A stretch of DNA of 64,000 bases from Candidatus Falkowbacteria bacterium (GTDB lineage: Bacteria; Patescibacteriota; Patescibacteriia; UBA11705). Below the pieces are notes generated by a model that saw nothing but the letters and a program-made list of their open reading frames with translations, made no database searches and was not told the DNA's origin. The position numbers were made by a program, and so were the translations under genes. Where the stretch lies: the NCBI GenBank assembly GCA_003518055.1, contig DOZJ01000002.1:170137-234136 (forward strand), given 5' to 3'. Positions 1-64,000 of the stretch are shown here, one piece after another. Position 1 is the stretch's first letter; every line of letters starts with the position of its first letter.

Positions 1-99
1 AAGAAGATGGTCAAGGAACGAATTAACGAGGCCATAGAGACTCACTTGACACTTAAAAGAATATAAATCGGCTAATTCCAAACGAGTAAAATATATTCA

Positions 100-148
100 A
101 ATATAAAAGCGGCGGCGATTCGTTTTTCGAATCGCCGCTTTGTTGCTA
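100..148 (-). terminator. Rho-independent terminator downstream of the 205..546 gene, usable from either strand
   Basis: GC hairpin gcggcggcgattcg / cgaatcgccgc with T-runs on both sides. Confidence 0.5.
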
Positions 149-204
149 GATTTTAAATTGTCATCATTGTTTGTCCACATGTTCACTCCTTATCCCCGAA
201 GATC

Positions 205-546
205 CTAGAATTGTTCCCAGAAGCGACGGATATTGCTGATTGCCGCCTCCATTCGGGGTCTGCCAACAGAGTTATCCGAATGAACCTTCATGACTTTCGG
301 CGGCGGAAAGCTGACCTCAGAATCTTCGCCTCGGGAAAGTAGGAAGTACTGCTCCTCAAGCCAATTTGTCACAGCCTCACCATCAATCTCTCGCCCGTTG
401 TCATCCCACAACGCCAGATCATGATCAAGCGACAACTCTTCGACTTGCCCGGTCCTGAGCAGGACAATCACCTCGTCCGGTGTTCGCACGAGGAGCCAGC
501 CATCCGGTGGCGTTCTGAGATCGTCGAGAAAAACCTTGATCCCCAT
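205..546 (-). CDS. small protein resembling the cyclic-phosphate-processing receiver-like domain family (phage- and conflict-system-associated); function unknown
   Basis: ATG start; motifs KVFLDDLRTPPDGW..VRT.EE.I.LL....V.ELSLDHDL recalled from that family; GC-richer than the window background. Confidence 0.35.
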   Translation of the reverse strand: MGIKVFLDDLRTPPDGWLLVRTPDEVIVLLRTGQVEELSLDHDLALWDDNGREIDGEAVTNWLEEQYFLLSRGEDSEVSFPPPKVMKVHSDNSVGRPRMEAAISNIRRFWEQF

Positions 547-709
547 GGTCGTCTTCCTTTCCCTTCGGTTTTGGGGCGGTATTGCCGAGAAATTTATGGA
601 ACCCAGCCCCCCTTTCCTTTGTGTATGTTGATTGTTAATTATAATACATTTTTATCAATATGTCAATGGTAACGCTTTTGACCAAGAAAAAAAGACTATA
701 TTGATAGTC

Positions 710-1447
710 TTATTTTACGGAGTTTAGTCCGATAATCATTGGGTCATGTTGGAGTTCAAAATCAAAAGCAATTTTCAGCGGAGGATTATCCGGCGTTTCT
801 CTGGGGATGAAATATGATAACCGGGCCATTATTTCCCGCCGACTCAAGACCAACAAGTGCAGCAGTCTTTTCAGATTGACTTGGCCTCGATTCAAATCAT
901 AAACTAGATTCAAGTAGGCAATGGATTCGATGACTATCGCATCATATTCCATTCTCCGTTTAGTATAACCATTCTCTTGGCAGGTTGCCATTTTTTGTTT
1001 GATCCATTGAACCAAATCCGAATTGAGGCGGCCAATCTGATTCAAATCGCCAAATCGCAGTTGGTCTTTTCGCTCATGATCAAAGAGTTGAAGCTGGACT
1101 ACATGTCGGGCTTCATGAAAAACAACTTCCCACAACGCCAGCAAAAATTCCTGAGCCGGCATTTTCCCGATCATTTCCTTGAAATCAACCGCCTGAGTAT
1201 CAATGATTAGCCGATACTGTTTGATTTTTTGGCCGGTAGTGTCGTTTGTCACCTCAAAGGCCAAGACAGAGGCGACTGAATCATTATGTGGTTTTTTGTT
1301 AGTCGGCCAGAGAAACTTTTGGCCATTGCCCACATAGGCGATCGGCGGTTCAGGTAGGAACAGGGCGCAGATATTCAGAAAGTTATCAGTCACGAAGCGA
1401 TATACATTGACTCGGCCGTTTAGCGGAGTGTAGTATCCATACATCAT
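710..1447 (-). CDS. hypothetical protein with a zincin-like HExxH motif (FHEARHVVQ)
   Basis: 245-aa ORF with ATG start; HEARH motif; no other recognisable domain. Confidence 0.4.
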   Translation of the reverse strand: MMYGYYTPLNGRVNVYRFVTDNFLNICALFLPEPPIAYVGNGQKFLWPTNKKPHNDSVASVLAFEVTNDTTGQKIKQYRLIIDTQAVDFKEMIGKMPAQEFLLALWEVVFHEARHVVQLQLFDHERKDQLRFGDLNQIGRLNSDLVQWIKQKMATCQENGYTKRRMEYDAIVIESIAYLNLVYDLNRGQVNLKRLLHLLVLSRREIMARLSYFIPRETPDNPPLKIAFDFELQHDPMIIGLNSVK

Positions 1448-1617
1448 GTCCTCCTTTCCTCCTTTTTAGGCGCGAATTTAATTACATTAACAAATTTGGT
1501 CGATAGCGTCAATAACAAAAAAAACGACTAAGTTTAGTCGTTACTGCTTTATTTTATCAGATCACTTTTGGGTATATTCCTTAAACATCCATTGGTTTCA
1601 GTTATTTGCCTGTGTAA

Positions 1618-2181
1618 TCAATGGAAAATGACGAAGCCGTCATCGCTCGCGAGGACAAACGCCTCATGCCACTGATCACATCTCGTAAGCCACCACTGCA
1701 TCAAGTCTTCTCTCTTGTGATACCACAAGTCTGCCATACCGTTTTCGAACTGATAGGTAATATCAGGTCTCTCGATGACTTCTCGGAGTTTTCGCTCGAC
1801 TGAATCGCGGAGAGCCTCAAAGTCTGAAGCAAGCTTCCTGCTTGTCATTGGTCCGATGGTACCTCGGTTATCAGCCATGTTTATTAGTTCCACGAAAGGT
1901 TTACCTGCATATTCAGTATAATTCTCCCAGATAACATTGGGTGCTACACCAAAAGCAATGAAAGATAGAATCATTCTCCAGTTGCCGTAGGCCGAGTAGC
2001 AGTCTGCATCGAAGTCCATCCTACAGCCATTAGACATATAACAACCGATTTTCATTCCGTCGAGTCGGGCGATATGGTCTGGGTATGAAAAAACCCGGTG
2101 ATGATCACTCTTTTCTCCGCAGGTATCATTGTGTTTATGACGGAAACGCGCCTTGCTAATGGCCGTGATATCGAGACCCAT
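1618..2181 (-). CDS. hypothetical protein
   Basis: The track ORF starts at TTG (2232). The internal ATG at 2181 is preceded by AAGGAGG, so the shorter 187-aa model is preferred. Confidence 0.4.
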   Translation of the reverse strand: MGLDITAISKARFRHKHNDTCGEKSDHHRVFSYPDHIARLDGMKIGCYMSNGCRMDFDADCYSAYGNWRMILSFIAFGVAPNVIWENYTEYAGKPFVELINMADNRGTIGPMTSRKLASDFEALRDSVERKLREVIERPDITYQFENGMADLWYHKREDLMQWWLTRCDQWHEAFVLASDDGFVIFH

Positions 2182-2496
2182 CGGTGCCTCCTTCCAAGGG
2201 TGGTTTTTCTGGTATTTGCGGTGAATGAACAACGTAATTTTCTATGATTTCGACTGATTACTATATCAGTTTTTATTATATATGTCAATGCCGCATATTG
2301 ATTTTACCTTAAAGTACAACAAAAACATTATGATTTAACCATGTTAATTCACGCCATACCGCATGACCAAAATGGCTAACTCAGATGAGATCGGGTATGT
2401 GGGTAATCCCCAAACTCAACCAACACTAGCTGAAACGCCTAATGCCTACGCTCCAAGGTGGTCAGAATAACCTAGAACTCTCAGTCGCTCACGATT

Positions 2497-2542
2497 GCAT
2501 TTGCATATTTTTTTTTATTTCTATATACTACATTGTGTAGTA
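2497..2542 (+). promoter_or_regulatory. promoter (TTGCAT-17-TATACT) overlapped by the palindromic operator TACTACAttgTGTAGTA (2526-2542), a BlaI/CopY 'TACA..TGTA' type site
   Basis: perfect 7-bp inverted repeat with 3-nt spacer overlapping the -10 and the first ATG of the repressor ORF; the same motif recurs at 4002-4022. Confidence 0.55.
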
Positions 2543-2550
2543 GTAAAAAT

Positions 2551-2937
2551 ATGATAAATAAAAAAGTGAATTTTTTAGGAAAATTGGAAGCTGAAATAAT
2601 GGAAATCGTGTGGACCAATGGAACTGTTTCAGTCCGAGATGTGGTATCCGAATTGGAAAAACGAAAAAAAATCGCCTACACCACCGTAATGACGGTGATG
2701 ACGCGTTTGTTTAAAAAAAATATTTTGAAGCGCAAGCAAGACAAGGGCGGGGCATTTGTTTATCTACCGACGAAAGAAAAAAAAGAATTTGTCGCCCAAG
2801 CGTCAGAAAAAATGATTAGAAATTTTCTTCAGGAATTCGGGGATGTGGCGGTGGCGCAATTTGTGGATGTAATAGAAATGGCTGATGCCGAACATTCCGC
2901 GAGCTGGAAGAAAAAATTGAAAGATCTTCTTGAATAA
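2551..2937 (+). CDS. BlaI/MecI/CopY-family winged-helix transcriptional repressor
   Basis: N-terminal motifs L..E.EIM.IVW..G..SVRDV...L.....AYTTVMTVMTRL.KK characteristic of the penicillinase-repressor family; no C-terminal CxCxxxxCxC copper site; stop codon lies 1 nt before the M56 peptidase start. Confidence 0.7.
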   Translation: MINKKVNFLGKLEAEIMEIVWTNGTVSVRDVVSELEKRKKIAYTTVMTVMTRLFKKNILKRKQDKGGAFVYLPTKEKKEFVAQASEKMIRNFLQEFGDVAVAQFVDVIEMADAEHSASWKKKLKDLLE

Positions 2938-2938
2938 T

Positions 2939-3961
2939 ATGGAAATGACTTTTCGCCGTAAACAACAATATTCATATTTCCGGCTGACGATAATAATGAC
3001 GGCGGTTATTGGTTTATCGGTGTATGTTTTCGCCAGAATTTGGCAGAACGCTTTTTGGTATGGAAGAATTTTGGGGCACAAAATTCAAACCGCCTGTGGC
3101 TGCACGGAATTATCCGAGCTTATAATAATGCACCCGATTATTTTTGGTTCAGTTCTGGCCCTTGGCGTTTTGGCCGGAACGGCTGCGTTGTTGGCAGCGG
3201 TGAAGTTTTACACGATATGGTCGCAGACAAGGAAGTTTTGCCGGTTATACTTAAATTCTGCCAAGGCCAACCATTCAGCAAAGCTAAAAAAAACCCTGAA
3301 AAGAATGAAATTTGATAAGCAAAGGGTGGCTGAAACAGCGTGTGATGACCCTGTTGTGTTTTGTTATGGCTGGTGGAAACCAAAAATTTGCGTTTCGAGC
3401 GGTTTAGTCGCCATTTTGCATCCAGCTGAATTGGAAACAGTCTTGCGGCATGAGGAACAGCATGTGATCTCTCGAGAACCGGCGAAATTGTTCATGTTTA
3501 AATATTTTTACCATCTTTACTTTTTTCTGCCGGGGTTGAAAACATTAATAAAACAATATGAAACTTTTTCTGAAATGGCGGCGGATGAATGGGCGGTTAA
3601 TATGGTCGGAAATAAAAAAAATTTAGCGAGAGCAGTATGGAAATTATCTGAAACAGTCGAAAATAGAAATGTGAACTTATCTTTGTCATTTTTTACCTCA
3701 ATCGTGGCTGAACGTGTTAACAAATTTGCGGACAATGGCTATATGCCGCGCTTTCGCATCTGGGGCAGGGGTTTTGCGCTGGGAGCGGGTTCGGTCGTTG
3801 TTATCATGTTGCTTGTGGGCGCTTTCATCATGGATAGTGATCGAGCGCTGGCGATGCATAATTTTGGCGGTTGTTCGATTGAGGCCGGACCAGCGGACGG
3901 CAGAACTGCTTGTGCCTCAAACATGGCTGATCATCAATCAACTTCGACGTGCAGGCAATAA
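2939..3961 (+). CDS. BlaR1/MecR1-like M56 family membrane metallopeptidase (signal transducer) without a beta-lactam sensor domain; Cys/His/Met-rich C-terminal tail
   Basis: multiple TM helices; motif HPAELETVLRHEEQHV (HExxH) in the M56 context; C-terminus ...HNFGGCSIEAGPADGRTACASNMADHQSTSTC; translationally coupled to the repressor. Confidence 0.6.
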   Translation: MEMTFRRKQQYSYFRLTIIMTAVIGLSVYVFARIWQNAFWYGRILGHKIQTACGCTELSELIIMHPIIFGSVLALGVLAGTAALLAAVKFYTIWSQTRKFCRLYLNSAKANHSAKLKKTLKRMKFDKQRVAETACDDPVVFCYGWWKPKICVSSGLVAILHPAELETVLRHEEQHVISREPAKLFMFKYFYHLYFFLPGLKTLIKQYETFSEMAADEWAVNMVGNKKNLARAVWKLSETVENRNVNLSLSFFTSIVAERVNKFADNGYMPRFRIWGRGFALGAGSVVVIMLLVGAFIMDSDRALAMHNFGGCSIEAGPADGRTACASNMADHQSTSTCRQ

Positions 3962-3983
3962 GCGCACTGTGCATAAAAATTTC

Positions 3984-4022
3984 TTGACAATAATTATCCT
4001 GCCTACTACACTATGTAGTAGG
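3984..4022 (+). promoter_or_regulatory. promoter (TTGACA-17-TACACT) with palindromic operator CCTACTACActaTGTAGTAGG overlapping the -10
   Basis: perfect 9-bp inverted repeat sharing the TACTACA-n3-TGTAGTA core with the 2526-2542 site; located upstream of the HMA-domain membrane protein gene. Confidence 0.55.
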
Positions 4023-4061
4023 TATTTGTTTACTAAAATAAAATAATTAACTTGAATAAGT

Positions 4062-5831
4062 ATGAGCAAAATTACGATTCCGATCCGAGGTATGCACTGC
4101 CGATCTTGTGAAATATTGATTGAAAATAATATCAAAAAAATCGATGGTGTTAAAAAAGTAGAGGTTAGTCATAAATCGGGCCGGGCGGATGTTTTTTTTG
4201 AGCAAAACACGGCGCCCAGCGCGGCCTTGAAACAAGCGATTCAAGATTCGGGGTATGAAGTCGGAGCCAAGGGGAAGTTGCCATGGCTGTCTAAAAATAA
4301 ATATGATTATATTAATTTTTTGAAGGGAGCGGTCATTTTAATTTTTATATATTTAATTGCCGAAAGATTCGGTTTATTCGGAATTAGCGTTAACACTGAA
4401 AGCACAAGTTTGATGGTAGTTTTATTGGTCGGTTTGGTGGCCGGCATTTCCACCTGCATGGCACTTGTCGGCGGATTGGTTCTCAGCTTAGCGGCCAGAC
4501 ACGCTGAATTGCATCCGGAAATAACCCCCAAGGAAAAGTTCGTACCGCATCTATATTTTAATTTAGGCCGGATTATCGGATTCGCCGTGCTTGGAGGAGC
4601 GATCGGTTTAATCGGGTCAGCGCTCAGCCCATCAACCAGAGTGATCGGATTCATGACCGTCGCCATTGGCGCGGTGATGATTTTTCTCGGTTTGAAACTG
4701 GTAGAGATATTTCCCGCCCTGAAAGACAAATCGATCGCTCTGCCGAAATCAATTTCTCAGTTTTTGGGTGTTGGGCGGGAACAAAAAGAATACAGCCATA
4801 AGAATTCTTTTTATACCGGTGCCTTGACCTTTTTTCTGCCCTGCGGCTTCACACAGGCCATGCAGTTGTTCGCGGTCAGCAGCGGCAATTTTATTCAAGG
4901 TGCTTTGATCATGTCTCTTTTTGCTATTGGCACTGCTCCCGGTTTGCTCGGTGTTGGCGGTTTGGCGTCGGTTTTTCAGGGCAAGCAAGCAAAAGTATTT
5001 TTCGCAGCAACTGGGATTGCCGTTATATTACTCGGTTGGTTCAATATCGCGAATGGCAGCCAGCTCTTATTTCAAACGAAGATAGATGCAGATCAAGGAG
5101 AGATTATAAATTCCACAGGCATTCAGGAAATCCGAATGACCCAAGGAAACGGAGGCTATTCACCAAACAAATTTACGGTGGAAAAAGGCAAAACAGTACG
5201 CTGGATTATTACTTCAACCAATCAATTTTCCTGCGCCAGCGCTTTGGTCGTGCCGAAATATGGTATCAGTGAAAATTTGGTCAAGGGGGAAAATATTATT
5301 GAATTTGTTCCAACTCAAACCGGCGATATTCCATTTTCATGTTCCATGGGCATGTATCGAGGTGTAATCAAGGTGGTTGAACCCGGAACAACCAAAAAAA
5401 CATCCGCCATTAATACAAATGTTCCCGTGGCTCAGGCCGCGGCGGCGCCAAGCGGCAGTTGCTCCACAGGTGGAGGTGGGTGCGGCTGCGGCGGCGCGAG
5501 AGTGAAGCCAAGTTCTGATTCAACGCCTGTTAACGCCACAATAGAAAGCGGTGTTCAGTTAATTAAAACCGAATACTCAGAAGAAAAAGGGATATTTCCG
5601 AATAATTTTGTGGTGAAAAAGGGCATACCGGCGCGTTTTGAGATTACGGCCAAAGATGACGGCGAAGGTTGTTCAAATTCAATTGTCGTTCAGGGATTGC
5701 ATGATCAAGCTGAATACCTGAGAAGTGGCAATAAAATCATTATGGACTTCACAGCCGAACAAAACGGAGACTTTGCAATTACCTGCGGTATGGGAATGAT
5801 TAATTGGGGTAAAATTACCATCATTAATTAA
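4062..5831 (+). CDS. HMA-domain membrane protein: N-terminal heavy-metal-associated domain (GMHCRSCE), polytopic DsbD_2/TauE-like permease core, two C-terminal Cys/Met-containing cupredoxin-like domains
   Basis: MxCxxC HMA motif; about 6 TM segments with conserved Cys (ISTCMAL, FLPCGF); repeated ~100-aa C-terminal modules ending FSCSMGMYRGVIKVV and ITCGMGMINWGKITI. Confidence 0.5.
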   Translation: MSKITIPIRGMHCRSCEILIENNIKKIDGVKKVEVSHKSGRADVFFEQNTAPSAALKQAIQDSGYEVGAKGKLPWLSKNKYDYINFLKGAVILIFIYLIAERFGLFGISVNTESTSLMVVLLVGLVAGISTCMALVGGLVLSLAARHAELHPEITPKEKFVPHLYFNLGRIIGFAVLGGAIGLIGSALSPSTRVIGFMTVAIGAVMIFLGLKLVEIFPALKDKSIALPKSISQFLGVGREQKEYSHKNSFYTGALTFFLPCGFTQAMQLFAVSSGNFIQGALIMSLFAIGTAPGLLGVGGLASVFQGKQAKVFFAATGIAVILLGWFNIANGSQLLFQTKIDADQGEIINSTGIQEIRMTQGNGGYSPNKFTVEKGKTVRWIITSTNQFSCASALVVPKYGISENLVKGENIIEFVPTQTGDIPFSCSMGMYRGVIKVVEPGTTKKTSAINTNVPVAQAAAAPSGSCSTGGGGCGCGGARVKPSSDSTPVNATIESGVQLIKTEYSEEKGIFPNNFVVKKGIPARFEITAKDDGEGCSNSIVVQGLHDQAEYLRSGNKIIMDFTAEQNGDFAITCGMGMINWGKITIIN

Positions 5832-5847
5832 TATTAACCAAAATAAT

Positions 5848-6051
5848 ATGAAGATTAATTTTCAAATTACGGATTTGACTTGTGATGCCTGTATCAGTTT
5901 GAGTCAGGCCGCCCTAAAAAATTTACCGGGAGTGCAACAAGTAAACATTGAGCCGAATGGACTAACTGTGGTCGAGGCTGATCGGCCGATTGATTTTGAA
6001 GACATAAAAAACGAATTGGCTCGGGTGGGAAAAACCGCCGAGCAAATTTAA
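5848..6051 (+). CDS. CopZ-like small metallochaperone (HMA fold) with variant metal site LTCDAC
   Basis: 67 aa; HMA-like beta-alpha-beta-beta-alpha-beta length and CxxC in the first loop position. Confidence 0.45.
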   Translation: MKINFQITDLTCDACISLSQAALKNLPGVQQVNIEPNGLTVVEADRPIDFEDIKNELARVGKTAEQI

Positions 6052-6055
6052 AATT

Positions 6056-6427
6056 ATGGAGAAGCTAAATTTAACCCTACGGGGGATGAATTCCACGGCT
6101 GAACAAAAAATTTTGGAGCAAAATTTGTCCGCGCAAAACGCGATAAAAAAAGTTAGTTTTTTTTCAACCAAAAAAAACGTGGGGATCAGCTTGGAATGGG
6201 ATCAGGCGAAAATATCCAAGCAGCAGATTATGGACATAATTAATTTAAGCGGAGATTTTAATATTGAAGAAACTCTTGGTAGAGATGAAGCTAAGAATGG
6301 CGAAGAAAACCCAGTTATAGAGCCCGCAATGGCGTCTAGCAATTTAATGTATCTGGGTTTAGCTTGCGGTTTGTTTTTGATGTCAATGGTGTTCAATATC
6401 ATACTATTGTATATAATTATTAAATGA
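6056..6427 (+). CDS. degenerate HMA-like domain protein lacking the metal-binding cysteines (GMNSTAEQ) with a C-terminal TM anchor
   Basis: alignment of [19 protein letters not shown] to the HMA GMxCxxC region; hydrophobic C-terminus. Confidence 0.35.
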
Positions 6428-6440
6428 TAACGATTTATAT

Positions 6441-9377
6441 ATGGGAAAACGAGTAAAACTGAAAATTTATGGGATGCATTGCGCTTCCTGCGAAAAAATA
6501 ATCGAACTGGAATTGGCTGAAGTGCCGGGAGTAATGTCATCAAAGATTGATTCTATATCCGGGCTGGGAGAGGTTGAGGCTGAAGAAAACGTATCAGTAG
6601 AACAAGTGGTCAAGGCGGTGAAAAAGGCTGGATACGGGGCCGAAGTAATCAGCGATGAGGGGGTTGATCACGTGGCTGAGGCATTCCAGGTTGAAAAAAA
6701 AATTGTGGACGCGAAATCTCCGGTCAAAATCAAGCTTGAGTCATCGGTTACAGCTGACGGCGAATTTGGTGAAAAAGAAGATCGCCCAGTATTTACCGGC
6801 AAGATCAATCAAACAAAAAAAGGTGAGATTGAAATTCCGGCTGGCAGTCATGACGTGGAAAAAGCTATTGATAAAATTTTTAACGCGTCAAAGATTAATC
6901 AGCTTATAGCTTTGTTTTCAGGTGATTCCGTTGATAAACCCAAGCATGATAACCACGAGATGGTGAGAGCTGAACACGGTTTGGGGACGCACAATCAAAA
7001 AGAGTCCAATAATTCAGGCAAGAAAGACGATCAGTCAGCCAGTTTTATAATCAGCGGTATGCATTGCGCCTCCTGCGCTCTTATAATTGAAAAAAAATTA
7101 AAAACTGTACCCGGTGTCAAAGAAGCCAATGTTAATTTCAACGCGGAAAAAGCGCGGGTAATTTTCAATGCGAACCAATCAAGTGTTGATGATTTAATGA
7201 CAGCGGTCAAAGCGGCCGGTTATAAAGCTGAAGTGGCGGACACGGCTGACCCTGACGCTGAGAAAAAACGAAAAGAAGCAGAAATCAAAAATTATCGTAA
7301 TAAGTTTTTGATTGCGTTAATTTTAAGTTTACCGATGCTGTATTTCATGCTGTTTGATTTTTTCACCTTCATTCCTGGACGATCGGCGTTACTTCCATTG
7401 ATCGGAATAATATCACTGATTTTAACCATTCCGGTGCAGTTTTATATTGGCGCGGGATTTTATCGAGGCATGTGGAGCAGTTTGAAAATGAAAACGTTTA
7501 ACATGGATAGTTTGATCGCCATCGGAACCAGCACGGCATTTTTTTACAGTTTAATTCAATATTTGTCATACGCCATTGGCAATCGATCGCTGATCGGTCT
7601 GGAAGGGATGAAAATACCCGAGTTGTATTTTGAAACCGCGGCTTTTCTGATTACTTTTGTGATACTTGGCAAATGGCTGGAAACCAAAGCCAAAGGGAAA
7701 ACATCGGACGCGATAAAAAAGCTCATGGGTTTGCAGCCAAAGACAGCGAGGATCATCCAGAATGGACAAACTCGAGATGTGCCGCTCGATGAAGTGAAAC
7801 AGGGGGACATTATTTTGGTTCGTCCGGGTGAAAAGATCCCGGTTGACGGTGTGATCGTCAAAGGGTTATCAGCGGTTGATGAATCAATGTTAACCGGAGA
7901 AAGCATCCCGGTCGAAAAGAACGTAGGGGATAAAGTCATTGGCGCGACGATTAACAAGCATGGCAGTTTTGAATTTGAAGCCACTCGCGTAGGCAATGAA
8001 ACCGCCTTGGCTCAAATTGTCCGTTTGATTGAAGAAGCGCAAGGCTCAAAGGCGCCGATACAGGCCATGGCCGACAAAATATCCGCTTGGTTCGTGCCGA
8101 TTGTTCTCATTTTAGCGGTGTTAACATTTATTGTGTGGTACTTATTTTTGGGAGCCAGTTTATCATTTGCTTTGATGGCGTTCACTTCCGTGATCGTGAT
8201 TGCCTGTCCCTGCGCGCTTGGATTGGCGACGCCTACAGCCATTATGGTGGGCACAGGCAAAGGAGCGGAGTATGGCGTTTTGATCAAGGGCGGAGAACCG
8301 CTCGAAGCGGCGAATAAAATTAAAACCATGGTTTTTGATAAAACCGGAACGTTAACAAATGGTAAGCCGGAGGTAACAGATGTCCTTAGTTTGTCGGATA
8401 TGGATGAGGACGAGGTGGCGGCTATTGCCGGCAGTTTGGAAAAATTGTCAGAACATCCATTGGCCGAGGCGATTGTCAGATACGCGGAGGAAGAAGACAT
8501 TGAAATGAGTGAGGCGGTTGATTTCAAGGCGATTCCCGGGCATGGTGTGGAAGGTCGCGTTGAGAATTCGAAATACTATTTTGGCAATCGGAAACTGATA
8601 AAAGATAAGTTGAATTTAAATATTGAAAAAACCGAACGCAAAGTTCGTAAGTTGGAGGAGGCGGGGAAAACTGTCATGATTTTGGCCAGTGAAACAGCGG
8701 TTATTGGTCTGATCGGGGTGGCAGACACAGTGAAGGAGAGTTCTCTTGAGGCGGTTCGCCAATTGCAAAAGCGGGGAATAGAAGTGTTTATGATTACCGG
8801 TGATAATCAGAGAACCGCGGACGCGATCGCCAAACAGGTGGGCATTACCAATGTTTTGGCTGAAGTCCTGCCGGAAGATAAAGCGAACGAGGTGAGAAAA
8901 TTACAAGACTCAGGGAAGAAAGTGGCTATGGTGGGTGACGGAATTAATGACGCTCCCGCCCTGGCACAAGCTGATCTCGGCATCGCTATGGGTGGAGGGA
9001 CAGACGTGGCTATGGAGACAGGCGGCATTGTGATCATAAAAAATGATTTACGCGATGTCTTGACCGCGATTGGTCTGAGCCAAGACACGATGGGCAAGAT
9101 CCGGCAAAATATGTTTTTCGCTTTATTTTATAATGTGATGGGCATTCCGATCGCGGCGCGGGTGTTTGCCGGATTAGGGTTGGTGCTCAAACCGGAATTA
9201 GCCGGGTTGGCGATGGCTTTCAGTTCAATTTCGGTGGTGACAAACTCTTTGCTGCTCAAATATTATAATCCGAAAAAGAAAAATTACGCCTCAATGGTGG
9301 CACCGTATGTTTTGGCGGTGATTTTTGCTCTGGTTTTCATTGAGTTTGGCCGGTTAAGTTCAAGTATGGCGGAATAA
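6441..9377 (+). CDS. copA: copper-translocating P1B-type ATPase with two N-terminal HMA domains
   Basis: [11 protein letters not shown] and [15 protein letters not shown] motifs; CPC motif ([12 protein letters not shown]); DKTGTLT phosphorylation site; GDGINDAP hinge. Confidence 0.9.
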
Positions 9378-9430
9378 ATGTAATTTTTTATGGCATTATT
9401 TATAATTCTCAAAATACAATCACAGTGATT

Positions 9431-9883
9431 ATGAAAAAAATGCTTATAATGCTAATTATAATCGTGGGAATCTACGGTCTGTACCGATTGGCGAATCAAG
9501 ACGCTCCGGTTCAGGTGAATGTAGACGCTCCGGTTCAGACTCCGCCAAAAGATGAATCCACCAGTAAATCCGTAATATTGTCCGAGGAAATAAAGAGAAG
9601 GCTATATGTGGCAGATATTGTTGCCGATGGAGTCATGATTCCGGACGTTTTTACCCTAAAAGTCGGCCAGCCGGTTCGTCTTGAGATCAATCCCAAGGTG
9701 GATGTGTCCGGCTGCATGAATACGATTCTAATTTCTGAATTATTTGATCCTTTCCCCGATGACGCGCCGTTAGTGGAAAAGGACAAACAGATCGTGATGG
9801 AATTTACGCCGAAAAAGATTGGAACTTATTATCTCACATGTGTGATGGGCGTGCCGTGGGGGACAATAGAGGTTAAAGGATAA
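9431..9883 (+). CDS. secreted/membrane-anchored single-domain Cys/Met cupredoxin-like protein, paralogous to the C-terminal domains of the 4062..5831 protein
   Basis: N-terminal TM/signal segment; motifs VSGCMNTILISELF ... YYLTCVMGVPWGTIEV parallel FSCASALVVP...FSCSMGMYRGVIKV; the track ORF starts at GTG 9425, ATG at 9431 preferred. Confidence 0.45.
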   Translation: MKKMLIMLIIIVGIYGLYRLANQDAPVQVNVDAPVQTPPKDESTSKSVILSEEIKRRLYVADIVADGVMIPDVFTLKVGQPVRLEINPKVDVSGCMNTILISELFDPFPDDAPLVEKDKQIVMEFTPKKIGTYYLTCVMGVPWGTIEVKG

Positions 9884-9885
9884 AG

Positions 9886-9990
9886 CAAGAAAGCGAGAAC
9901 AGCGAGAAAAGTAAGACAAAGGATAACCAGAGTATTTGTTTACTTATCTTGCTTGTCTTGCTTATTTCACTTATAACTTATTAAAAGCGA
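9886..9990. repeat. REPIN-like structured intergenic repeat (copy A). It is an imperfect inverted doublet of aagcaaga(c)aagc(a/g)aga... units.
   Basis: reverse complement of 9942-9990 is near-identical to 54054-54100; the 16-mer aagcgagaacagcgag (9896-9911) matches the complement at 54158-54173. Confidence 0.6.
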
Positions 9991-10059
9991 TAAATCTGCC
10001 ATTATTCTTACAAAAATAAAATAAAAGAATTTAAAATTTAATTCATAAAAACAAAAAGT

Positions 10060-10323
10060 ATGGATCGCCTGTCATTGAAAAAGTACGGCTGGAAATGCGT
10101 GCTCGGGGCGGAGGTCGCTTATGTCCTGTGTTTGGCCGGAGCTTTTTTGCCGGTGCGTTCGGCCGAGGCGGTGGAGCTGCATCATCGATTGTTTGAAATT
10201 TTTCCGGGGTTTACGTGGATCAATGCCTCAAGTGTAATTTTCGGTCTAGTGTACATGTTTGTTTTCGCTTGGATTTTTGCTTGGTATTACGTCTGGATGC
10301 ATAATACCAGCATGGTCAAATAA
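10060..10323 (+). CDS. small hydrophobic membrane protein
   Basis: 87-aa ORF with ATG start and two predicted TM helices. Confidence 0.4.
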   Translation: MDRLSLKKYGWKCVLGAEVAYVLCLAGAFLPVRSAEAVELHHRLFEIFPGFTWINASSVIFGLVYMFVFAWIFAWYYVWMHNTSMVK

Positions 10324-10324
10324 T

Positions 10325-10368
10325 AGTTAAATAAAAAACAATCGCGATGAAGCGGTTGTTTTTATTTT
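10325..10368 (+). terminator. rho-independent terminator
   Basis: aaacaatcgc-gatgaa-gcggttgttt hairpin followed by a T-run. Confidence 0.5.
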
Positions 10369-10473
10369 ATCAGGAAACCCCGCAAGTAAGTGCGGGGAGA
10401 ATATTGTCAGGTGTAAGAGATTCACGGGATATCTTTACATTGACAAAAAAACGACTATGTTTAGTCGTTGATA

Positions 10474-11589
10474 TTACTTCGCCGGATACTGCTTCACGTA
10501 TTTGGCCGCGCTGGAGAATTCCTTATTGTCCATATTGGCCATCTCATCCAAAAAGGCCGAGTCTCCAAGCTTCTCGAAATATCGAGCAATCTTATCGGCA
10601 TGCTCTCGGTAAAAACATCTGTGTGAGATATTGGCGTATTTCTCCGAAATATTCCCACGCCGGACTACGTCTTTCAGCCAGTCAGGGTCAACATACTGCA
10701 TGACCATGATGACGAATTCAGCTGAGAGCGGGTAAACAGGATAGTCTGCAAACTCAACCAACTCCATTAGAAACTTCTTGTGCTTTCGCTTCAAAAGGCG
10801 TTCAAGACCGGAGCGATAACAGTCATCCATAAAGGTATGCTTGCTGATATCGGGACTGACTCTGTCCCACTTCCGCCAGCGCCAAAGCAGAGCCTTCAAC
10901 TTTGTTTCGCTGGGGATTAGCCTGAGAATGCGACTGGCAGTCTCTTGGCTAAGGTCGTCGAACCACCGCTCTTCAAGCAGATAAAACAATCTGATCAAAA
11001 ATTCCTCATCATCCGTGACCAGCGGAATAAAATTCGGGTCATACGCCGGGAGCAATTGCAGCGATGCTTTGCCTCCGTTTAGAGCAGTATACGGTGAATC
11101 TGGCCGCCGGTTATGGTCTTTGAACCACACGCTCATGTAAATCAGGGCTTTGAGCCCGGTATAGGGGCATCGCAGTTCGCGTACATCATAGTTTGTTACT
11201 GACTTTCGTGTCCTGATCTGATGGCCGCCGGCATCAAACTGAGTGAGATAAAGGATTTCTCCAGAGTCTTTTTCAACCAAGCCGATTTCGAAATACTTCT
11301 GTTCGCTGACTAGCAATACAAGCGTGCCGCGTTTGAATTCTGTTGAGTTTTCCTGGCCAAGCTGGCTAAGAAAATCCGCGGTCATGGATTCAGCCAATTC
11401 CCTTGCAACATGAAGCTGCGCTTCTGTCATCATTTTGGGATCATATCTGTCAATTCGTAGATGCAGACCGATGTCGCCGGGATGAAGCTGTTTTGCTTCA
11501 TAATTCTTGGCTACAGCTCTGCCGTCGTTCCCGATTACCACCTTCAGCACATGTCCGCTCGGGCTTCTGAAGTAGTTCTGGGTACTCAT
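10474..11589 (-). CDS. hypothetical protein (371 aa) encoded in a GC-rich islet
   Basis: GGAGGAG RBS directly upstream of the ATG at 11589. The upstream extension to 11775 in the track is Arg/Ala-rich, typical of translated GC-rich leader. Confidence 0.45.
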   Translation of the reverse strand: MSTQNYFRSPSGHVLKVVIGNDGRAVAKNYEAKQLHPGDIGLHLRIDRYDPKMMTEAQLHVARELAESMTADFLSQLGQENSTEFKRGTLVLLVSEQKYFEIGLVEKDSGEILYLTQFDAGGHQIRTRKSVTNYDVRELRCPYTGLKALIYMSVWFKDHNRRPDSPYTALNGGKASLQLLPAYDPNFIPLVTDDEEFLIRLFYLLEERWFDDLSQETASRILRLIPSETKLKALLWRWRKWDRVSPDISKHTFMDDCYRSGLERLLKRKHKKFLMELVEFADYPVYPLSAEFVIMVMQYVDPDWLKDVVRRGNISEKYANISHRCFYREHADKIARYFEKLGDSAFLDEMANMDNKEFSSAAKYVKQYPAK

Positions 11590-11817
11590 GTCTTGTCTCC
11601 TCCTCGGTTCCACACCTTCGGGCGTCCCCGAATGTTTCTTGCTAGGAGCATCCAAGCAAGCGGTATCCGCCTTTGCAACGCGTGCTTCAGCAGACATTCT
11701 TCGGTGCGCCATAGGCGCAGGTTTTCCTGCCGACACTCTTCGAGTGACGGCAAGCAGTATCCCATGGCGTCCCATTGGGATCTAAAACATTAACAAAAAC
11801 AACCAACTTTGTCAATG
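11590..11817 (-). promoter_or_regulatory. promoter (TTGACA-17-TAATGT on the minus strand, about 11790-11817) plus a ~200-nt GC-rich structured 5-prime leader
   Basis: several stable hairpins on the minus strand (cccaatggg, gcgcctatggcgc, gcttgcttgg..ctagcaag); leader composition is unlike the AT-rich surroundings. Confidence 0.35.
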
Positions 11818-11878
11818 GTTATTTTAGAAAAAATGTTATTTCTGCTATAATATTAACAATTCTTAATCATTTTCTTTC

Positions 11879-11927
11879 TCAAAGCTAAAAGCTCAAAGCT
11901 CAAAGCTAAAAGCTCAACGCTAACAGT
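11879..11927. repeat. short tandem repeat (aaagctca/aaagctaa units, about 6 copies) between a TGcTATAAT promoter (11843-11851) and the trmH-like start
   Basis: direct reading of the sequence. Confidence 0.6.
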
Positions 11928-11929
11928 AT

Positions 11930-12685
11930 ATGAAATCAATCACCTCGGTTTCCAATTTAACCATCAAAGAAGTCAAAAAATTACACCAAAAAAAATACCG
12001 TGAAAAAACCGGCTTGTTTTTAGTCGAAAATTTAAAAATAATCATGGATGCCTTCACCTCCGGTTTTGTACCATGTCAATTATTTTTTACTTCCGAACTA
12101 GTCAAAAAAAATTCCGAACTTCAATCATTGATCAACCGGGTGGGGGAGGGCTTTGAAATAAATGACCAAGTAAACAAATCTATTTCAACCCTAGACACGC
12201 CATCTGGTATTGTTGCTGTCTATGACCAACCGGAAGTCCGATTTAGCCGGGGAAAAAATTGTTTGTATTTAAATGCGATTAATGACCCGGGTAATCTGGG
12301 AACATTGCTGCGAAGCGCGGTCGCGTTTGGGTTCGACAATATAATTCTGGATGAAGCCTGCGTGGATTTGTATAATCCCAAGACTATTCACGCCGCCAAA
12401 GACGCCATATTTAAATTGAATTTTTCGTTCGCCGTCGATTTTTCAACACTCAAAACCGATTATTATATCCTGACCACATCAGTGCGTGGTAGTAATCCCG
12501 AGTTTAAAATTCCCAAGACAAAATCGGTTTGCCTCATTCTCGGCAGCGAATCTCACGGCGTTGACCCGAGTTTGCTTAAACTATCCGATCAATCGGTTTC
12601 GATTCCCACCACCGAGAAAATTGAATCATTGAATGTCGCTGTGGCCGGGTCGATTTTGATGGAAAAAATTTTCAATAAAAAATAA
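11930..12685 (+). CDS. TrmH/SpoU-family RNA 2-prime-O-methyltransferase
   Basis: SPOUT motifs DPGNLGTLLRSA, LILGSESHG, ESLNVAVAGSIL. Confidence 0.8.
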   Translation: MKSITSVSNLTIKEVKKLHQKKYREKTGLFLVENLKIIMDAFTSGFVPCQLFFTSELVKKNSELQSLINRVGEGFEINDQVNKSISTLDTPSGIVAVYDQPEVRFSRGKNCLYLNAINDPGNLGTLLRSAVAFGFDNIILDEACVDLYNPKTIHAAKDAIFKLNFSFAVDFSTLKTDYYILTTSVRGSNPEFKIPKTKSVCLILGSESHGVDPSLLKLSDQSVSIPTTEKIESLNVAVAGSILMEKIFNKK

Positions 12686-12706
12686 AACACTTTTGTTAAA
12701 GTGTTG

Positions 12707-13189
12707 TTAGATCAGCGGCTCACGCCAGCCAAAGACCTTATCTGTTGGAATCAAGTCCTTTGTTTCAGCTCGGAACCATGCTGGATTGGTTTGTCCGTCT
12801 TCGCGATGGTAATCAGCGTTGGCCTTGATGATTTCTCCGGTTGTCAGCAGAATTTCATACACGATAAGCTGTTGATTGGCCGTGGTGAAATACAGTGGAA
12901 ATCTGGTTTTGAACTCATTGCGTGGCTTGTCCTCGAGTACCCGGCAATGGTGACTGTCAGTGATCACAACCACCAGGGGCTGGCCTTCGAACACCAGTTG
13001 GTGGTCCAGCATTTCGGCTACTAGTGTGAGAAAATGGGCGGCGTAACAAATTTTGGGATACACATGGTTGAGATAACTGTTGACCGCGGAAATGAGCAAT
13101 CCCTTAGACGTTTCTGAGATAAATGTCAGATCCATGATAACTTCGCGAAAATTTTCTCGGTGAATCCTGATTGGGCTCTTTGGGTTCAT
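12707..13189 (-). CDS. hypothetical protein, tandem paralog of 13220..13678
   Basis: The track ORF starts at TTG 13213; the ATG at 13189 is an alternative start. Shared motifs with the upstream gene: REN(F/W)...HVY...(K/R)FP. Confidence 0.4.
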   Translation of the reverse strand: MNPKSPIRIHRENFREVIMDLTFISETSKGLLISAVNSYLNHVYPKICYAAHFLTLVAEMLDHQLVFEGQPLVVVITDSHHCRVLEDKPRNEFKTRFPLYFTTANQQLIVYEILLTTGEIIKANADYHREDGQTNPAWFRAETKDLIPTDKVFGWREPLI

Positions 13190-13219
13190 GTGGTCACCTT
13201 TGCTTTGTGCCAATTATGG

Positions 13220-13678
13220 TCAATACCGCCGTTTGGCAGGGGTAAAACATTGTACCTGTTTATCCGGAATTCGTTTGTTTGTGATGGTGTCGATCCACAC
13301 CCGATTATGAAACATAAACGCCCCCTGATATTCCCAAATGGCGGGAACTTTATATCCATGATCAAGGGTCAACTCGAAAACAACGGTTGTGCTATTTCGA
13401 TGTGACCTATCTTCAGTCGGGAATTTCCTCGGGTCGCTTTTCACGACCGGCTCAAGGAAGATCATTGTTCCATCTCTTGTTACTCTTACCAGCAGGCCGT
13501 CAAACATGAGTTCATTGATTTCGGCGCAGAACTCTTCATATTGATTGGCGTAAACGTGCGGCGGAAAGACTAGGCTCAGAAAAGCTGTGATCATGCCACG
13601 CAGTTTGATCTTTGCAAATGGGCTCAGGTCGGAACTTTCCAGCTCTAGCACCCAGTTTTCTCGTGTCAGCTCAAGCAT
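13220..13678 (-). CDS. hypothetical protein, tandem paralog of 12707..13189
   Basis: ATG start; similar length and conserved blocks with the neighbour. Confidence 0.4.
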   Translation of the reverse strand: MLELTRENWVLELESSDLSPFAKIKLRGMITAFLSLVFPPHVYANQYEEFCAEINELMFDGLLVRVTRDGTMIFLEPVVKSDPRKFPTEDRSHRNSTTVVFELTLDHGYKVPAIWEYQGAFMFHNRVWIDTITNKRIPDKQVQCFTPAKRRY

Positions 13679-13795
13679 GGCCGGCTCCTTGGTGTGGTGT
13701 TAACAAGCCACCATATCATAATCAACTTGGTCTGTCAATCATAAGGGTAGTATATAATTTGTGATTTATTATTTGTGATTTGAATTTAAAAATAT

Positions 13796-14932
13796 ATGGA
13801 AAGAATTCCTCAAGAACAACAAGAACAAAAAAAATTTACCGTTGACGTCGGTTTTGATGACTTGGCCGCGGTTATTCCTGAATTCAAAAAAATGATTGGT
13901 TTTGATCAAAAGAATGACTATCACACGTTGACATTGGATGTTCACACCAAAGAGGTGGACCGGCAGCTGCTCGAAGATCCTTTTGTCTTATCTCTGCCGC
14001 CGCGGATGCAAAAACTTATTCATTTGGCGGCCTTGATGCATGACCTTGGCAAAACCGATGACATCGGCTTGGAGGGGGAGCGAGGCCGACAGATTCACCC
14101 CACTGACCCCAATAAATTCCGATATGTCGGCCACGAAAAAGTCAGCGCCTCCTTGGCTGAGAAAATTTTACGCAATCATTTTGATTTACCACTGGAAGAA
14201 TTGGCTTTTGTTGTGAGCTTGGTCGCTTTGCACGATGAGATAATGAAAGTGATTAATATTTTTTCCGGCCAGCAGATACCGCCAAAAGCAAAAAGGCAGG
14301 CAATGTTAGAAGCACCCGGCCGTACATTTAATCTGCCATCAAGTAGTGACCTGACTCCATATGGCTATTTGATGGACAAGGTGTCCGAGTTGCCGATTGA
14401 TATTTCAATCAAGGACAAACTTAATATTGTGATTTCTTTTGGTTTGGCGGATAAAAAAGCCAATTATACCGAAGAATCCCGTACAGTATTGGAATCTTCT
14501 CCGCGCGAATCCGACCGGCAGCAGATTGCTTTTGTGCTTGAGAAGTGCCGGATTCAGCTGGCCGCGATGAATGAATTCCGTAAGGCGATGCCGGCTATTG
14601 TTGACGCGGTTATTGGTATGCGGGCCGGAGATAATGCTCGGCCCAGCGTGGTTCAGCTTCCGAGCGGTGAGTATATTTACGATAAAAATATCAAGGTAGA
14701 TTTACCGGTTGAACTTGATGCCGTTGTAGGCTTATCAGCTGAACAAAAAGAGAAATTAATCAAACCGTTTACGCGTTTGAAGCTGAATCTTGAGCACGGT
14801 GACCTTTCTCCTTCCAAAGATATGGCTCGGGGGCTGCTTAGACATAAAATGCGTTTGACCGATGAGCAGTTATCCGAGTTTCTGTCCGCTGCCGGCTATA
14901 ATCCAGACCAGATTGAGGTCCTCTTGTCTTAG
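13796..14932 (+). CDS. HD-domain metal-dependent phosphohydrolase family protein with a long C-terminal extension
   Basis: H...HD...H...D pattern (HTLTLDVHT, LMHDLGK, HEKVSA, ALHDE). Confidence 0.5.
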   Translation: MERIPQEQQEQKKFTVDVGFDDLAAVIPEFKKMIGFDQKNDYHTLTLDVHTKEVDRQLLEDPFVLSLPPRMQKLIHLAALMHDLGKTDDIGLEGERGRQIHPTDPNKFRYVGHEKVSASLAEKILRNHFDLPLEELAFVVSLVALHDEIMKVINIFSGQQIPPKAKRQAMLEAPGRTFNLPSSSDLTPYGYLMDKVSELPIDISIKDKLNIVISFGLADKKANYTEESRTVLESSPRESDRQQIAFVLEKCRIQLAAMNEFRKAMPAIVDAVIGMRAGDNARPSVVQLPSGEYIYDKNIKVDLPVELDAVVGLSAEQKEKLIKPFTRLKLNLEHGDLSPSKDMARGLLRHKMRLTDEQLSEFLSAAGYNPDQIEVLLS

Positions 14933-14994
14933 ACTTGTTTTTTGGTTGAAAGTGTTATAACATAATTTTGCAGTCCCAACCACGGAGGAGTACC

Positions 14995-15498
14995 ATGCCA
15001 GATCTGATGGAATCGGCCTTTCTTCATGGTCTGAACGAACAAGAGGTTTTTGACCTGCTCCAATTTTTTGAGGTGCGTCATTTTCTCAAGGGTGCGGTTC
15101 TGCTGACCGAGGGTGTTGTCGGCGAAGAAATGCTTTTGATTGTGAGTGGACGGGTATCCGTCAAATTTGAAGGGCATTATATCAAAAGCTTTGGCATGGG
15201 CTCAGTCATGGGTGAAATCTCATTGATCGATCACGGTGAACGAACGGCCAGCGTGATTGCCGAAACCGACGTGGAGGTTCGGACACTTTCGACCAGCGCA
15301 TGGCTTCGACTGCGCCAAGAGCGGCCGGATTTGGCCTCCCGTATTAGCTTCAACCTGAATTGCATTATTGCTCAGAAGTTTCGTAGTTCATATGCCCGGA
15401 TGAAAGATCTTCATCGTGAAGTTCATAAACTGGAAGCCAAGCTTGACAGCGGCTCACTCAAGCGGATTAAGAAGATTCTGACTCGCGATTTGTTCTGA
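14995..15498 (+). CDS. cyclic-nucleotide-binding (cNMP) domain protein without an HTH
   Basis: GGAGGAG RBS before the ATG at 14995; motif GEISLIDHGERTASVIA resembles the cNMP phosphate-binding cassette. Confidence 0.55.
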   Translation: MPDLMESAFLHGLNEQEVFDLLQFFEVRHFLKGAVLLTEGVVGEEMLLIVSGRVSVKFEGHYIKSFGMGSVMGEISLIDHGERTASVIAETDVEVRTLSTSAWLRLRQERPDLASRISFNLNCIIAQKFRSSYARMKDLHREVHKLEAKLDSGSLKRIKKILTRDLF

Positions 15499-15530
15499 CC
15501 GTCACAACTGACGGTTTTTTGTTTCTGGAT
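15499..15530 (+). terminator. rho-independent terminator
   Basis: accgtcacaactgacggt hairpin followed by ttttttgtttc. Confidence 0.6.
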
Positions 15531-15692
15531 TAATAAATTAGATAAAAATTGATAATACGATGTTGGTTGCGTTATATTTGGTGAGTGGGGAAGTGTGCCG
15601 GCCATTATTGCGGGTTGTATTTATCGAATGAGTAACCTTGAAACATTCCCTGATTTTTATTGTAATGTAATTTTTTATTATTTTTGTCAAAC

Positions 15693-15734
15693 TGTGGATA
15701 ACTTTTAACCAGGTGGGGGATGTGGATAACTTTT
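15693..15734 (+). promoter_or_regulatory. two perfect DnaA boxes (TGTGGATAA = complement of TTATCCACA), 28 bp apart, in the Fur-family gene promoter region
   Basis: TGTGGATAACTTTT at 15693-15706 and 15721-15734; a TATAAT follows at about 15757. Confidence 0.45.
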
Positions 15735-15787
15735 TTACCCCAGTGCCTATTCATAATATAATGCAATTAGGAATTATTCTTAATGTT

Positions 15788-16201
15788 ATGGTTAAATCAT
15801 CCAAATCAAAGCAAAATCTATTCCGTGACACTACCCAGCGTCAGTTAATCTTGGAATATTTACACCGCTCACTCGCCCACCCTACCGCGCAAGAAATTTT
15901 TCGGATTATTAAAAAGACTCTTCCGCGAGTCAGTCTATCAACTATTTATCGCAATTTGATTATTCTCGAAAAACAAGGTAGGGTCTCTTCCCTATCATAT
16001 TCCAAAAATTTTACGCGCTTCGAGCTGAATCACGGCGATCATTATCATTTTATCTGCGAGAAGTGCGACAAGGTGGAGCATGTCAATCTTGATCCCCTGC
16101 TTGAATTGAACTCACAGCTGGCCAGGCGTCATGATCTGGTTGTCAATAATCATCAGCTGACATTTTTCGGGTTTTGCCAAAATTGTCAAAAGAAAAAATG
16201 A
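15788..16201 (+). CDS. Fur-family metalloregulator (Fur/Zur/PerR type)
   Basis: HPTAQEIF...LSTIYRNL...HYHFICEKCDKVEH...GFCQNCQ. The track ORF starts at GTG 15713 and overlaps the DnaA boxes; the ATG at 15788 (or 15761) is preferred. Confidence 0.7.
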   Translation: MVKSSKSKQNLFRDTTQRQLILEYLHRSLAHPTAQEIFRIIKKTLPRVSLSTIYRNLIILEKQGRVSSLSYSKNFTRFELNHGDHYHFICEKCDKVEHVNLDPLLELNSQLARRHDLVVNNHQLTFFGFCQNCQKKK

Positions 16202-16255
16202 GATTGTATCTCATTTTGGTTCTAAATGTTCGCATTTTTTTCAGAGTTAATATTG

Positions 16256-16711
16256 TCAGGCGGATTCAAGTCGCTGTTTTACGGCTTTAATATTTTCCAT
16301 CATGAAAGCTGCGGTTTCAGCCACAACCTTTAACCCGGCCTTTACCATCATGACAATGAATCTGATGATCATTAACCACACGCTCTCCTGTTCTTGATTA
16401 TAGTCACTTTCAGGCTTCCAAGTAGATGGTTCCTCCGGATCAAATTTCTCGAGCAAGACGCTATGAGCTAGGAACACTTTAGCAGTTTCATCAGAAAAAT
16501 TTCCTTCGGCGCGCATTTGCTCGATGGTCTCGTTGAGACTGGAGATATGAATCGGGAATTCCGGCGGCAGCTTGCCTCGAGTGTATGGCGCCCCGCAATC
16601 AACGCCGAAGAAAAGACCGCATTCATCACAGAACATGGTTACGTGGTTGCAGGTACAAATCATGAGCGGCATTACCATGATGTTGCCATTGTGGCATTCT
16701 GGGCATTTCAT
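16256..16711 (-). CDS. Cys-rich zinc-ribbon protein with a C-terminal amphipathic/hydrophobic segment, function unknown
   Basis: GGAGG RBS before the ATG at 16711; CPECHNG...CTCNH...CDECG...DCG. Confidence 0.4.
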   Translation of the reverse strand: MKCPECHNGNIMVMPLMICTCNHVTMFCDECGLFFGVDCGAPYTRGKLPPEFPIHISSLNETIEQMRAEGNFSDETAKVFLAHSVLLEKFDPEEPSTWKPESDYNQEQESVWLMIIRFIVMMVKAGLKVVAETAAFMMENIKAVKQRLESA

Positions 16712-16800
16712 CTTCTCGCCTCCTTCCTTTGGAACATTCAAGCTTAAACCATTCATTTAGCAATGTCAATCTATCATCGTGTTTCATAAAAAAGAGAAGT

Positions 16801-17646
16801 TTACTCCCTATTTTTTTGCGCCATTTTTGCTTCAACCAGAGCATATTCAGTCCGCAGTGCGTTGATAATCGTCGGCGTTAGCTGTCGTTTATTGTCTTCA
16901 TAAAAATGTTTCATTTTCGGCGACAAGTTTGTTTCCATGGGAAAAAGACGGGCTTCACAGAAAAGAAATTCCAGCGCCGCCACGCATTTGTTTACCGGCG
17001 GGACATCCAGTTCAAACGCTTTTTGGTACAGACCGCAGGCCGTAGCCAGATGTTCCTGCTTCTTGGCTTTGCGCGCTTCGAGCATGATCAAAGCGAATCT
17101 CGATCGAGTAAGCTGCGACGCCGAAATCGTCGCTTCACCGGTTTTGAGCCAATCAAGATACTCAAGCATGAGAGCATTGAAGCCGGTAAAGTCCGCTGTG
17201 GTCACTTTGCGGGCTAGGAGTGTTTCCAGCCGGTACAATGTTTTTTCCGGCGGTTCAAATCATTGGCTCTGTTCATATGCTTCTCTTGCCAAAGCCAGAG
17301 CTGCTTGGCGGTGTTCATCAAAAATGGCCAAATGGCATTCACCCATTGCTTGCAGCCACTCAATATGAGTTTGTTGATCAACCGGAGGCATCAATTCCAG
17401 TAGCGCAATCGCCTCCACCGGCTGACCATGACGTCTGGCCCAATCAGCTTTGTTTATCATCACTCTGGCCAGATCAGCTTCGCCCGCCTGCGGATGTTTC
17501 GCGATCAGCTCATAAATTCGGTTTTTAATTTCCGGATGACCGGCGACAGCCGCTTGACTTCCCAGATCGAACAACTCACTCACTTCCAGAGTATCAGCTT
17601 TGAGTTCACCATCCGCGACTAACTGGTATCGTGCTTTGCCGCTCAT
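16801..17646 (-). pseudogene. TPR-like helical protein gene interrupted by a single in-frame TGA (17257-17259): pseudogene or recoding candidate
   Basis: ORFs 17260..17646 and 16801..17238 are in the same frame. The codon context is ...CAA TGA TTT GAA..., and the downstream part has no ATG, RBS or new frame. Confidence 0.5.
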
Positions 17647-17806
17647 CGAGTCTTGCCTTTCCGTTGGTTATGACCAATGTTCCTTTACCGCTTGACACAA
17701 TAACCTAAAGTCTCAAATCCATGTTGTTTGGTTTTGTCAAAGAAGCAATAGCGAATCGTAGCAGATAAAGTTTCGTCTGACAAGTCAAAAAAAGGAGAGG
17801 CTTTAC

Positions 17807-18766
17807 TTAGCCTCTGTATATTAAATACGCGATGTAACACACATATAGCAAGAGAAATATCACGCCCTCCCCTCTTTTAAGGACATTTTTTTCGCTGACA
17901 AAAATTGCCAGAAATAAAATTATCGTGGCCGCCATCACCGCCAACACATCAAAATTCATCGCTGCGACGAATGGTAGCGGTTTGATAATCGCGCTGATGC
18001 CCAAAATCCAAAAGATATTGAAAATATTGGAGCCAACCACATTACCGATAGCAATATCAGCTTGGTTTTTGTACGCGGCCACGGCCGAGGTAACAAGTTC
18101 GGGCAAAGATGTTCCGACCGCGACTATGGTTAGCCCGATCAGCGCTTGACTGACCCCAAGTGTCGTCGCGATCGTGATTGCGCTGTCCACCACCAATTTG
18201 CCGCCAACCGTCAATCCGGCGATGCCGGCGACGATATAGATAAACATTCTCCACCGGCTCATGGCTTTGATTTTCAATCCGGCCTCAGTTTTCGCTGCTC
18301 TGGAAATGCCAAAGGTATAATAGAGGAAAATAACAAAGAAACAAAGCAATATTATTCCATCAATCCGGCTGATGGTAGATGTACTCTGGCCGTCAATCAA
18401 GGAGTCGTTGGCCAGAAAAAACATGACCAAAACCGCCAGCAGGGAAAAAGGGATTTCCTTCCAGATGGTTCCTTTTTTTATGGTGATTTTCCGGATAAAG
18501 GCCGCGATGCCGAGAATCAACAGGATATTAGCGATGTTGCTGCCGACAATGTTGCCGATGGCGATTTCATTCGATCCTTGCAAGCTCGAAAAAATATTCA
18601 CTATGAGTTCAGGCGCTGACGTGCCGAAAGCGACAATGGTAAGGCCAATTACAATGGTTGAAATCCCCATTTTTTTGGCCAAGGCCGAAGAGCCATCAAC
18701 CAGGATATCTGCGCATTTAATCAGCAGCGCAAATCCGGCGATGAGAATTAAGCAGGCGATGAGCAT
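17807..18766 (-). CDS. CaCA-family Na+/Ca2+ (cation) antiporter, YrbG-like
   Basis: two alpha-repeat motifs GNIVGSNIANILLILG and GNVVGSNIFNIFWILG; about 10 TM helices. Confidence 0.8.
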   Translation of the reverse strand: MLIACLILIAGFALLIKCADILVDGSSALAKKMGISTIVIGLTIVAFGTSAPELIVNIFSSLQGSNEIAIGNIVGSNIANILLILGIAAFIRKITIKKGTIWKEIPFSLLAVLVMFFLANDSLIDGQSTSTISRIDGIILLCFFVIFLYYTFGISRAAKTEAGLKIKAMSRWRMFIYIVAGIAGLTVGGKLVVDSAITIATTLGVSQALIGLTIVAVGTSLPELVTSAVAAYKNQADIAIGNVVGSNIFNIFWILGISAIIKPLPFVAAMNFDVLAVMAATIILFLAIFVSEKNVLKRGEGVIFLLLYVCYIAYLIYRG

Positions 18767-18897
18767 ACGTCTGTGTTTAAATATGAGTTAATGGTGATTA
18801 TTGACAATGTCCGCATATAAACGAAATTTACTTGGAACGAAGTGGAACATAAATTTGGGAGAGCGAAGCGAACCGGTTACACGCTGTTATATGATGT

Positions 18898-19563
18898 TTA
18901 TTTTTTCTTCCTTGATATTATCACTAGGCTTCCTATTAAAATTATAGCTCCAAGACCAGCACCATACCGAAGAATATTTTTTTCTTTCGTTTCGGATTCT
19001 TGCCTTACTCCATTACGAATTAAGACTGGCTCATCGCCACTGTAATCAAAAGCAAAATCTTTTTCTGTGCCGCCGGAATTTATAAATATTTGAAGTGCTT
19101 CATCATCGATTGATTTATTTTCAACTAACTTGGCATCTGAGTAACTGGTGCCAGTGACTTCATAAATTCCCCACGCAGGGACATAAAAAATATCGTTTTT
19201 GTTCAGTGAAATTAAATATTTTTTGCCAACGGACATTGTTTTAACATCCTCATCTGTTAAATTGATAGTTTTTGCTATATTACTGACAGTGATTTTATCT
19301 CCATCTTTAAGTGATTGAACTTGGTTTTGAGGAAAAACAAAGATAATTTTTATGTTTCGGGTATCATCCACTGCCGACATGACCTCACCAAGTATGAGAG
19401 CGTCTTGCTTGTGGCCGCCAAAAAGACAGCCGAGCGGATCGCAAGCATAAGATGTTGGTGCGATTAAGAAGGTACAGAAAGAGATTGCAAGAAAGAAAAA
19501 GATATTTTTAGTCATAGTGTTAGAAAAAAAGTTTATTTCCGATAACTTTTTCCTATTTATCAT
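18898..19563 (-). CDS. secreted protein with N-terminal signal peptide and C-terminal TM anchor, function unknown
   Basis: hydrophobic N- and C-termini; ATG start. Confidence 0.4.
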   Translation of the reverse strand: MINRKKLSEINFFSNTMTKNIFFFLAISFCTFLIAPTSYACDPLGCLFGGHKQDALILGEVMSAVDDTRNIKIIFVFPQNQVQSLKDGDKITVSNIAKTINLTDEDVKTMSVGKKYLISLNKNDIFYVPAWGIYEVTGTSYSDAKLVENKSIDDEALQIFINSGGTEKDFAFDYSGDEPVLIRNGVRQESETKEKNILRYGAGLGAIILIGSLVIISRKKK

Positions 19564-19812
19564 TGTGAACCAAAACTTTGGTGAGTGCGGTTGATTGTCC
19601 TTCGATCCCCACGGCTAGGTGCTACACTTTACACATTGCTTGCTGCAAATTAACAACAGTTATCTTTAAATCACAGCATCGATCTGATTAAATTATTTAT
19701 TGCTGCCTTCAACTTTCATTATACCTCAATTTATTTTATGACCGAAATGTGTTATAATATTTTCAAGAAAAACAGCCGGAGATATCCGCAGCTGTAAATT
19801 TAAGTTATCGAC

Positions 19813-20988
19813 ATGAAGATTGCGTTTATCGGACAAAAAGGTTTGCCGGCCGTAACCGGCGGCGTGGAAACACACGTGGAGCGGCTGGCACTTGGCCTCA
19901 ATCGGGAGGGGCACAATGTTTTTGTTTATGCTCGATCGTGGTACGTAGCCCGCCGGCGCCGGACCTATCAAGGTGTAAACTTAATTTTTAAACCGTCAAT
20001 CAAAACCAAAAACCTTGATACGATCACACACGTTTTTTTCGCCTCGATTGATGCTGTCAGACGACATTTTGATATCATCCATTATCACGGTGTGGGGCCG
20101 GCGCTCTTGGCTTGGATCCCGCGGATTTTTTCTCCGCGCTCGAGAGTGATTATTACCTTTCACAGCATCGACCGTCATCACGGCAAGTGGGGCTCGCTGG
20201 CGAGATTTTTTCTCTTGCTTGGAGAGTGGTGCGCCGTCCATTTTGCTCATGAAACCATCACGGTTTCAAAGTATTTGCAGCGGTACACGCAAAAGCGCTA
20301 TGGCCGCAAAACGATTTATATCCCCAACGGCGTTGATGCCAATAAGTTAATCCCCGCCTCAGAAATTACTCGCCGGTTTGGTTTGGTGAAAAACAATTAT
20401 ATTTTATTTTTATCCCGTTTAATCAAGCACAAGGGAGCTCACTATTTGATCGAAGCCTACCAAAAACTTTACCCGACCAAAAAACTGGTGATTGCCGGCG
20501 ACTCGTCATTTACCGATAAATACGTCCGCCGCCTGAGAAATCTAGCGGAGTCAAATCCGAATATTATTTTTACCGGCGGCGTGCAAAAAAACAGCCGGCT
20601 GTGGGCTGAACTTTATTCCAACGCTTACTTGTTTGTTTTGCCATCTGATTCCGAGGGGCTGCCGATTGTTGTGCTCGAAGCCATGAGTTTCGGCCGCTGT
20701 TGTTTAGTCTCTGACATTCCCCAAAATATGGAGGCTGTCGCCGGCGGTTTCGGCTTCCACTTCCGCCGTGGTCGCGTGTTTAGTTTGCAGCAAAAACTGA
20801 AATATTTGCTTACTCATCCGGGCTTGGTTGACCGAGTTGGTCGAGCCGCTGCCGGCCACGTGTTGGTTGATTATAATTGGACTGATATTGTCAAGGCTGT
20901 TGATTTTGTTTATTCCTGCGCCTTGGAATCGGGTAAGGCGCACTCAATTTCAGCCTGTTTGAGATCAAGTCTGGCGCGTAACAAATAA
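19813..20988 (+). CDS. GT4-family glycosyltransferase
   Basis: C-terminal LPSDSEGLPIVVLEAMSFGRCCLVSDIP (E-x7-E) motif; GT-B fold architecture. Confidence 0.75.
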   Translation: MKIAFIGQKGLPAVTGGVETHVERLALGLNREGHNVFVYARSWYVARRRRTYQGVNLIFKPSIKTKNLDTITHVFFASIDAVRRHFDIIHYHGVGPALLAWIPRIFSPRSRVIITFHSIDRHHGKWGSLARFFLLLGEWCAVHFAHETITVSKYLQRYTQKRYGRKTIYIPNGVDANKLIPASEITRRFGLVKNNYILFLSRLIKHKGAHYLIEAYQKLYPTKKLVIAGDSSFTDKYVRRLRNLAESNPNIIFTGGVQKNSRLWAELYSNAYLFVLPSDSEGLPIVVLEAMSFGRCCLVSDIPQNMEAVAGGFGFHFRRGRVFSLQQKLKYLLTHPGLVDRVGRAAAGHVLVDYNWTDIVKAVDFVYSCALESGKAHSISACLRSSLARNK

Positions 20989-20997
20989 TGCTACTTG

Positions 20998-21306
20998 TTA
21001 TTCCTCGGGATCTTTATTGTTGTCAGCTGGGTTTACGATTTTAGGATTTGGGCTGAATTTTTTATTTCTGATTTTCCAGCGGTCAACAAATTGGCCAATC
21101 CCTCGTTCGTTCATTTTGTTTTGGATGGTTTGGCGGTTTTGCGACCATTCCACCAAGCTTTCAAAATTGATTTTATACCGGCCTTGAACCACGACATATC
21201 GCAATTCCTGGCGTCTGATTGCCCTTCGGATAGTATGTGGGTCAACGCCAAAGAGCCTCGCAGCTTCAGATACAGACACTCTAACTATTTTTGGTTGGTC
21301 GGTCAT
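20998..21306 (-). CDS. excisionase/MerR-like helix-turn-helix DNA-binding protein
   Basis: VSEAARLFGVDPHTIRRAIRRQEL...VEW resembles the excisionase-family HTH_17 domain. Confidence 0.5.
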   Translation of the reverse strand: MTDQPKIVRVSVSEAARLFGVDPHTIRRAIRRQELRYVVVQGRYKINFESLVEWSQNRQTIQNKMNERGIGQFVDRWKIRNKKFSPNPKIVNPADNNKDPEE

Positions 21307-21327
21307 ATTTGAGACAAATTCATCTAT

Positions 21328-21349
21328 TTGTATACACTAGTGTATACAA
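21328..21349. promoter_or_regulatory. perfect 22-bp palindrome TTGTATACACTAGTGTATACAA 22 bp upstream of the HTH gene start, a candidate operator
   Basis: exact self-complementarity; position is in the promoter region of 20998..21306. Confidence 0.5.
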
Positions 21350-21471
21350 TAATAAGATAATCATAGTAGTTTTAGCCGGATATGTCAAAAATAGCTAGAA
21401 TAAGCAGTTTTTATCTGGTTTACTTGGGCCCTTGGTTGTGTTGTAATAACAAAAGTCGCTTATTTTAGGTA

Positions 21472-21500
21472 TTTACAATTAAAATCAAATATAGTATAAT
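21472..21500 (+). promoter_or_regulatory. sigma-70-type promoter TTTACA-17-TATAAT for the ECF sigma factor operon
   Basis: consensus-like hexamers with a 17-bp spacer about 70 bp upstream of the 21569 ATG; an 8-bp inverted repeat aagtgtaa/ttacactt lies at 21536-21557. Confidence 0.4.
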
Positions 21501-21568
21501 ATTCCTAATATCGTTTACTCATTTAACCTTAAAAGTGTAACATCTTTACACTTCAGACGTCTACACTA

Positions 21569-22123
21569 ATGACAAGCCATTCATTAAAAGAGAAATATCT
21601 ATTATATAAGGTCCGCTATCAGCACGATGCCGGTGCTTACGGTTTGCTGTATGATGCCTATGTGGACAAAATTTTTCGCTTTGTTCTCTATAAAGTCTCT
21701 TCGGTCGAAGATGCGGAGGATATTACCGCTGAAGTTTTCCTTAAAAGCTGGCAGTTTATCCGCACCACCAATAAAAGGGTTAGTAATCTGAACGCCCTGC
21801 TTTATCGTATTGCCCGTAACGCCGTAATTGATTATTATCGTCAAAAAAAGCGTCAGGATTTACCATTGACCGACGAGGATCAGTACCGAGATATTGTTGA
21901 CTCCCGTGATGTGGAGCGCGACATCGATCTCAAGCTCGAAGTTAAAAATATCGAGCGAGCCCTCGACCGGATTAAAGACGATTATCGTGAAGTGATAATT
22001 TTACGCTACGTCGAAGACATGTCAATTAATGAAATTGCTTCCATTATTAACAAATCGAAAAGCAACGTGCGCGTTCTGCTTCATCGGGCGATAAAAAGAA
22101 TCCAGGAAATTTTAAGCGAATAA
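21569..22123 (+). CDS. RNA polymerase ECF-type sigma-70 family sigma factor
   Basis: region-2 motif YRIARNAVIDYYRQ and region-4 HTH ILRYVEDMSINEIASIINKSKSNVRVLLHRAIKRIQE. Confidence 0.8.
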   Translation: MTSHSLKEKYLLYKVRYQHDAGAYGLLYDAYVDKIFRFVLYKVSSVEDAEDITAEVFLKSWQFIRTTNKRVSNLNALLYRIARNAVIDYYRQKKRQDLPLTDEDQYRDIVDSRDVERDIDLKLEVKNIERALDRIKDDYREVIILRYVEDMSINEIASIINKSKSNVRVLLHRAIKRIQEILSE

Positions 22124-22136
22124 ACCATTATCTCAA

Positions 22137-23345
22137 ATGGAAAAAATATTCAAACAACTGGAAGATTTGAAAAACGTGAAACCAAGAGAAGATTGGGTTC
22201 GAGCCAATCGAGAAGTTTTGCTTGCGCAAATTAGTTCTCAAGGCCCGGTCCGCGAATCTTCTTTTTTTGGTATCCTGAATTTTATCCGAATGCTCGTACC
22301 GGCCGGTTTTGTTAATTTTTTAGCCAAGCCGTTTGGTGTTGTCACGGTCGCGGTTTTGTTTGTTTTGGGTTCGGGCGCGTTCACTGTTAACGCTTCCAAA
22401 TCAAGTATCCCCGGTGATATTCTCTATTCAGTCAAGCTTACTTCAGAGAAAGTTCAAGTGGGTTTGACTGTGTCAGAGAATAAGAAAACCGCCCTCCATG
22501 TTGATTTTGCCGAAGAGCGAATCAATGAAATTGAGCAGATCGCGGCGAGTACTATTGATGTCACTGAAAAAAGAGAAAAGATTTCGATCGCGGCTGACAA
22601 TTTCAAAGACAGCTTGAACAGTGTTCAAGAGTCTTTTGATAAGGTCAAAACCACCAAAGCTGAAAAAGACGTAATTAATCGTTCTATTGAGGTGGTTAAA
22701 CAAGTGGACCAGAAGGTTGAGGCCATTGCTCTTAGATTGACCAATAATGAAAGTCTAAAATCAGACGCGGCGGTGGTCAAGAGTATTGATTCGGCCAAAG
22801 CTGAAATTGCTGAAACTCAGGTTAAAGCGGTTGAGGTTATAGTGGATAAATACGACAAGGGTGAAATCGAGCTGACCAGTGAGGAATTGGTTGAAACGGT
22901 TGAAGCGAAAATAAAGCAAGTCGGTGATAAAATTACTGCCGTGGCGGAGCGTGAACGGACTGAGGTTACGTCAACCGACGTTGAGACATCGACTGTCATC
23001 ACGGATAGTCCTGAGTCTGTAAATGAAACTGTTGAGTCATCTGATTCATCAAGCTCTGAGACCGTTGTTGTGGCACCGGCTGATTCTGAATCCGCTCAAC
23101 GACTATTGGATGAGGCCAGTTCACTCTTGAATCAAGGTGATTTGATCAATGCGCTGGAAAAATTAAAAGAAAGTTCCGAGCTTGCCCGCCAGTATGAAGA
23201 AGTCATCCAACAAAAAATCGAGGAGCTGCAAAGCGCCGTTCCAACCACTGACCCTGTCTCCGACACCTCATCCGAAGTGACGGTTGAGCCGGAAACGCTG
23301 CCTGAGGATATTTCAGTTGAACCAAAAGCCCAAAGTGAGCTATAA
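22137..23345 (+). CDS. membrane protein with one TM helix and a long coiled-coil Glu/Val-rich extracytoplasmic domain; putative anti-sigma factor-like partner (a type common downstream of sigma factors in CPR genomes)
   Basis: 14 bp downstream of the sigma gene; TM FGVVTVAVLFVLGSGAFTV; low-complexity acidic C-terminus. Confidence 0.35.
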   Translation: MEKIFKQLEDLKNVKPREDWVRANREVLLAQISSQGPVRESSFFGILNFIRMLVPAGFVNFLAKPFGVVTVAVLFVLGSGAFTVNASKSSIPGDILYSVKLTSEKVQVGLTVSENKKTALHVDFAEERINEIEQIAASTIDVTEKREKISIAADNFKDSLNSVQESFDKVKTTKAEKDVINRSIEVVKQVDQKVEAIALRLTNNESLKSDAAVVKSIDSAKAEIAETQVKAVEVIVDKYDKGEIELTSEELVETVEAKIKQVGDKITAVAERERTEVTSTDVETSTVITDSPESVNETVESSDSSSSETVVVAPADSESAQRLLDEASSLLNQGDLINALEKLKESSELARQYEEVIQQKIEELQSAVPTTDPVSDTSSEVTVEPETLPEDISVEPKAQSEL

Positions 23346-23561
23346 TATGGTACAGCGTTGTAAATTTATTGTTAATTAATTTATTTATAAAAACCCTGAA
23401 GAGTTTATATATAATTCGACAGGTTGTGTTAGCCCCAAAGGTCGGGCTTGAGAGATCAAGCAGCCAGCACATAAGATATTTAAAAAAAATGTGGGGGGTA
23501 TTATTAATTATTCCGATCGGATAATTAATGTATCTCTACACTGAAAGGAATGCAATTAATT

Positions 23562-26500
23562 ATGAATACACTCAAAAAGGTCTTTACCTTTTCAGTAGTG
23601 TTGACCACTATTCTTTGGTCAATGGGCGCTGCCGTGTTTGTACCGGTGGCTTCAGCTGTCACTTTGTCAGCTGGCGATTTGATCAAGGCTAGCGGGGCTG
23701 CGGTTTATTATTATGCCGCTGACGGAAAGCGTTATACTTTCCCGACCCAATCAACCTACATGACTTGGTACGGCGATTTTTCAGGTGTTAAGACAATCAC
23801 CGACAATGAATTGGCCGCCATCGATTTGGCTGGCAACGTTGTCGCTCGTCCTGGTACAAAGCTTGTAAAGATCACCACAGTTCCAAAGGTGTTCGCTGTT
23901 GAACCGGACGGTATGCTCCGCCACATTGCGAGTGAATCAGCTGCGTCAACATTATATGGTTCAGCTTGGGCCTCTCGCGTTATTGATATTTCAGATGGAT
24001 TCTGGGTCAACTATACCGACACCGGTATGGCTCTTACCGGCTCTGAATATCCAGCTGGACAATTGGTAAAAATGGCCTCTTCATCTGATGTTTACTATGT
24101 AAACGAAGATGGAACCTGGTCAAAGTTTACCAGTGGCAGCGCCTTTACCGCCAATGGTTTCAAATGGGCTGATATCGTAACTGCTCCGAGCACTATGTCA
24201 TTCTCAGCCGGTGCTAATATTACCGGTTATGACGCTGACCTCATGGATACGTCACAAGGCGGCGGTGCTGGTAGCGCCCCAACAACCGGTGGTAATGTAA
24301 TGGTTGGTTTGAGTTCATCAAACCCAACCGGCACTCGAATCATTGCTGATTCTACCTCTGGTGACGGTACTGAAGATATGTCCGCGGTTATGAAGTTCTA
24401 TGTGACCGCTTCAAGCGGCGACGTGACAGTTGATTCTGTTCGTCTTCATCGCCAAGGCATTTCAACCAATACCGATTTTGCCACTTTGTATCTCTATGAT
24501 GACGCCGGAACATTGATTTCCGACGCTCCGTCATACTCAAATAACTACTATACCTTTGGCACAAATTTCACCGTGTCAAGTGGTACCACCAAGACTCTTA
24601 CATTGAAGCTTGATTTGACCAATGGAACGTCCGCCAACAAGAGCGTGACCTTCTCGATCGATTCTGCCTCAGATGTAGTACTCGTTGGTGGCGGTAGCAT
24701 TTCCGGCAGCTTCCCGGTTTCTAGCAATGAGTTTGAAACCGCGGCTGTCAGCGATTTGGGCAAATTGACTTTGGCCCACGCCTCAGATCCTGGAACTTCA
24801 ATCGAAGCTGGTCTCGAAGATCAAGAGCTGTGGAGATTTACTCTCGCGGCCGCTGATCAAAAGATCCGCGTTGACAGTGTCAAACTGACCGCTGTCGGCA
24901 CGATCGAAGATGATACTTTTGAGAATCTCTTCTTGTATGACGGTATCTCCACTCTCGGTGAAGCCACTGGTTTGGATGCAGACAAGACTGTCGTTTTTGA
25001 CAATCTTGATTATGAAATCGCAGCCGGCAACACCAAGACAATTCAATTCCGAGGAGATATCCTGACTGGCACCAACCGCACTTTCTACTTCCAAGTACAA
25101 AATGCGTACGATGTCATGGCTTGGGATGTCAACTACAGCCGTTATATTCGCGTAAATCAATCTGATACTTACACGATTATTTCGGCCACCAACACGACCA
25201 CCATTAGCGCTGGTTCTCTCCAAGTGTCAAAAGCGACTGATTCACCAAGCGGCTCTTTGGCTGCCGGTGCGACCAATCAGCTTTTGGCCAAGTGGAGTTT
25301 CAAGGCTATCGGTGAAGACATCAAGGTTTCAAACCTCGTTGTCCGCACTGACGTCGGTGGCGCTTTGGATACCGATAACGTCGACAACGGTAAGGTTCTC
25401 GTCAATGGTACTCAACTTGGTACCACCAAGGACTTGGACTCTGACGCCACCAATGATGGTGACGCGACCGATGACGATGCTGCGGCTGATGATGACACCA
25501 CCTTCACCTTCGGCAATACTTTCATTATTCCCGCAGGTGAAACTTATGAAGTTGAAATTTATGCTGACGTCAAAACCGGCGCTGGCGTATCTATGGCTGC
25601 CAATGATTCGATTCTCCTGACTTTGGAAACCGGCGCCTCCAACTTCTTCCGCCAGCGCACTGGCACCACTGGTAACACCTCATCTTCAGCTGCCAATTCG
25701 TTGACTGTGGCTACCGCCAGTGTCACCCCGACCAAGAACGCTTCCATCGCTAACATGACTGTCGTCCAAAGCGCTCAAGAAGTCTTGATCGGATCATGGG
25801 TGTTTACGGCTGGTACCGCTGAGGACGTTGAGGTTAGTAGCGTAGTTTTCGTTGACGATGGCGCAACCGGTATCGGCGATGCCTTCCAAAACCTGTCACT
25901 TCGTGTCGACGGTGTTGAGGTTGGTACCTCTGTCAATCCGAGCGCGACCAACGGCGCGACTGTTACCTTGAACCTCAGCCCGAAAGTGACCATTGCGGCT
26001 GGTTTGTCCAAAACCTTTGACCTCTATGCTGATGCCAAAGATACGGCTAACGCCGAATGGACTGACACCGACGAAGTCGCTGTGGATTCTATTTCCGGTC
26101 TCGGATTGTCCACCAGCGCCACTGTGTCATACACCACGCCTGATGTCACTGGTCAACAGATCACCGTTGTCACCGCTGGTACATTAACCATCGCGGCGGC
26201 TCCGGCTCCGACCAACCCGACTGCGACTTATCTCGTGGCCGGCAAGACCAATCAAAGCGTTGCGGCTTGGGAATTCTCAGCCAACAACGTTGAAAATTTG
26301 ACGGTCTATCGTTTGGAGTTGACTGAAAACGGCACTGATGACTTACCTGGCAACGCTTCCAACTTGAAACTCTATGTTGATGGCGTCCAAGTGGGCAACA
26401 CCTTGTCAAGTTTGGTCAACAGCACTGCCAACACCGGCATCTTCTATGATGCTGATGGTATGTTCACGATTCCAAAAAATGACTCGGTGTACGTAGAACT

Positions 26501-27185
26501 GCGCATTGACGGTACAGGTACCGACAACGCCAGCTTCTCAACCGACGGCTCAGATCTCAAGTTCCAGGTCAGCAACGTAGCGACCCAAACCGACACTACT
26601 GATGTGTCAGCCAAGGGCGCCACTTCAAAGACCTACGCGACTGGTACTGATGCTGATTACGCGACCAACAGCCATAAGTTCGTCAAGACAAAACCGACCT
26701 TCTCTCTCGAGAGCGGCGTCTCAACCGTTTTGTCTCCGACAACCACTGAGGTCATGCGCTTCCGCATTACCGCTGATTCCAACTATAAGCTGACTTTGGA
26801 TTCAACTTCCAACATCCGCTTCACAGTCTTGGCTTCAGCCGCGGACGATGACAGTAGTTCTGAAACATGGACTCTGTATGAATACGCGACCAGCACTCAG
26901 CTTGACCAATTAACCGGTCAAGACACCAGCGATGCTACCAACACCACCTTAGACTTTGACTTTACTAGCAGCTCTTCAATTATCTCTGCTGGCAGTTACA
27001 AGGTTTACTACGTGGAAGGTAACCTCGCGGACTATGAAACCACCGGCGACTCAATCCGACTGCGCATCAACAACGCGGCGGCTGACTTCAGTTTTGATGA
27101 CGGTTCATCCGGATCAGCTGATCTCACCAACGCTAGTTTTGATGGCATTGGTTTGCCACTCAACGGTCCGGCTCTAGTCAAATAA
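23562..27185 (+). CDS. giant secreted Thr/Ser-rich cell-surface protein (about 1207 aa) with two N-terminal copies of a ~100-aa L(I/V)K..G.AVYY...DG.RY.FP....Y..W domain
   Basis: signal peptide MNTLKKVFTFSVVLTTILWSMGAAVFVPVASA; repetitive beta-rich Thr/Ser/Asp composition; no TM anchor. Confidence 0.6.
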   Translation: MNTLKKVFTFSVVLTTILWSMGAAVFVPVASAVTLSAGDLIKASGAAVYYYAADGKRYTFPTQSTYMTWYGDFSGVKTITDNELAAIDLAGNVVARPGTKLVKITTVPKVFAVEPDGMLRHIASESAASTLYGSAWASRVIDISDGFWVNYTDTGMALTGSEYPAGQLVKMASSSDVYYVNEDGTWSKFTSGSAFTANGFKWADIVTAPSTMSFSAGANITGYDADLMDTSQGGGAGSAPTTGGNVMVGLSSSNPTGTRIIADSTSGDGTEDMSAVMKFYVTASSGDVTVDSVRLHRQGISTNTDFATLYLYDDAGTLISDAPSYSNNYYTFGTNFTVSSGTTKTLTLKLDLTNGTSANKSVTFSIDSASDVVLVGGGSISGSFPVSSNEFETAAVSDLGKLTLAHASDPGTSIEAGLEDQELWRFTLAAADQKIRVDSVKLTAVGTIEDDTFENLFLYDGISTLGEATGLDADKTVVFDNLDYEIAAGNTKTIQFRGDILTGTNRTFYFQVQNAYDVMAWDVNYSRYIRVNQSDTYTIISATNTTTISAGSLQVSKATDSPSGSLAAGATNQLLAKWSFKAIGEDIKVSNLVVRTDVGGALDTDNVDNGKVLVNGTQLGTTKDLDSDATNDGDATDDDAAADDDTTFTFGNTFIIPAGETYEVEIYADVKTGAGVSMAANDSILLTLETGASNFFRQRTGTTGNTSSSAANSLTVATASVTPTKNASIANMTVVQSAQEVLIGSWVFTAGTAEDVEVSSVVFVDDGATGIGDAFQNLSLRVDGVEVGTSVNPSATNGATVTLNLSPKVTIAAGLSKTFDLYADAKDTANAEWTDTDEVAVDSISGLGLSTSATVSYTTPDVTGQQITVVTAGTLTIAAAPAPTNPTATYLVAGKTNQSVAAWEFSANNVENLTVYRLELTENGTDDLPGNASNLKLYVDGVQVGNTLSSLVNSTANTGIFYDADGMFTIPKNDSVYVELRIDGTGTDNASFSTDGSDLKFQVSNVATQTDTTDVSAKGATSKTYATGTDADYATNSHKFVKTKPTFSLESGVSTVLSPTTTEVMRFRITADSNYKLTLDSTSNIRFTVLASAADDDSSSETWTLYEYATSTQLDQLTGQDTSDATNTTLDFDFTSSSSIISAGSYKVYYVEGNLADYETTGDSIRLRINNAAADFSFDDGSSGSADLTNASFDGIGLPLNGPALVK

Positions 27186-27215
27186 GTCTATTCTCAATTA
27201 TTGAGTTTAGATATA

Positions 27216-27250
27216 CCCAAAACTCCGCTTCGGCGGAGTTTTGGTTTTTA
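27216..27250 (+). terminator. rho-independent terminator
   Basis: aaaactccgc-ttcg-gcggagtttt hairpin plus T-run. Confidence 0.6.
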
Positions 27251-27429
27251 AAATACGATGAGAGAGATTAAATTAGGGCGCTTAGGGGAGTTTTAGGCTA
27301 ATCAATTCATCTGGTATATTTTGTGATTTACAGCAATAAAGAATTCCACAGCCAGCTTTATTCAACACCTCGTTTGATAATATAATTCTCAAATGATATA
27401 ATTTATCTATAAATTATTGTGATTATCCT

Positions 27430-28098
27430 ATGGGGAAAAAACTGATTTTTGTCATGCTTTTGGCTGTTTTGGTTTTGGGCGGTTTTTGGGTCTATAAAGT
27501 TTTGTTTCTGGATAACGGAATAAAAAATTTGTCTGATCTGCCGTCTTGTGATTTTTACCGGGTCGATAATCCAGCTGTTGTGGATATGATTAACACCGCG
27601 TGCGACCTCGAATCTCAAGTCGGGGATGATGACGAAGCTCGGTTGAAATATTTGAACGCCGCGCTGGCCTGGAAAAGCGCCGCGGATGCCTTGCCGGTAG
27701 AACAAAGAGCTGATCTAAATCGCCGGGCGGTTGACGTTTATCGTTTCTACGAACAAAAATTTGATGACCACGCTTATTCATTACGGTGGAATATTGCCCA
27801 CCTGTATCAGGATTTGGGCGATTATAATCTGGCTGAAGAATATTATTTGAAAGCCATAGAATCAAACAACATCAACGCCGAACCCTATATCGCTCTGTAT
27901 TACCTTTATGACAAAGGGAATATCGAGAAAAATACCGCGGAAATTGATCAATACTTTGCCGATGCTTTGAAGCTTGTTTCTGAAAATCGAGACCAGTTGT
28001 TGCACCAGTATCTGACATTTTTGGAGAAAAATAATCTGACCGACAAAGCCGCCGAGGTTCGCGCCGAACTAAAGGTTCGTTATCCCGAATTATATTAA
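27430..28098 (+). CDS. membrane-anchored TPR-like repeat protein
   Basis: N-terminal TM helix; alpha-helical repeats with an AxxYxxL/YY pattern. Confidence 0.4.
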   Translation: MGKKLIFVMLLAVLVLGGFWVYKVLFLDNGIKNLSDLPSCDFYRVDNPAVVDMINTACDLESQVGDDDEARLKYLNAALAWKSAADALPVEQRADLNRRAVDVYRFYEQKFDDHAYSLRWNIAHLYQDLGDYNLAEEYYLKAIESNNINAEPYIALYYLYDKGNIEKNTAEIDQYFADALKLVSENRDQLLHQYLTFLEKNNLTDKAAEVRAELKVRYPELY

Positions 28099-28111
28099 GT
28101 TCCATTATCAT

Positions 28112-29680
28112 ATGAAAAAAATATTTTGTTTTATTAGCGCCTTGGCGTTATTAATCTTGCCGTCCGCGCCGGCTTTAGCGGCTGTCCAGGCGACTGTTAA
28201 TCCGTTGTTGAGTTCGGTTGTATATTCGTTTCATTTTGACCAGCCGGTACTGGATCTAAATCTTTCCGGGGTGGATTTCCTATACGCGTTAACGGTGGAA
28301 AATACCGGAGCCACAGCCAATGTTGGTGTTCATCAGCTTTGTTTGTATCAGGATGATGGCCCTGATGGTTTTGACGGTCTGGGGCTGGATTCTGACCTCG
28401 GGTGTGCCGCCTGGTCGGTCGAGGGCCAATATTGGTACTGGGATGATTTGTTTGTCTTTCTTGGTGATAACCCTCGGTTGTTTGTGACCGTTGAAACCAC
28501 CACCCTCAGCCGAACAATTCCCCTGCAGCTACGCATTCCATCGTATTACGACAAAAACAGCGACGGTGATTTTGACGCAGATGATGATCGTGGTTTGTTT
28601 GTCCTCGGTGAAACCGGTCTGCCGGCCGAGGCACTTCTCGATACCTCAACACATTATCTCGATTGGCGCTCCGGAAGCAATGCTGATTTATTCGGGCCAA
28701 AAATCGCGGTGACTAACTTATATGATGGTGATACGCTGTTTGACGGCTCGTTTTATACCATTGAGGGGCGAGCTCGTGATCAGGGAGGCGCTTTGATTAA
28801 AAGTTTAGAAATCTGCGTTGATGAGGTCTGTCAAATTGGATTTAATCTTGAAGATAATTTTCTCTACTGGGAATACGACTGGGTGTTTGACCATGACGGC
28901 GAGCATTCGATTTATGTCAAATCATTTGATAATGCCGGCAATGTAACGACAACGGCGCCCATGACTGTTCGAGTTGACAACAGCAATTCTTATTCAGCTG
29001 AGAATAGTAGCTACACCGTCAGTCAGACGGCTGCGGGCTTAAATCAAGTGGTTAGCGTAAATTTCGATATTCGAGATGTCAATAATGAACCTAAACCTGA
29101 TATTTTTGTTCAAGTTTATGAGTCCACCATGGGTGGTGTCCGACTAGATAAAAATGAAGGCTTTTCTGATGAAAACGGAGAAATCGTATTTGAAACTTGG
29201 TCAACGACTGCCGGTGAAGCCATGTATGATGTTTATATCAGTGGGGATTATTACGATACTTTTACCATTAATTATTCGGTTAAAACCGTTTTGGATTTTG
29301 AAACCGGCCGATTTATCAAATTAGCCGATCAATCAGCCGTCTATTTTCTTGACACCAATAATATCCGCCACGCCTACCCGACTCAAAAAGTGTGGGAATC
29401 ATACTGGGGGGCTGATTTTTCCCGCGTTGAGGTTGTCTCAAATGACATTATGGCCGGTTATTCCCTTGGCCGCAACGTCACGTTCAAGGCCGGAACGCTC
29501 ATGAAAATTCCTTCGGTGCCAAAAGTATATGAGGTGCAAAATACCGGTGAGATTCGATGGATTCAGGATGAATTAACCGCGAAAAATTTGTACGGCGACG
29601 ATTGGGCGGCCAAAGTCAAAGACTTGCCGGAATCATTTTTTACCGACTATGAAGAATCTGATCCACTGCCGGTCGGTTAA
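28112..29680 (+). CDS. secreted protein with a C-terminal copy of the ~100-aa domain found at the N-terminus of 23562..27185
   Basis: signal peptide; C-terminal FIKLADQSAVYFLD.NNIRHAYPTQKVWESYWG...VPKVYEV parallels LIKASGAAVYYYAADGKRYTFPTQSTYMTWYG...VPKVFAV. Confidence 0.5.
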   Translation: MKKIFCFISALALLILPSAPALAAVQATVNPLLSSVVYSFHFDQPVLDLNLSGVDFLYALTVENTGATANVGVHQLCLYQDDGPDGFDGLGLDSDLGCAAWSVEGQYWYWDDLFVFLGDNPRLFVTVETTTLSRTIPLQLRIPSYYDKNSDGDFDADDDRGLFVLGETGLPAEALLDTSTHYLDWRSGSNADLFGPKIAVTNLYDGDTLFDGSFYTIEGRARDQGGALIKSLEICVDEVCQIGFNLEDNFLYWEYDWVFDHDGEHSIYVKSFDNAGNVTTTAPMTVRVDNSNSYSAENSSYTVSQTAAGLNQVVSVNFDIRDVNNEPKPDIFVQVYESTMGGVRLDKNEGFSDENGEIVFETWSTTAGEAMYDVYISGDYYDTFTINYSVKTVLDFETGRFIKLADQSAVYFLDTNNIRHAYPTQKVWESYWGADFSRVEVVSNDIMAGYSLGRNVTFKAGTLMKIPSVPKVYEVQNTGEIRWIQDELTAKNLYGDDWAAKVKDLPESFFTDYEESDPLPVG

Positions 29681-29733
29681 TTAGAATGTTGTCCCCAAGC
29701 GACAAAAATTAAATCGATTACAAAAATCACCCT

Positions 29734-29766
29734 GATGTGGGGTGATTTTTTTGTTTCCGCGGCTCG
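29734..29766 (+). terminator. rho-independent terminator
   Basis: aatcaccc-tgatgtg-gggtgatt hairpin followed by ttttttgttt. Confidence 0.55.
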
Positions 29767-29958
29767 ACAATTATCAATGGATAAAATTAGTAAATCTTGG
29801 GAAAATAACTATACACTAGGTCCAAAGTAAATTAAAAAATTATCCCGACGGATTTTCTGATCAGCGTTAAAATTTTACCCCTTGATCGTTGTTCAAGATT
29901 GAATTATCATCAAGCGTTGGTTACATTTTACGGCGGTTGAAAATCGGTCTCAAATGTA

Positions 29959-30602
29959 TGACAACAGCCACCAAGGAAAAGGAAGCTGTCAGTGCGACAA
30001 TTAAAAAATTCAAAACTCCATTTCGCCAACCCGGCGGAACGTATTTTTATTCAACGGCCGTATGCGGCAAAAAGAATATTTTTGTTTGTGAGGCGTATAT
30101 GGATTTATTAGTTAATGCGTTCAAGTTGGCCGAAGTTCAGCATGATGTGAAAAGCTTGGCGTACGTCATCATGCCGAATCATTTTTACTGGGTTTTTCGT
30201 CTGAGCGAGAATCAGGACAACCCGGGCGCGGTTTATGGCACGGTCAAAAAAGAAGTCACGCTCGAAATTTTAAAACTGCTCAGCGCCGAAGCCAAAAACG
30301 AATCAGACCGCAAGGAGATGCTGGAAATTTTCAAAAGCAATGACGCGGTCAAGCGCTCTGAACCAAAACATATTTTATGGGATTTCAAGCAGGCGGCCAA
30401 GGTTCTGGATGACGGCCGAAAATTTGTGGTTTGGGAGAAAAAAAGTAAAGTTTTTCCCATCAACGATGAAAAATCTTTGATTCGCAACCTTCGGTTTGTG
30501 GCCGATGCGCCTGTTCGTGATCGTTGGCATCTGGTCGAACGTAATTTGGATTATCCGTATTTATATGTGGCGGAAGAATTCCAATCAAAAATAATGGCCT
30601 AG
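29959..30602 (+). CDS. IS200/IS605 TnpA-like / REP-associated tyrosine transposase (RAYT)-like Y1 HuH-family protein with a degenerate HuH motif (NHFY instead of HxH)
   Basis: R.P..GG.YF.T motif (FRQPGGTYFYSTAV); AYVIMPNHFYWVF in the HuH position; C-terminal RFVADAPVRDRWHLVERNLDYPYLYV resembles the RAYT C-terminus. The track ORF starts at TTG 29889; the first ATG is at 29959. Confidence 0.5.
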
Positions 30603-30663
30603 TGTTTAATTCTTAATATGGGGGCCGGTGGTTCGTCCACCGGCTCCCGAAGGAGGGTTTCAT

Positions 30664-32616
30664 ATGACCCACAAATTATTGAGGTTAACGCTAGCGATTG
30701 GATTGGCGTTCATCTTATTCTCCGGCGGGGTTCAAGCGGAGGAAATAACTATTGATGCTATTCCCGCGGTTTGTACCTGTACTTGTAATTTTAGCTTTGA
30801 TCCTGAAAATATACCTTCTCTTGAAGATTTAGAGATCGAAGCGGAGGCGGATTTATCATCTGAATATTCTGTTTCTCCCGATGATATTGTCATCTCTGAG
30901 TTCGTGGCTGACCCTGTTTCAAATGAGAGTGAGTGGGTGGAATTGTATAACCAAACAGCATACAATCTAGATCTGACCGATTGGTATTTGCTTGAGGGCG
31001 CGGGGCGGCGGACGGATATTGCCGAGATAATACCGGCGGGAAGTTATTTGGTTGTTGAAACCACCAATTTGAATAATAGCGGGGATACGATTATCGTGAA
31101 AAATCACGATGATGTGGTTATCACTTCATTGGATTATGGTGATTTTAACTCTGGGGTTGCCGCCAATAATGCCCCGAGCCACATTGATCCAGACTCAGTT
31201 ATCCGTCTACCGGATTCATCATATGCTGTAACCGAGGTTCCGACTCCGGGCGAGCCCAATGTATTTATCTCGCCAATAATTGAGGTTGATGATTCTGATG
31301 AGATAAATATCCCATTGGTTGAGACCGGCGGTGATGATGTTGTCATTTCTTCGGATGAGAGCGATGAGTCACAAGATAGTTCAACTGAGCCGAGTTATGA
31401 GTTGTCTCCTGATATTATGATTACGGAAATTTTTCCCGATCCGGCTGGAGCGGATTCAAATTTTGAATGGGTTGAATTATTCAACTCTGGCAGTTCGGCG
31501 GTGAATTTATCGGGCTGGATTTTAGACGACATTGATGGCGGCAGCTCCCCGTATGTAATTTCTGAATCTTTGATTATTCCTGGTTTGGGATATCAAAGCT
31601 TCGACAAAAGCGTTACCGGTTTATCACTCAATAATAACGAAGACAGTGTCAGATTGATTGATCCGATTGGCGCGGTTATTTCCAGTATTGATTACAGTCG
31701 TGCTGTTGAAGGGCAAAGTTATGGTTATGCTGAATCCGGCTGGTTTTGGTCCGAAGACCCAAGCCCGGGCGAGGTAAACGCGACTCCGCTTACAGAAACA
31801 GAAGATCAAATGGCTGTGGCCGATGTTTCTACTTCCACCAAAACAAACCAAACGAAAAGTAAAACCGAGTTAAACTATAAAATTGTCTTACCCGCTGAGA
31901 TTAAAAATTTAGTCAAAGGTGATTTGGTCGAGACCTCCGGCGTAGTTGCTGTCCCACCGAATGACTTTAGCGCCAAAATCGGTTATCTTGACGGTGTTCA
32001 GATTTATAATTCCAAAGCCGCCTGGCCAAACTTAAGCCGCGGCGATCGCGTGACGGTGCGGGGAAAAGTTTCCGAGTATTTTAGCGAGAAGCGAATCCTC
32101 ATCGACTCGGTCGATGATGTCATTATGGTTGATAGTGGTGAATTGGCGCCGTTAAAAATCGATACCCGCGACTTTACGCCTGAGATTGTGGGTCGCTACG
32201 TTCGTTTTGATGGGAAAATTGTTGACCGATCCGGATCCAAACTGACTTTGGCGGACGATTATGGCGAGGGGCTGGCGGTTATAAAGGCCGACACCGGCAT
32301 TTCGAGCGCGGAGTTTTCATCAGGTGATAATGTGAACATTATCGGTGTTTTGAGTCAATACAAAGATGAGATCCGGCTCATGCCGGCCTCGCCCGCCGAT
32401 ATTGTTGTTCCTGAGTTGGCCGCGCGCGAAGCCGAGGGGCTCCCGGGCGCCAGTCAGCTGCTACCGCTTTCGGTTTCCAGCCGGACGCCCGTTGTTGTTA
32501 TTTCTATCATTTCGGCGCTGGCTCTGCTCGCCGTCTGGCAGCGGAAATTCTTGTCCGAACAGATGAAAAAAATTATTGGATTGATTCGAGCAAAATTAAA
32601 TCAACCGATTGTTTAG
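30664..32616 (+). CDS. lamin-tail-domain (LTD) protein with two LTD modules, acidic linkers, a C-terminal OB-like region and a C-terminal TM anchor
   Basis: IVISEFVADPVSNESEWVELYNQTAYNLDLTDWYL and IMITEIFPDPAGADSNFEWVELFNSGSSAVNLSGWIL. GGAGGG RBS before the ATG at 30664; the upstream part of the track ORF is a GC hairpin. Confidence 0.65.
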   Translation: MTHKLLRLTLAIGLAFILFSGGVQAEEITIDAIPAVCTCTCNFSFDPENIPSLEDLEIEAEADLSSEYSVSPDDIVISEFVADPVSNESEWVELYNQTAYNLDLTDWYLLEGAGRRTDIAEIIPAGSYLVVETTNLNNSGDTIIVKNHDDVVITSLDYGDFNSGVAANNAPSHIDPDSVIRLPDSSYAVTEVPTPGEPNVFISPIIEVDDSDEINIPLVETGGDDVVISSDESDESQDSSTEPSYELSPDIMITEIFPDPAGADSNFEWVELFNSGSSAVNLSGWILDDIDGGSSPYVISESLIIPGLGYQSFDKSVTGLSLNNNEDSVRLIDPIGAVISSIDYSRAVEGQSYGYAESGWFWSEDPSPGEVNATPLTETEDQMAVADVSTSTKTNQTKSKTELNYKIVLPAEIKNLVKGDLVETSGVVAVPPNDFSAKIGYLDGVQIYNSKAAWPNLSRGDRVTVRGKVSEYFSEKRILIDSVDDVIMVDSGELAPLKIDTRDFTPEIVGRYVRFDGKIVDRSGSKLTLADDYGEGLAVIKADTGISSAEFSSGDNVNIIGVLSQYKDEIRLMPASPADIVVPELAAREAEGLPGASQLLPLSVSSRTPVVVISIISALALLAVWQRKFLSEQMKKIIGLIRAKLNQPIV

Positions 32617-32820
32617 TCAAAGACACGGGACGCCGTGTCTTTCTCTATCGTTGAAGAATGGTGTATGGGCTAAAAATTATGGTTTATTCAGTAATTGGAT
32701 CGTGATTATGTGTTGATAACTATCAGGGTATTCTCTTGGTCGTGAAAGGGATTTTGTGGTATAATTTTACTAGAAAAATAAGCCATAAGAGACCATGCTG
32801 GCTAATTTTGCATACATACT

Positions 32821-35496
32821 ATGAATTTGACTGGAATCACACGAATTATCGGTTCTGGTTTGTCTCGGATTTTAAATTTATTCCGGTTTCGGTATCCCAA
32901 AACCGTTCTGGTGGTTTTTGTTGGATTGATTCTCTCATCATTTGTCGTTGCCGGCTTTGTTTTTGCCGCTGGCGGCACCGTCGATTCTATCCTGCAGTTT
33001 TTGGGCAAAATTTTATCCTATTTGGCTTATGGTATCGCTTATATTTTGAGTTTGCTGGTCAGTCAAATTTTTGTGCTCCTGATTGTCGCCAGCTCTTATG
33101 ACAACTTTTTCAATGAAGCGGTCAATAAAGGCTGGGTGATTATTCGCGATCTGGTCAACATGGGGCTTGTGATCATATTGTTAGTTTACGCCTTCGGGAT
33201 GATTTTCCGCATGGAGGACAAAGTTGGCGGCAACAAAGCTCTGGCCAAGATTATTCTCGTGGCGGTTTTGATCAACTTCAGCAAACTGGCGGCGGCCCTC
33301 ATGATTGATATCGCGCAGGTTTTTATGATGACCTTTGTCAATGGCTACGCGGCTACGGCCGGTGGCAATTTGATCCAAGGTATCGGTATGGCTCAGTATT
33401 TTGATTTCGCGACGAATAGCGCGGGTGAAACGACCGATTGGATAAAGCTGCTCGGCATGTTGGCCTTTACCATTGTTTTTTTGATTTTCACCGGCATCAT
33501 CACCTTTATGTTGGTGATCGTTCTTTTGACGCGGATTGTGATGCTCTGGATTTTAATTATCCTGTCTCCAATCGGATTTCTCAATTTTATTGGATTTAAG
33601 GGAATCTCAACTTATACCCAGATGTGGTGGTCCGAGTTTAGTAAGGCGGTTATTGTCGGTCCGGTCGTGGCGTTTTTCTTGTGGTTGTCGCTCCTTATGA
33701 TGTCTGATGCCCAAAATAATTTTAATACGCCCAAAATTGAAGAACAGGCAGCTCTAACCACTTCCGGCCAAGCCGGCGGTGTGGGACGAACTCAGCATCC
33801 ATTGGAAAATCTGGAAATGTTTATTCCGGCCGTGATGTCGCTTGCCATGCTCTACGGCTCATATAAAATTACACAGAAAATCGGCGGCGCGGTGGCCGGC
33901 GGTGCGGGCCGATGGGCCTACGCCAAAGGCCAGAAATACGCCGGCGCTCAATCTTGGAAGAAAGGTGGTTTCCTTAACAAGGGAACACGGAGTGTCGGTA
34001 GATTTACCGCCAAAAAAGTGGCTCCAGTTTTGGCCAGTCGCCCTGTTAAGGCGTTGGCTGGGTTAGCTGGTGGCGCTGGTGGCGCAGTTTTAGGCGGTGT
34101 TCGCAGTTTAGCTCGAATCCCGGAAAATATTTTCAGGGGTGGCGCTAAAGGCTTTCGCGAGGGATTTGAATCTTTCGCTCCTGCCGCCGGTGGAGTCGGA
34201 AAGGGAAGACGATTGGCTCAAAATGTCTTGGCCGGTGTTGTTGGCGGCGTGGGTGCTCTCGGTGGTGCTCTTGGCTATGGCGTGGTCCAAACCGTTGGGT
34301 CTGGTGTTTATCGTGGTACTGGGGGAGCTTACAGTCGAACAGGGAAACTTATTGATCATGCTACCTCAAAGTTGGCACTGGATGATATTGCAAAATATGA
34401 TAAAAAACTTGAAAAATATAAAGGCGATGATCCTCAAGGCAAGGCCACATTGCGTCAAACCATGAGGAATGAAGGCCGCACGATGGAAGAGCGCGCCGCG
34501 GCGATGAGAATTTTAGGTCAACAGGGTGATCTCGGCGGAGCTGATGCTGAGGACGTTAAGGCTATTCGGCGCGCGTTTTCTAGCCGTAAAGGCGTTATGA
34601 CCGGGTTGAAGCTGGGAGACAGCTTGAAGCATTTGGAGTATGATTTGACGACCGAAGAAGGTAAAGACCAGTTTAAAACCGCGATTAAAAACAAAAAAAT
34701 TGATGTGTCTAAGTTGGATTCAAGCGCCTTGGATGATACTGTCGTGGTTGAGGCTATGCAGGATGCGCTTGGTAATAAAGGATTTACCCAGAAACTTCAG
34801 GTAATGGTTGAAAATAATCCCCAAGCCAAAGATCGCGTAGTTCAAACCCTTGAAGCTCGAATTAACGCAGCCGGGACCAGTAACGCGGACAAAAGCCGAA
34901 TGCGTCAGGGGCAAGCCAAAGTTGCGAAATCATTTAACATTACGGTTGATGGCCCTGGTGGAACCAAGGTAACGAAAAACGTTTTTGCCGGCAGCGGCCT
35001 CAGTCCTCAGCAGCAAGCGCATGAAATGGCGCAGTTTGTTGGTAGTGTTAAAGGTGAGGATCTGGCCAAGATCCCTGCGGCTGAATTATCCGCCTTAGAT
35101 CCAGATCAGCTTCAAGCGTTTCTGAGCAGCGTTTCTCGTGAACAACTAGGGAATATAGCCTCTGAGTTCGGGCCGGGTGAAGCTGAAAATATGATCGCCC
35201 AACTCCAAGCTCAATTCACCGCCATGAGTGCTACGCCGCCCGCGGCGGGCTCCGCGGCCGCGAGACGATTCTCGCGTATGTCAAACAATATGGAGGAGAT
35301 GGCCCTTGATCCGCGGTTGATGGGAACGGAATTTGATAATCTGAGATCCGGAGCAGCTCAAACAATCATCAATAATAAAATTGCCGATCTTACTGCCCGA
35401 AGATCCGTAGCCGGTTTAACCACAGCTCAAATTGAGGATATTGATGATGATATTGTTGCTTATAACAAGAAGCTGACGAAGCTTAGAACCATGTAA
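32821..35496 (+). CDS. polytopic membrane protein, VirB6/TrbL-like type IV secretion component candidate, with a long Gly/Ala-rich and charged C-terminal domain
   Basis: at least 6 TM helices in the first ~330 aa; Gly-rich low-complexity region; synteny with VirB3/PrgI-like and VirB4 genes. An extended -10 TGgTATAAT lies at about 32754-32764. Confidence 0.4.
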   Translation: MNLTGITRIIGSGLSRILNLFRFRYPKTVLVVFVGLILSSFVVAGFVFAAGGTVDSILQFLGKILSYLAYGIAYILSLLVSQIFVLLIVASSYDNFFNEAVNKGWVIIRDLVNMGLVIILLVYAFGMIFRMEDKVGGNKALAKIILVAVLINFSKLAAALMIDIAQVFMMTFVNGYAATAGGNLIQGIGMAQYFDFATNSAGETTDWIKLLGMLAFTIVFLIFTGIITFMLVIVLLTRIVMLWILIILSPIGFLNFIGFKGISTYTQMWWSEFSKAVIVGPVVAFFLWLSLLMMSDAQNNFNTPKIEEQAALTTSGQAGGVGRTQHPLENLEMFIPAVMSLAMLYGSYKITQKIGGAVAGGAGRWAYAKGQKYAGAQSWKKGGFLNKGTRSVGRFTAKKVAPVLASRPVKALAGLAGGAGGAVLGGVRSLARIPENIFRGGAKGFREGFESFAPAAGGVGKGRRLAQNVLAGVVGGVGALGGALGYGVVQTVGSGVYRGTGGAYSRTGKLIDHATSKLALDDIAKYDKKLEKYKGDDPQGKATLRQTMRNEGRTMEERAAAMRILGQQGDLGGADAEDVKAIRRAFSSRKGVMTGLKLGDSLKHLEYDLTTEEGKDQFKTAIKNKKIDVSKLDSSALDDTVVVEAMQDALGNKGFTQKLQVMVENNPQAKDRVVQTLEARINAAGTSNADKSRMRQGQAKVAKSFNITVDGPGGTKVTKNVFAGSGLSPQQQAHEMAQFVGSVKGEDLAKIPAAELSALDPDQLQAFLSSVSREQLGNIASEFGPGEAENMIAQLQAQFTAMSATPPAAGSAAARRFSRMSNNMEEMALDPRLMGTEFDNLRSGAAQTIINNKIADLTARRSVAGLTTAQIEDIDDDIVAYNKKLTKLRTM

Positions 35497-35519
35497 TGTC
35501 AAAGTAATAGAAGTAAAAT

Positions 35520-37013
35520 ATGCCGGACAATATTAATGATAAAATTAAAGGGTTGCCGCCGAAGGTTAGACAGATCCTTTTGGCGGATTTTGGTGTTGAT
35601 GTAATGAAACAGCTGTCTGAAAAGTATTATTTTTCCATTCTGGACTCGGCCGCCTTGACCAAAATCATTACCATGGCTTTTTTGAAAGAACTGCCGATTG
35701 ACACCATGGAAGCGGCCATTGCCAAAGAAGTGGATGTGGACAAAAAACAGGTCCGGCCGCTTCTGATCGAAGTCCTTGGCCGGCGTTTGTTGGTAGCAGA
35801 TGATTATTTCGAGGGAAAAGTGACTGAGCAGTTAACCGCACTCAAAACTGATCCAGCGTCTTTTACTACCGATGTCAAAAACTATAAAGACGCGGTCCGC
35901 AAAGAATTTGCCAAACCCAAAGCAAAATTAGAGTCTCCGGCGTCTGATGAAGAAGAACGCAATATCGTCGAAGAACGCATCCCCGAACTGAAAATCGGCG
36001 ACCCTGAGTCCGAGCTGCGGGAAATGTCCACCTTATTGAAGGAACACGCGGTTTTTACCGTCACCACCGATGAACTGCTTTTCCGTGTAGATGCCAACAT
36101 TATTATCATTACCCTGCTCCAAACCGCCAAAGAAGTCCAGCCGGAATTGATCAAGGCGCTCCTCGCCAATGAGGAAAAAATCGGGACCAAAAAAATTGAC
36201 CATCAAGGTGAACAATGGGATCCGACCATTGGCAATTGGCTGAAAGATTATGTCAGTTTTCTCCCATTCAATGAGAATGAAAAACTCAGCACTCTCCACA
36301 AAGCCAAATATTACGCGGAAAATTCCAGCGTCAAAAATTTGACCGATGAAGAGAAACAGCTCCTCGATCGGATTTTTGATACTTATGAAAATATCCGAAA
36401 TTTTTATTTTGATTTGGACACCATGCCGATCAGTGATATTCAGATATTCCCTTTTACCGAAGACGAACAAGACAAATTTTTCGCTCAATACGGCCACGGA
36501 ACGCCGGAGCACACCGAAGCCGGCACCGCCGATCAAGGCTCAGAGTTGGATCCGATGAAAGGCAATGAGCGCGACAATGACGCGGTCGAAATATATTACA
36601 ATCAATTAGTTGAAACGACTCGCAAGGATCGCAAACGGCTGAGCGACCAGCTATACAAAGACATTCTTGAACGCAAAAAAATCGAGATTTTGGCCGGTTT
36701 GAAACTCCTGATTGAGGTCGGGTTGGTCGATAATGTGGTGATGGAGGATAAACGCTATCGCGACCTTCTGGCCGCCCATTACAAACGCAATGCTATGACG
36801 GTGGAACTCAAAGCCTTTGAATCGGGCGATATTGAACCCGGACATGTCAAACAGTTTATCAAATATTTGTTGACCGAACGTCTCGGTATGACCGAAAGCA
36901 CCAGCGGTTACTGGGCGGTGCAGTTTGGCAACATGTTCCGCGCGCAGGGCAAAAAAGACTTGGCGCAGATGGCTTATTTTGACATGCCAAACAAAGAATT
37001 CAAATGGTTATAA
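35520..37013 (+). CDS. hypothetical acidic soluble protein within the T4SS-like block
   Basis: 497-aa ORF with ATG start. Confidence 0.4.
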   Translation: MPDNINDKIKGLPPKVRQILLADFGVDVMKQLSEKYYFSILDSAALTKIITMAFLKELPIDTMEAAIAKEVDVDKKQVRPLLIEVLGRRLLVADDYFEGKVTEQLTALKTDPASFTTDVKNYKDAVRKEFAKPKAKLESPASDEEERNIVEERIPELKIGDPESELREMSTLLKEHAVFTVTTDELLFRVDANIIIITLLQTAKEVQPELIKALLANEEKIGTKKIDHQGEQWDPTIGNWLKDYVSFLPFNENEKLSTLHKAKYYAENSSVKNLTDEEKQLLDRIFDTYENIRNFYFDLDTMPISDIQIFPFTEDEQDKFFAQYGHGTPEHTEAGTADQGSELDPMKGNERDNDAVEIYYNQLVETTRKDRKRLSDQLYKDILERKKIEILAGLKLLIEVGLVDNVVMEDKRYRDLLAAHYKRNAMTVELKAFESGDIEPGHVKQFIKYLLTERLGMTESTSGYWAVQFGNMFRAQGKKDLAQMAYFDMPNKEFKWL

Positions 37014-37143
37014 GGCGGTTCTTTCAGGCCCTTCGATTTTACTCCGATGGAATCCAAAGCAGTTAGATGGTCTGTGTTATCCTTCGAAAATAGAATTGGT
37101 AATTGCTTAAGGGTTAATTTTACTTCTCTTATCATTCATCATT

Positions 37144-38445
37144 ATGCCCAACACTGACGACTACATTTTGGTCAAAGACAAAGACGGCAATCTGAAATAT
37201 TACAAGGATGGCCGGTATTTTTCGATTGAAGAAATCGAGGCCGGTGAAAAGAAATCTGCACCAACAACCAAACCAAAAACAGATGATGATGATGTGGTTC
37301 ATGATGAACACATGAAATCAGCTAATGGCGAACTGGATAGATTGGTTGAATCAACCGTCGACAAAATTATTGATCAGCTCAAAATAAAATTTACCGACAC
37401 CAAGATAAAACAGCGTTTTTATACCATTCTCAGCTCAAAGCTGCGAGAAATTCGGTCCGACAAGGAAGTGAGATACATGTTGACCGTACCAAAAGCTGAA
37501 GGCGGTCTCGGCTTAGATGAGCAAAAAGCAGATTTGGTTCTAACCGTGGTCAAAAAACATGAAAGTGATTTATCCAAAAGCAAAAATCAAATTACATCAG
37601 ACGCCATTGCCAAAAGCGGTTCGATTAAACCTGCTCCAAGTCCCGTTCCGCCAAAACTCACGCAACCAAAACCGATTGACCCAATAACACCAAAAATTGA
37701 AGCGCCAAAACCGGCTCCGGCCAAAAAACCGGCTGCATTGGAAACGGTAATTGATGTTACGGACTTAGATCGGCTTAAAGCCAAATTTCTCGCACCCAAA
37801 CCCGAAATTAGCCAACCTGAACCACCGGAACCAAAACTTGAAATCACCCAAGCTTTAGCTTCAGGGCCTAAACCAGAAACCAGCCCAGATAAACCTTCAG
37901 CGCTTATCCAACCAAAACCGCAACCATCAACCCCACCGGCACCGGCGCCTAAAGCCAAGTATGATTTTGTTGATGAGCTCATTGGTAAAGGACAACCTGA
38001 GCTTAAACCAGAGGATATTATCACTCGGCGTCAGGATTCAGGCGACAAAAAACCGCCGATGCGAAAACCATTGCCGCCCAAAAATCACCAGACTATGGAT
38101 TCTGGTACTGTTAAGCCATATCTCATGGGGCCGGTTGAGGAACTGCGGACCCTTGATCTGGAAAATTTTGTCCGTATGGGAACTTCTCCGCGCGATACCG
38201 CTGACAATATTTATGAAAAAATCGCCACGCTAAAAGCCGAATCTTGGCGCCGCGGCCTTGAAGGTGTCGCCGCTTGGAAGTCATCACCAGTTTTCAAATT
38301 GTATACTCAGATGGGAGTTGACAGTATCGTTCACGGCAAATCGATTGATCAGGTGATCGTTGACCGTCAGATCGCCAATCAAGAAAGCCTATCTCCCGAT
38401 CAATTCCAGGCAATTCTGGAGCTGAGCCAGCGCTTTGACGCTTGA
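37144..38445 (+). CDS. hypothetical protein with a Pro/Lys-rich (PKP-repeat) central linker
   Basis: 433-aa ORF; low-complexity PxP region at residues 150-310. Confidence 0.4.
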   Translation: MPNTDDYILVKDKDGNLKYYKDGRYFSIEEIEAGEKKSAPTTKPKTDDDDVVHDEHMKSANGELDRLVESTVDKIIDQLKIKFTDTKIKQRFYTILSSKLREIRSDKEVRYMLTVPKAEGGLGLDEQKADLVLTVVKKHESDLSKSKNQITSDAIAKSGSIKPAPSPVPPKLTQPKPIDPITPKIEAPKPAPAKKPAALETVIDVTDLDRLKAKFLAPKPEISQPEPPEPKLEITQALASGPKPETSPDKPSALIQPKPQPSTPPAPAPKAKYDFVDELIGKGQPELKPEDIITRRQDSGDKKPPMRKPLPPKNHQTMDSGTVKPYLMGPVEELRTLDLENFVRMGTSPRDTADNIYEKIATLKAESWRRGLEGVAAWKSSPVFKLYTQMGVDSIVHGKSIDQVIVDRQIANQESLSPDQFQAILELSQRFDA

Positions 38446-38493
38446 GTTTCATTTTTTAGTCACGTATATTTTTTCCATTGAATAAAGTTTTCT

Positions 38494-39006
38494 ATGCCCA
38501 GCCAATTTGTCGTACCCCAATTTATCGATGTCGAAGACAAAATTCTCGGACCGGTCACGATTCGCCAGTTTACGATTATGATGATTGCTTTGGTCGTGGG
38601 GGCGATAGAATATAAATTACTCAATTTCGCTGTTTTTGTTCCAATCGCGATCATTACCGTTGGCAGTGCGGCCATTGTCGCGTTCGCGCGCGTGAATGGC
38701 CGGCCGATTCATTTTTTCCTGTTGAGTTTTTTACAAACGTTACGCCGGCCGCCACAAAGAGTTTGGAACAAAGCCGCTTATATCAGCGGCGTGCAGGAAG
38801 TCAAAGAAGTCCATGAGATTATTCATGAAGAGGTTAAAGTTAAGTCTGAAGTTTCCGAATCGCGCCTAAGAGATTTGTCTTTGTTAATCAATACCGGCGG
38901 CGTTTATCGCACCGATGATGATTTTTTTGCCGATCAGGTGGCGGAAGATCAAATGAAAAAGAAGAAGACGGCCGGTCAAGAAGCAGGCAAAGAGTCACCG
39001 TTATAA
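38494..39006 (+). CDS. PrgI/VirB3-like small membrane protein
   Basis: two TM helices in the N-terminal 90 aa; position immediately upstream of the VirB4-like ATPase, as in Gram-positive-type T4SS loci. Confidence 0.4.
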   Translation: MPSQFVVPQFIDVEDKILGPVTIRQFTIMMIALVVGAIEYKLLNFAVFVPIAIITVGSAAIVAFARVNGRPIHFFLLSFLQTLRRPPQRVWNKAAYISGVQEVKEVHEIIHEEVKVKSEVSESRLRDLSLLINTGGVYRTDDDFFADQVAEDQMKKKKTAGQEAGKESPL

Positions 39007-39118
39007 ATGGTAATCAGTCTTGCCGGTTTTATCAGAGATTATTTATCCGGAGTTAGTCGTTTCAATAGTTATTGTTTTATCCTAAGTATAATAATTACCT
39101 TGACCTTAATCATACATA

Positions 39119-39821
39119 TATGCCCGCCAAAACCCAAGAAATGCAAAATAAAAAACTGGCCGGAAACAAAATTTCACACTCGACGCAGTTGTTTTTGGAT
39201 GTCGCGGAAATCAAGAATAATACTGTTATAATGAAGGACGGTACTCTTCGGGCGGTTGTGATGGTTTCGAGTTTGAATTTCGCCTTGAAATCCGAGGACG
39301 AGCAAGACGCGGTGGTTTCTTCTTACGTCAGCTTTCTCAATTATCTTGACTTCCCGATTCAAGTGGTGATTCAATCCCGAAAACTCGATATTTCCAAATA
39401 TCTTGGGCGTCTGGCTGATCGAGAAAAAGAGATATCCAACGAATTACTGCGCCGGCAAATGGTCAATTATCAAGCCTATATCAAAGAGCTGGTTGAACTG
39501 GGGGATATTATGAATAAACGATTTTTTATTGTCGTTCCCTACCGGGCGGTTGAGGATACAAAGCGCGGATTTTTTTCCCGTTTTGGCGAAGCTTTGACTC
39601 CGGGCAAGGTAATTAAACTTAATCAGGAAAAGTTTGAAAAATACCGCTATACTTTGAATCAGCGGGTTGAGCATGTCAAGATGCATATCAGCGAGCTTGG
39701 TTTGGAAGCCGTGGTTTTGGATACTCAGGGACTGATTGAGCTCTACTACAACGCGTACAACCCTGACGTCGCCGACAAACAAAAAATGCCGGATATCTCG
39801 AAACTTCGTTTGTCCGATTAA
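39119..39821 (+). CDS. hypothetical protein (possible detached VirB4 N-terminal-like domain)
   Basis: The track ORF starts at TTG 39072; ATG at 39119 preferred. Placement directly upstream of virB4 and weak pattern similarity (LRAVVMVSSLNF...) are the only support. Confidence 0.3.
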
Positions 39822-39888
39822 CCTAACTTGGAGTTTCTAGAGTTATCAAAATGTGACCCATGATATTTTATACTAATCAAATGTTTAT

Positions 39889-41778
39889 ATGTTCAACGCC
39901 AAAGACGCCCTCACCGAGAAACCCGAAGTCCCAGAAGTGGAGCTGAACGAGTTGGAAAAAGAAAAAAAGATTGAGACGCAAAGCGAGGCGAGTCAAAAAT
40001 TGATTGAAGAAGAAAAGACTTACCGACAGGGTATCGTCTCGGTTTTGGATTTGGTGGCTCCGGCCGGCTTTGAAGTCAAACCGTCTTTTATCAAGCTTGG
40101 CAGTTGGTACGCTCGGACTCTGTTTGTCATGACTTATCCTCGGTATATATCGGTTGGCTGGTTTGCCCCGATCATTAATTACAATTCATCTCTCGACATC
40201 AGCATGTTCTTTTATCCCATGCCCTCGGAAATGGTTTTGAAACAGCTCAAAAAACAAGTCGGTATTTTGCAGGCCGCTCTCAATATGGCCGCGGAAAAAA
40301 GCAAGCCACGCGATCCGCTCCGAGAAACCGCTCTGCGCGATATTGAACAGCTTCGTGATGATCTGACTCAGGGAACGGAAAAGTTTTTTCAATTTGGTTT
40401 GTATACCACTCTATACTCCAAATCAGAGGATGAACTCGACAAGCTAACCGAAGATGTTGAAGCGGTTTTCGGTTCACGCATGGTCTACACCAAACGGGTC
40501 TTTTATCAATCTGAGCAGGGTTTCAATTCAACCTTGCCGATCGGGAATGATGAGTTGATGATTACCGCCAATTTGAATTCCTCGCCGATCGCGTCGTCTT
40601 TTCCATTTATATCATCTGACCTGTCATCCGAAGAAGGTATTTTATATGGCATCAACCGCCACAACAATAGCTTGATTATTTTTGATCGTTTCAGTTTGCA
40701 AAACGCCAACTGCACGGTTTTCGCTACTTCCGGCGCCGGTAAAAGTTATACCATTAAGTTAGAAGTATTTCGGTCGATGATGATGGGGACTGATGTGATT
40801 ATTATCGATCCGGAGCGTGAATATAAACTTTTATCAGACGCGGTTGGCGGTACTTACGTCAATATTTCACTCAATTCCGAGAGCAAGATCAATCCCTTTG
40901 ATTTACCCCGAGCTGTTGGCGAAGATTCTTCGGTTGAGGACGTCATCAGGAGCGCGGTCATCAGCGTTAAGGGGTTATTGAAACTCATGTTGGGCAAACT
41001 GACTTTTCAAGAAGACACCATCTTGGATCGGGCGTTGATTGAAACTTATGCCAAAAAAGATATTACTCCCGACAGCGATTTGGACAAAGTCGAACCGCCG
41101 TTGATGCAGGATTTATTTGATGTGCTCGATGGCATGGAGGGCGGCGCTGATTTGGCGTTGCGCCTGCGCAAATACACCACCGGCACCTTTTCCGGCCTTT
41201 TCAACGCGCCCACCAATGTGGATATGGCTAATCAGCTGGTCACTTTTTCCGTTCGAGATTTGGAAGATGAGTTGCGGCCGATGGCATTGTATAATATTAT
41301 AAATTATGTCTGGAGCGTGGTGCGGTCAGAGTTGAAAAAAAGAATTTTGGTCGTGGATGAAGCTTGGTGGCTTATGATGTATGATGATTCGGCCAAGTTT
41401 TTGCATGGATTGGTCAAGCGTGGCCGTAAATACTATCTTGGTATTACCACCATTACTCAGGACGTCAATGACTTTCTAACCTCTAAATATGGTCCCGGTA
41501 TTGTGAATAACTCAGCGCTAAAAATTCTACTAAAACAATCATCATCAGCCATTGATGTTATTGTCAAAACATTCGGGTTAACCGACGGTGAAAAGATGTT
41601 GCTGCTCGAAAGTAATGTCGGCGAGGGGATTTTCTTTGCCGGCGCCAAACACGCGGCCATCAAAGTGGTTGCTTCCGGCCTCGAAGATTCGATTATCACC
41701 TCCAACCCGGCGCAGCTTTTGGAAATGGAGAAAAAGCGTAAAGCCGCGATTGAATCCGAACAGCCACCTGAACGCTAA
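39889..41778 (+). CDS. VirB4/TrbE/CagE-family type IV secretion ATPase
   Basis: Walker A FATSGAGKSYT; Walker B RILVVDEAWWLM; conserved C-terminal ATPase core of about 400 aa. Confidence 0.75.
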   Translation: MFNAKDALTEKPEVPEVELNELEKEKKIETQSEASQKLIEEEKTYRQGIVSVLDLVAPAGFEVKPSFIKLGSWYARTLFVMTYPRYISVGWFAPIINYNSSLDISMFFYPMPSEMVLKQLKKQVGILQAALNMAAEKSKPRDPLRETALRDIEQLRDDLTQGTEKFFQFGLYTTLYSKSEDELDKLTEDVEAVFGSRMVYTKRVFYQSEQGFNSTLPIGNDELMITANLNSSPIASSFPFISSDLSSEEGILYGINRHNNSLIIFDRFSLQNANCTVFATSGAGKSYTIKLEVFRSMMMGTDVIIIDPEREYKLLSDAVGGTYVNISLNSESKINPFDLPRAVGEDSSVEDVIRSAVISVKGLLKLMLGKLTFQEDTILDRALIETYAKKDITPDSDLDKVEPPLMQDLFDVLDGMEGGADLALRLRKYTTGTFSGLFNAPTNVDMANQLVTFSVRDLEDELRPMALYNIINYVWSVVRSELKKRILVVDEAWWLMMYDDSAKFLHGLVKRGRKYYLGITTITQDVNDFLTSKYGPGIVNNSALKILLKQSSSAIDVIVKTFGLTDGEKMLLLESNVGEGIFFAGAKHAAIKVVASGLEDSIITSNPAQLLEMEKKRKAAIESEQPPER

Positions 41779-41831
41779 ATTTTCTCAATCTGTCTTACCA
41801 ATTAATTTCGATTAATTTCTTAATCATTTCA

Positions 41832-41910
41832 ATCCCGCTTCTCGCGAGAGGCGGGATCAATCTCTCAATTCTCTTAATCTCTTAATTCTCTTAATCTCTT
41901 AATTCTCTCT
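41832..41910. repeat. GC hairpin (atcccgcttctcgcgagaggcgggat, terminator-like) followed by the tandem repeat tctcttaat x ~6 upstream of the 41913 gene
   Basis: direct reading of the sequence. Confidence 0.6.
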
Positions 41911-41912
41911 CT

Positions 41913-42473
41913 ATGTACTGGACCAGAAAAAAAATTATAATCGCGATTATCGTTTTAGCCGCGGTTGTGGCTGGTATTTTAATTTTTTATCTTTGGCGGA
42001 GCCAGACCCGCGACACCTCAAAAGAACTTGGTCCCGGCTCAGTTAATAAAACCCGGGTTTTGACCTACCAAGCACCCGAGTTGACTGAAGCGGAAAAAAA
42101 CAGTTTGGCATTAACCAATATTTCACGCTCTTTTGCTGAACGATTCGGCACGGCATCAAGTCAGACTGTGGAACTTGGTTTCAGTGAACTCAAGGCCGTG
42201 ATGACCGACAGCTTCTATCAATGGGCCGGCACCACCTATCAGAACCGCTTAGCCTCTGAGTTGAAATCAGACGGAGCGTATGCGGTGTTAACCACCGAGG
42301 CGCTGGCTGTTGAGGTTAGTGAGCTGGCGGCTGATAAGGCCGTGGTAATTGTGGAAACGACCCGCGTAAAAAAAATGCCTGATTCAGATCCGATCAATTA
42401 CAAACAAAAGCTGACCTTGAATTTTTTGAACCAAGGCGGAGAATGGAAAGTTGACGGAGCTTATTGGCAATGA
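41913..42473 (+). CDS. membrane-anchored hypothetical protein
   Basis: N-terminal TM helix; ATG start. Confidence 0.4.
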   Translation: MYWTRKKIIIAIIVLAAVVAGILIFYLWRSQTRDTSKELGPGSVNKTRVLTYQAPELTEAEKNSLALTNISRSFAERFGTASSQTVELGFSELKAVMTDSFYQWAGTTYQNRLASELKSDGAYAVLTTEALAVEVSELAADKAVVIVETTRVKKMPDSDPINYKQKLTLNFLNQGGEWKVDGAYWQ

Positions 42474-43171
42474 TCGGCGGGGGCATAAAAAACTTGCTCC
42501 TCGACTGGTTATTCCCGCGGCAGTGCGTGGTTTGCGGCCGGGGTGATAGTTATTTTTGTCTCAAATGTCAAAGCCAACTGCATGTTCTCGAACCGAAATT
42601 GTGTGTGATCTGCAATCAGCTGGTAGCGGAGACAGGTGTTTGTGTTGATTGCCGGGAGCATGTTTTTTTTGATCACGCTGTGATTCCGGTTCGCTACAAG
42701 GGTACTGTGATCGAACCGGTTATTCATGAATTCAAATTTGGCTTTATTGAAGATTTGGGTGTATATCTCGCCGGATTAATCATCGCCAAATTCAGAGCTC
42801 AGAATTTTAAACATGATGAAAATGTCTTGGTGATTCCAATTCCTCTGCATCGAAAGCGGTTGGCTGAACGCGGATTCAACCAAAGCTCGATTCTCGCCCG
42901 CCAGATGGCCGAAGAATTGGGCTTGAATTTTAATGACAACCTGTTACGGCGGACAAAATCGACCGCCCAGCAAGCCAAATTAGATCGAACCGAACGAATC
43001 AAGAATTTAACCGATGCCTTCAGCTTGTCTGATAGCGGATTGGTTGCCGGCAAAACAATGATTTTAGTCGATGACGTTATGACTTCGGGGACAACAATGA
43101 ACGAAGCGGCCAAGTGCCTTAAAGCTGCGGGTGCGTCCACGGTCATTGCCGCTGCCGTCGCCCACAATTAA
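42470..43171 (+). CDS. comF: ComF-family protein (double zinc ribbon plus phosphoribosyltransferase domain)
   Basis: CVVCG...CLKCQ...CVICN...CVDC; PRT motif ILVDDVMTSGTTM. The ATG at 42470 overlaps the upstream stop. Confidence 0.65.
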   Translation: MIGGGIKNLLLDWLFPRQCVVCGRGDSYFCLKCQSQLHVLEPKLCVICNQLVAETGVCVDCREHVFFDHAVIPVRYKGTVIEPVIHEFKFGFIEDLGVYLAGLIIAKFRAQNFKHDENVLVIPIPLHRKRLAERGFNQSSILARQMAEELGLNFNDNLLRRTKSTAQQAKLDRTERIKNLTDAFSLSDSGLVAGKTMILVDDVMTSGTTMNEAAKCLKAAGASTVIAAAVAHN

Positions 43172-43177
43172 CAATCT

Positions 43178-44269
43178 ATGCGTATTATTTTGTCCGGCGG
43201 CGGCACCATGGGTTCAGTTTCTCCGCTGCTTGCCGTATATGAAAAACTCAAAGACCGCCGTGAAGTCGACGCGCTCTGGCTGGGGACTTCAACCGGGCCT
43301 GAAGCGGCGATCGTCGGCGCTTATAATATAAAATTTTCCGCGTTGCCGGCCGGCAAATTTCGGCGTTATTTTGATTGGCATAATCTGACGGATATTTTTC
43401 TCATTCTGTTCGGTTTTCTCAAATCATTATGGCTTGTTTATCGCTTCAAACCCGATCTCGTGTTGACCGCCGGCAGCTATGTCTGTGTGCCGGTTGCTTA
43501 CGCGGCCAAAGTGTTCAAAAAACGGTTGATTGTCCATCAGCAGGACCTCCAAATCGGTCTGGCAAATAAATTAATGCAGCCATTGGCGGACAAGATTACC
43601 TTGGCGGTGTCTGAACTGCGGGACAAATATTCGCAGCCGGACAAACTCGTTGTGACCGGCAATCCCACCCGAGATTTTCTATTTCACGGTTTAAGTGAGC
43701 GGGCCGTCACTCGATTCAGCTTAGCGCCTGAATTACCGGTACTGCTTATTATGGGTGGGGGTGTTGGCTCAGAGATCATCAACAAAGTCTTTATTGAATC
43801 CGCCGCCAAACTGACCGAATTTTGTCAGGTGATTCACGCGGTCGGCAAGGGTGATCAGACCAAATGGCTGTTGTCTCCGGCCATCGAGAATAATCGCCGT
43901 TATCATGCGGTGGAATTTTTGGGCCCTGAGTTGGCTGATGTTTATGCCGCGACTACGGTATTTTTTGGCCGCGCCGGCTTTGGCACGCTGACCGAGTTGG
44001 CCGCCTTGGGTAAACCGGCGGTCGTCATGCCCATCCCCGACAACCAGCAAGAAAAAAACGCCGAGTTTTTTCACCGCCAAAAAGCGGTCGTCTATGTCCG
44101 TCAAGCGGATTTCTCGGGCGAATACATAATCAATTTATTAGCTGATTTATTATCTCGGCCAAAACGATTATCCGAATTGAGCCTCAATATCCAAAGGGTC
44201 CTGCCTGAACAGGCGGCAGACAAATACGCCGAGCTTATTTGTGACTTGTTGGGGGAATTCGACTCTTGA
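43178..44269 (+). CDS. murG: MurG-like GT28 undecaprenyl-PP-MurNAc-pentapeptide GlcNAc transferase
   Basis: MRIILSGGGTMGSVSPLLAV N-terminus; C-terminal GGGVGSEIIN and the GT-B nucleotide-binding region. Confidence 0.6.
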   Translation: MRIILSGGGTMGSVSPLLAVYEKLKDRREVDALWLGTSTGPEAAIVGAYNIKFSALPAGKFRRYFDWHNLTDIFLILFGFLKSLWLVYRFKPDLVLTAGSYVCVPVAYAAKVFKKRLIVHQQDLQIGLANKLMQPLADKITLAVSELRDKYSQPDKLVVTGNPTRDFLFHGLSERAVTRFSLAPELPVLLIMGGGVGSEIINKVFIESAAKLTEFCQVIHAVGKGDQTKWLLSPAIENNRRYHAVEFLGPELADVYAATTVFFGRAGFGTLTELAALGKPAVVMPIPDNQQEKNAEFFHRQKAVVYVRQADFSGEYIINLLADLLSRPKRLSELSLNIQRVLPEQAADKYAELICDLLGEFDS

Positions 44270-44389
44270 CATCAGCCCTATTTTACGCTAGAATGTAGGA
44301 GAAATGTCATATCTTGGTGGCGAATGGATAAATTGTATGGTTTTGTTTTTTTAGAATTTGTAATTTAGTATTTAGAATTTAATCATTAC

Positions 44390-44466
44390 GGGTCCTTAGC
44401 TCAGTCGGTTAGAGCGCCAGCCTTTTAAGCTGGGCGTCCTGGGTTCGATTCCCAGAGGACCCACCA
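44390..44466 (+). tRNA. tRNA-Lys (anticodon UUU)
   Basis: cloverleaf folded by hand: acceptor gggtcct/aggaccc, anticodon loop cuUUUaa, T-arm ctggg-ttcgatt-cccag, CCA encoded. Confidence 0.8.
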
Positions 44467-44501
44467 AAAAATAGCGATCAGTTCGTTATTTTTTGTTTAC
44501 C

Positions 44502-44672
44502 GGGTCCTCAGCCACACACAAGTGTGTGTGGCGTTGGGAATCGAAGGCCGGAGCGATGCGCGACGAATACTGGTGAGGAGCGCCGCGAGGCCGGGCCCGG
44601 AGCGACGAGCCGGGAGGCGAGGAGACGGAGGGGATTCCCAGAGCCTGCCTACCGGCAGGCAGGGACCCACCA
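44502..44672 (+). other. tRNA-Lys-derived pseudo-tRNA / structured element carrying a ~130-nt GC-rich insert; it ends with the same 40-nt tail as the true tRNA
   Basis: starts gggtcctcagcc and ends ggggattcccagag...gggacccacca; ACCCACCAAAAAATAGCGATCAGTTCGTTATTTTTTGTT occurs at 44458-44497 and 44664-44703. Confidence 0.45.
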
Positions 44673-44854
44673 AAAAATAGCGATCAGTTCGTTATTTTTT
44701 GTTTTCCTTGTTTGATCAAGTGCTTTCCTTGGTTCAATAAGTAGTCAGAAATAATTTATAAAAAATACCCGACGGGTATTTTTTATTTTTTGCAATTATT
44801 GCTAATCGGTCGACCAGTTTTTTTTGACCAAGACGCTATTTGGATTGTGGCCGG

Positions 44855-45208
44855 TCACGTTTTTTTCGCATTTCGATAGCTCCCGATAAAAAGCTTATAA
44901 CATATGTAATATCCCGCCATTCCAATGATCAAATCCCAAGTTTTATCCGTCAATGTTTCGACTTTGAATAAAATTTCTCCGGCCGTAAATTCAAAAATTT
45001 CCCACATGATCATGAGTAGAAATATCATGACGTGGGCTTTCCAGTTGGTCGCTTGGGGCCATTTCCACGCGACAATCAGCCCGATTGTGATGCCGGTAAT
45101 AAGATGCACCCAGCTCCAACGGTCAATCATCAGGCCATCAATTTTAATGTATGGTTTATTGAGCCAGGCATCGACTGTATTCATCAGAATAAGGATTGTT
45201 TCTACCAT
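44855..45208 (-). CDS. small polytopic membrane protein, function unknown
   Basis: 117-aa ORF with ATG start and 3-4 TM helices. Confidence 0.4.
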   Translation of the reverse strand: MVETILILMNTVDAWLNKPYIKIDGLMIDRWSWVHLITGITIGLIVAWKWPQATNWKAHVMIFLLMIMWEIFEFTAGEILFKVETLTDKTWDLIIGMAGYYICYKLFIGSYRNAKKT

Positions 45209-45331
45209 AAATTTGGGTTAAATTCACTAAAAGTATACTCCTAATTCGGTCAACAGCCAAATTTTTTTTCTCCATGATTTATGGTATAATAAACAAAGAA
45301 ACCAAGTTGATTGCTTGCCATTTTTTGGCTT

Positions 45332-47995
45332 ATGAAATTTCACAACATTCTCTGGTACAATTATTCCCCGGCCGAATGTTTCACCCTGCTTGAAAGCAGT
45401 GAGGTTGGCCTCAGTGAAAAAGACGCCTTGAAACGGCTGAGAACTTTTGGTTTCAATCGATTGCCGCGGTCAAAACGCGCCTCGGACTGGCTGATATTTG
45501 TCCGCCAATTTAACAATATCCTAGTTTATATTCTGCTGGGCGCCGCGGCGTTGTCGATATTGCTTGGCGAATATGCAGACTTAGCGATTATTCTCATGGC
45601 GGTTTTTATTAATATCATTGTCGGCTTTATTCAGGAACGTAAAGCGGAGACTCAACTGGATCTCCTCCGTGATTACATCAGCTATGAAACCAAAGTCATC
45701 CGTGATGGTTTGATTCATGTAATTAAAGCTGAGGAGTTAACCCCCGGTGACGTGGTGATCCTAGAGTCTGGCAATCAAGTGCCGGCTGATATCCGACTGT
45801 TTGACGTCCATTCTTTGTCTTGTTCCGAAGCCGTCTTGACCGGTGAGTCGGCTCCGGTGAGTAAACATACCAGGCAATTATCTTCAGATATTACCAAAAA
45901 GTCTTTGGTCGTTGATCGGAAATGTATGGTGTTTAAGGGGACGGTGATAGCCGAAGGCCGGGCAAAGGGTGTGGTCGTTTCTACCGGCCAGTTTACCGAA
46001 ATCGGGAAAATCGCTTCCCTGCTTGAAAAAACTGAAAACGAAGAAACTCCGCTGCAGTTTCGATTAAAAACCTTCAGCCGCGTTTTAGGCTTGTCAATTT
46101 TAGCGGTGGCGGGTGCGATCGTTATTATCGGTGTTTTGCGTGGATTATCTTTTTGGGATATTGTTTTGGTGGCGATGGCGGTGGCCGTCTCCGCCGTGCC
46201 GGAGGGGTTACTCGTTGCGGTCACGGTTATTTTAGCCATTGGCATGCAGCGGATACTCAAGAAAAACGCCCTGGTGCGGACATTAGTGGCCGCCGAAACG
46301 CTTGGCAGCACCTCAGTTATTTGCGTGGATAAGACGGGGACGATCACTGAAGGCCGGATGCAAGCTAAAGAAGTGGTTTTCTGGCACGACAGTCTTGAGC
46401 TGACCGCAAAAAAGCCGTCAAGACTGGATCCGGCGATGGAGAAATTTTTACAAACTTCTTTGCTCGTCAACAACGCCGATATTGACGTGGCCGACGGCCA
46501 CGAATTGATTGGTTCTCCGACCGAGCGGGCCATCCTGAGTGGTTCCATGGAATTGAATTACAGTCTTGACCGATTAGTCGATATTGAACGTTTGCTCGAG
46601 ATTCCATTTCAGTCTAGTACAAAATCAATGTACACATTAAACAGGGATGGAAAGAAGTTTATTTGGGCGATGAAGGGCGCGCCAGAAGTGGTTCTGGCGC
46701 AATGTTCTGAATTTGTTTCCGGTCAAAACAAGATAGTGTTCACGCCAAAATATCGATCCTTGTGGCAAAAGATGTTTGATTCTTATTCTCGCCGCGGCTA
46801 TCGGCTTTTGGCTGTGGCCGGAGTGGTTGCGCCTTCTGACGACTCCAGTTATTACCGTGAGAAAAAATTGGTTTTTTATGGTTTTTGGGTGATCGAAGAT
46901 CCGTTAAGGCCAGACATCGCTGCTACAATTTCTCAAGTCAATCAAGCGGGGATTCGTCCGATTATGATTACAGGGGATCATCAGTTGACCGCTTCGGAAA
47001 TTGCGCGTCAGATCGGATTGCCAGTGGGTGAGGGCTCAGTCATGGAAGGTCAAGAGTTGATGATCGCATCAAGTGATGATCTGAAAATCAAGGTTCGGCA
47101 AGTCTCAGTTTTCGCTCGGGTTTCACCCGAGGACAAATTGAAAATTGTTGAAGCGCTGCAATCAAACGGCGAAGTCGTGGCGATGACCGGCGACGGGGTC
47201 AACGATGCTCCCGCGCTGAAAGCCGCCGATATCGGAATCGCCGTTGGCACCGGTACCGATGTGGCCAAAGAAACCGCAGATATGGTGCTGCTTGATAATA
47301 ATTTTCGGACGATTGTTTTAGCGGTTGAGCAGGGGCGGATTATTTATAGTAATATAAAAAAAGTGATTGTGTATCTATTGGCGGACAGCTTTAGCGAACT
47401 GGTACTCATTGTCGGTAGTTTATTGGCTGGGTTGCCGCTTCCGATCACTGCCGCCCAGATTCTTTGGGTCAATCTGATCACTGACGGTTTCCCGGCTGCG
47501 GCCTTGACCGTTGAGGCCGGTGAACAGGGAATTATGAAACAGCCGCCGATCAAAAAAAACCGCAAACTTTTGGATCGTGAAATGAAAACATTGATTTTTG
47601 TCATTGGTCTTTTTTCCGACATTGTGCTCTTTATCCTCTATAATTGGCTGCTTGGTCAGGGTTGGAATATTGATCACGTTCGTACGGTTATATTTGCCGG
47701 ATTGGGGTTGAATTCGCTGCTGTATGTTTTCAGCTGCAAGAGTCTGATTCGACCGCTTTGGCGGATAAATATTTTTGATAATGTTTATCTCCTTCTGGCG
47801 GTTGCGGGCGGCCTTCTGCTTCAAGTGGTCCCAATTTATCTGCCCGGATTAAATTCAGTGCTTGGTTTACGGCCATTGGGATTGGTTGAATGGGGTATGG
47901 TTGTCACTTTTGCGCTTATGCAGGTCGTTTTAATCGAGTTGACTAAAATATTTTATCGCTTACGCACTAAACGTCAATATGAAAGTTTTGCTTAA
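45332..47995 (+). CDS. P-type IIA cation-transporting ATPase (Ca2+/Mg2+ SERCA/PMCA-like)
   Basis: Cation_ATPase_N-like N-terminus; ICVDKTGTITEG; PEGL motif; MITGDHQLTA; MTGDGVNDAPALKAADIGIAVG. The track ORF starts at TTG 45311; ATG at 45332. Confidence 0.8.
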   Translation: MKFHNILWYNYSPAECFTLLESSEVGLSEKDALKRLRTFGFNRLPRSKRASDWLIFVRQFNNILVYILLGAAALSILLGEYADLAIILMAVFINIIVGFIQERKAETQLDLLRDYISYETKVIRDGLIHVIKAEELTPGDVVILESGNQVPADIRLFDVHSLSCSEAVLTGESAPVSKHTRQLSSDITKKSLVVDRKCMVFKGTVIAEGRAKGVVVSTGQFTEIGKIASLLEKTENEETPLQFRLKTFSRVLGLSILAVAGAIVIIGVLRGLSFWDIVLVAMAVAVSAVPEGLLVAVTVILAIGMQRILKKNALVRTLVAAETLGSTSVICVDKTGTITEGRMQAKEVVFWHDSLELTAKKPSRLDPAMEKFLQTSLLVNNADIDVADGHELIGSPTERAILSGSMELNYSLDRLVDIERLLEIPFQSSTKSMYTLNRDGKKFIWAMKGAPEVVLAQCSEFVSGQNKIVFTPKYRSLWQKMFDSYSRRGYRLLAVAGVVAPSDDSSYYREKKLVFYGFWVIEDPLRPDIAATISQVNQAGIRPIMITGDHQLTASEIARQIGLPVGEGSVMEGQELMIASSDDLKIKVRQVSVFARVSPEDKLKIVEALQSNGEVVAMTGDGVNDAPALKAADIGIAVGTGTDVAKETADMVLLDNNFRTIVLAVEQGRIIYSNIKKVIVYLLADSFSELVLIVGSLLAGLPLPITAAQILWVNLITDGFPAAALTVEAGEQGIMKQPPIKKNRKLLDREMKTLIFVIGLFSDIVLFILYNWLLGQGWNIDHVRTVIFAGLGLNSLLYVFSCKSLIRPLWRINIFDNVYLLLAVAGGLLLQVVPIYLPGLNSVLGLRPLGLVEWGMVVTFALMQVVLIELTKIFYRLRTKRQYESFA

Positions 47996-48758
47996 AAAAA
48001 TTCACTGGCAGGAAAATGAAAAGATCGTTTTGATCGCCAAACAATCATGGGTGGTTGTAATCCCCCACATCATGGTTAGTTTGATTATTGTGCTGCTGGA
48101 TTTCTTTTTGATGTTTTATTTTATTACATTCGGTCTTGGCGGGCTGTTGCTTTTCTTGGCAGTTTTGCTCGTCACGATATATTATCTTGGAAAGATCTTT
48201 TATCTCTGGCAGTCAAACTTGATTTGTCTCACCGATCAGCGAGTAATTGATGTTCAGCAAGCAAAAATCGCCAAGCCGATAATCAAATTTGTATCGTTGT
48301 CAAAAATTAAAAATATTTCCATTGATTTTCGGTCGCTCAAACAGAAAGTGCTTCGCTATGGACAGCTCAAACTGGTGATCGAAGGGCTGCCGAAGACGTA
48401 TATTATTTTTAACCAAAGCAAACCTGACCGTTTGTTGAAAGCGATCAATGAACAAATTTATCGGATGAATCACGATGGTGCCGATCCTGACCCTTTTATT
48501 GATGATGATACTTTGTCCGAATCTGAGCCGGCCGTTACCGAGCCGGAAGTTGAATCCGTCGATACTTCAATTTTACAAGAGCCGTTGGACCATAAATCCG
48601 AGTCGAGCGCAGTTGTAACCGACGTCAATTTTACGCACAAGCCATTGGATCAAGTTGAGACCATTCTCGATCAGATTCACGACCTTAGCCCGGACGATCA
48701 GCGATTTATCCTGGAAACGCTGAAAGCCCAGAGCTCTGATTCGGAGCGAAAAACATGA
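47979..48758 (+). CDS. membrane protein with a bacterial PH-like (bPH_2/YdbT-like) domain and an acidic C-terminal tail
   Basis: two TM helices followed by L.DQRVIDVQ...; overlaps the ATPase stop by 17 nt. Confidence 0.4.
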   Translation: MKVLLKKIHWQENEKIVLIAKQSWVVVIPHIMVSLIIVLLDFFLMFYFITFGLGGLLLFLAVLLVTIYYLGKIFYLWQSNLICLTDQRVIDVQQAKIAKPIIKFVSLSKIKNISIDFRSLKQKVLRYGQLKLVIEGLPKTYIIFNQSKPDRLLKAINEQIYRMNHDGADPDPFIDDDTLSESEPAVTEPEVESVDTSILQEPLDHKSESSAVVTDVNFTHKPLDQVETILDQIHDLSPDDQRFILETLKAQSSDSERKT

Positions 48759-48801
48759 TTTAACCCCAAGGGTAAAATGTGCTATAATAACGCCATAGTT
48801 T

Positions 48802-49209
48802 ATGCATTCACGTCCAACAACCGTCAAGGCCAGAAAGAGTTTGTCTAAAATTACATTATTTATTATCTTTATTTTTGTCTTCGGGCTGGTGTTTTTTAGC
48901 ATCAAGGAATACATTAATAAAAAGAAATTGGACGCCGAGATTTTGGCTTTAAATCAGGAATTACAGACTCTTACTGCGGCTAAACAGGATTTCCTGCAAA
49001 CCATTGATCATTATAATAGCGATTTTTTTGTTGAACAGGAGGCTCGAACCAAATTGAACATGAAGAAGCCCGGAGAAAACGTCGTGGTGGTCAAGTTAGA
49101 CGACGTCAATCGAGTTAACGCTGAGACTGACGGCGCGAATGCAAATTATACCGCCGGCGGCTCCATGTCCAATTTTGTCCGATGGTGGAATTTCTTTTTT
49201 AATCATTAA
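48802..49209 (+). CDS. ftsB: FtsB/DivIC-family septum formation initiator
   Basis: single TM, coiled coil and the conserved EQEARTKLNMKKPGENVVVV motif. Confidence 0.65.
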   Translation: MHSRPTTVKARKSLSKITLFIIFIFVFGLVFFSIKEYINKKKLDAEILALNQELQTLTAAKQDFLQTIDHYNSDFFVEQEARTKLNMKKPGENVVVVKLDDVNRVNAETDGANANYTAGGSMSNFVRWWNFFFNH

Positions 49210-49217
49210 GAATTAGT

Positions 49218-50219
49218 ATGAAATACAAAAACAGTTGGCATTTTTTTGGGGCTCACATCGCAACTCGGGTAACAAAATGGAGCAAAAAAACATTTCGACG
49301 CTGGCAGCAGTCTAAAAACAAAAAAAGGTATATTTCAATGGCGATTCTTTTTGTCGTCGCCCTTGTTTTCATTTTTTCAGCGGTTGGACTATTGGCTTAT
49401 CGTCAACCAACCAACTCCAAAATTGTTAATGGAGCGATTCGAATTTTTCCCTATCCAGCGGCGATCGTAAACGGTGATATGATTACGTTATATGACTGGC
49501 AGTATGAATATTTTGCTTGGAAAAAAGCTAGTGAATTGGAAGGCTCTCAGGTCAGCGACGATCAAATCAGGAGCGATGTCTTGAACAAGCTGGTGTATGA
49601 CCGCGTGCTTTTGGATTTTGCTCGTAAATATGACATTAAAGTCACTGACGAAGAAATGGATTATGAATTAATCAATCTTGCGAAACAAGATTTTGGGACG
49701 GTGGAAAAATTTGAACAGGAAATCAAGGAAACATTTGGCTGGAGTTTGTCTGAATTTAAAAGTCGGATTTTATATAATTCTCTCGTTAATCAAAAATTGA
49801 CAGCGATGTACGCAGCCGACACCAATAACAAAGATCAGACCAAAAAACAAGTTGAATCGATCCGAGAACAATTGGTGGCCGGGGGAGATTTTGCCGTATT
49901 GGCCAAACAATATAGTCAAGACCCTGGATCGGCCGCCACCGGAGGTGATTTGGGCTGGTTCAAACGTGGCGTTATGGTCAAAGAATTTGAAGATGCCGCC
50001 TTTGCTTTGGAACCGGGTGTTTTGAGCGAAATTATTGAAACCCAATATGGATACCACATTCTGCTTGTAACTGAGAAAAAAGCCGCCACGGCCGACAGTG
50101 AAGAAGAGGTGAAAGTCAGCCACATTCTGATTTCACTCGAGACCTTTCAGACTGTTTTGGATCGGGCCGTTGATGAAGCCAAGGTGGTAAAATTTATTAA
50201 GGTACAAAAAAACAACTAA
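49218..50219 (+). CDS. membrane-anchored parvulin-type peptidyl-prolyl cis-trans isomerase (PrsA/SurA-like)
   Basis: GGDLGWFKRGVMVKEFEDAAFALEPGVLSEIIETQYGYHILLV. Confidence 0.75.
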   Translation: MKYKNSWHFFGAHIATRVTKWSKKTFRRWQQSKNKKRYISMAILFVVALVFIFSAVGLLAYRQPTNSKIVNGAIRIFPYPAAIVNGDMITLYDWQYEYFAWKKASELEGSQVSDDQIRSDVLNKLVYDRVLLDFARKYDIKVTDEEMDYELINLAKQDFGTVEKFEQEIKETFGWSLSEFKSRILYNSLVNQKLTAMYAADTNNKDQTKKQVESIREQLVAGGDFAVLAKQYSQDPGSAATGGDLGWFKRGVMVKEFEDAAFALEPGVLSEIIETQYGYHILLVTEKKAATADSEEEVKVSHILISLETFQTVLDRAVDEAKVVKFIKVQKNN

Positions 50220-50350
50220 TAACAGTTGTCTATCCGCCTGCCGCAGTCTTCGCTCTCATTATAATAAACGGCTGTGCCATTCCTAGCTCGTTTGAAAAGT
50301 TATGGTACTGGCCGCGCCAGCCGAAGCTCATGTGAAACAATGAGCGAAGG

Positions 50351-50426
50351 CTGGAGCCACCTCGCGGATTCGAACCGCGGACCTTTCCCTTACGAAGGGA
50401 CTGCTCTACCAGCTGAGCTAAGGTGG
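50351..50426 (-). tRNA. tRNA-Thr (anticodon CGU)
   Basis: reverse complement folds as a cloverleaf: acceptor gccacct/aggtggc, anticodon loop uuCGUaa, perfect T-arm cgcgg-ttcgaat-ccgcg, CCA encoded. Confidence 0.75.
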
Positions 50427-50462
50427 CAGAATGTAATTAATTATATTCGGAATTAACAAAAA

Positions 50463-51239
50463 ATGCAACCGTTTATGCCAAATTCAGCCAAGATGATTAT
50501 TAAGGGAATGATGGTCTTATTCTTGCTGCTAGCCCCGCTGGTTCCAGCTATGGCTCAGGATGATCTGATCGATTTGGTTGATTTGCATCTCGACACACCC
50601 ACGCTGGCTCGAGGTTATACCATTTCATCCACCGACAATACTTTTATGGTTGGGGTTAGACCGGAAGTTTTGGCGGAAGAAACCCGAGTTATAATTAAAC
50701 ACTTCTCTCCTGCCGGTTTAGAGTTTCCCGATGGGTTGGTTCCGGTTAGCGATATTTATGAATTTGATATATTTAACAAGGCGGCGTTTCAAAATAAACT
50801 GCCTCTGATGCTGAAATTTATTTTGCCCTCTTCGTCGCTATCCGCCCGCCAAGTATATTTTTATAATGGCGTTTTAGGGGAATGGATTCCATTGCCGACC
50901 GCCTATCAGGATCAAAATTCAGTCAAGGGGATTATTCATCTGCCATACGCCAAAATGGTGGTGCTCGAAGATGCCAAAATGAGCCGCGGCTCCGCCAGTT
51001 GGTATGGGTATAAAAATTGTTTGTGCGCCGCTTCGCCCGATTATCCGAAAGGGACAAAATTATTAGTTACCAATCTCGACAACAATCGTTCGGTTGAGGT
51101 TGTTGTCAATGATTTCGGTCCTGATCGCACCATTCATCCTGATCGAGTAATTGATTTGGATAAAGTCGCGTTCAAGGTTTTGGGCGAGCTGTGGCAGGGA
51201 ATCATCCCAAACGTTACCGTTGAGCCAATAAAAGAATAA
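50463..51239 (+). CDS. RlpA-like double-psi beta-barrel (DPBB) domain protein, a septal lytic transglycosylase family member
   Basis: signal peptide; C-terminal ASWYGYK...GTKLLVTNLDNNRSVEVVVNDFGP...RVIDLDKVAFKVLG. Confidence 0.6.
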   Translation: MQPFMPNSAKMIIKGMMVLFLLLAPLVPAMAQDDLIDLVDLHLDTPTLARGYTISSTDNTFMVGVRPEVLAEETRVIIKHFSPAGLEFPDGLVPVSDIYEFDIFNKAAFQNKLPLMLKFILPSSSLSARQVYFYNGVLGEWIPLPTAYQDQNSVKGIIHLPYAKMVVLEDAKMSRGSASWYGYKNCLCAASPDYPKGTKLLVTNLDNNRSVEVVVNDFGPDRTIHPDRVIDLDKVAFKVLGELWQGIIPNVTVEPIKE

Positions 51240-51242
51240 TAT

Positions 51243-51923
51243 ATGATTAAATTGAGACAAATAACAAAGTTATACAAACCCAATACCTACGCGCTTCATT
51301 GTGTTGATTTGCATATCAAGGACAAGGAATTTGTCTCGATTATCGGTCAAAGCGGTACAGGCAAAACCACCTTGATTCGGCTACTGACGGCGGAAGAAAA
51401 GCCAACCAAAGGTCAGTTGATTGTGGGCGGTTGGGACATCACCCGAATTCATCGGCGCGATGTGCCGATTTTACGCCGCCAAATTGGCGTGATTTATCAG
51501 GATTTCAAATTGTTAAACCAAAAAACCATTTTTGAAAATATCGCGTTCGCCCTTCAAGTCTGCGGCACCTCTCGCTCGACGATCAACAAAGTTGTCCCTC
51601 AAGTACTGCGCATTGTCGGTTTGGAGTCAAAAATCAGCCGGTATCCATGGCAGTTGTCCGGCGGTGAACAGCAGCGGGTTGGTATTGCTCGAGCCTTGAT
51701 TCATCACCCGAAAATTTTGTTGGCCGATGAACCGACCGGCAATTTGGATTCCATCAATACTCGAGAAATTATCGCCCTGTTGAAAAAAATTAATGAGCTT
51801 GGCACCACGGTCATGCTGGTCACTCACGACAAAGATGTGGTCAACCTGCTCAAAAAGCGCGTGGTGACCCTTGACCAAGGGAGAGTGGTCAGCGACCAAA
51901 AGGTTGGTCGTTACATGCTCTGA
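51243..51923 (+). CDS. ftsE: cell division ABC ATPase FtsE
   Basis: Walker A GQSGTGKTT; signature LSGGEQQRVGIARAL; Walker B LLADEPTGNLD; paired with the downstream ftsX. Confidence 0.85.
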   Translation: MIKLRQITKLYKPNTYALHCVDLHIKDKEFVSIIGQSGTGKTTLIRLLTAEEKPTKGQLIVGGWDITRIHRRDVPILRRQIGVIYQDFKLLNQKTIFENIAFALQVCGTSRSTINKVVPQVLRIVGLESKISRYPWQLSGGEQQRVGIARALIHHPKILLADEPTGNLDSINTREIIALLKKINELGTTVMLVTHDKDVVNLLKKRVVTLDQGRVVSDQKVGRYML

Positions 51924-51962
51924 TTTTATTGTTTGTAAATCAAATACATTGACCAATATTTT

Positions 51963-52874
51963 ATGCTAACTTTTTTCCGGGTTCTAAAATTCGCCTTGCA
52001 GGACTTTTACCGCAATTTCTGGTTGACTCTGGTTACGGTCTCTGTTTTAGTCTTGGCTTTGTTTTCAGTCAATGTTTTGATTACCCTCAAATCAGTTTCC
52101 GACAGTATTATCGATAATGTTCACAAACGAGTGGATATAAATGTTATGCTGGTCAGCGATACGACTGAGGCGGAGGTGACAAATTTCCGGACTTTTGTCT
52201 CCAATATTCCTGAGGTGGCGGAGGCGGGGTTTTTGTCAAAAGATGCGGTTATGGAGGAGTTCAAACAAAACAACATTGACAATCCGGATATTCAGGCGGC
52301 AATCGAGGAACTTGACACCAACCCATTCAACGACACCATTGTCATCAAGGCGGTTAATACCGACGATTATGATTTAATCTTACAAAAAATTATTGCCTCT
52401 GAATACTCAACCCTGATTGATAATAATGATTTTTCCGACCCGCAAAAGATTATTTCTTTTGTTCAGAGTGTGTCTCACAAAGTTGAACGGTTTGGTTTGT
52501 TTATTGCCTGTTTGTTCGGCTTGATTGCCTTTTTAATCGTTTTTAATACCATTCGGGTTACGATCTATACTCACAAGGAAGAAATTGGAGTGATGCGCCT
52601 CGTTGGCGCAACAAACTGGTTCATTCGAATGCCGTTTATTCTGGCCAGCGCCTTGTATGCTTTTGTTTCGCTCCTGATCAATGTCGGATTGATTTATCTC
52701 TTTATCAATCTTTTGAGTCCGTACCTGGATACATTTTTGGCTGATTACAACTTCGACCTAGCAGCGTATTTCAATCATAATTTTTGGTTGATTTTCGGTC
52801 TGGAATTTATTTTGGTGGTGGTTTTGACCGTTCTGAGCAGCGCCTTTGCCATTCGTCGATATCTCAAAGTCTAG
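51963..52874 (+). CDS. ftsX: cell division permease-like protein FtsX
   Basis: N-terminal TM, large periplasmic domain, three C-terminal TM helices; synteny with ftsE. Confidence 0.75.
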   Translation: MLTFFRVLKFALQDFYRNFWLTLVTVSVLVLALFSVNVLITLKSVSDSIIDNVHKRVDINVMLVSDTTEAEVTNFRTFVSNIPEVAEAGFLSKDAVMEEFKQNNIDNPDIQAAIEELDTNPFNDTIVIKAVNTDDYDLILQKIIASEYSTLIDNNDFSDPQKIISFVQSVSHKVERFGLFIACLFGLIAFLIVFNTIRVTIYTHKEEIGVMRLVGATNWFIRMPFILASALYAFVSLLINVGLIYLFINLLSPYLDTFLADYNFDLAAYFNHNFWLIFGLEFILVVVLTVLSSAFAIRRYLKV

Positions 52875-53007
52875 GCCTTTACAAATCTTTGATTTGTGCT
52901 AAAATAACGCAGAGCTTTCACCTGAATATAAAATTTGAAAGCGGAGCTGAATTGTTGGTATTTTGTCGAGTCCTTTCAACCGTATTTTTTCACAACGACA
53001 AAATACG

Positions 53008-53097
53008 AGATATTATTCTTACATCATGGAGAGGTGGCCGAGTGGCTGAAGGCACCACACTGCTAACGTGGAGGGGTGTAAAAACCCTCGCGAGTTC
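53008..53097 (+). tRNA. tRNA-Ser (anticodon GCU)
   Basis: acceptor ggagagg/cctctcc, anticodon loop cuGCUaa, long variable arm, CCA encoded. Confidence 0.75.
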
Positions 53098-53169
53098 GAA
53101 TCTCGCCCTCTCCGCCATGAACCACTCACTACGTTCGGGTTCATGGCACGCCAGTAGTGAGCCAATTCA

Positions 53170-53240
53170 CTTTGCTCGCTTATCTCGCTTTCCCTGTCCG
53201 CCGGAGCCTCGGCGCAGGCGGATTGCTTACAACTTACTTT
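53170..53240. repeat. partial copy of the REPIN-like repeat family (ctcgcttatct.gcttt...gcttacaac.tacttta) between the two tRNA-Ser genes
   Basis: matches 54145-54190 over about 40 nt with a few substitutions; additional hairpins at 53100-53165. Confidence 0.5.
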
Positions 53241-53242
53241 AA

Positions 53243-53333
<91 letters not shown>

Positions 53334-53468
53334 CCTACGCCAAGGCTTCGGCTGGCAAGCCAATTGAGGCAGTTAAGTTGAGTTCGTTCGTACGGGAAGT
53401 TAAAACCATTAGCCCAAATCAGAATCATTACAAGTTAGCTAGTTTAAAAAACAAATAAAAATAAACAT

Positions 53469-53987
53469 ATGAAAAAATGGCTTGAATCCATTATCTTTCC
53501 GCAGGCGCCGGAGGATATCGGTGAGGTTTTATTTGAATGGTCGGCGCCGGAGTTTGAGCGGCATGATCGAAGCCGGATATGGTATATTGCCACCGGTATT
53601 GCTTTGGCCGCGGTTTTGATATATGCTATTGTCACCATGAATTTCTTGTTTCTGGTGATTATTTTATTGGTCTCTCTGATTCTGGTCATGCAGCATTATT
53701 TGGACCCAAAGGATATTACGGTTAAAATCTCCACTAGCGGAGTTCTCGTGGGGCAGCGGTTCCATTATTTTCAAGATTTTAAAGTGTTTTGGCTCGCTTA
53801 TTACCCGCCGGAAGTCAAAAATTTGTATTTGGAATTTCGGGGTATGCGGCGGGACAAATTAAGCTTGCCTTTGGGCGATTTAAATCCGCTTGACATCAGG
53901 AGCGCCCTCGAATCTTACATTGAAGAGGATCTTCGCCGGGAAAATGAGCCAATTGAAGATTATTTGGCTCGGCGGATCAAGTTATAG
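53469..53987 (+). CDS. hypothetical membrane protein
   Basis: 172-aa ORF; two TM helices in the centre. Confidence 0.4.
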   Translation: MKKWLESIIFPQAPEDIGEVLFEWSAPEFERHDRSRIWYIATGIALAAVLIYAIVTMNFLFLVIILLVSLILVMQHYLDPKDITVKISTSGVLVGQRFHYFQDFKVFWLAYYPPEVKNLYLEFRGMRRDKLSLPLGDLNPLDIRSALESYIEEDLRRENEPIEDYLARRIKL

Positions 53988-54053
53988 CGTTTAATGTGTT
54001 GATTAATATTGTTATTTTGTATTTGTGATTCGTTTTTTCTTTTGATCCTGTAC

Positions 54054-54180
54054 TCGCTTTTAATAAGCTATAAGTGAAATAAGCAAGACAAGCAAGATAA
54101 GTAAATCAGCACTCAGATTGTCTTTTGGCTTATGCTCTACTCGCTTATCTTGCTTTACTCGCTGTTCTCGCTTACAACGT
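54054..54180. repeat. REPIN-like structured repeat (copy B), inverted relative to copy A at 9886-9990
   Basis: 54054-54100 equals the reverse complement of 9942-9990 with one mismatch; internal arms gcaagataag/cgcttatcttgc; shared block ctcgctgttctcgctt. Confidence 0.6.
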
Positions 54181-54187
54181 ACTTTAT

Positions 54188-54276
54188 GTGCCCGTAGCTC
54201 CCGCCTTCGCTCTTACTTCGTAGAGCTTCGGCGGGCACCGCAGCTGGATAGTCAATCCCAGCTTCGCTCGGGCACA
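54188..54276 (+). other. tRNA-like pseudo-element. It shares the first 13 nt (gtgcccgtagctc) and the acceptor-complementary 3-prime end (cgggcaca) with the downstream tRNA, and has an internal hairpin insertion.
   Basis: 17-nt direct repeat ttatgtgcccgtagctc at 54184-54200 and 54309-54325; nested hairpins cccgcc...ggcggg / gctcttac-ttc-gtagagc. Confidence 0.45.
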
Positions 54277-54312
54277 ATTAGTTATTAGTGATTAATTATT
54301 GATTATTTATTA

Positions 54313-54389
54313 TGTGCCCGTAGCTCAGCTGGATAGAGCGCAAGCTTGCGGAGCTTGAGGTCGCAGGTTCGAACCCTACCGGGCACACC
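54313..54389 (+). tRNA. tRNA-Arg (anticodon GCG as read; Arg identity tentative)
   Basis: acceptor gtgcccg/cgggcac, D-arm gctc-agctggata-gagc, anticodon stem caagc/gcttg with loop uuGCGga, T-loop ttcgaac, CCA encoded. Confidence 0.6.
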
Positions 54390-54435
54390 AGTTTATAGTT
54401 AGCGGAATTTATCTGGATATTTTGGGGACACTCTT

Positions 54436-54540
54436 TGAAATGAAAAAAACAAAAAAATAAATCACATTAGCTGTCAGCCAGTCTGAGATCCTGAAATAAA
54501 TTCAGGATGACAAAGTGAATATTTTTTTGTTTTTTTCATT
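54436..54540. repeat. long inverted repeat: 24-nt arms GAAATGAAAAAAACAAAAAAATAA / TTATTTTTTTGTTTTTTTCATTTC flanking a 57-nt core that contains its own hairpin (atcctgaa-ataaa-ttcaggat)
   Basis: exact complementarity of the arms; lies between tRNA-Arg and the FdtA-like gene, and the right arm overlaps the start of the track ORF. Confidence 0.6.
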
Positions 54541-54562
54541 TCCCCATAACATCGGAGGAGTG

Positions 54563-55027
54563 ATGATCTACAAGGAAGCCGACGTACAGAAATTAGCGGT
54601 TCCGGTTCGCGTGGAAGACCGCGGCCTGTATACGATTTATACCCTGCCCGAGCGTGAATCCAAAGGTAAAACCGGCCGCAAGCTCATTGTGCCGTTTGAT
54701 GGTCGATTCCCGCTGATTGACGGATTCGAGGTGAAATACCTGTATCTAGTCGAGCTTCAAGATATCTCAAGCGTGGCCGGCCATCATTTCCATTTGCGAA
54801 AGACAGAATTCTTGATGGCTGTTTGCGGCGAGGTCAAGATTTTCTTTCAGGATATCGAGACCGGTGAATACCGGAGCCTCAGCCTCAAGGCCAAAGACAA
54901 CCGCGTCATTCATATCAGACCGGGGATTGCCCACGCGGTCGGGGCGCATACTATCCCAGCCATTGTGCTGGTTATGGCTGACTTTCCAAACACCGAAGAC
55001 GATGAGTTTCCCCATCGCATTATTTGA
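54563..55027 (+). CDS. FdtA/WxcM-like cupin (dTDP-4-keto-6-deoxyhexose 3,4-ketoisomerase family)
   Basis: GGAGGAG RBS; cupin motifs HHFHLRKTEFLMAVCGEVKIFFQD and HIRPGIAHAV. Confidence 0.45.
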   Translation: MIYKEADVQKLAVPVRVEDRGLYTIYTLPERESKGKTGRKLIVPFDGRFPLIDGFEVKYLYLVELQDISSVAGHHFHLRKTEFLMAVCGEVKIFFQDIETGEYRSLSLKAKDNRVIHIRPGIAHAVGAHTIPAIVLVMADFPNTEDDEFPHRII

Positions 55028-55075
55028 TCACCCAACCGGTGATTTTTTTTACAACAAAAAATCCTGACCAGTTGA

Positions 55076-55363
55076 TCAGGATCGGGCGCGTTCGTCACGC
55101 CGCTGTTGGTCTCCCCAGAGGAAGATTCTCGACGCAAGCTGCATGATGAAGTCATGAAGCTCTCGTTCACCCGGATCCGACGACAGCTTGTCCGCGTCGT
55201 TCATGACCCAGCTGAGCGCCGATTCGAATTCTCCTCGACCGAGAGAGCGCAGGGCCGCTCGTCCGGATGCGAATTGGCTGAATCCGGGCGCAGCCAAGAG
55301 CAGGCGTTTCAGTTCTACACCCAGCTCACTTCGTTCCGGCTCAGGGAAGATGCATGTATTCAT
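55076..55363 (-). CDS. small hypothetical protein, tandem paralog of 55341..55619 (GC-rich islet)
   Basis: ATG start; shared motif LLAAP(G/E)...A...R.L..G..E.A with the upstream gene; about 55% GC. Confidence 0.4.
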   Translation of the reverse strand: MNTCIFPEPERSELGVELKRLLLAAPGFSQFASGRAALRSLGRGEFESALSWVMNDADKLSSDPGERELHDFIMQLASRIFLWGDQQRRDERARS

Positions 55364-55619
55364 TTTTCCTCATCCAGTCCATGAGCTGTTCACTCATAGC
55401 ATGGCCGAAGTTGTAGATGTCTCGGCGGTAGATGTGGAACTTGTCCAAATCAACCGCCAGATGACTGACCGCGTGCTCCAGCTTTCCCCGCATCAGTTCG
55501 CGCCTGGCCATTACCACTGCGGTATATGCATCCAGCTCGGGGGCAGCCAGCAATTCGGTCATTTTTTGAATCAAACTAATGCGGTCTTCACCGGTCCAGT
55601 ATTGGGTTTTCGAGGTCAT
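55341..55619 (-). CDS. small hypothetical protein, tandem paralog, overlapping the downstream gene by 23 nt
   Basis: ATG start; 92 aa; paralogous motif; overlap suggests translational coupling. Confidence 0.4.
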   Translation of the reverse strand: MTSKTQYWTGEDRISLIQKMTELLAAPELDAYTAVVMARRELMRGKLEHAVSHLAVDLDKFHIYRRDIYNFGHAMSEQLMDWMRKNEYMHLP

Positions 55620-55722
55620 TTCCGTCTCCGATCCGGTTGAGGGTATCTAGCTATTATATCATAATTAGTATAATTTGTCAATGGTTTTAGCTAAATTCAG
55701 GAGAATTTGCTAAAATATCAGC

Positions 55723-57783
55723 ATGAAACTAACCGACAAAATTGAATTATTGCCTCGGCTCGGCCAAACCACGGCCAAGCGCCTTCATTATCTCGGGCTT
55801 GAAACCGTGGAGGATTTGATTTGGTATTTCCCGTTTCGCTATGAAGATTTTAGCCAAATCCGACTTATCAGCGATGTTCATGACGGCGATATGGTGACGA
55901 TTCATGGTCAAGTCGAGATTATTGCCAGCCGGCGCAGCCGCCGCCAGCGTCGAGTTTTGGTTGAAGCGATTATCAATGATCATTCCGGTCAGTTGAAAGT
56001 TGTCTGGTTCAATCAGCCGTATATTGCCAAGACCTTGAAGGCTGGCGAGTATGTTTATTTTTCCGGCAAGGTTGAAGTCAATAACTATGGCACGCAATTG
56101 CTTAACCCAGATTATGAAAAGGAAAATCAATATCGGGAAAATGTGCACACCGCTAGAATTGTCCCCGTGTATTCCTTAACTGCCGGTTTGACTGAGAAAC
56201 AATTGCGTTATTTTATTTCCCAAACCATACCGCTGATCAAAACCATTCAAGAGAATTTGCCGCTGGAAATAATTTCAGGCGCCAAATTGATGTCTTTGGC
56301 CGATGCCTTACTCAACATTCACTTTCCTCGGGATTTCGCCGCCTTGAAACAAGCCAAGAATCGGTTGAGTTTCCAAGAGATTTTTGTGGTCCAATATTTA
56401 ATCAAAAAAGCCAAAGCGGAATTAGCCGGTAACACTTCAATCGCGATGAAATTTCTCGAAAAACCGACAAAAGAATTTGTTGAGCGGCTGCCATTTAAAT
56501 TAACCAATGATCAAAAAAAAGCGGCTTGGGAAATTATTCAGGGTGTTGGTCAATCAAAGCCCATGAATCGTCTGCTCGAAGGTGATGTCGGCTCCGGCAA
56601 AACCATTGTGGTCGCCTTATCAATGTTGAACGTGGCTCGCAACGGCTATCTTTCGGTCATGATGGCTCCGACGGAAATTTTAGCCCGACAGCATTATCAA
56701 AATTTTGTTAAATTGTATGCCAAAGAAAGGCTAACTGTTGCCTTGCTGACGCGCGGCGGCAAAGAGATCAATGGCGAAAAGGTCACGGCGAAAAAATTGC
56801 AGACCGCTATTGATCATCAAGACATTCAGATTATTGTCGGCACTCAGGCCTTGATTCAGGATAAAATTAAATTCAAGGATTTGGGTTTAGTAGTTATCGA
56901 TGAGCAGCATCGTTTCGGCGTCAAACAAAGAAAAACCTTGATTGATAAAGAGCAAAATTTGATGCCTCATTTCCTCTCAATGACCGCCACTCCGATCCCT
57001 CGCAGTTTAGCACTAGCTCTGTATGGTGATTTGGAATTGAGCCTAATCAAAGAACTGCCCAAAAACCGCCGGCCAATAATTAGCCGACTGGTCGAAGAAA
57101 TCAATCGCGACAAAGCCTATCAATTTACCCGCGAACAAATTAACTCCGGCCGGCAGGCGTTTGTTATCTGTCCTTTAATCGACGCTTCGGATAATTTGGG
57201 CGTTAAATCAGTTTCAGAAGTCTTTGACCGTCTGTCAAAACACGTTTTTCCAGACTTGAAAGTTCAAATGCTGCACGGAAAAATGAAAGCCGATGATAAA
57301 AACCAGATTATGCAGGATTTTTATGCCAAAAATTTCGATATTTTAGTTTCGACTTCCGTCATTGAGGTTGGTATTGACGTGCCGAACGCCACGATCATGA
57401 TGATCGAAGGCGCAGACCGGTTTGGCCTTGCCCAGCTACATCAATTCCGTGGCCGCGTCGGCCGGGGAGAGCACCAGTCATATTGTTTAGTCTTTACTGA
57501 CAATACCGGCGTCAAAACCGTGCAGCGTCTCAATTTCTTTGTTGCCACCAAGGACGGTTTTGCCCTCGCGGAAAAAGATTTGCAGCTTCGGGGCAGCGGC
57601 GATTTGTATGGCACCAAACAGTCAGGTTTACCTGATTTGAAGCTGGCGGATTTGACTGATATTAATTTGATCAAAAAAGCCCAAGACGCGGCTGAGCTTT
57701 TCCTTTCCAAGTATGTCATAGACGATTTCCCGTCACTGAAAACCGTTGTTGACCGCCAAGAAATCACCCTGCATTTTGAATAG
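55723..57783 (+). CDS. recG: ATP-dependent DNA helicase RecG
   Basis: N-terminal wedge/OB region; helicase motifs GDVGSGKT, VVIDEQHRFGV, MTATPIPRSLAL, QLHQFRGRVGRG. Confidence 0.85.
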   Translation: MKLTDKIELLPRLGQTTAKRLHYLGLETVEDLIWYFPFRYEDFSQIRLISDVHDGDMVTIHGQVEIIASRRSRRQRRVLVEAIINDHSGQLKVVWFNQPYIAKTLKAGEYVYFSGKVEVNNYGTQLLNPDYEKENQYRENVHTARIVPVYSLTAGLTEKQLRYFISQTIPLIKTIQENLPLEIISGAKLMSLADALLNIHFPRDFAALKQAKNRLSFQEIFVVQYLIKKAKAELAGNTSIAMKFLEKPTKEFVERLPFKLTNDQKKAAWEIIQGVGQSKPMNRLLEGDVGSGKTIVVALSMLNVARNGYLSVMMAPTEILARQHYQNFVKLYAKERLTVALLTRGGKEINGEKVTAKKLQTAIDHQDIQIIVGTQALIQDKIKFKDLGLVVIDEQHRFGVKQRKTLIDKEQNLMPHFLSMTATPIPRSLALALYGDLELSLIKELPKNRRPIISRLVEEINRDKAYQFTREQINSGRQAFVICPLIDASDNLGVKSVSEVFDRLSKHVFPDLKVQMLHGKMKADDKNQIMQDFYAKNFDILVSTSVIEVGIDVPNATIMMIEGADRFGLAQLHQFRGRVGRGEHQSYCLVFTDNTGVKTVQRLNFFVATKDGFALAEKDLQLRGSGDLYGTKQSGLPDLKLADLTDINLIKKAQDAAELFLSKYVIDDFPSLKTVVDRQEITLHFE

Positions 57784-57790
57784 TTCTCCG

Positions 57791-57832
57791 AAAGCGACAT
57801 TTTGAAACGTCGCTTTCGGGGAGGTGTTTGTT
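57791..57832 (+). terminator. terminator hairpin after recG
   Basis: perfect 10-bp stem cgaaagcgac/gtcgctttcg followed by a T-rich tract. Confidence 0.5.
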
Positions 57833-57946
57833 TGCTGTCAAAACTAATGTCATGAATGAATAGGGTTGTGCATTTTTTATAAGAACCAAGATTGTTTCAT
57901 CGACTGAAAATATCAATCAAAAAAGCGGCTTTGTTAAAACCGTTTT

Positions 57947-58588
57947 TTATAGCATTTTGCTTAATGCCCCCTTGGTAAAATCAGTCGCAGATAGCAGGAG
58001 TTGAGCTGTCTGTTCTCGCGTCAACCTTGGCCGGTAAGTAACGAGTGTGCTAACAGCCTTGTCAAGAAATTCCAGTCCCACCGTGCCATCGGTTATAGAT
58101 TCTTTGTAAAAACTGATCAGCTTGGCAGTGTGTTCATGTGGTTCAAGGTAGATAATGAAGAAGGTGTAATTTTCAGACGAGATTTCTACTAACACGCTAA
58201 TACACAACCGGTTTTCAGCAATTGCGTATTGAGCTTCATAGACAATCCTGCCATCAGATGGCAGTGGATATTCAGCTGATTTTCTATTTTGCAGCGCTGG
58301 CAGTTTGCGTCGCTGTTCATTGGTCAGTTCAATCTTTGGTTGATATAGGCTGTCCGTGCTCATCTCGGTGTCATATGAGAATTCTTGTTTCCAAATCTGA
58401 AGTCTATTGGCGCTGTTAATGGTGGAATTCCTATAAATTGTGTCAATGTCTTCCATTTTCGATTCTTGGTCAGCACCGTCCGAGCTAACACCTAAAACAA
58501 CCGCCAAGACAATCATCAGAAGAGCGATAAATGTCAGCCCCCCGGTCATGACTCCCGAACGCGTTTCATAGATTTCGTGGTGCCCCAT
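57947..58588 (-). CDS. membrane-anchored hypothetical protein
   Basis: AGGAGAAAG RBS before the ATG at 58588; N-terminal TM helix. Confidence 0.4.
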   Translation of the reverse strand: MGHHEIYETRSGVMTGGLTFIALLMIVLAVVLGVSSDGADQESKMEDIDTIYRNSTINSANRLQIWKQEFSYDTEMSTDSLYQPKIELTNEQRRKLPALQNRKSAEYPLPSDGRIVYEAQYAIAENRLCISVLVEISSENYTFFIIYLEPHEHTAKLISFYKESITDGTVGLEFLDKAVSTLVTYRPRLTREQTAQLLLSATDFTKGALSKML

Positions 58589-58793
58589 GCTCTTTCTCCT
58601 CTTGGGTGGGTAGTTTAATACCAAAGTTTATCAAGAATATTGTATTTGTCAATGGTATCAGGATCTATATTTTTCCCCTTATTCTATGATTTTTCTAGAT
58701 TGGTGTTGACGTAATCTGATGATTTTAATATAATTAATTTTGTGGGCTAGTATCTAGGACGGCCCATACATGACCGCCAAAAGGAGGAAGCTG

Positions 58794-59177
58794 ATGACGG
58801 TCGGTCTGATGATAGAGGGGTTTGAGCAGCGGGAGCTCCTTGGCCGCGCCATTCGCGGGAAGAAAGCTGTCTGCTGCCTCTTAACCCACATGCCGGTCTG
58901 CGACGCCGAACTGGTGCTCCCGGTCGAAGGAGGACACATCCGGGTGGCCAAGTTCATCGAACGCGAGAAGCTCTGGCTGGCCGATCACGGCCTGCGCGAG
59001 CTGCCGAACGGCTTCAAGTTGACCAAGCTGAGTCTCTCGGATCTGCGTCAGGTGTATGTGATCATTCTCATGACCTACAATCTGAGTCCGGATCAGCGTA
59101 AGCATGTACGCGAATGTGTCTCAATCATGGGCGGAGATCAGATTCTCGCCTCTATCGCTGACGACCACGACAATTGA
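58794..59177 (+). CDS. hypothetical protein in a GC-rich islet
   Basis: AAAGGAGGA RBS 5 nt upstream of the ATG at 58794; composition above 50% GC; followed by the terminator hairpin gctagcat-aacc-atgctag plus T7. Confidence 0.45.
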   Translation: MTVGLMIEGFEQRELLGRAIRGKKAVCCLLTHMPVCDAELVLPVEGGHIRVAKFIEREKLWLADHGLRELPNGFKLTKLSLSDLRQVYVIILMTYNLSPDQRKHVRECVSIMGGDQILASIADDHDN

Positions 59178-59246
59178 CCTTTTTTTGCTAGCATAACCAT
59201 GCTAGTTTTTTTCACAATTTAAAAATCTCCAAGTGGAGATTTTTTT
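59178..59246. terminator. pair of convergent rho-independent terminators
   Basis: gctagcataaccatgctagttttttt, and aaaaatctccaagtggagattttttt for the minus-strand HD gene. Confidence 0.6.
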
Positions 59247-59256
59247 GATGAAAGCA

Positions 59257-59850
59257 TTAGTTTTTAAAACTGATAATTCGACCATATCCATTTTGCTCCA
59301 GAATAAATTCGTATCGTTTCTTGAATTCTTTTTTTACTTCCGGCAAAACAATTTTCTCTTTCCACTCCATGTCCGCTTTTTTTCGGTTGCCAGCCATTAT
59401 TTCGCAGATGCTTTTTTGGGGATTTTCATACCAGTAAACAGCGTAAAACGGCCCGATCAGATGAGCGGCGCCGTCGGCCGAGGAGACTATTTTTACTTCG
59501 ATTGGCGCTTGGGCCAAATCTCCCCGGCCATGATTATCTATAATTTTAACATATTCGAGCGCTTGGTCGATCATTGCCGGCTTGAAACCAATTTTAGCCA
59601 GTTTTTCCCGGCCGAAAGTAATGGTGGCTTCATGCTGATGTTCGTAATCCACCATTTTCCCGTAATCATGTAGCCAGACGAGGAGTAAAACCACGCTGCG
59701 GTTGGCAGCCGGATATTTCCGGCAAAGACTTATGGCGATTTTCTCCACGATTTTCAAATGATAATCCACATACCATGAATGGTGTTTGAATCGCGGATTT
59801 CGCGCGGCCTTTGTGACCTCGGCGATAAATTGATTAATGTGTTCTTTCAT
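59257..59850 (-). CDS. HD-domain phosphohydrolase
   Basis: HSWYVDYHLKIV ... LLLVWLHDYGK HD motifs. Confidence 0.6.
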   Translation of the reverse strand: MKEHINQFIAEVTKAARNPRFKHHSWYVDYHLKIVEKIAISLCRKYPAANRSVVLLLVWLHDYGKMVDYEHQHEATITFGREKLAKIGFKPAMIDQALEYVKIIDNHGRGDLAQAPIEVKIVSSADGAAHLIGPFYAVYWYENPQKSICEIMAGNRKKADMEWKEKIVLPEVKKEFKKRYEFILEQNGYGRIISFKN

Positions 59851-59915
59851 ATTTAACTGTATAAATTTAGCGGCAAATGAATGAAAAAAAATTACGATTA
59901 AAATCTGGATGGTTT

Positions 59916-60173
59916 TTATCGATTATGTTTACCCACCCAGCGATTTTTGATATAGGTCAGGGACAAAGTTGACAACACGAATCCGGCAGTCGGGACTAGA
60001 GAATTAACAAACGGTTTGGGCAGTTCGGCAATCAAGAAAAATAATACGATGGTGATATAAGTTAATAAGGCCACGATCAGGCGGCGGCTCCAGCTGGTTT
60101 CCCACGCTTTATCCAGCTCAACCCGACGGTTACGCGCCTCGATCGCCTGAAGCCGTTGTTCAATTTCTAACAT
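59916..60173 (-). CDS. small two-TM membrane protein
   Basis: 85-aa ORF with ATG start. Confidence 0.35.
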   Translation of the reverse strand: MLEIEQRLQAIEARNRRVELDKAWETSWSRRLIVALLTYITIVLFFLIAELPKPFVNSLVPTAGFVLSTLSLTYIKNRWVGKHNR

Positions 60174-60176
60174 AGA

Positions 60177-60704
60177 TTATTCATTTAAATTAATAAAACG
60201 TTCGGACCACAGTTTTAACTCTTCAAATATTTTGTCCGTAAAGTTATCTCTTTTGAATTTAAATATAGCTTTGGCATTTCTCATGCAATATTTTAATTGA
60301 TCTTCGTTATTTTGATTCAAATACCAGCTGAAACTGTCTAGAATATCAGCGGTTTTTATGATCAGAGCATCTTGGCCGGTAGCCGCGCACCGTGAGATTA
60401 ATTCATTGGTTTTTTCTTGTTTATCCGTGATCGCATCGTCTTTGGTATTGGCCAAAACCAATTGCAGCACGTCTGGGCCAAATTCTTTTTCCACTTCGTC
60501 TTTGGTCACGTCTGACCATTCAATAACGTCATGCAACAATCCGGCCAAAACAATGTTTTCGGTATAACCGTTTTGATAGAGATAAACTCCGACTCGGATA
60601 TCGTGAAATAACACCGGTTTGCGGCTGTTTTCAGCTGAGGGCGGGAAGTGGGCGACCATGAATCTGACGGCTTTTTCAAATTTAAGGTTGGCTTCTATCG
60701 TCAT
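60177..60704 (-). CDS. HD-domain phosphohydrolase (YfbR/5-prime-deoxynucleotidase-like)
   Basis: VLFHDIRVGVYL ... AGLLHDVIE ... D motifs. Confidence 0.55.
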   Translation of the reverse strand: MTIEANLKFEKAVRFMVAHFPPSAENSRKPVLFHDIRVGVYLYQNGYTENIVLAGLLHDVIEWSDVTKDEVEKEFGPDVLQLVLANTKDDAITDKQEKTNELISRCAATGQDALIIKTADILDSFSWYLNQNNEDQLKYCMRNAKAIFKFKRDNFTDKIFEELKLWSERFINLNE

Positions 60705-60732
60705 AGATATAGTGAGATTATTTTTTTTTGGA

Positions 60733-62067
60733 TTAGACGTTTTGAGTTTCTTCTGGTAATCTGATGTCTTTCATTTTTTCGTCTAAAATAGATATGAAAG
60801 TTTTACCGTGTGGCAGCTGTAATACTTTTCTTTCTAATTCCTCAACTTCGTTCATAATAGGCGAATCAGAACTATTTTCATCGGGCACAATTCCAGCAAA
60901 ATTTTTACCAAAAGAAGCCATTGTTCTGTCGCTATCCCGAAGAGCAGTTGTAACCCGAAGTTCATTTGTCGGAACTACCTTTTTATCATGTTCCTGTGCG
61001 TATTCGGCCAGATCGTTCATGAACTGGTTATCCTCACCGATATTGGTATCAAGAAAACCGCCGATAGCGGCAGATTCAAGACTTTTGCTCACCATATGCG
61101 CGCCACCAATGGAAAAATCAAACAACGTTTCAGCTTTTGGATCATTTGGATTAAGTAAAAATCTGATCAAATATTTTCGTTTCATTGCAAGAATTAAATT
61201 GTGTAACTGTTCTTCGAGTGAAATTTCTTCTTTGTCGTCCATGGTATCAGGATTAAATTCATAAGTGACCTCACCGATAACCTCAACCATCTCGGGATTG
61301 TCTTTACAAAGTTCTGTTAATTTTGAGAGGTAGTGATCGTCCGATAGGTTGGTATCCGCGTCTATCTGTATTACCACACCATTCTTGCCGTTTTCGTAAA
61401 ATCTGCTGCTGGCTTCAGCTAAACCGCGGTTCCGTGCCCGCCCAACATTGCAATCTTGTATTTCATTTCCTTTTGAACTTTTATCAATCACCAAAACATT
61501 TAAATCAGAAATATTTTTAAGTAATTGAATGATTATCTGATTTTGTTTGCGCACGGTGTCATCGCTCACAACATCGTTATTTACCACATAAATTATTTCA
61601 AACTGTGCCTTTAAAATCCCTTTTTGGTGTCTGAAAGAATCGAGCTGCCTTAATACGCGATCCGATTTCTCATCGTACACTGGAATTACAAACACAAATT
61701 CACACATCGGATCTTGCGGTTTATCTATACGTTTCTCGTTTTTAAGCCGTTCAGCCCAATAATCTTTGGCGCGATCTTCTGCTGTTCGTGTGACTTGATT
61801 TTCTGCTCTTGCCGCAAGAATAGAGTCTGGCGTTCCAGAACCTTCGCCGGTATAAAAGGTATAGGTACCATCTTTTTCCCTTGCTATGTTCCATTCCACT
61901 GAGCGTATTTGCCCATTTATTCTCGCCCCTAGCTGTAAAGTGTCTATTTTTTTCAATTCTAATTTTGTTATTCCTAGTTCTATCAACTCCCGCAATAAAT
62001 CATCAGGGATATTATTATATGCCTTTGTCGGTTCTCGTCGTTCTATAAATAATGCCTCTTTTGACAT
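60733..62067 (-). CDS. GT2-family glycosyltransferase with a ~120-aa N-terminal extension
   Basis: FVFVIPVYDEKSDRVLRQLDSF...EIIYVVNND...IDADTNLSDD (DxD) GT-A motifs. Confidence 0.55.
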   Translation of the reverse strand: MSKEALFIERREPTKAYNNIPDDLLRELIELGITKLELKKIDTLQLGARINGQIRSVEWNIAREKDGTYTFYTGEGSGTPDSILAARAENQVTRTAEDRAKDYWAERLKNEKRIDKPQDPMCEFVFVIPVYDEKSDRVLRQLDSFRHQKGILKAQFEIIYVVNNDVVSDDTVRKQNQIIIQLLKNISDLNVLVIDKSSKGNEIQDCNVGRARNRGLAEASSRFYENGKNGVVIQIDADTNLSDDHYLSKLTELCKDNPEMVEVIGEVTYEFNPDTMDDKEEISLEEQLHNLILAMKRKYLIRFLLNPNDPKAETLFDFSIGGAHMVSKSLESAAIGGFLDTNIGEDNQFMNDLAEYAQEHDKKVVPTNELRVTTALRDSDRTMASFGKNFAGIVPDENSSDSPIMNEVEELERKVLQLPHGKTFISILDEKMKDIRLPEETQNV

Positions 62068-62109
62068 ATTACAGGTGAATTTAAAAAATAATTATTATTA
62101 TATAACTTT

Positions 62110-62475
62110 TTAATTTAATATTTCTGTCAGATCCGCCGGTTGAAAATCCGAGCCTTTAACGATTTTGTATTCATGAAAAGTCTTGGTCATGTTTGATCTA
62201 TGAACCTCGTCGAATACAGCCGTCATTTTATCTTGCAATCCATGCTCCAAAATCGCTCCGTATACTGTGTAGAGGATGTCGGCAAGTTCTTTGGCAATAT
62301 TCTCAAGATTATTTTCTTTTGCTCCGGCCAAATATTCTTCTACTTCCTCCGCCATTAAGCGGTGCCTTAGGTCATATCTGTCGGGGGCGATAATTGTTGG
62401 CGTTGATGCCACCGGCACTCGGAATTTCTGATGAAATTGCTTGACCATTTCAAGCTGTGACTTGATGGCCATCAT
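62110..62475 (-). CDS. MazG-like nucleoside triphosphate pyrophosphohydrolase
   Basis: all-alpha NTP-PPase motifs LMAEEVEEYLAG and ELADILYTVYGAILEHG; overlaps the upstream gene by 4 nt (ATGA). Confidence 0.6.
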   Translation of the reverse strand: MMAIKSQLEMVKQFHQKFRVPVASTPTIIAPDRYDLRHRLMAEEVEEYLAGAKENNLENIAKELADILYTVYGAILEHGLQDKMTAVFDEVHRSNMTKTFHEYKIVKGSDFQPADLTEILN

Positions 62476-63080
62476 ATGTTTGGACCGATTTCTGTTCTTA
62501 GAGATCTATGATCTGATTTTGAGATCAGTCCAGCCGCTTCGGCCTGTTCCAAAAACTCAGCTATGTTTGAATATGTATCTTTTTTATTTGGCATGTCAAT
62601 GAGTATGGCCAATTCGTCCAGCTGGTCGGCAAACCTTTTTCGAATTTGGGCGTGATACTTAATACAATTGCGCCAGTCTTTTTTCAGCTTGATTCGGATT
62701 TCCTTCCCATTTTTTTCAAAGGCCGCGAGGCCTACCAGCGCGCCATCAGAAAAACGGCCGTCAGATTTTTTTTTGAACTCATCTAGGAGTAATAATCGTT
62801 CTAGTGGATCATTTGGCAGGCTGCGTCTCACAGCAAGCGCCATCTTTTCTTCTTGGCTGACTAAAATTTCCTCTGGCGGAGGGTCAGGTTCGTCATACAT
62901 TGACCGGTTATAATCCGGATCGTCATTTTCTGTTGGTTGAGCTTCTCGTTGCTCCGGCGACCGCTCAAATAATTTTTCCATTTCTTGAGCCAAATTCGAA
63001 TTGAATCTATAAATAATGAGGTCGACCTCCCTTTTTTCTGTTTGAGCCTCTGGGATTTCATTAACCATAGGTTTTACCAT
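62472..63080 (-). CDS. hypothetical acidic protein, translationally coupled to the mazG-like gene
   Basis: 202-aa ORF with ATG start. Confidence 0.4.
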   Translation of the reverse strand: MVKPMVNEIPEAQTEKREVDLIIYRFNSNLAQEMEKLFERSPEQREAQPTENDDPDYNRSMYDEPDPPPEEILVSQEEKMALAVRRSLPNDPLERLLLLDEFKKKSDGRFSDGALVGLAAFEKNGKEIRIKLKKDWRNCIKYHAQIRKRFADQLDELAILIDMPNKKDTYSNIAEFLEQAEAAGLISKSDHRSLRTEIGPNI

Positions 63081-63170
63081 AGGATTAATTGTTATTATGT
63101 AACCAAGTTTAGTGAGAAGTATCTTGATCTATAAAATTTTATTTCAGGCTAAGTTTTTCTTGGGGCTTGT

Positions 63171-63488
63171 TTATTCAGCCGGCAAATATATTTTTGCATT
63201 GGCATGAATTTGCGCCAAAAGTTCCTCGACGACATTCTGAGTAACGGTATTTTTAAATTCCCATGCATGATAACCGGGATCATTGGATCCGGAAGGATTT
63301 ACCCCGACTTGGTGGAAAACAATGAGGTCAGCGCTTTTGGCCACGATTTGAACAGCAATGTTGTATGCCATCACTTTGTCCCGATCGTTGCATTCAAATG
63401 CGATCATGAAATTTTTATCTCCTCGAGGCTCCACGATTCGTAATTCTACGGCCGGAGTTTCCTGCTTTGGCGTAAATTGTTCCGTCAT
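63171..63488 (-). CDS. hypothetical protein
   Basis: 105-aa ORF with ATG start. Confidence 0.35.
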   Translation of the reverse strand: MTEQFTPKQETPAVELRIVEPRGDKNFMIAFECNDRDKVMAYNIAVQIVAKSADLIVFHQVGVNPSGSNDPGYHAWEFKNTVTQNVVEELLAQIHANAKIYLPAE

Positions 63489-63553
63489 ATTTCGAGATTA
63501 TTTTTTTAGCCGCTTTTTTCATCAATAAATAATTAACTGAAATCAGAAATCCG

Positions 63554-64000
63554 TTATAATGTTATCACCGAGTCACACCCCGACAAGATTTCTTCTCGAT
63601 TTTCGGCGATCAAAATGGTATTGTTTTTGCCGATAATTTTTCTGAATATGTTGAGGAGCATCTCCGAATCCTTCAAGTGCAGCCCTCTAGACGGAGTGTC
63701 GAAAATATAAACCGATCGATCTCCCAGTTTTTTCGATAAAATATTGGCGATTCTGACTCTTTGCGCTTCGCCGCCGCTGAGCGTTCCTGATCTTTGCCCG
63801 AGGACCAAATAACCGAGACCAGCTTCCTGCAAAAACTGCAATTTGCGCCGGATTAGTGTGTTACCGCCGAATATTTCAATTGCCTCGTCAATGGTTAAAC
63901 CTAAAACTTCTTTGATGTTTTTTCCGTGAAACCGAACTTTTAATATTTCGGGATTAAATGTTTTTGTTCCATCCAAAATATCCTTGGTTATGACAAAAGC
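63554..64000 (-). CDS. uvrA: UvrA-like ABC ATPase, C-terminal fragment (the gene continues beyond the window end)
   Basis: ABC signature LSGGEAQRVRIANIL, Walker B-like YIFDTPSRGLH and D-loop region as in the UvrA C-terminal ATPase domain; reading frame stays open to position 64000. Confidence 0.5.
   Translation of the reverse strand, partial: AFVITKDILDGTKTFNPEILKVRFHGKNIKEVLGLTIDEAIEIFGGNTLIRRKLQFLQEAGLGYLVLGQRSGTLSGGEAQRVRIANILSKKLGDRSVYIFDTPSRGLHLKDSEMLLNIFRKIIGKNNTILIAENREEILSGCDSVITL

Follow-up and report, generated by a model that had tools for sequence, protein, structure and literature searches.

A BlaI-type repressor and a sensor-less M56 membrane peptidase as a candidate proteolytic switch of a Cu(I)-export operon in Patescibacteria

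To our knowledge, the copper-export operons known from bacteria are switched by the copper-binding CopY, CsoR or CueR or by two-component kinases. We know of no demonstration that a BlaI-type factor is proteolyzed by a BlaR-like protease under copper other than in the plastocyanin/cytochrome c6 switch; the arrangement is known to us only from cyanobacterial PetR/PetP, and we are aware of no prior link to copper detoxification. In Synechocystis, the BlaI-family factor PetR is itself copper-blind and is degraded by PetP only in the presence of copper, and the way in which PetP senses copper was left open (Garcia-Canas et al. 2021; bioRxiv 10.1101/2020.07.31.226407; PMC7896320). A 2023 review states that no tie exists between PetRP and genes of copper homeostasis, and that the role of the BlaR homologues in heterotrophs is open. 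Copper-dependent respiration is almost entirely absent from the phylum Patescibacteria.

The window analyzed here, a stretch of 64,000 nucleotides, comes from the genome of a groundwater member of the Patescibacteria. At positions 2526-10363, it contains an island composed of the genes for a BlaI-type repressor and an M56 peptidase, two palindromes and a Cu(I)-export operon. The island was compared with 25 related Patescibacteria loci, labelled L001-L025, 24 of which were taken into several of the alignments. We propose, with a probability of roughly 60%, that a proteolytic switch made up of two genes, of the same kind as BlaI/BlaR1 (PetR/PetP), governs this operon.

The likeness to PetR/PetP of Synechocystis sp. 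PCC 6803, which for PetP was drawn by description, is close. In both cases, the BlaI/CopY-family factor lacks the copper site of CopY and shares an operon with a sensor-less M48/M56 membrane protease encoded after it, the start and stop codons overlap or abut, and the operator half-sites are separated by 3 nt (GACA-N3-TGTC for PetR and TACA-N3-TGTA here). The regulon of the cyanobacterial pair is petE/petJ (plastocyanin/cytochrome c6) with the motif GACN5GTC, whereas the patescibacterial pair is found with the motif TACTACA-N3-TGTAGTA and with a cop operon or, in other loci, an envelope thiol operon. PetP has four transmembrane (TM) helices; it lacks a tail, and a conserved pair of Met lies in its outward loop of 14 residues, ahead of the last N-terminal TM helix. 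The protein described here has three TM helices and a Cys-rich tail, and in the equivalent loop an invariant CxC precedes HP. The earlier note on this DNA had regarded the sensing logic as unusual; it is not unprecedented, as PetR/PetP is already a copper-dependent pair of a BlaI-family factor and a sensor-less BlaR-like protease. The proteolytic logic is thus already known; the novelty lies in the tie to copper export, in a candidate sensor built on cysteines and in the lineage.

The first gene of the island (2551..2937, forward strand) encodes a winged-helix repressor of the BlaI/MecI/CopY family with a length of 128 aa. The protein matched the Pfam model PF03965 (Penicillinase_R) with 98.3 bits (cutoff 22.6), which places it in this family, and its sequence matches in the PDB were BlaI, MecI and the BlaI of M. 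tuberculosis. The top-scoring NCBIfam model was CopY/TcrY, though the score of this equivalog (TIGR02698), 55.4 bits, was below the cutoff of 121.95, so the protein falls outside it. The repressor of the window has no Cys and a single His, and the C-terminal metal motif CxCxxxxCxC is absent from it. As the earlier note had described, it is therefore a family member without the CopY copper switch. The same note had named a cryptic metal site in the repressor, together with a canonical beta-lactam sensor domain in the M56 protein, as an observation that would count against its proposal; no Cys or His was conserved across the 26 members of the repressor family. Meanwhile, the motif G-[DE]-VAVAQF-[VI]-D is invariant in the family; in the alignment, it falls on SLVLNFVE of MecI, the segment that holds the MecI/BlaI cleavage bond N101-F102. 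The best score of CopY/TcrY among the NCBIfam models would agree with a repressor that binds metal itself like CopY, the M56 protein being unrelated or housekeeping, but such direct sensing is very improbable in a protein that has no Cys or conserved His, scores far under the CopY equivalog cutoff and is linked to the M56 peptidase in 25/25 loci, in all of which the two genes are adjacent and on the same strand.

Two exact palindromes were found at the promoters of the island. The first operator, op1, TACTACATTGTGTAGTA (TACTACA-TTG-TGTAGTA), is located at 2526..2542 over the -10 element of the repressor promoter; the second, op2, TACTACACTATGTAGTA (TACTACA-CTA-TGTAGTA), is located at 4004-4020, within an element spanning 4000..4024, over the -10 element of the operon promoter. 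They are the sole matches to the palindrome in the 64 kb at up to 2 mismatches, where 0.04 would be expected. On the forward strand, op1 overlaps the promoter-like site of the repressor and protease genes (2500..2529), which consists of TTTGCA (2500-2505) and TATACT (2524-2529) with an 18-nt spacer, and op2 overlaps that of the copper operon (3984..4012), with TTGACA (3984-3989) and TACACT (4007-4012) separated by 17 nt. The claim of the earlier note that two operators overlap both -10 elements was thus confirmed. Further upstream, the forward strand carries a TGTGCATAA box (3968..3976), one mismatch from the TGTGGATAA box of the relatives; in nearly all of them, this box lies 7-8 nt 5' of the -35 element of the operon promoter.

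Conservation of the operators in relatives, a check set in advance by the earlier note, agreed with its proposal: both sites are kept in 25/25 related loci, with a 4-nt spacer in two. Its distance from the repressor start was taken for op1 in 23/25 loci, where the equivalent site lies 26-78 nt 5' of the start (187 nt in L012, one of the 23); L021 and L025 have 4-nt-spacer forms of op1. A -35-like TTGC/TTGAC is found 5' of op1 in the relatives at the same distance as in the window; op1 lies one promoter length 3' of a -35-like element both in the window and in the majority of the 24 loci that were aligned. Likewise, a TTGACA-like -35 element stands at a fixed spacing from op2 across 24 loci, with TTTAC or GGACA/AGACA in six. 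We predict that op1 is the site of repressor autoregulation.

The core of op2 is embedded in an extended palindrome of 11 bp with a T-rich tract behind it, whereas op1 has no extended stem. The predicted op2 hairpin folds with -14.5 kcal/mol (z -4.1), and its flanks covary: among 24 loci, 23 double changes were counted, compared with 9.1 +/- 2.4 in shuffled alignments, and 0/500 shuffles reached 23. A third perfect copy of the palindrome is present in L024, between convergent genes. We predict that op2 has two roles, as an operator over the -10 element and as a hairpin that terminates transcripts reading through from the repressor and protease genes. That the palindromes are mainly terminators or repeats is, like direct sensing by the repressor, very improbable: the strong hairpin with its covarying flanks and the third copy in L024 would fit, but op1 lacks the extended stem and is promoter-spaced from its -35 element, and the core of both operators carries TACA/TGTA, the signature of BlaI/MecI/CopY repressor operators.

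The operators differ from the cop box KACA-N2-TGTA, the CopY consensus with its N2 spacer, in being TACA-N3-TGTA, or N4 in two loci. In common with CopY/CopR/TcrY of Lactobacillales, the locus has a winged-helix family repressor, here with predicted autoregulation, and a cop-box-like core on a copA-copZ promoter. Unlike in these systems, there is no CxCx4CxC or any Cys, the half-sites are 3 nt apart (2 in CopY), and a protease partner is always present.

This partner is encoded by the second gene (2939..3961, forward strand), the product of which is a sensor-less M56/M48 gluzincin membrane peptidase of 340 aa. Its ATG at 2939 lies one base past the stop codon TAA (2935-2937) of the repressor; other possible starts are TTG 2930, which overlaps the repressor gene, and ATG 2945, chosen by the public gene call. 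It is from this spacing that we infer a translational coupling of the two genes, which the earlier note had stated outright. The protein matched the Pfam model Peptidase_M56 with 46.5 bits (cutoff 31) and contains the HExxH motif as HEEQH. Residues H174, E175, H178 and E215 are invariant in the family of this protease, which agrees with a zinc peptidase having HExxH and a downstream Glu. No beta-lactam sensor model reached its cutoff against the protein (blaR1_generic 21.7 vs 400), and no penicillin-binding (acyl-serine) C-terminal sensor domain was found in its 340 aa. Instead, the protein stops 36-40 residues past the last TM helix, and its final 41 residues include three Cys, two His and two Met. 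The earlier account of a BlaR1-like peptidase with a Cys/His/Met-rich tail in place of a penicillin sensor was therefore correct.

Using hydropathy and the positive-inside rule, three TM helices were predicted, with the N-terminus inside and the C-terminus outside; the HEEQH domain would be cytoplasmic, and the TM1-TM2 loop (CGC) and the Cys/His tail would face the outside of the cell. The four TM helices and outer N-terminus of BlaR1 were not predicted for this protein. In the AF2 model (pLDDT 78.5), the tail has a pLDDT of <50 and no metal site is therefore visible in it. The top Foldseek matches of the model were the cryo-EM structures 8exp, 8exq and 8exr of S. aureus BlaR1, with a probability of 1.00 each. 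The systems BlaI/BlaR1 and MecI/MecR1 of S. aureus thus share with this locus a Penicillinase_R repressor, the TACA/TGTA operator, an M56 domain between TM helices and the conserved segment aligned to SLVLNFVE, with BlaR1 as the best structural match. They differ in that the protease described here has a 36-40-residue Cys/His tail instead of the penicillin-binding domain and three TM helices, not four, the repressor gene comes first, and the regulon is for metal export, not beta-lactamase/PBP2a.

The outward loop between TM1 and TM2 contains a CxC followed by His-Pro that is invariant in this protease family. The CxC is present in all intact M56 proteins of the 25 loci (the protein of L009 is truncated and not scorable) and also in ~95 cluster representatives at 50% identity; profile searches reached further short M56 proteins, none of them nameable as cyanobacterial. 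Four Cys in the tail are the usual companion of the loop CxC, and the tail in the window has three. As the most conserved candidate, the sensor would consist of the loop CxC together with the tail cysteines, rather than of the tail alone.

Two further cysteines, C145 and C154 (FCYG...KIC; 343-residue numbering), are invariant in the alignment A1; in the AF2 model, they occupy neighbouring strands beside the HExxH helix. The protease might read copper from its cytoplasmic side, by this pair or by docked Cu-CopZ, the outward cysteines being structural; the operon does encode a CopZ-like chaperone, and the substrates of CopA are cytoplasmic. We consider this improbable, as the pair is not specific to the family: it is present in 33 of the 62 short M56 relatives without the CxC loop and missing in 35 of the 109 with the loop. 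What defines this protease family is the CxC of the loop together with the tail cysteines.

All genes behind op2 are on the forward strand. The first of them (4062..5831) encodes a fusion protein of 589 aa with an HMA domain (CxxC), DsbD_2 and two cupredoxin-like domains (Pfam scores: HMA 45.9, DsbD_2 115.5 and Cupredoxin_1 64.4 bits); its orthologues, with 61-69% identity, stand behind op2 in L001-L006 and L009. It is followed by the gene of a CopZ-like HMA metallochaperone (5848..6051; 67 aa, CDAC motif, Pfam HMA 27.9 bits), which is kept in 6/7 relatives with copper export behind op2 (type A) and the operon in view, L009 having no separate match. A degenerate HMA-like protein (6056..6427; 123 aa) has a C-terminal TM helix and no metal-binding Cys; it had no Pfam match and a weak match to MerTP (E 0.0039), and it is kept in L001-L005 and L009.

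The next gene (6441..9377) encodes CopA, a P1B-type Cu(I) ATPase of 978 aa with two N-terminal HMA domains, which scored 644.5 bits with TIGR01511 (cutoff 397) and 723 bits with the PRK10671 CopA model. The transmembrane motifs CPC, YN and MxxSS define the P1B-1 subclass, and all of them are readable in its translation, so the protein belongs to this subclass. The small membrane-anchored cupredoxin-like protein encoded at 9425..9883 (152 aa) matched Cupredoxin_1 weakly, with 21 bits under a cutoff of 27; the HMA-DsbD fusion of relatives has a similar domain at its C-terminus (tblastn down to 2e-19). Every gene listed in the earlier note was thus present. The unit, however, probably extends beyond that list to a DUF5676-like protein with two TM helices (10060..10323; Pfam 19.8 bits, under the cutoff), possibly the final gene, which is followed by a terminator-like hairpin with a T run (10334..10363, forward strand) as the probable operon end. 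A comparable ORF was found in the L011 island.

The regulon of the switch consists solely of copper export in the window and six relatives, and in 17/25 loci the operon behind op2 is other than copper export. Five loci of the thiol-redox type (type B) were scanned against Pfam, and their operons contained thioredoxin-like, DsbD_TM and AhpC/TSA-Redoxin/SCO1-like proteins; the type-B operons also hold a small protein with a His/Cys-rich N-terminus, DUF2933 and Scs-like thiol oxidoreductases. Judged by these gene contents, the switch in most relatives is predicted to drive an envelope thiol-redox/metal operon, not copA. In the tree of the M56 proteins, the copper-wired loci fall into a single derived clade, which marks the copper wiring of the window as a putative derived state.

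No CsoR was found in the window. Among the relatives, L008, L022 and L023, all type-B islands, have a CsoR-like gene less than ~1 kb 5' of a CopA or HMA-DsbD match, and L020 has a CopA match without a CsoR match. In L002, a CsoR gene stands directly after op2; CsoR matches were also found in L015 and L021. The position in L002 implies that, where both are present, cytoplasmic Cu(I) sensing falls to a protein other than the switch. In CsoR-copA operons, as would be the case here, the operon of a Cu(I) P-type ATPase is derepressed, but by a cytoplasmic Cu(I)-binding repressor, whereas the sensor proposed here is a membrane protease.

The same switch might instead read thiol/disulfide (oxidative) stress of the envelope through oxidation of the outward cysteines, the copper genes having joined secondarily since copper oxidizes thiols. 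The 17 loci without copper export, the thiol-redox proteins of the five scanned operons, the derived position of the copper-wired clade and the finding that CsoR, where present, precedes copper genes all fit this explanation. We nevertheless regard it as unlikely. The type-B operon carries the His/Cys-rich small protein and DUF2933 too, the CsoR-like genes of L008, L022 and L023 stand within ~1 kb 5' of a CopA or HMA-DsbD match, and the regulon is purely copper export in the window and six relatives; moreover, Scs-type thiol oxidoreductase operons are themselves copper-tolerance systems.

Proteolytic derepression is the best-supported reading, because the gene pair and the operators are found in 25/25 loci, neither Cys nor His is conserved among the repressors, and the VAVAQF motif and the protease cysteines are kept. 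The proteolytic logic put forward in the earlier note is strengthened by this and by the BlaR1 fold of the peptidase, but the tail is not the sole candidate sensor and copper is not the sole candidate signal. Since the switch controls a thiol-redox/metal operon in most relatives, copper is the likely signal, with thiol stress as the other candidate.

The domain identities, the gene order, the positions and conservation of the operators, the cysteine conservation, the predicted topology and the lack of a metal site in the repressor were read from the data; from here on, we infer the cleavage, the nature of the signal and its binding site. At rest, a dimer of the Cys-free repressor would occupy op1 and op2 and cover both -10 elements. 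Occupation of op1 would silence the repressor-protease operon, and that of op2 the genes of the fusion, CopZ, the degenerate HMA protein, CopA and the cupredoxin-like protein. The partner would be the three-TM M56 zinc peptidase with its catalytic domain in the cytoplasm and the CxC loop and Cys/His tail outward, where the cysteines would bind a thiophilic metal, most likely Cu(I) and possibly Ag(I). Binding would activate the peptidase, the repressor would be cut in or near VAVAQF of its dimerization helix, and both promoters would be freed. The op2 hairpin in read-through RNA would insulate the copper operon from the repressor promoter.

The CxC motifs of CopY bind Cu(I) 1:1, which counts in favour of a copper switch. 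Against it, an even set of outward cysteines could form structural disulfides, the window tail has three Cys rather than the usual four, the CsoR gene behind op2 in L002 points to another protein for cytoplasmic Cu(I) sensing, and the thiol-redox operons of most relatives fit redox sensing equally. It should also be noted that CopA exports cytoplasmic copper, whereas the proposed sensor faces the outside.

We tentatively suggest, as a wider reading, a receptor common to the Patescibacteria lineage, in which the CxC loop and a four-Cys tail bind copper or read thiol oxidation and thereby bring about the destruction of a BlaI-like repressor; in one clade its target would have shifted from an envelope thiol operon to copA with the loss of CsoR, and with op2 also serving as a terminator. 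The comparative series would then be an example of regulon re-targeting, from a thiol operon with a separate CsoR-copA, through an arrangement where CsoR follows op2, to one in which copA comes directly after op2. It also provides clean examples of operators and promoters for the uncultivated Patescibacteria, the transcription signals of which are poorly known. The locus would carry the PetR/PetP principle into copper detoxification with a sharply defined candidate motif, the CxC and tail cysteines. If the wider reading is true, no ligand site of a sensor-less M56 signalling protease would have been defined before this one, and the receptor would be the first proteolytic sensor of copper to govern copper detoxification.

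The repressor and protease genes open a compact unit that lies on the forward strand between 2500 and 10363 of the window, on a contig derived from a groundwater metagenome. The first gene (2551–2937) encodes a repressor of 128 amino acids matching Pfam Penicillinase_R (98.3 bits), and the second encodes an M56 peptidase of 340 amino acids with an HEEQH motif, which matched Peptidase_M56 (46.5 bits, cutoff 31) as well as Peptidase_M48. The N-termini of the homologues line up with the peptidase ATG at 2939, one base past the repressor stop codon; the other starts are the TTG at 2930 used in the earlier note and the ATG at 2945 of the public gene call. Downstream of a second promoter-like site, profile matches were obtained for an HMA-DsbD_2-2xCupredoxin_1 fusion and a CopZ-like HMA protein. 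These are followed by an HMA-like protein whose cysteines have been lost, a CopA (TIGR01511, 644 bits) in whose translation the CPC, YN, and MxxSS motifs are read, and a weakly matching cupredoxin-like protein. The unit is probably closed by a DUF5676-like ORF with two transmembrane segments and a terminator-like hairpin (10334–10363). It was also considered as a horizontally acquired island, which was rejected, as no compositional sign was seen: the GC content of the 2-kb bins from 2 to 10 kb (0.415–0.454) stays within the range of the window (0.395–0.498). The flanks on the reverse strand (205–2232 and 10474–11775) contain ORFs of 245, 204, and 433 amino acids lacking a family assignment, as well as a 113-amino-acid protein with a cREC_REC match (PF20274) in the public gene call. 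No second copy of the switch, thiol operon, or CsoR gene was found in the 64-kb window.

The exact palindrome TACTACA-N3-TGTAGTA occurs twice, at the repressor promoter (op1, 2526–2542) and at the promoter of the copper operon (op2, 4004–4020), and no other match with up to two mismatches was found in the 64 kb (0.04 expected). Each palindrome overlaps the −10 element of a promoter-like site, TTTGCA-18-TATACT and TTGACA-17-TACACT, respectively. For the comparison with relatives, one genome per species was sampled, which returned 25 Patescibacteria loci (L001–L025). In all of them, the two genes share a strand, with the repressor gene directly 5′ of the M56 gene. A palindrome with at most two mismatches is located 26–187 nt upstream of the repressor start in 23 loci and a second one 50–320 nt after the M56 gene, again in 23; the remaining two loci carry the same half-sites with a 4-nt spacer. 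Non-conservation of the palindromes, which the earlier note had named as counting against its reading, was thus not found, both sites being present in 25/25 loci. In the alignment of 24 loci, a TTGACA-like −35 element is located 14 nt before the op2 palindrome, and this spacing places the −10 element (TACACT/TACAAT) inside the operator. Conservation of the operators across proteins just 32–50% identical amounts to strong phylogenetic footprinting, and the repressor very probably binds both sites and controls both promoters.

The op2 palindrome is extended (4000–4024) by 3–5 outer complementary bases followed by a T-rich tract, an extension that op1 lacks. The predicted RNA hairpin of op2 has a free energy of −14.5 to −16.6 kcal/mol (z −4.1 to −6.9); those of op1 are weak. 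Across 24 loci, the core of op2 is invariant, and the five outer pairs vary on both sides with their complementarity kept. The number of covarying cells was 23 compared with 9.1 ± 2.4 in shuffled alignments, none of the 500 shuffles reaching the observed value, and covariation was far lower in slid registers. Since it is complementarity that is kept, whereas contact with a protein would preserve the sequence, and since op1 has no such extension, op2 would also terminate read-through from the repressor and protease genes, which suggests a combined operator and intrinsic terminator. The start site of its own promoter, ~7 nt past the −10 element, would lie within the 3′ arm and so escape termination. 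A third perfect palindrome is present in the related locus L024 (3374–3390), with complementary flanks, between convergent genes and 4.2 kb 5′ of the repressor; in this place it resembles a terminator more than an operator at a promoter.

A further conserved element accompanies the op2 promoter. A box of the TGTGGATAA type lies at 3968–3976 of the window and ~35 nt upstream of op2 in L001–L024, and in 20 of 23 relatives TGTGGATAA is positioned 7–8 nt 5′ of the −35 element. Read on the opposite strand, TGTGGATAA(C) is a perfect DnaA box. The related loci contain 29 exact copies of TGTGGATAA in 358 kb against a naive expectation of ~2.7, and it is also found 5′ of a few further strong promoter-like sites. 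The only exact copies in the window (15693–15701 and 15721–15729) are 28 nt apart, both directly 5′ of an ORF for a Fur-family regulator (15790–16201). Within the window, the sequence is not enriched (22 matches with one mismatch, 15.8 expected), so it was rejected there as a promoter element of general use. The box could serve as an upstream element of the promoter, or a second regulator could act on it.

The repressor is a member of the BlaI/MecI/CopY family in which the tests defining CopY came out negative, its score against the CopY/TcrY equivalog model being 55.4 bits with a cutoff of 121.95. Among solved structures, the nearest in sequence are BlaI, MecI, and BlaI of M. tuberculosis. 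Direct sensing of the signal by the repressor is less likely than sensing by the protease, because no conserved cysteine or histidine column exists among 26 family members; the window protein itself has no cysteine and a single histidine. Apart from the DNA-binding helices, conservation is highest in G-[DE]-VAVAQF-[VI]-D, and in the HMMER alignment this motif stands opposite the MecI segment SLVLNFVE, which includes N101–F102, the bond cut in MecI and BlaI. The conservation of VAVAQF fits a protease recognition site but is no proof of it. Judged from its sequence, the repressor would not sense metal itself, yet it looks open to cleavage.

The protease belongs to the M56 family, and the test for the sensor domain that defines BlaR1 was negative: the protein scored far under every BlaR1/MecR1 sensor model. 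Hydropathy predicted three transmembrane segments (16–34, 67–85, and 279–297, counted from the ATG at 2939), and Lys/Arg clusters are found at the N-terminus and at both flanks of the catalytic domain. This placement predicts that the N-terminus and the HExxH domain are cytoplasmic, while the loop between the first two segments and the C-terminal tail are outside. An AlphaFold model built with 20 homologues had a mean pLDDT of 78.5, the tail (312–343) being unmodelled. The best PDB fold matches of the model were cryo-EM structures of S. aureus BlaR1, followed by ZMPSTE24/Ste24 and HtpX; a PDB search with the sequence gave no match, so the link to BlaR1 comes through the fold search only.

Invariant in the alignment (343-residue numbering) are the outward-loop pair C56-x-C58, H68-P69 where the second transmembrane segment begins, and, in the catalytic domain, H174/E175/H178, E215, and C145/C154; conservation is 90% or more for the tail residues H310, C315, C328, and C341. 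Among 1.84 billion representatives searched in full with HMMER, 142 proteins reached E ≤ 1e-30. The loop CxC is present in ~95 clusters, mostly together with four tail cysteines, and is gone below about E 1e-45. The close homologues are all Patescibacteria, including Magasanikbacteria, Falkowbacteria, Komeilibacteria, and Parcubacteria. It should be noted that in one Komeilibacteria locus (L009) the M56 gene (7692–8001) gives a match from residue 141 on only and the ORF has 206 amino acids, which could mean that the gene is frameshifted or a pseudogene, or that the assembly is wrong.

The invariant pair C145/C154 (FCxG...[KR][IV]C) adjoins the HExxH helix on the cytoplasmic side. It is also found in about half of the remoter short M56 proteins lacking the CxC loop, and might be a site, structural or metal-binding, shared across a wider group of sensor-less M56 proteases. 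Because the cytoplasmic cysteine pair is common to many short M56 proteins without the loop motif, it has no family-defining value; it was rejected as a family-specific sensor, showing no co-variation with the loop. For the same reason, sensing on the cytoplasmic face of the protease is the less likely alternative to sensing outside.

The genes behind op2 fall into two types. In the window, L001–L006, and L009 (type A), the same copper-export operon follows op2, and in 17 other loci (type B, counting L021 and L025, whose downstream genes are unlisted) it is an envelope thiol-redox/metal operon; L007, cut off right after op2, belongs to neither. The type B operon, noted for L008, L010–L020, and L022–L025, is a conserved stretch of ~5–7 kb encoding envelope proteins. 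Its first gene encodes a membrane protein of ~250 amino acids having no Pfam match, and another encodes a small protein whose N-terminus is rich in His and Cys. In the five loci scanned against Pfam, the operon encodes thioredoxin-like, DsbD_TM, and AhpC/TSA-Redoxin/SCO1-like proteins; its further products are DUF1573, DUF2933, DUF3105, YibE/F, SHOCT, and DUF5676-like proteins.

Taken together, the unit would be a proteolytic derepression circuit of the BlaI/BlaR1 type, and we put the probability that cleavage by the M56 protein inactivates the repressor at about 0.75. The input would be a thiophilic metal, most likely copper, perceived through the outward cysteines. Copper is favoured by the gene content behind op2 in both types of loci, by the CxC of CopY, which is a Cu(I)-binding unit, and by the precedent of the Synechocystis pair PetR/PetP. 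We consider copper or silver the likely signal, and the assignment of the binding site to the loop and tail is tentative. The main rival is credible: the switch would sense the oxidation of envelope thiols, which the type B operon supports, copper stress and thiol stress being related in their chemistry.

In PetR/PetP, the repressor is indifferent to copper, and a sensor-less BlaR-like protease removes it when copper is present (bioRxiv 10.1101/2020.07.31.226407; PMC7896320). Compared with PetRP as described, the repressor–protease pair proposed here would work alike, but it differs in its targets, operator sequence, number of transmembrane segments, and candidate ligands. A word-indexed profile search gave the Patescibacteria clade alone and then weak matches, and ten of the short M56 proteins from the HMMER search carried names from Chloroflexi and Dojkabacteria, with no cyanobacteria among them. 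A 2023 review describes PetRP as unconnected with genes of copper homeostasis and leaves to future work what BlaR homologues do in heterotrophs. Full-text literature searches for a BlaI/M56 pair that controls copA, or for a system of this kind in Patescibacteria, gave no match. The words "unusual metal-sensing logic" in the earlier note are fair, although the logic itself has a precedent in PetR/PetP.

In a distance tree of the M56 proteins, the type A loci group together in a single clade, with type B on every other branch. A CsoR-family gene (PF02583) precedes copA or the HMA-DsbD fusion in three type B loci (L008, L022, and L023); in L020, a CopA match lies further downstream and a CsoR match is absent. 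In the type A locus L002, a CsoR-like ORF (6494–6772) lies directly past op2 and ahead of the HMA-DsbD gene, so that the BlaI-like repressor and CsoR would both act on this copper operon, and L002 is a possible evolutionary intermediate. The most economical history starts with a thiol operon plus CsoR–copA, passes through a stage with CsoR and the copper operon behind op2, and ends with the copper genes directly following op2. This last state is that of the window, where the BlaI-like repressor is the sole visible regulator of copper export.

Follow-up and report, generated by a model that had tools for sequence, protein, structure and literature searches.

Three sequences within the window, that is, within the whole 64,000-nucleotide stretch of Candidatus Falkowbacteria DNA that was analysed, are members of a short (about 70 to 110 nt) palindromic repeat family which is widespread in Patescibacteria (CPR). 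The initial annotation had described these sequences, referred to here as copies A, B, and C, as 'REPIN-like'. In form that description is right, as repeat searches and folding reveal a hairpin-forming, inverted-doublet repeat family which is present in several copies per genome, i.e., one that is REP- or REPIN-like, but it is not right as to mechanism. What is of value is the wider family, which matches no Rfam 15 family and no paper that was found.

Copies A, B, and C within the window

Copies A and C are full elements, identified as such by repeat search, alignment, folding, and covariance model. Copy A (9884-9990, minus strand, its homology to C being as the reverse complement) consists of a purine arm (9884-9915; units AGCAAG, AGCGAG, AGCGAG, and AGTAAG), an apical region (9916-9938), a pyrimidine arm (9939-9971; TTTACT, CTTGCT, CTTGCT, and TTCACT), and then a shared flank (9972-9990). 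Copy C (54054-54186, plus strand) begins with a shared 5' flank that contains a small GCTT/AAGC stem (54054-54072). This is followed by a purine arm (54073-54105; AGTGAA, AGCAAG, AGCAAG, and AGTAAA), an apical region (54106-54139), a pyrimidine arm of four CTYGCT units (54140-54172), and the 3' flank TACAACGTACTTTA (54174-54186). As aligned, the 3' arm of C carries two more 9-nt units than does that of A, and unit number thus is variable.

The near-exact, reverse-complement match between A and C that had been claimed for them is readily seen: there is one mismatch over the 52 nt of the aligned core, TCGCTTTTAATAAG[T/C]TATAAGTGAAATAAGCAAGACAAGCAAGATAAGTAAA. Within the window, the repeat search finds this relationship as two pairs of inverted arms, 9912-9990 with 54054-54132 (79 nt, 87% complementary) and 9891-9919 with 54145-54173 (29 nt, 90% complementary), so that A and C are 87-90% identical with apical and flank sequence included. 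The 16-mer AAGCGAGAACAGCGAG is found exactly at 9891-9906 (plus strand) and at 54158-54173 (minus strand), and with two mismatches in B (53175-53190, minus strand), for a total of five matches at three or fewer mismatches versus 0.36 expected. The unit motif AGCRAGNNNAGCRAG has seven matches versus 0.03 expected, every one of them within A, B, or C. Folding predicts a long hairpin for A and for C, whichever strand is taken, with energies of -25 to -46 kcal/mol and z-scores of -3.3 to -5.3. The locus is identical across assemblies of the source Candidatus Falkowbacteria from several groundwater samples.

Copy B (53153-53242, plus strand), which was identified by repeat search (24 nt, 88%) along with motif matches, had been described as a third, partial copy between the two tRNA-Ser genes. 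It indeed is present there, though as a degenerate, one-armed remnant. Only the pyrimidine (3') arm is seen (53166-53189; TTCACT-ttg-CTCGCT-tat-CTCGCT), with the element interrupted by an unrelated, 26-nt GC hairpin (53197-53222). The 3' flank of B, TTGCTTACAACTTACTTTAA (53223-53242), is common to C and ends at the tRNA-Ser(UGA) gene. The flank sequence TTGCTTACAACTTACTTTA likewise is found in both B and C, and in C it stands just ahead of the 5' end of a tRNA-like structure.

As to what is found next to these copies, A was said to follow a stop codon directly, and so it does: the TAA at 9881-9883 ends an ORF (9425-9883) for a cupredoxin-like protein. The next ATG is 87 nt from the element, and there is an 87-aa ORF at 10060. 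Copy B lies between tRNA-Ser(GCU) (53028-53117, plus strand) and tRNA-Ser(UGA) (53243-53332, plus strand). Of the claim that two of the copies abut tRNA genes, what holds is the adjacency of B, the flank of which ends 1-2 nt before tRNA-Ser(UGA), while for C the association is only indirect. Downstream of C there comes first, at a distance of 14 nt, a tRNA-Arg-like pseudo-structure (54188-54276, plus strand), which consists of the first 13 nt plus the 3' acceptor strand of a tRNA-Arg around inserted hairpins (fold of this region, -49.7 kcal/mol; z, -6.0), and then, about 140 nt from C, the real tRNA-Arg(GCG) (54314-54390, plus strand).

A family of unit-array hairpins in Patescibacteria

The wider family was sought using the doublet pattern AAGCRAGNNNAGYRARN{20,50}YTYRCTNNNCTYGCTT over 185,579 species genomes, with about two chance matches expected (our own estimate, for uniform composition). 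This resulted in 45 loci, 33 of which, from 18 genomes, share an architecture of 9-nt-unit arrays in both arms; the remaining 12 belong to unrelated phyla and are simple, perfect, GC-rich hairpins in which no array is seen. The genomes carrying the 33 loci are almost all Patescibacteria, i.e., Saccharibacteria (6 genomes) along with Uhr-, Buchanan-, Portnoy-, Falkow-, Terry-, and Nomurabacteria. Also among the 18 are unclassified Parcubacteria/Patescibacteria and two MAGs, of which one bears no label beyond 'bacterium' and the other is labelled 'Gammaproteobacteria'. As only a few per cent of bases within a genome collection such as this come from Patescibacteria, enrichment of the family there is very large. 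The copies which are closest to the window's subfamily are those of the MAG 'uncultured Gammaproteobacteria' binchicken_co334_146 (L145, L147, and L155), and tblastx of these loci against the window and its relatives found no shared genes. The source species itself is absent from the 45 matches and probably is not part of the scanned collection.

Given the strict pattern, one Saccharibacteria MAG has four loci and each of four others has three. Overall, CPR genomes other than the source genome supply two to four matches each plus extra copies nearby. Ten further, non-seed copies were present within the 8-kb loci examined. In the source genome, the 83 kb covered hold two full copies and one fragment. 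A covariance model (R1) that was built from six copies, all from other genomes, recovers copy A at 9881-9981 (46.9 bits, E = 3.5e-8) as well as copy C at 54079-54175 (52.1 bits, E = 2.2e-9), in each case over model positions 1-98 of 98. Copy B scores 14.5 bits (E = 1), agreeing with the family definition in part, i.e., over one arm. The same model finds no further element in the window plus 19 kb of sequence flanking it (L184, L185), nor any in about 90 kb of DNA of Falkowbacteria relatives.

Among Rfam 15 covariance models only tRNAs pass the gathering score, with the elements giving chance-level matches to miRNA-precursor models, and the papers searched, both by concept and by sequence string, provided no description of the family. 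Two doublet patterns had zero matches among viral contigs and thus give no sign of phage origin. In metagenomes, a single-arm, three-unit pattern returned chance and tandem-repeat matches, with the source sample absent among the matches listed (at least 120).

The arms of these elements are runs of 9-nt units, each AG[C/T][A/G]A[A/G] (AGYRAR) followed by three further nucleotides (NNN). A 5' purine arm of two to six tandem units is followed by a variable apical region and then by the complementary pyrimidine arm, for a median length of 82 nt and a median of four units per arm. Counts of unit cores are 82 for AGCAAG, 80 for AGCGAG, 75 for AGTAAA, 32 for AGTGAA, and 16 for all others. Within the unit, position 3 varies in close step with position 6 (C..G 162, T..A 107, mixed 16) while position 4 is free, the units thereby coming in two discrete flavours, AGCRAG and AGTRAA. 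The 3-nt spacers are genome-specific (TTA/TTC, ACA/ATA, ACC, TAC, and so on), and in 37 of 39 elements the spacer triplets are mirrored in the opposite arm, i.e., palindromic symmetry is kept while sequence drifts. Outside of arrays single units are not enriched: AAGYRAR is found 73 times versus 77 +/- 8 expected, and AAGCGAG 2 times versus 7.8.

Polarity is strict, with 41 purine-first clusters versus 0 that are pyrimidine-first in 310 kb, the ten non-seed copies included. At one locus (L141) three copies in both orientations have the same loop, and shared loops, as seen there and between A and C of the window, point to recent duplication. In other genomes only the arms are alike among copies. 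Ends are defined in the Saccharibacteria subfamily (AGCTGGTTAAG...CTTAAYCAGCT). Predicted hairpins are strong across the family, from -20 to -52 kcal/mol. Sense and antisense hairpins are equally stable (17 versus 15, Wilcoxon p = 0.99, difference of about 0), and there is thus nothing to indicate selection on the RNA of the sense strand specifically.

Placement was determined from heuristic ORF calls, upon which the following numbers therefore rest. Between same-strand genes are found 23 of 35 elements, i.e., 11 with both neighbours on the plus strand, 11 with both on the minus strand, and copy A if the downstream 87-aa ORF is counted. The other 12 were left unclassified as a called ORF overlaps the element. 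These overlapping ORFs look like spurious N-terminal extensions, with TTG starts within the pyrimidine arm, and for two of the 12 elements (L134 and L176) there is a minus-strand ORF on the upstream side. That pyrimidine-arm TTG starts extend ORF calls has, in addition, a practical effect on annotation.

A distance of 0-17 nt separates the 3' end of the element and the start codon that comes next in about 35 of 44 cases, and this proximity holds even when the upstream stop codon is 40-500 nt away (about 10 cases versus 2 of the opposite asymmetry). On their upstream side, elements typically are found 0-15 nt past a stop codon, or else just past a -10 box. In L172 and L152, 6 nt separate a TATAAT box from the element that follows, and the element of L164 has a perfect TTGACA-17-TATAAT promoter 20 nt ahead of it. 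One copy is directly upstream of rpmJ, inside a ribosomal-protein operon. An element precedes greA in two genomes, one of Saccharibacteria and one of Portnoybacteria, whereas the greA of the window's own genome lacks one. For copy C of the window as well as for L163, what lies 14-16 nt downstream in place of a gene proper is a tRNA or a structure resembling one. The window's own copies, that is, are atypically placed rather than start-codon-proximal, with A well removed from its ATG and C before a tRNA-like structure. Among 22 gene calls made over 20 kb of the window's genome, a Shine-Dalgarno sequence is missing from most, and a -10-like box near the ATG is seen for several. A role for the elements as read-through or linker coding sequence (AGY and RAR approximating Ser and Lys/Glu codons) was considered and rejected, with the upstream stop codon in phase with the downstream ATG in only 7 of 18 cases and with no start codon present.

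Mobility, host use, and other readings

The explanation that we regard as best, and which seems on the whole somewhat probable, is that these are a REP- or MITE-like, non-autonomous, copy-and-paste palindromic family of Patescibacteria, one which serves as a co-transcribed, cistron-boundary hairpin affecting mRNA processing or stability. Copies within a genome would arise by copy-and-paste, as A and C, and other within-genome copies as well, share loop and flank rather than arms alone. Terminal inverted repeats, a feature of MITEs, are present in that the arms are inverted. Elements would occupy the short spacers of compact operons, just upstream of the next gene, and their placement between close, same-strand genes implies that they are co-transcribed with those genes. 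In RNA form, a hairpin of 25-40 bp is predicted at the cistron boundary, the likeliest effect of which would be REP- or Correia-like, that is, upon mRNA processing or stability via action as an exonuclease barrier or as an RNase III site.

Favouring mobility are the patchy presence of the element, its shared loops, and the state of an orthologous spacer in two Saccharibacteria, which carries the element in one genome but in the other an unrelated hairpin in its stead. Against mobility, no candidate transposase is linked to elements at the loci examined. Neither a consistent flanking direct repeat nor a target-site duplication was seen, and as the relatives' intergenic sequences do not align, they define no clean empty site. 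An empty site for copy A was sought by way of its 152-aa neighbour protein, for which no usable contig carries a close orthologue. In addition, a purely selfish repeat would not usually keep a core such as AGYRAR over very deep CPR lineages, a pattern that fits a conserved host factor.

The main rival to mobility accordingly is a cis element used by the host, which we view as possible though with considerable reserve. Here the 9-nt array would be read by a conserved Patescibacteria RNA- or DNA-binding factor so as to organise expression of the downstream gene, whether by protecting the 5' end, by processing at the cistron boundary, or through translation initiation or standby, in genomes where leaders are very short and Shine-Dalgarno sequences mostly absent. 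A Patescibacteria-wide version of the same idea, in which a conserved factor would read the AGYRAR array (AGCRAG/AGTRAA) and would set a defined hairpin about 10 nt ahead of the 5' ends of genes, so as to process, protect, or prime translation of each cistron without Shine-Dalgarno sequences, strikes us as rather unlikely. Across Saccharibacteria and numerous lineages of Parcubacteria the AGYRAR core does stay constant even as spacer triplets drift, and positions 3 and 6 of the unit are coupled. Host use is consistent as well with the 0-17 nt to the downstream 5' end, as kept even given a large upstream gap, with the scarcity of Shine-Dalgarno sequences and the -10 boxes near ATGs in the window's genome, and with occupation of the site upstream of greA in two phylum-level lineages. 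The element, however, is patchy, missing from a sister species and from before the window's own greA; the loops and flanks held in common by within-genome copies argue for duplication; an unrelated hairpin can take the element's place; single units are not enriched beyond arrays; and the window's copies are not start-codon-proximal. Should the Patescibacteria-wide version nonetheless prove true, gene boundaries in CPR bacteria would be organised in a novel way.

Classical REPIN-RAYT mobilisation, i.e., of REP doublets in trans by a HUH transposase encoded in the window, was implied by the initial annotation's pairing of the repeats with a RAYT-like gene, and is improbable. The ORF itself is real: with coordinates corrected to 29958-30602 (plus strand, 214 aa) and judged by its sequence, it is a true RAYT homologue, matching NCBIfam REP_Tyr_transpos (NF047646) at E = 6e-20 over positions 5-145 of 146, and PDB 4ER8 (TnpArep) at E = 0.027 as a single sequence or 1e-6 as a family profile. 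Two homologues are labelled by JGI as 'REP element-mobilizing transposase RayT'. The gene is single-copy and in four relatives is kept beside a lamin-tail-domain protein and type-IV-secretion-like genes, which is reminiscent of domesticated RAYTs, and the elements are, after all, hairpin-forming inverted doublets. The NCBIfam match of 71.6 bits nevertheless falls just below the cutoff of 80 bits, and there is no Pfam match, Y1_Tnp included. The HUH motif reads H-F-Y/L/M in 15 of 15 aligned family members, that is, it is missing its second His. The position of the TnpArep catalytic Tyr (VDYIYINPV) is Phe in the window's protein and is not conserved in the family, the alignment there being weak (3.1 bits). 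No element is found within about 20 kb of the gene in the window, nor at the orthologue loci in four relatives, and tblastn over the 33 element loci of other genomes found no RAYT-like ORF. A sister species has retained the gene, yet the 41 kb of its DNA that were covered contain no element. Given the missing catalytic residues and the lack of linkage to elements, this candidate mobiliser probably is not part of the system.

Also suggested had been that copy A acts as a terminator, and B and C might similarly be taken for leader or promoter elements of tRNA operons. These roles are very doubtful, and both the terminator and the tRNA ideas are incidental to what the family is. Copy A does begin at a stop codon, T-runs do follow some family members, and the flank GCTTACAAC-TACTTTA of B and C does stand directly before a tRNA or tRNA-like 5' end. 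There is no U-tract after either A or C, however, and consensus scans call neither a terminator nor a promoter, from which it would follow that the elements cannot be efficient terminators. Elsewhere in the family a start codon in most cases follows within 0-17 nt, leaving no room for a promoter, even inside of the ribosomal-protein operon. As for tRNAs, just 1 of 33 elements in other genomes adjoins one, such that tRNA association is not a trait of the family. The cluster of tRNA-Ser, tRNA-Ser, small ORF, and tRNA-Arg furthermore is kept in three relatives, one a sister Falkowbacteria species (L129; 79% amino-acid identity on the neighbouring ORF) and the other two more distant (L130 and L131), and no 9-nt unit is found in these syntenic clusters. 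The element therefore is not a conserved tRNA-operon leader, the possibility upon which the REPIN-like description might have foundered, and at this site one lineage carries it while the sister lineage does not. The analysis thus corrects two links that lack support, one with tRNA genes and the other with an active RAYT.

Likeness to known systems

The CPR, or Patescibacteria, represent a large and poorly understood portion of bacterial diversity, with tiny, densely packed genomes the expression of which is little known. If the family is selfish then it would mark a mobilisation system that is shared across this radiation, whereas if functional it would provide a handle on mRNA processing, stabilisation, or translation without Shine-Dalgarno sequences in CPR.

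As with the REP, BIME, and REPIN sequences of Proteobacteria, these are short, extragenic, imperfect palindromes, found in several copies per genome and in both orientations within intercistronic or 3' operon spacers, where they presumably are co-transcribed. As with REPINs, an inverted doublet gives a hairpin of about 100 nt, and the genome encodes a RAYT homologue. A REP, however, is a single sequence of 20-35 nt with a GTAG head, whereas the CPR arms are internally periodic, i.e., tandem 9-nt units in variable number. REPs also are species-specific while the CPR unit core is conserved over phylum-level lineages, and the CPR elements, unlike REPs, prefer sites just upstream of start codons. 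Unlike REPIN-RAYT systems, no copies flank the RAYT-like gene, the protein product of which lacks the HUH and Tyr catalytic residues.

A similar mixture of likeness and difference is seen with the Correia (nemis) elements of Neisseria and with the MITE-like ERIC, BOX, RUP, and SMAG. These too are of about 100 nt, have long terminal inverted repeats, are found in intergenic spacers where they are co-transcribed, form long hairpins, and are patchy among relatives. Correia hairpins in Neisseria are RNase III substrates which alter mRNA stability. Unlike with Correia elements, no TA or other target-site duplication was discernible for those of CPR, which have arms of 9-nt tandem units and occur over many CPR phyla rather than in one genus. 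The intercistronic RNase III hairpins of the phage T7 early region also are long, imperfect, located between co-directional cistrons, and without a U-tract. Those, though, are unique and non-repeated.

Two further candidates were rejected. A 9-mer core recalls DNA uptake sequences (USS/DUS), and USS often are found as inverted pairs after genes, but uptake sequences are dispersed as single copies whereas CPR single units are not over-represented outside of elements, a result that speaks as well against a Chi-like motif. Integron attC sites similarly are imperfect hairpins that follow each ORF of a co-directional array, and the Saccharibacteria units GTTAAGC and GCTTAAC fit the attC consensus of GTTRRRY and RYYYAAC. 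In attC, though, RYYYAAC comes first and GTTRRRY last, an order that in the CPR elements is reversed on both strands, and the motif is missing from the window's subfamily. As a more practical matter, the element is usable as a lineage marker.

tRNA-like shells in the window

Immediately 3' of the tRNA-Lys gene is what can be described as a tRNA-Lys-like 'shell' (window 44502-44672). There, both acceptor ends of tRNA-Lys (5' and 3') enclose a hairpin of 9 bp, an approximately 100-nt GC-rich insert which is closed by a T-arm-like stem, and then another hairpin. A direct repeat (44457-44501 and 44663-44707) accompanies this shell, with the 45-nt tRNA 3' end plus trailer recurring after it as a 98% identical copy. 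The shell folds in a cloverleaf-like manner (-90.7 kcal/mol, z -5.6), and an Rfam search with it returned no match. Within the window it may be more unusual than are the AGYRAR repeats, i.e., the hairpin elements whose arms are tandem 9-nt units.

A second, tRNA-Arg-like shell is found 5' of the real tRNA-Arg (window 54188-54276). Here 13 nt from the tRNA 5' end (GTGCCCGTAGCTC) are followed by a 40-nt hairpin insert, then by CAGCTGGATAG, a second hairpin, and lastly the 3' acceptor strand (CGGGCACA), with folding at -49.7 kcal/mol (z -6.0). The tRNA-Lys-like shell and this pseudo-tRNA-Arg look like one phenomenon.

In a more distant relative (L130 3343-3435), the neighboring gene of which displays 43% amino acid identity to that of the window, there is an equivalent tRNA-Arg-like shell, matching in position and in design and having another hairpin sequence. 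The shell is absent from the sister Falkowbacteria species (L129), where instead the tRNA-Arg 3' end is duplicated downstream (L129 10755-10769).

Disrupted tRNA copies and tRNA trailers

Similar disrupted tRNA copies are present in these same relatives (L129 9275-9412, L129 9497-9899 and L130 2540-2700). One of them carries a conserved structured segment (cgggaaacggNagtttcccg...tgggaaaccRtgggtttccca), which is then followed by a duplicate tRNA-Ser 3' end. In the sister species, in addition, both the D-loop and the T-loop of a pseudo tRNA-Ser(UGA) carry inserts, and this pseudo-tRNA adjoins a GIY-YIG endonuclease ORF of 80 aa. The disrupted copies, together with this adjoining ORF, thus suggest that tRNA genes are targets of small mobile insertions in the window's lineage.

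The 3' trailers of window tRNAs also form hairpins, ones which take in the encoded CCA end (53115-53147, ccatgaacc...gggttcatgg cacgcc; 53330-53365, ccagcc...ggctgg caagcc). In L130 (2346-2385 and its repeats) an analogous ccatgaagt...acttcatgg caggcc is found, one behind every tRNA-Ser copy.

AGYRAR elements and their neighborhoods

Family-wide, positions 3 and 6 of AGYRAR units are coupled, i.e., as AGC-R-AG or instead AGT-R-AA (269 coupled versus 16 mixed), with position 4 varying freely. From a different perspective, AGY|RAR resembles Ser-Lys/Glu codons, the third positions of which are synonymous. At an orthologous spacer of two Saccharibacteria (L172 3640-3720 versus L174 5308-5392) only one possesses the element, the second genome having a different hairpin with (GTCGTAA)x4 as its 3' arm. 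Hairpins of short tandem units may be a general trait of CPR intergenic spacers.

In two genomes, one of Saccharibacteria and one of Portnoybacteria, the element is directly 5' of greA (L164 3418-3510; L173 1837-1919). Upstream of both is an ORF of approximately 670 aa, which in L164 looks, by eye, like a putative penicillin-binding protein. The greA of the window's own genome has no AGYRAR element upstream (L185 14520-14661).

Three ACA-type elements, which is the window's own subfamily and with similar loop sequence as well, are found in MAG binchicken_co334_146 (CAYPKD01; loci L145, L147 and L155; GC 32-35%), labeled 'uncultured Gammaproteobacteria'. The MAG may have been mislabeled, or else the element may have passed from one lineage to another.

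RAYT-like paralogue and gene starts

Two genes downstream of the orthologue of the window's RAYT-like protein, the sister Falkowbacteria genome encodes a second, distant RAYT-like paralogue (L179 12661-13212; tblastn E 5e-10, 25% identity).

As to gene starts in the source genome, no Shine-Dalgarno sequence precedes most of the 22 genes called in L001 (window 43469-63987), and in several a TATAAT-like box is located 6-20 nt 5' of the ATG, which together suggest very short leaders.
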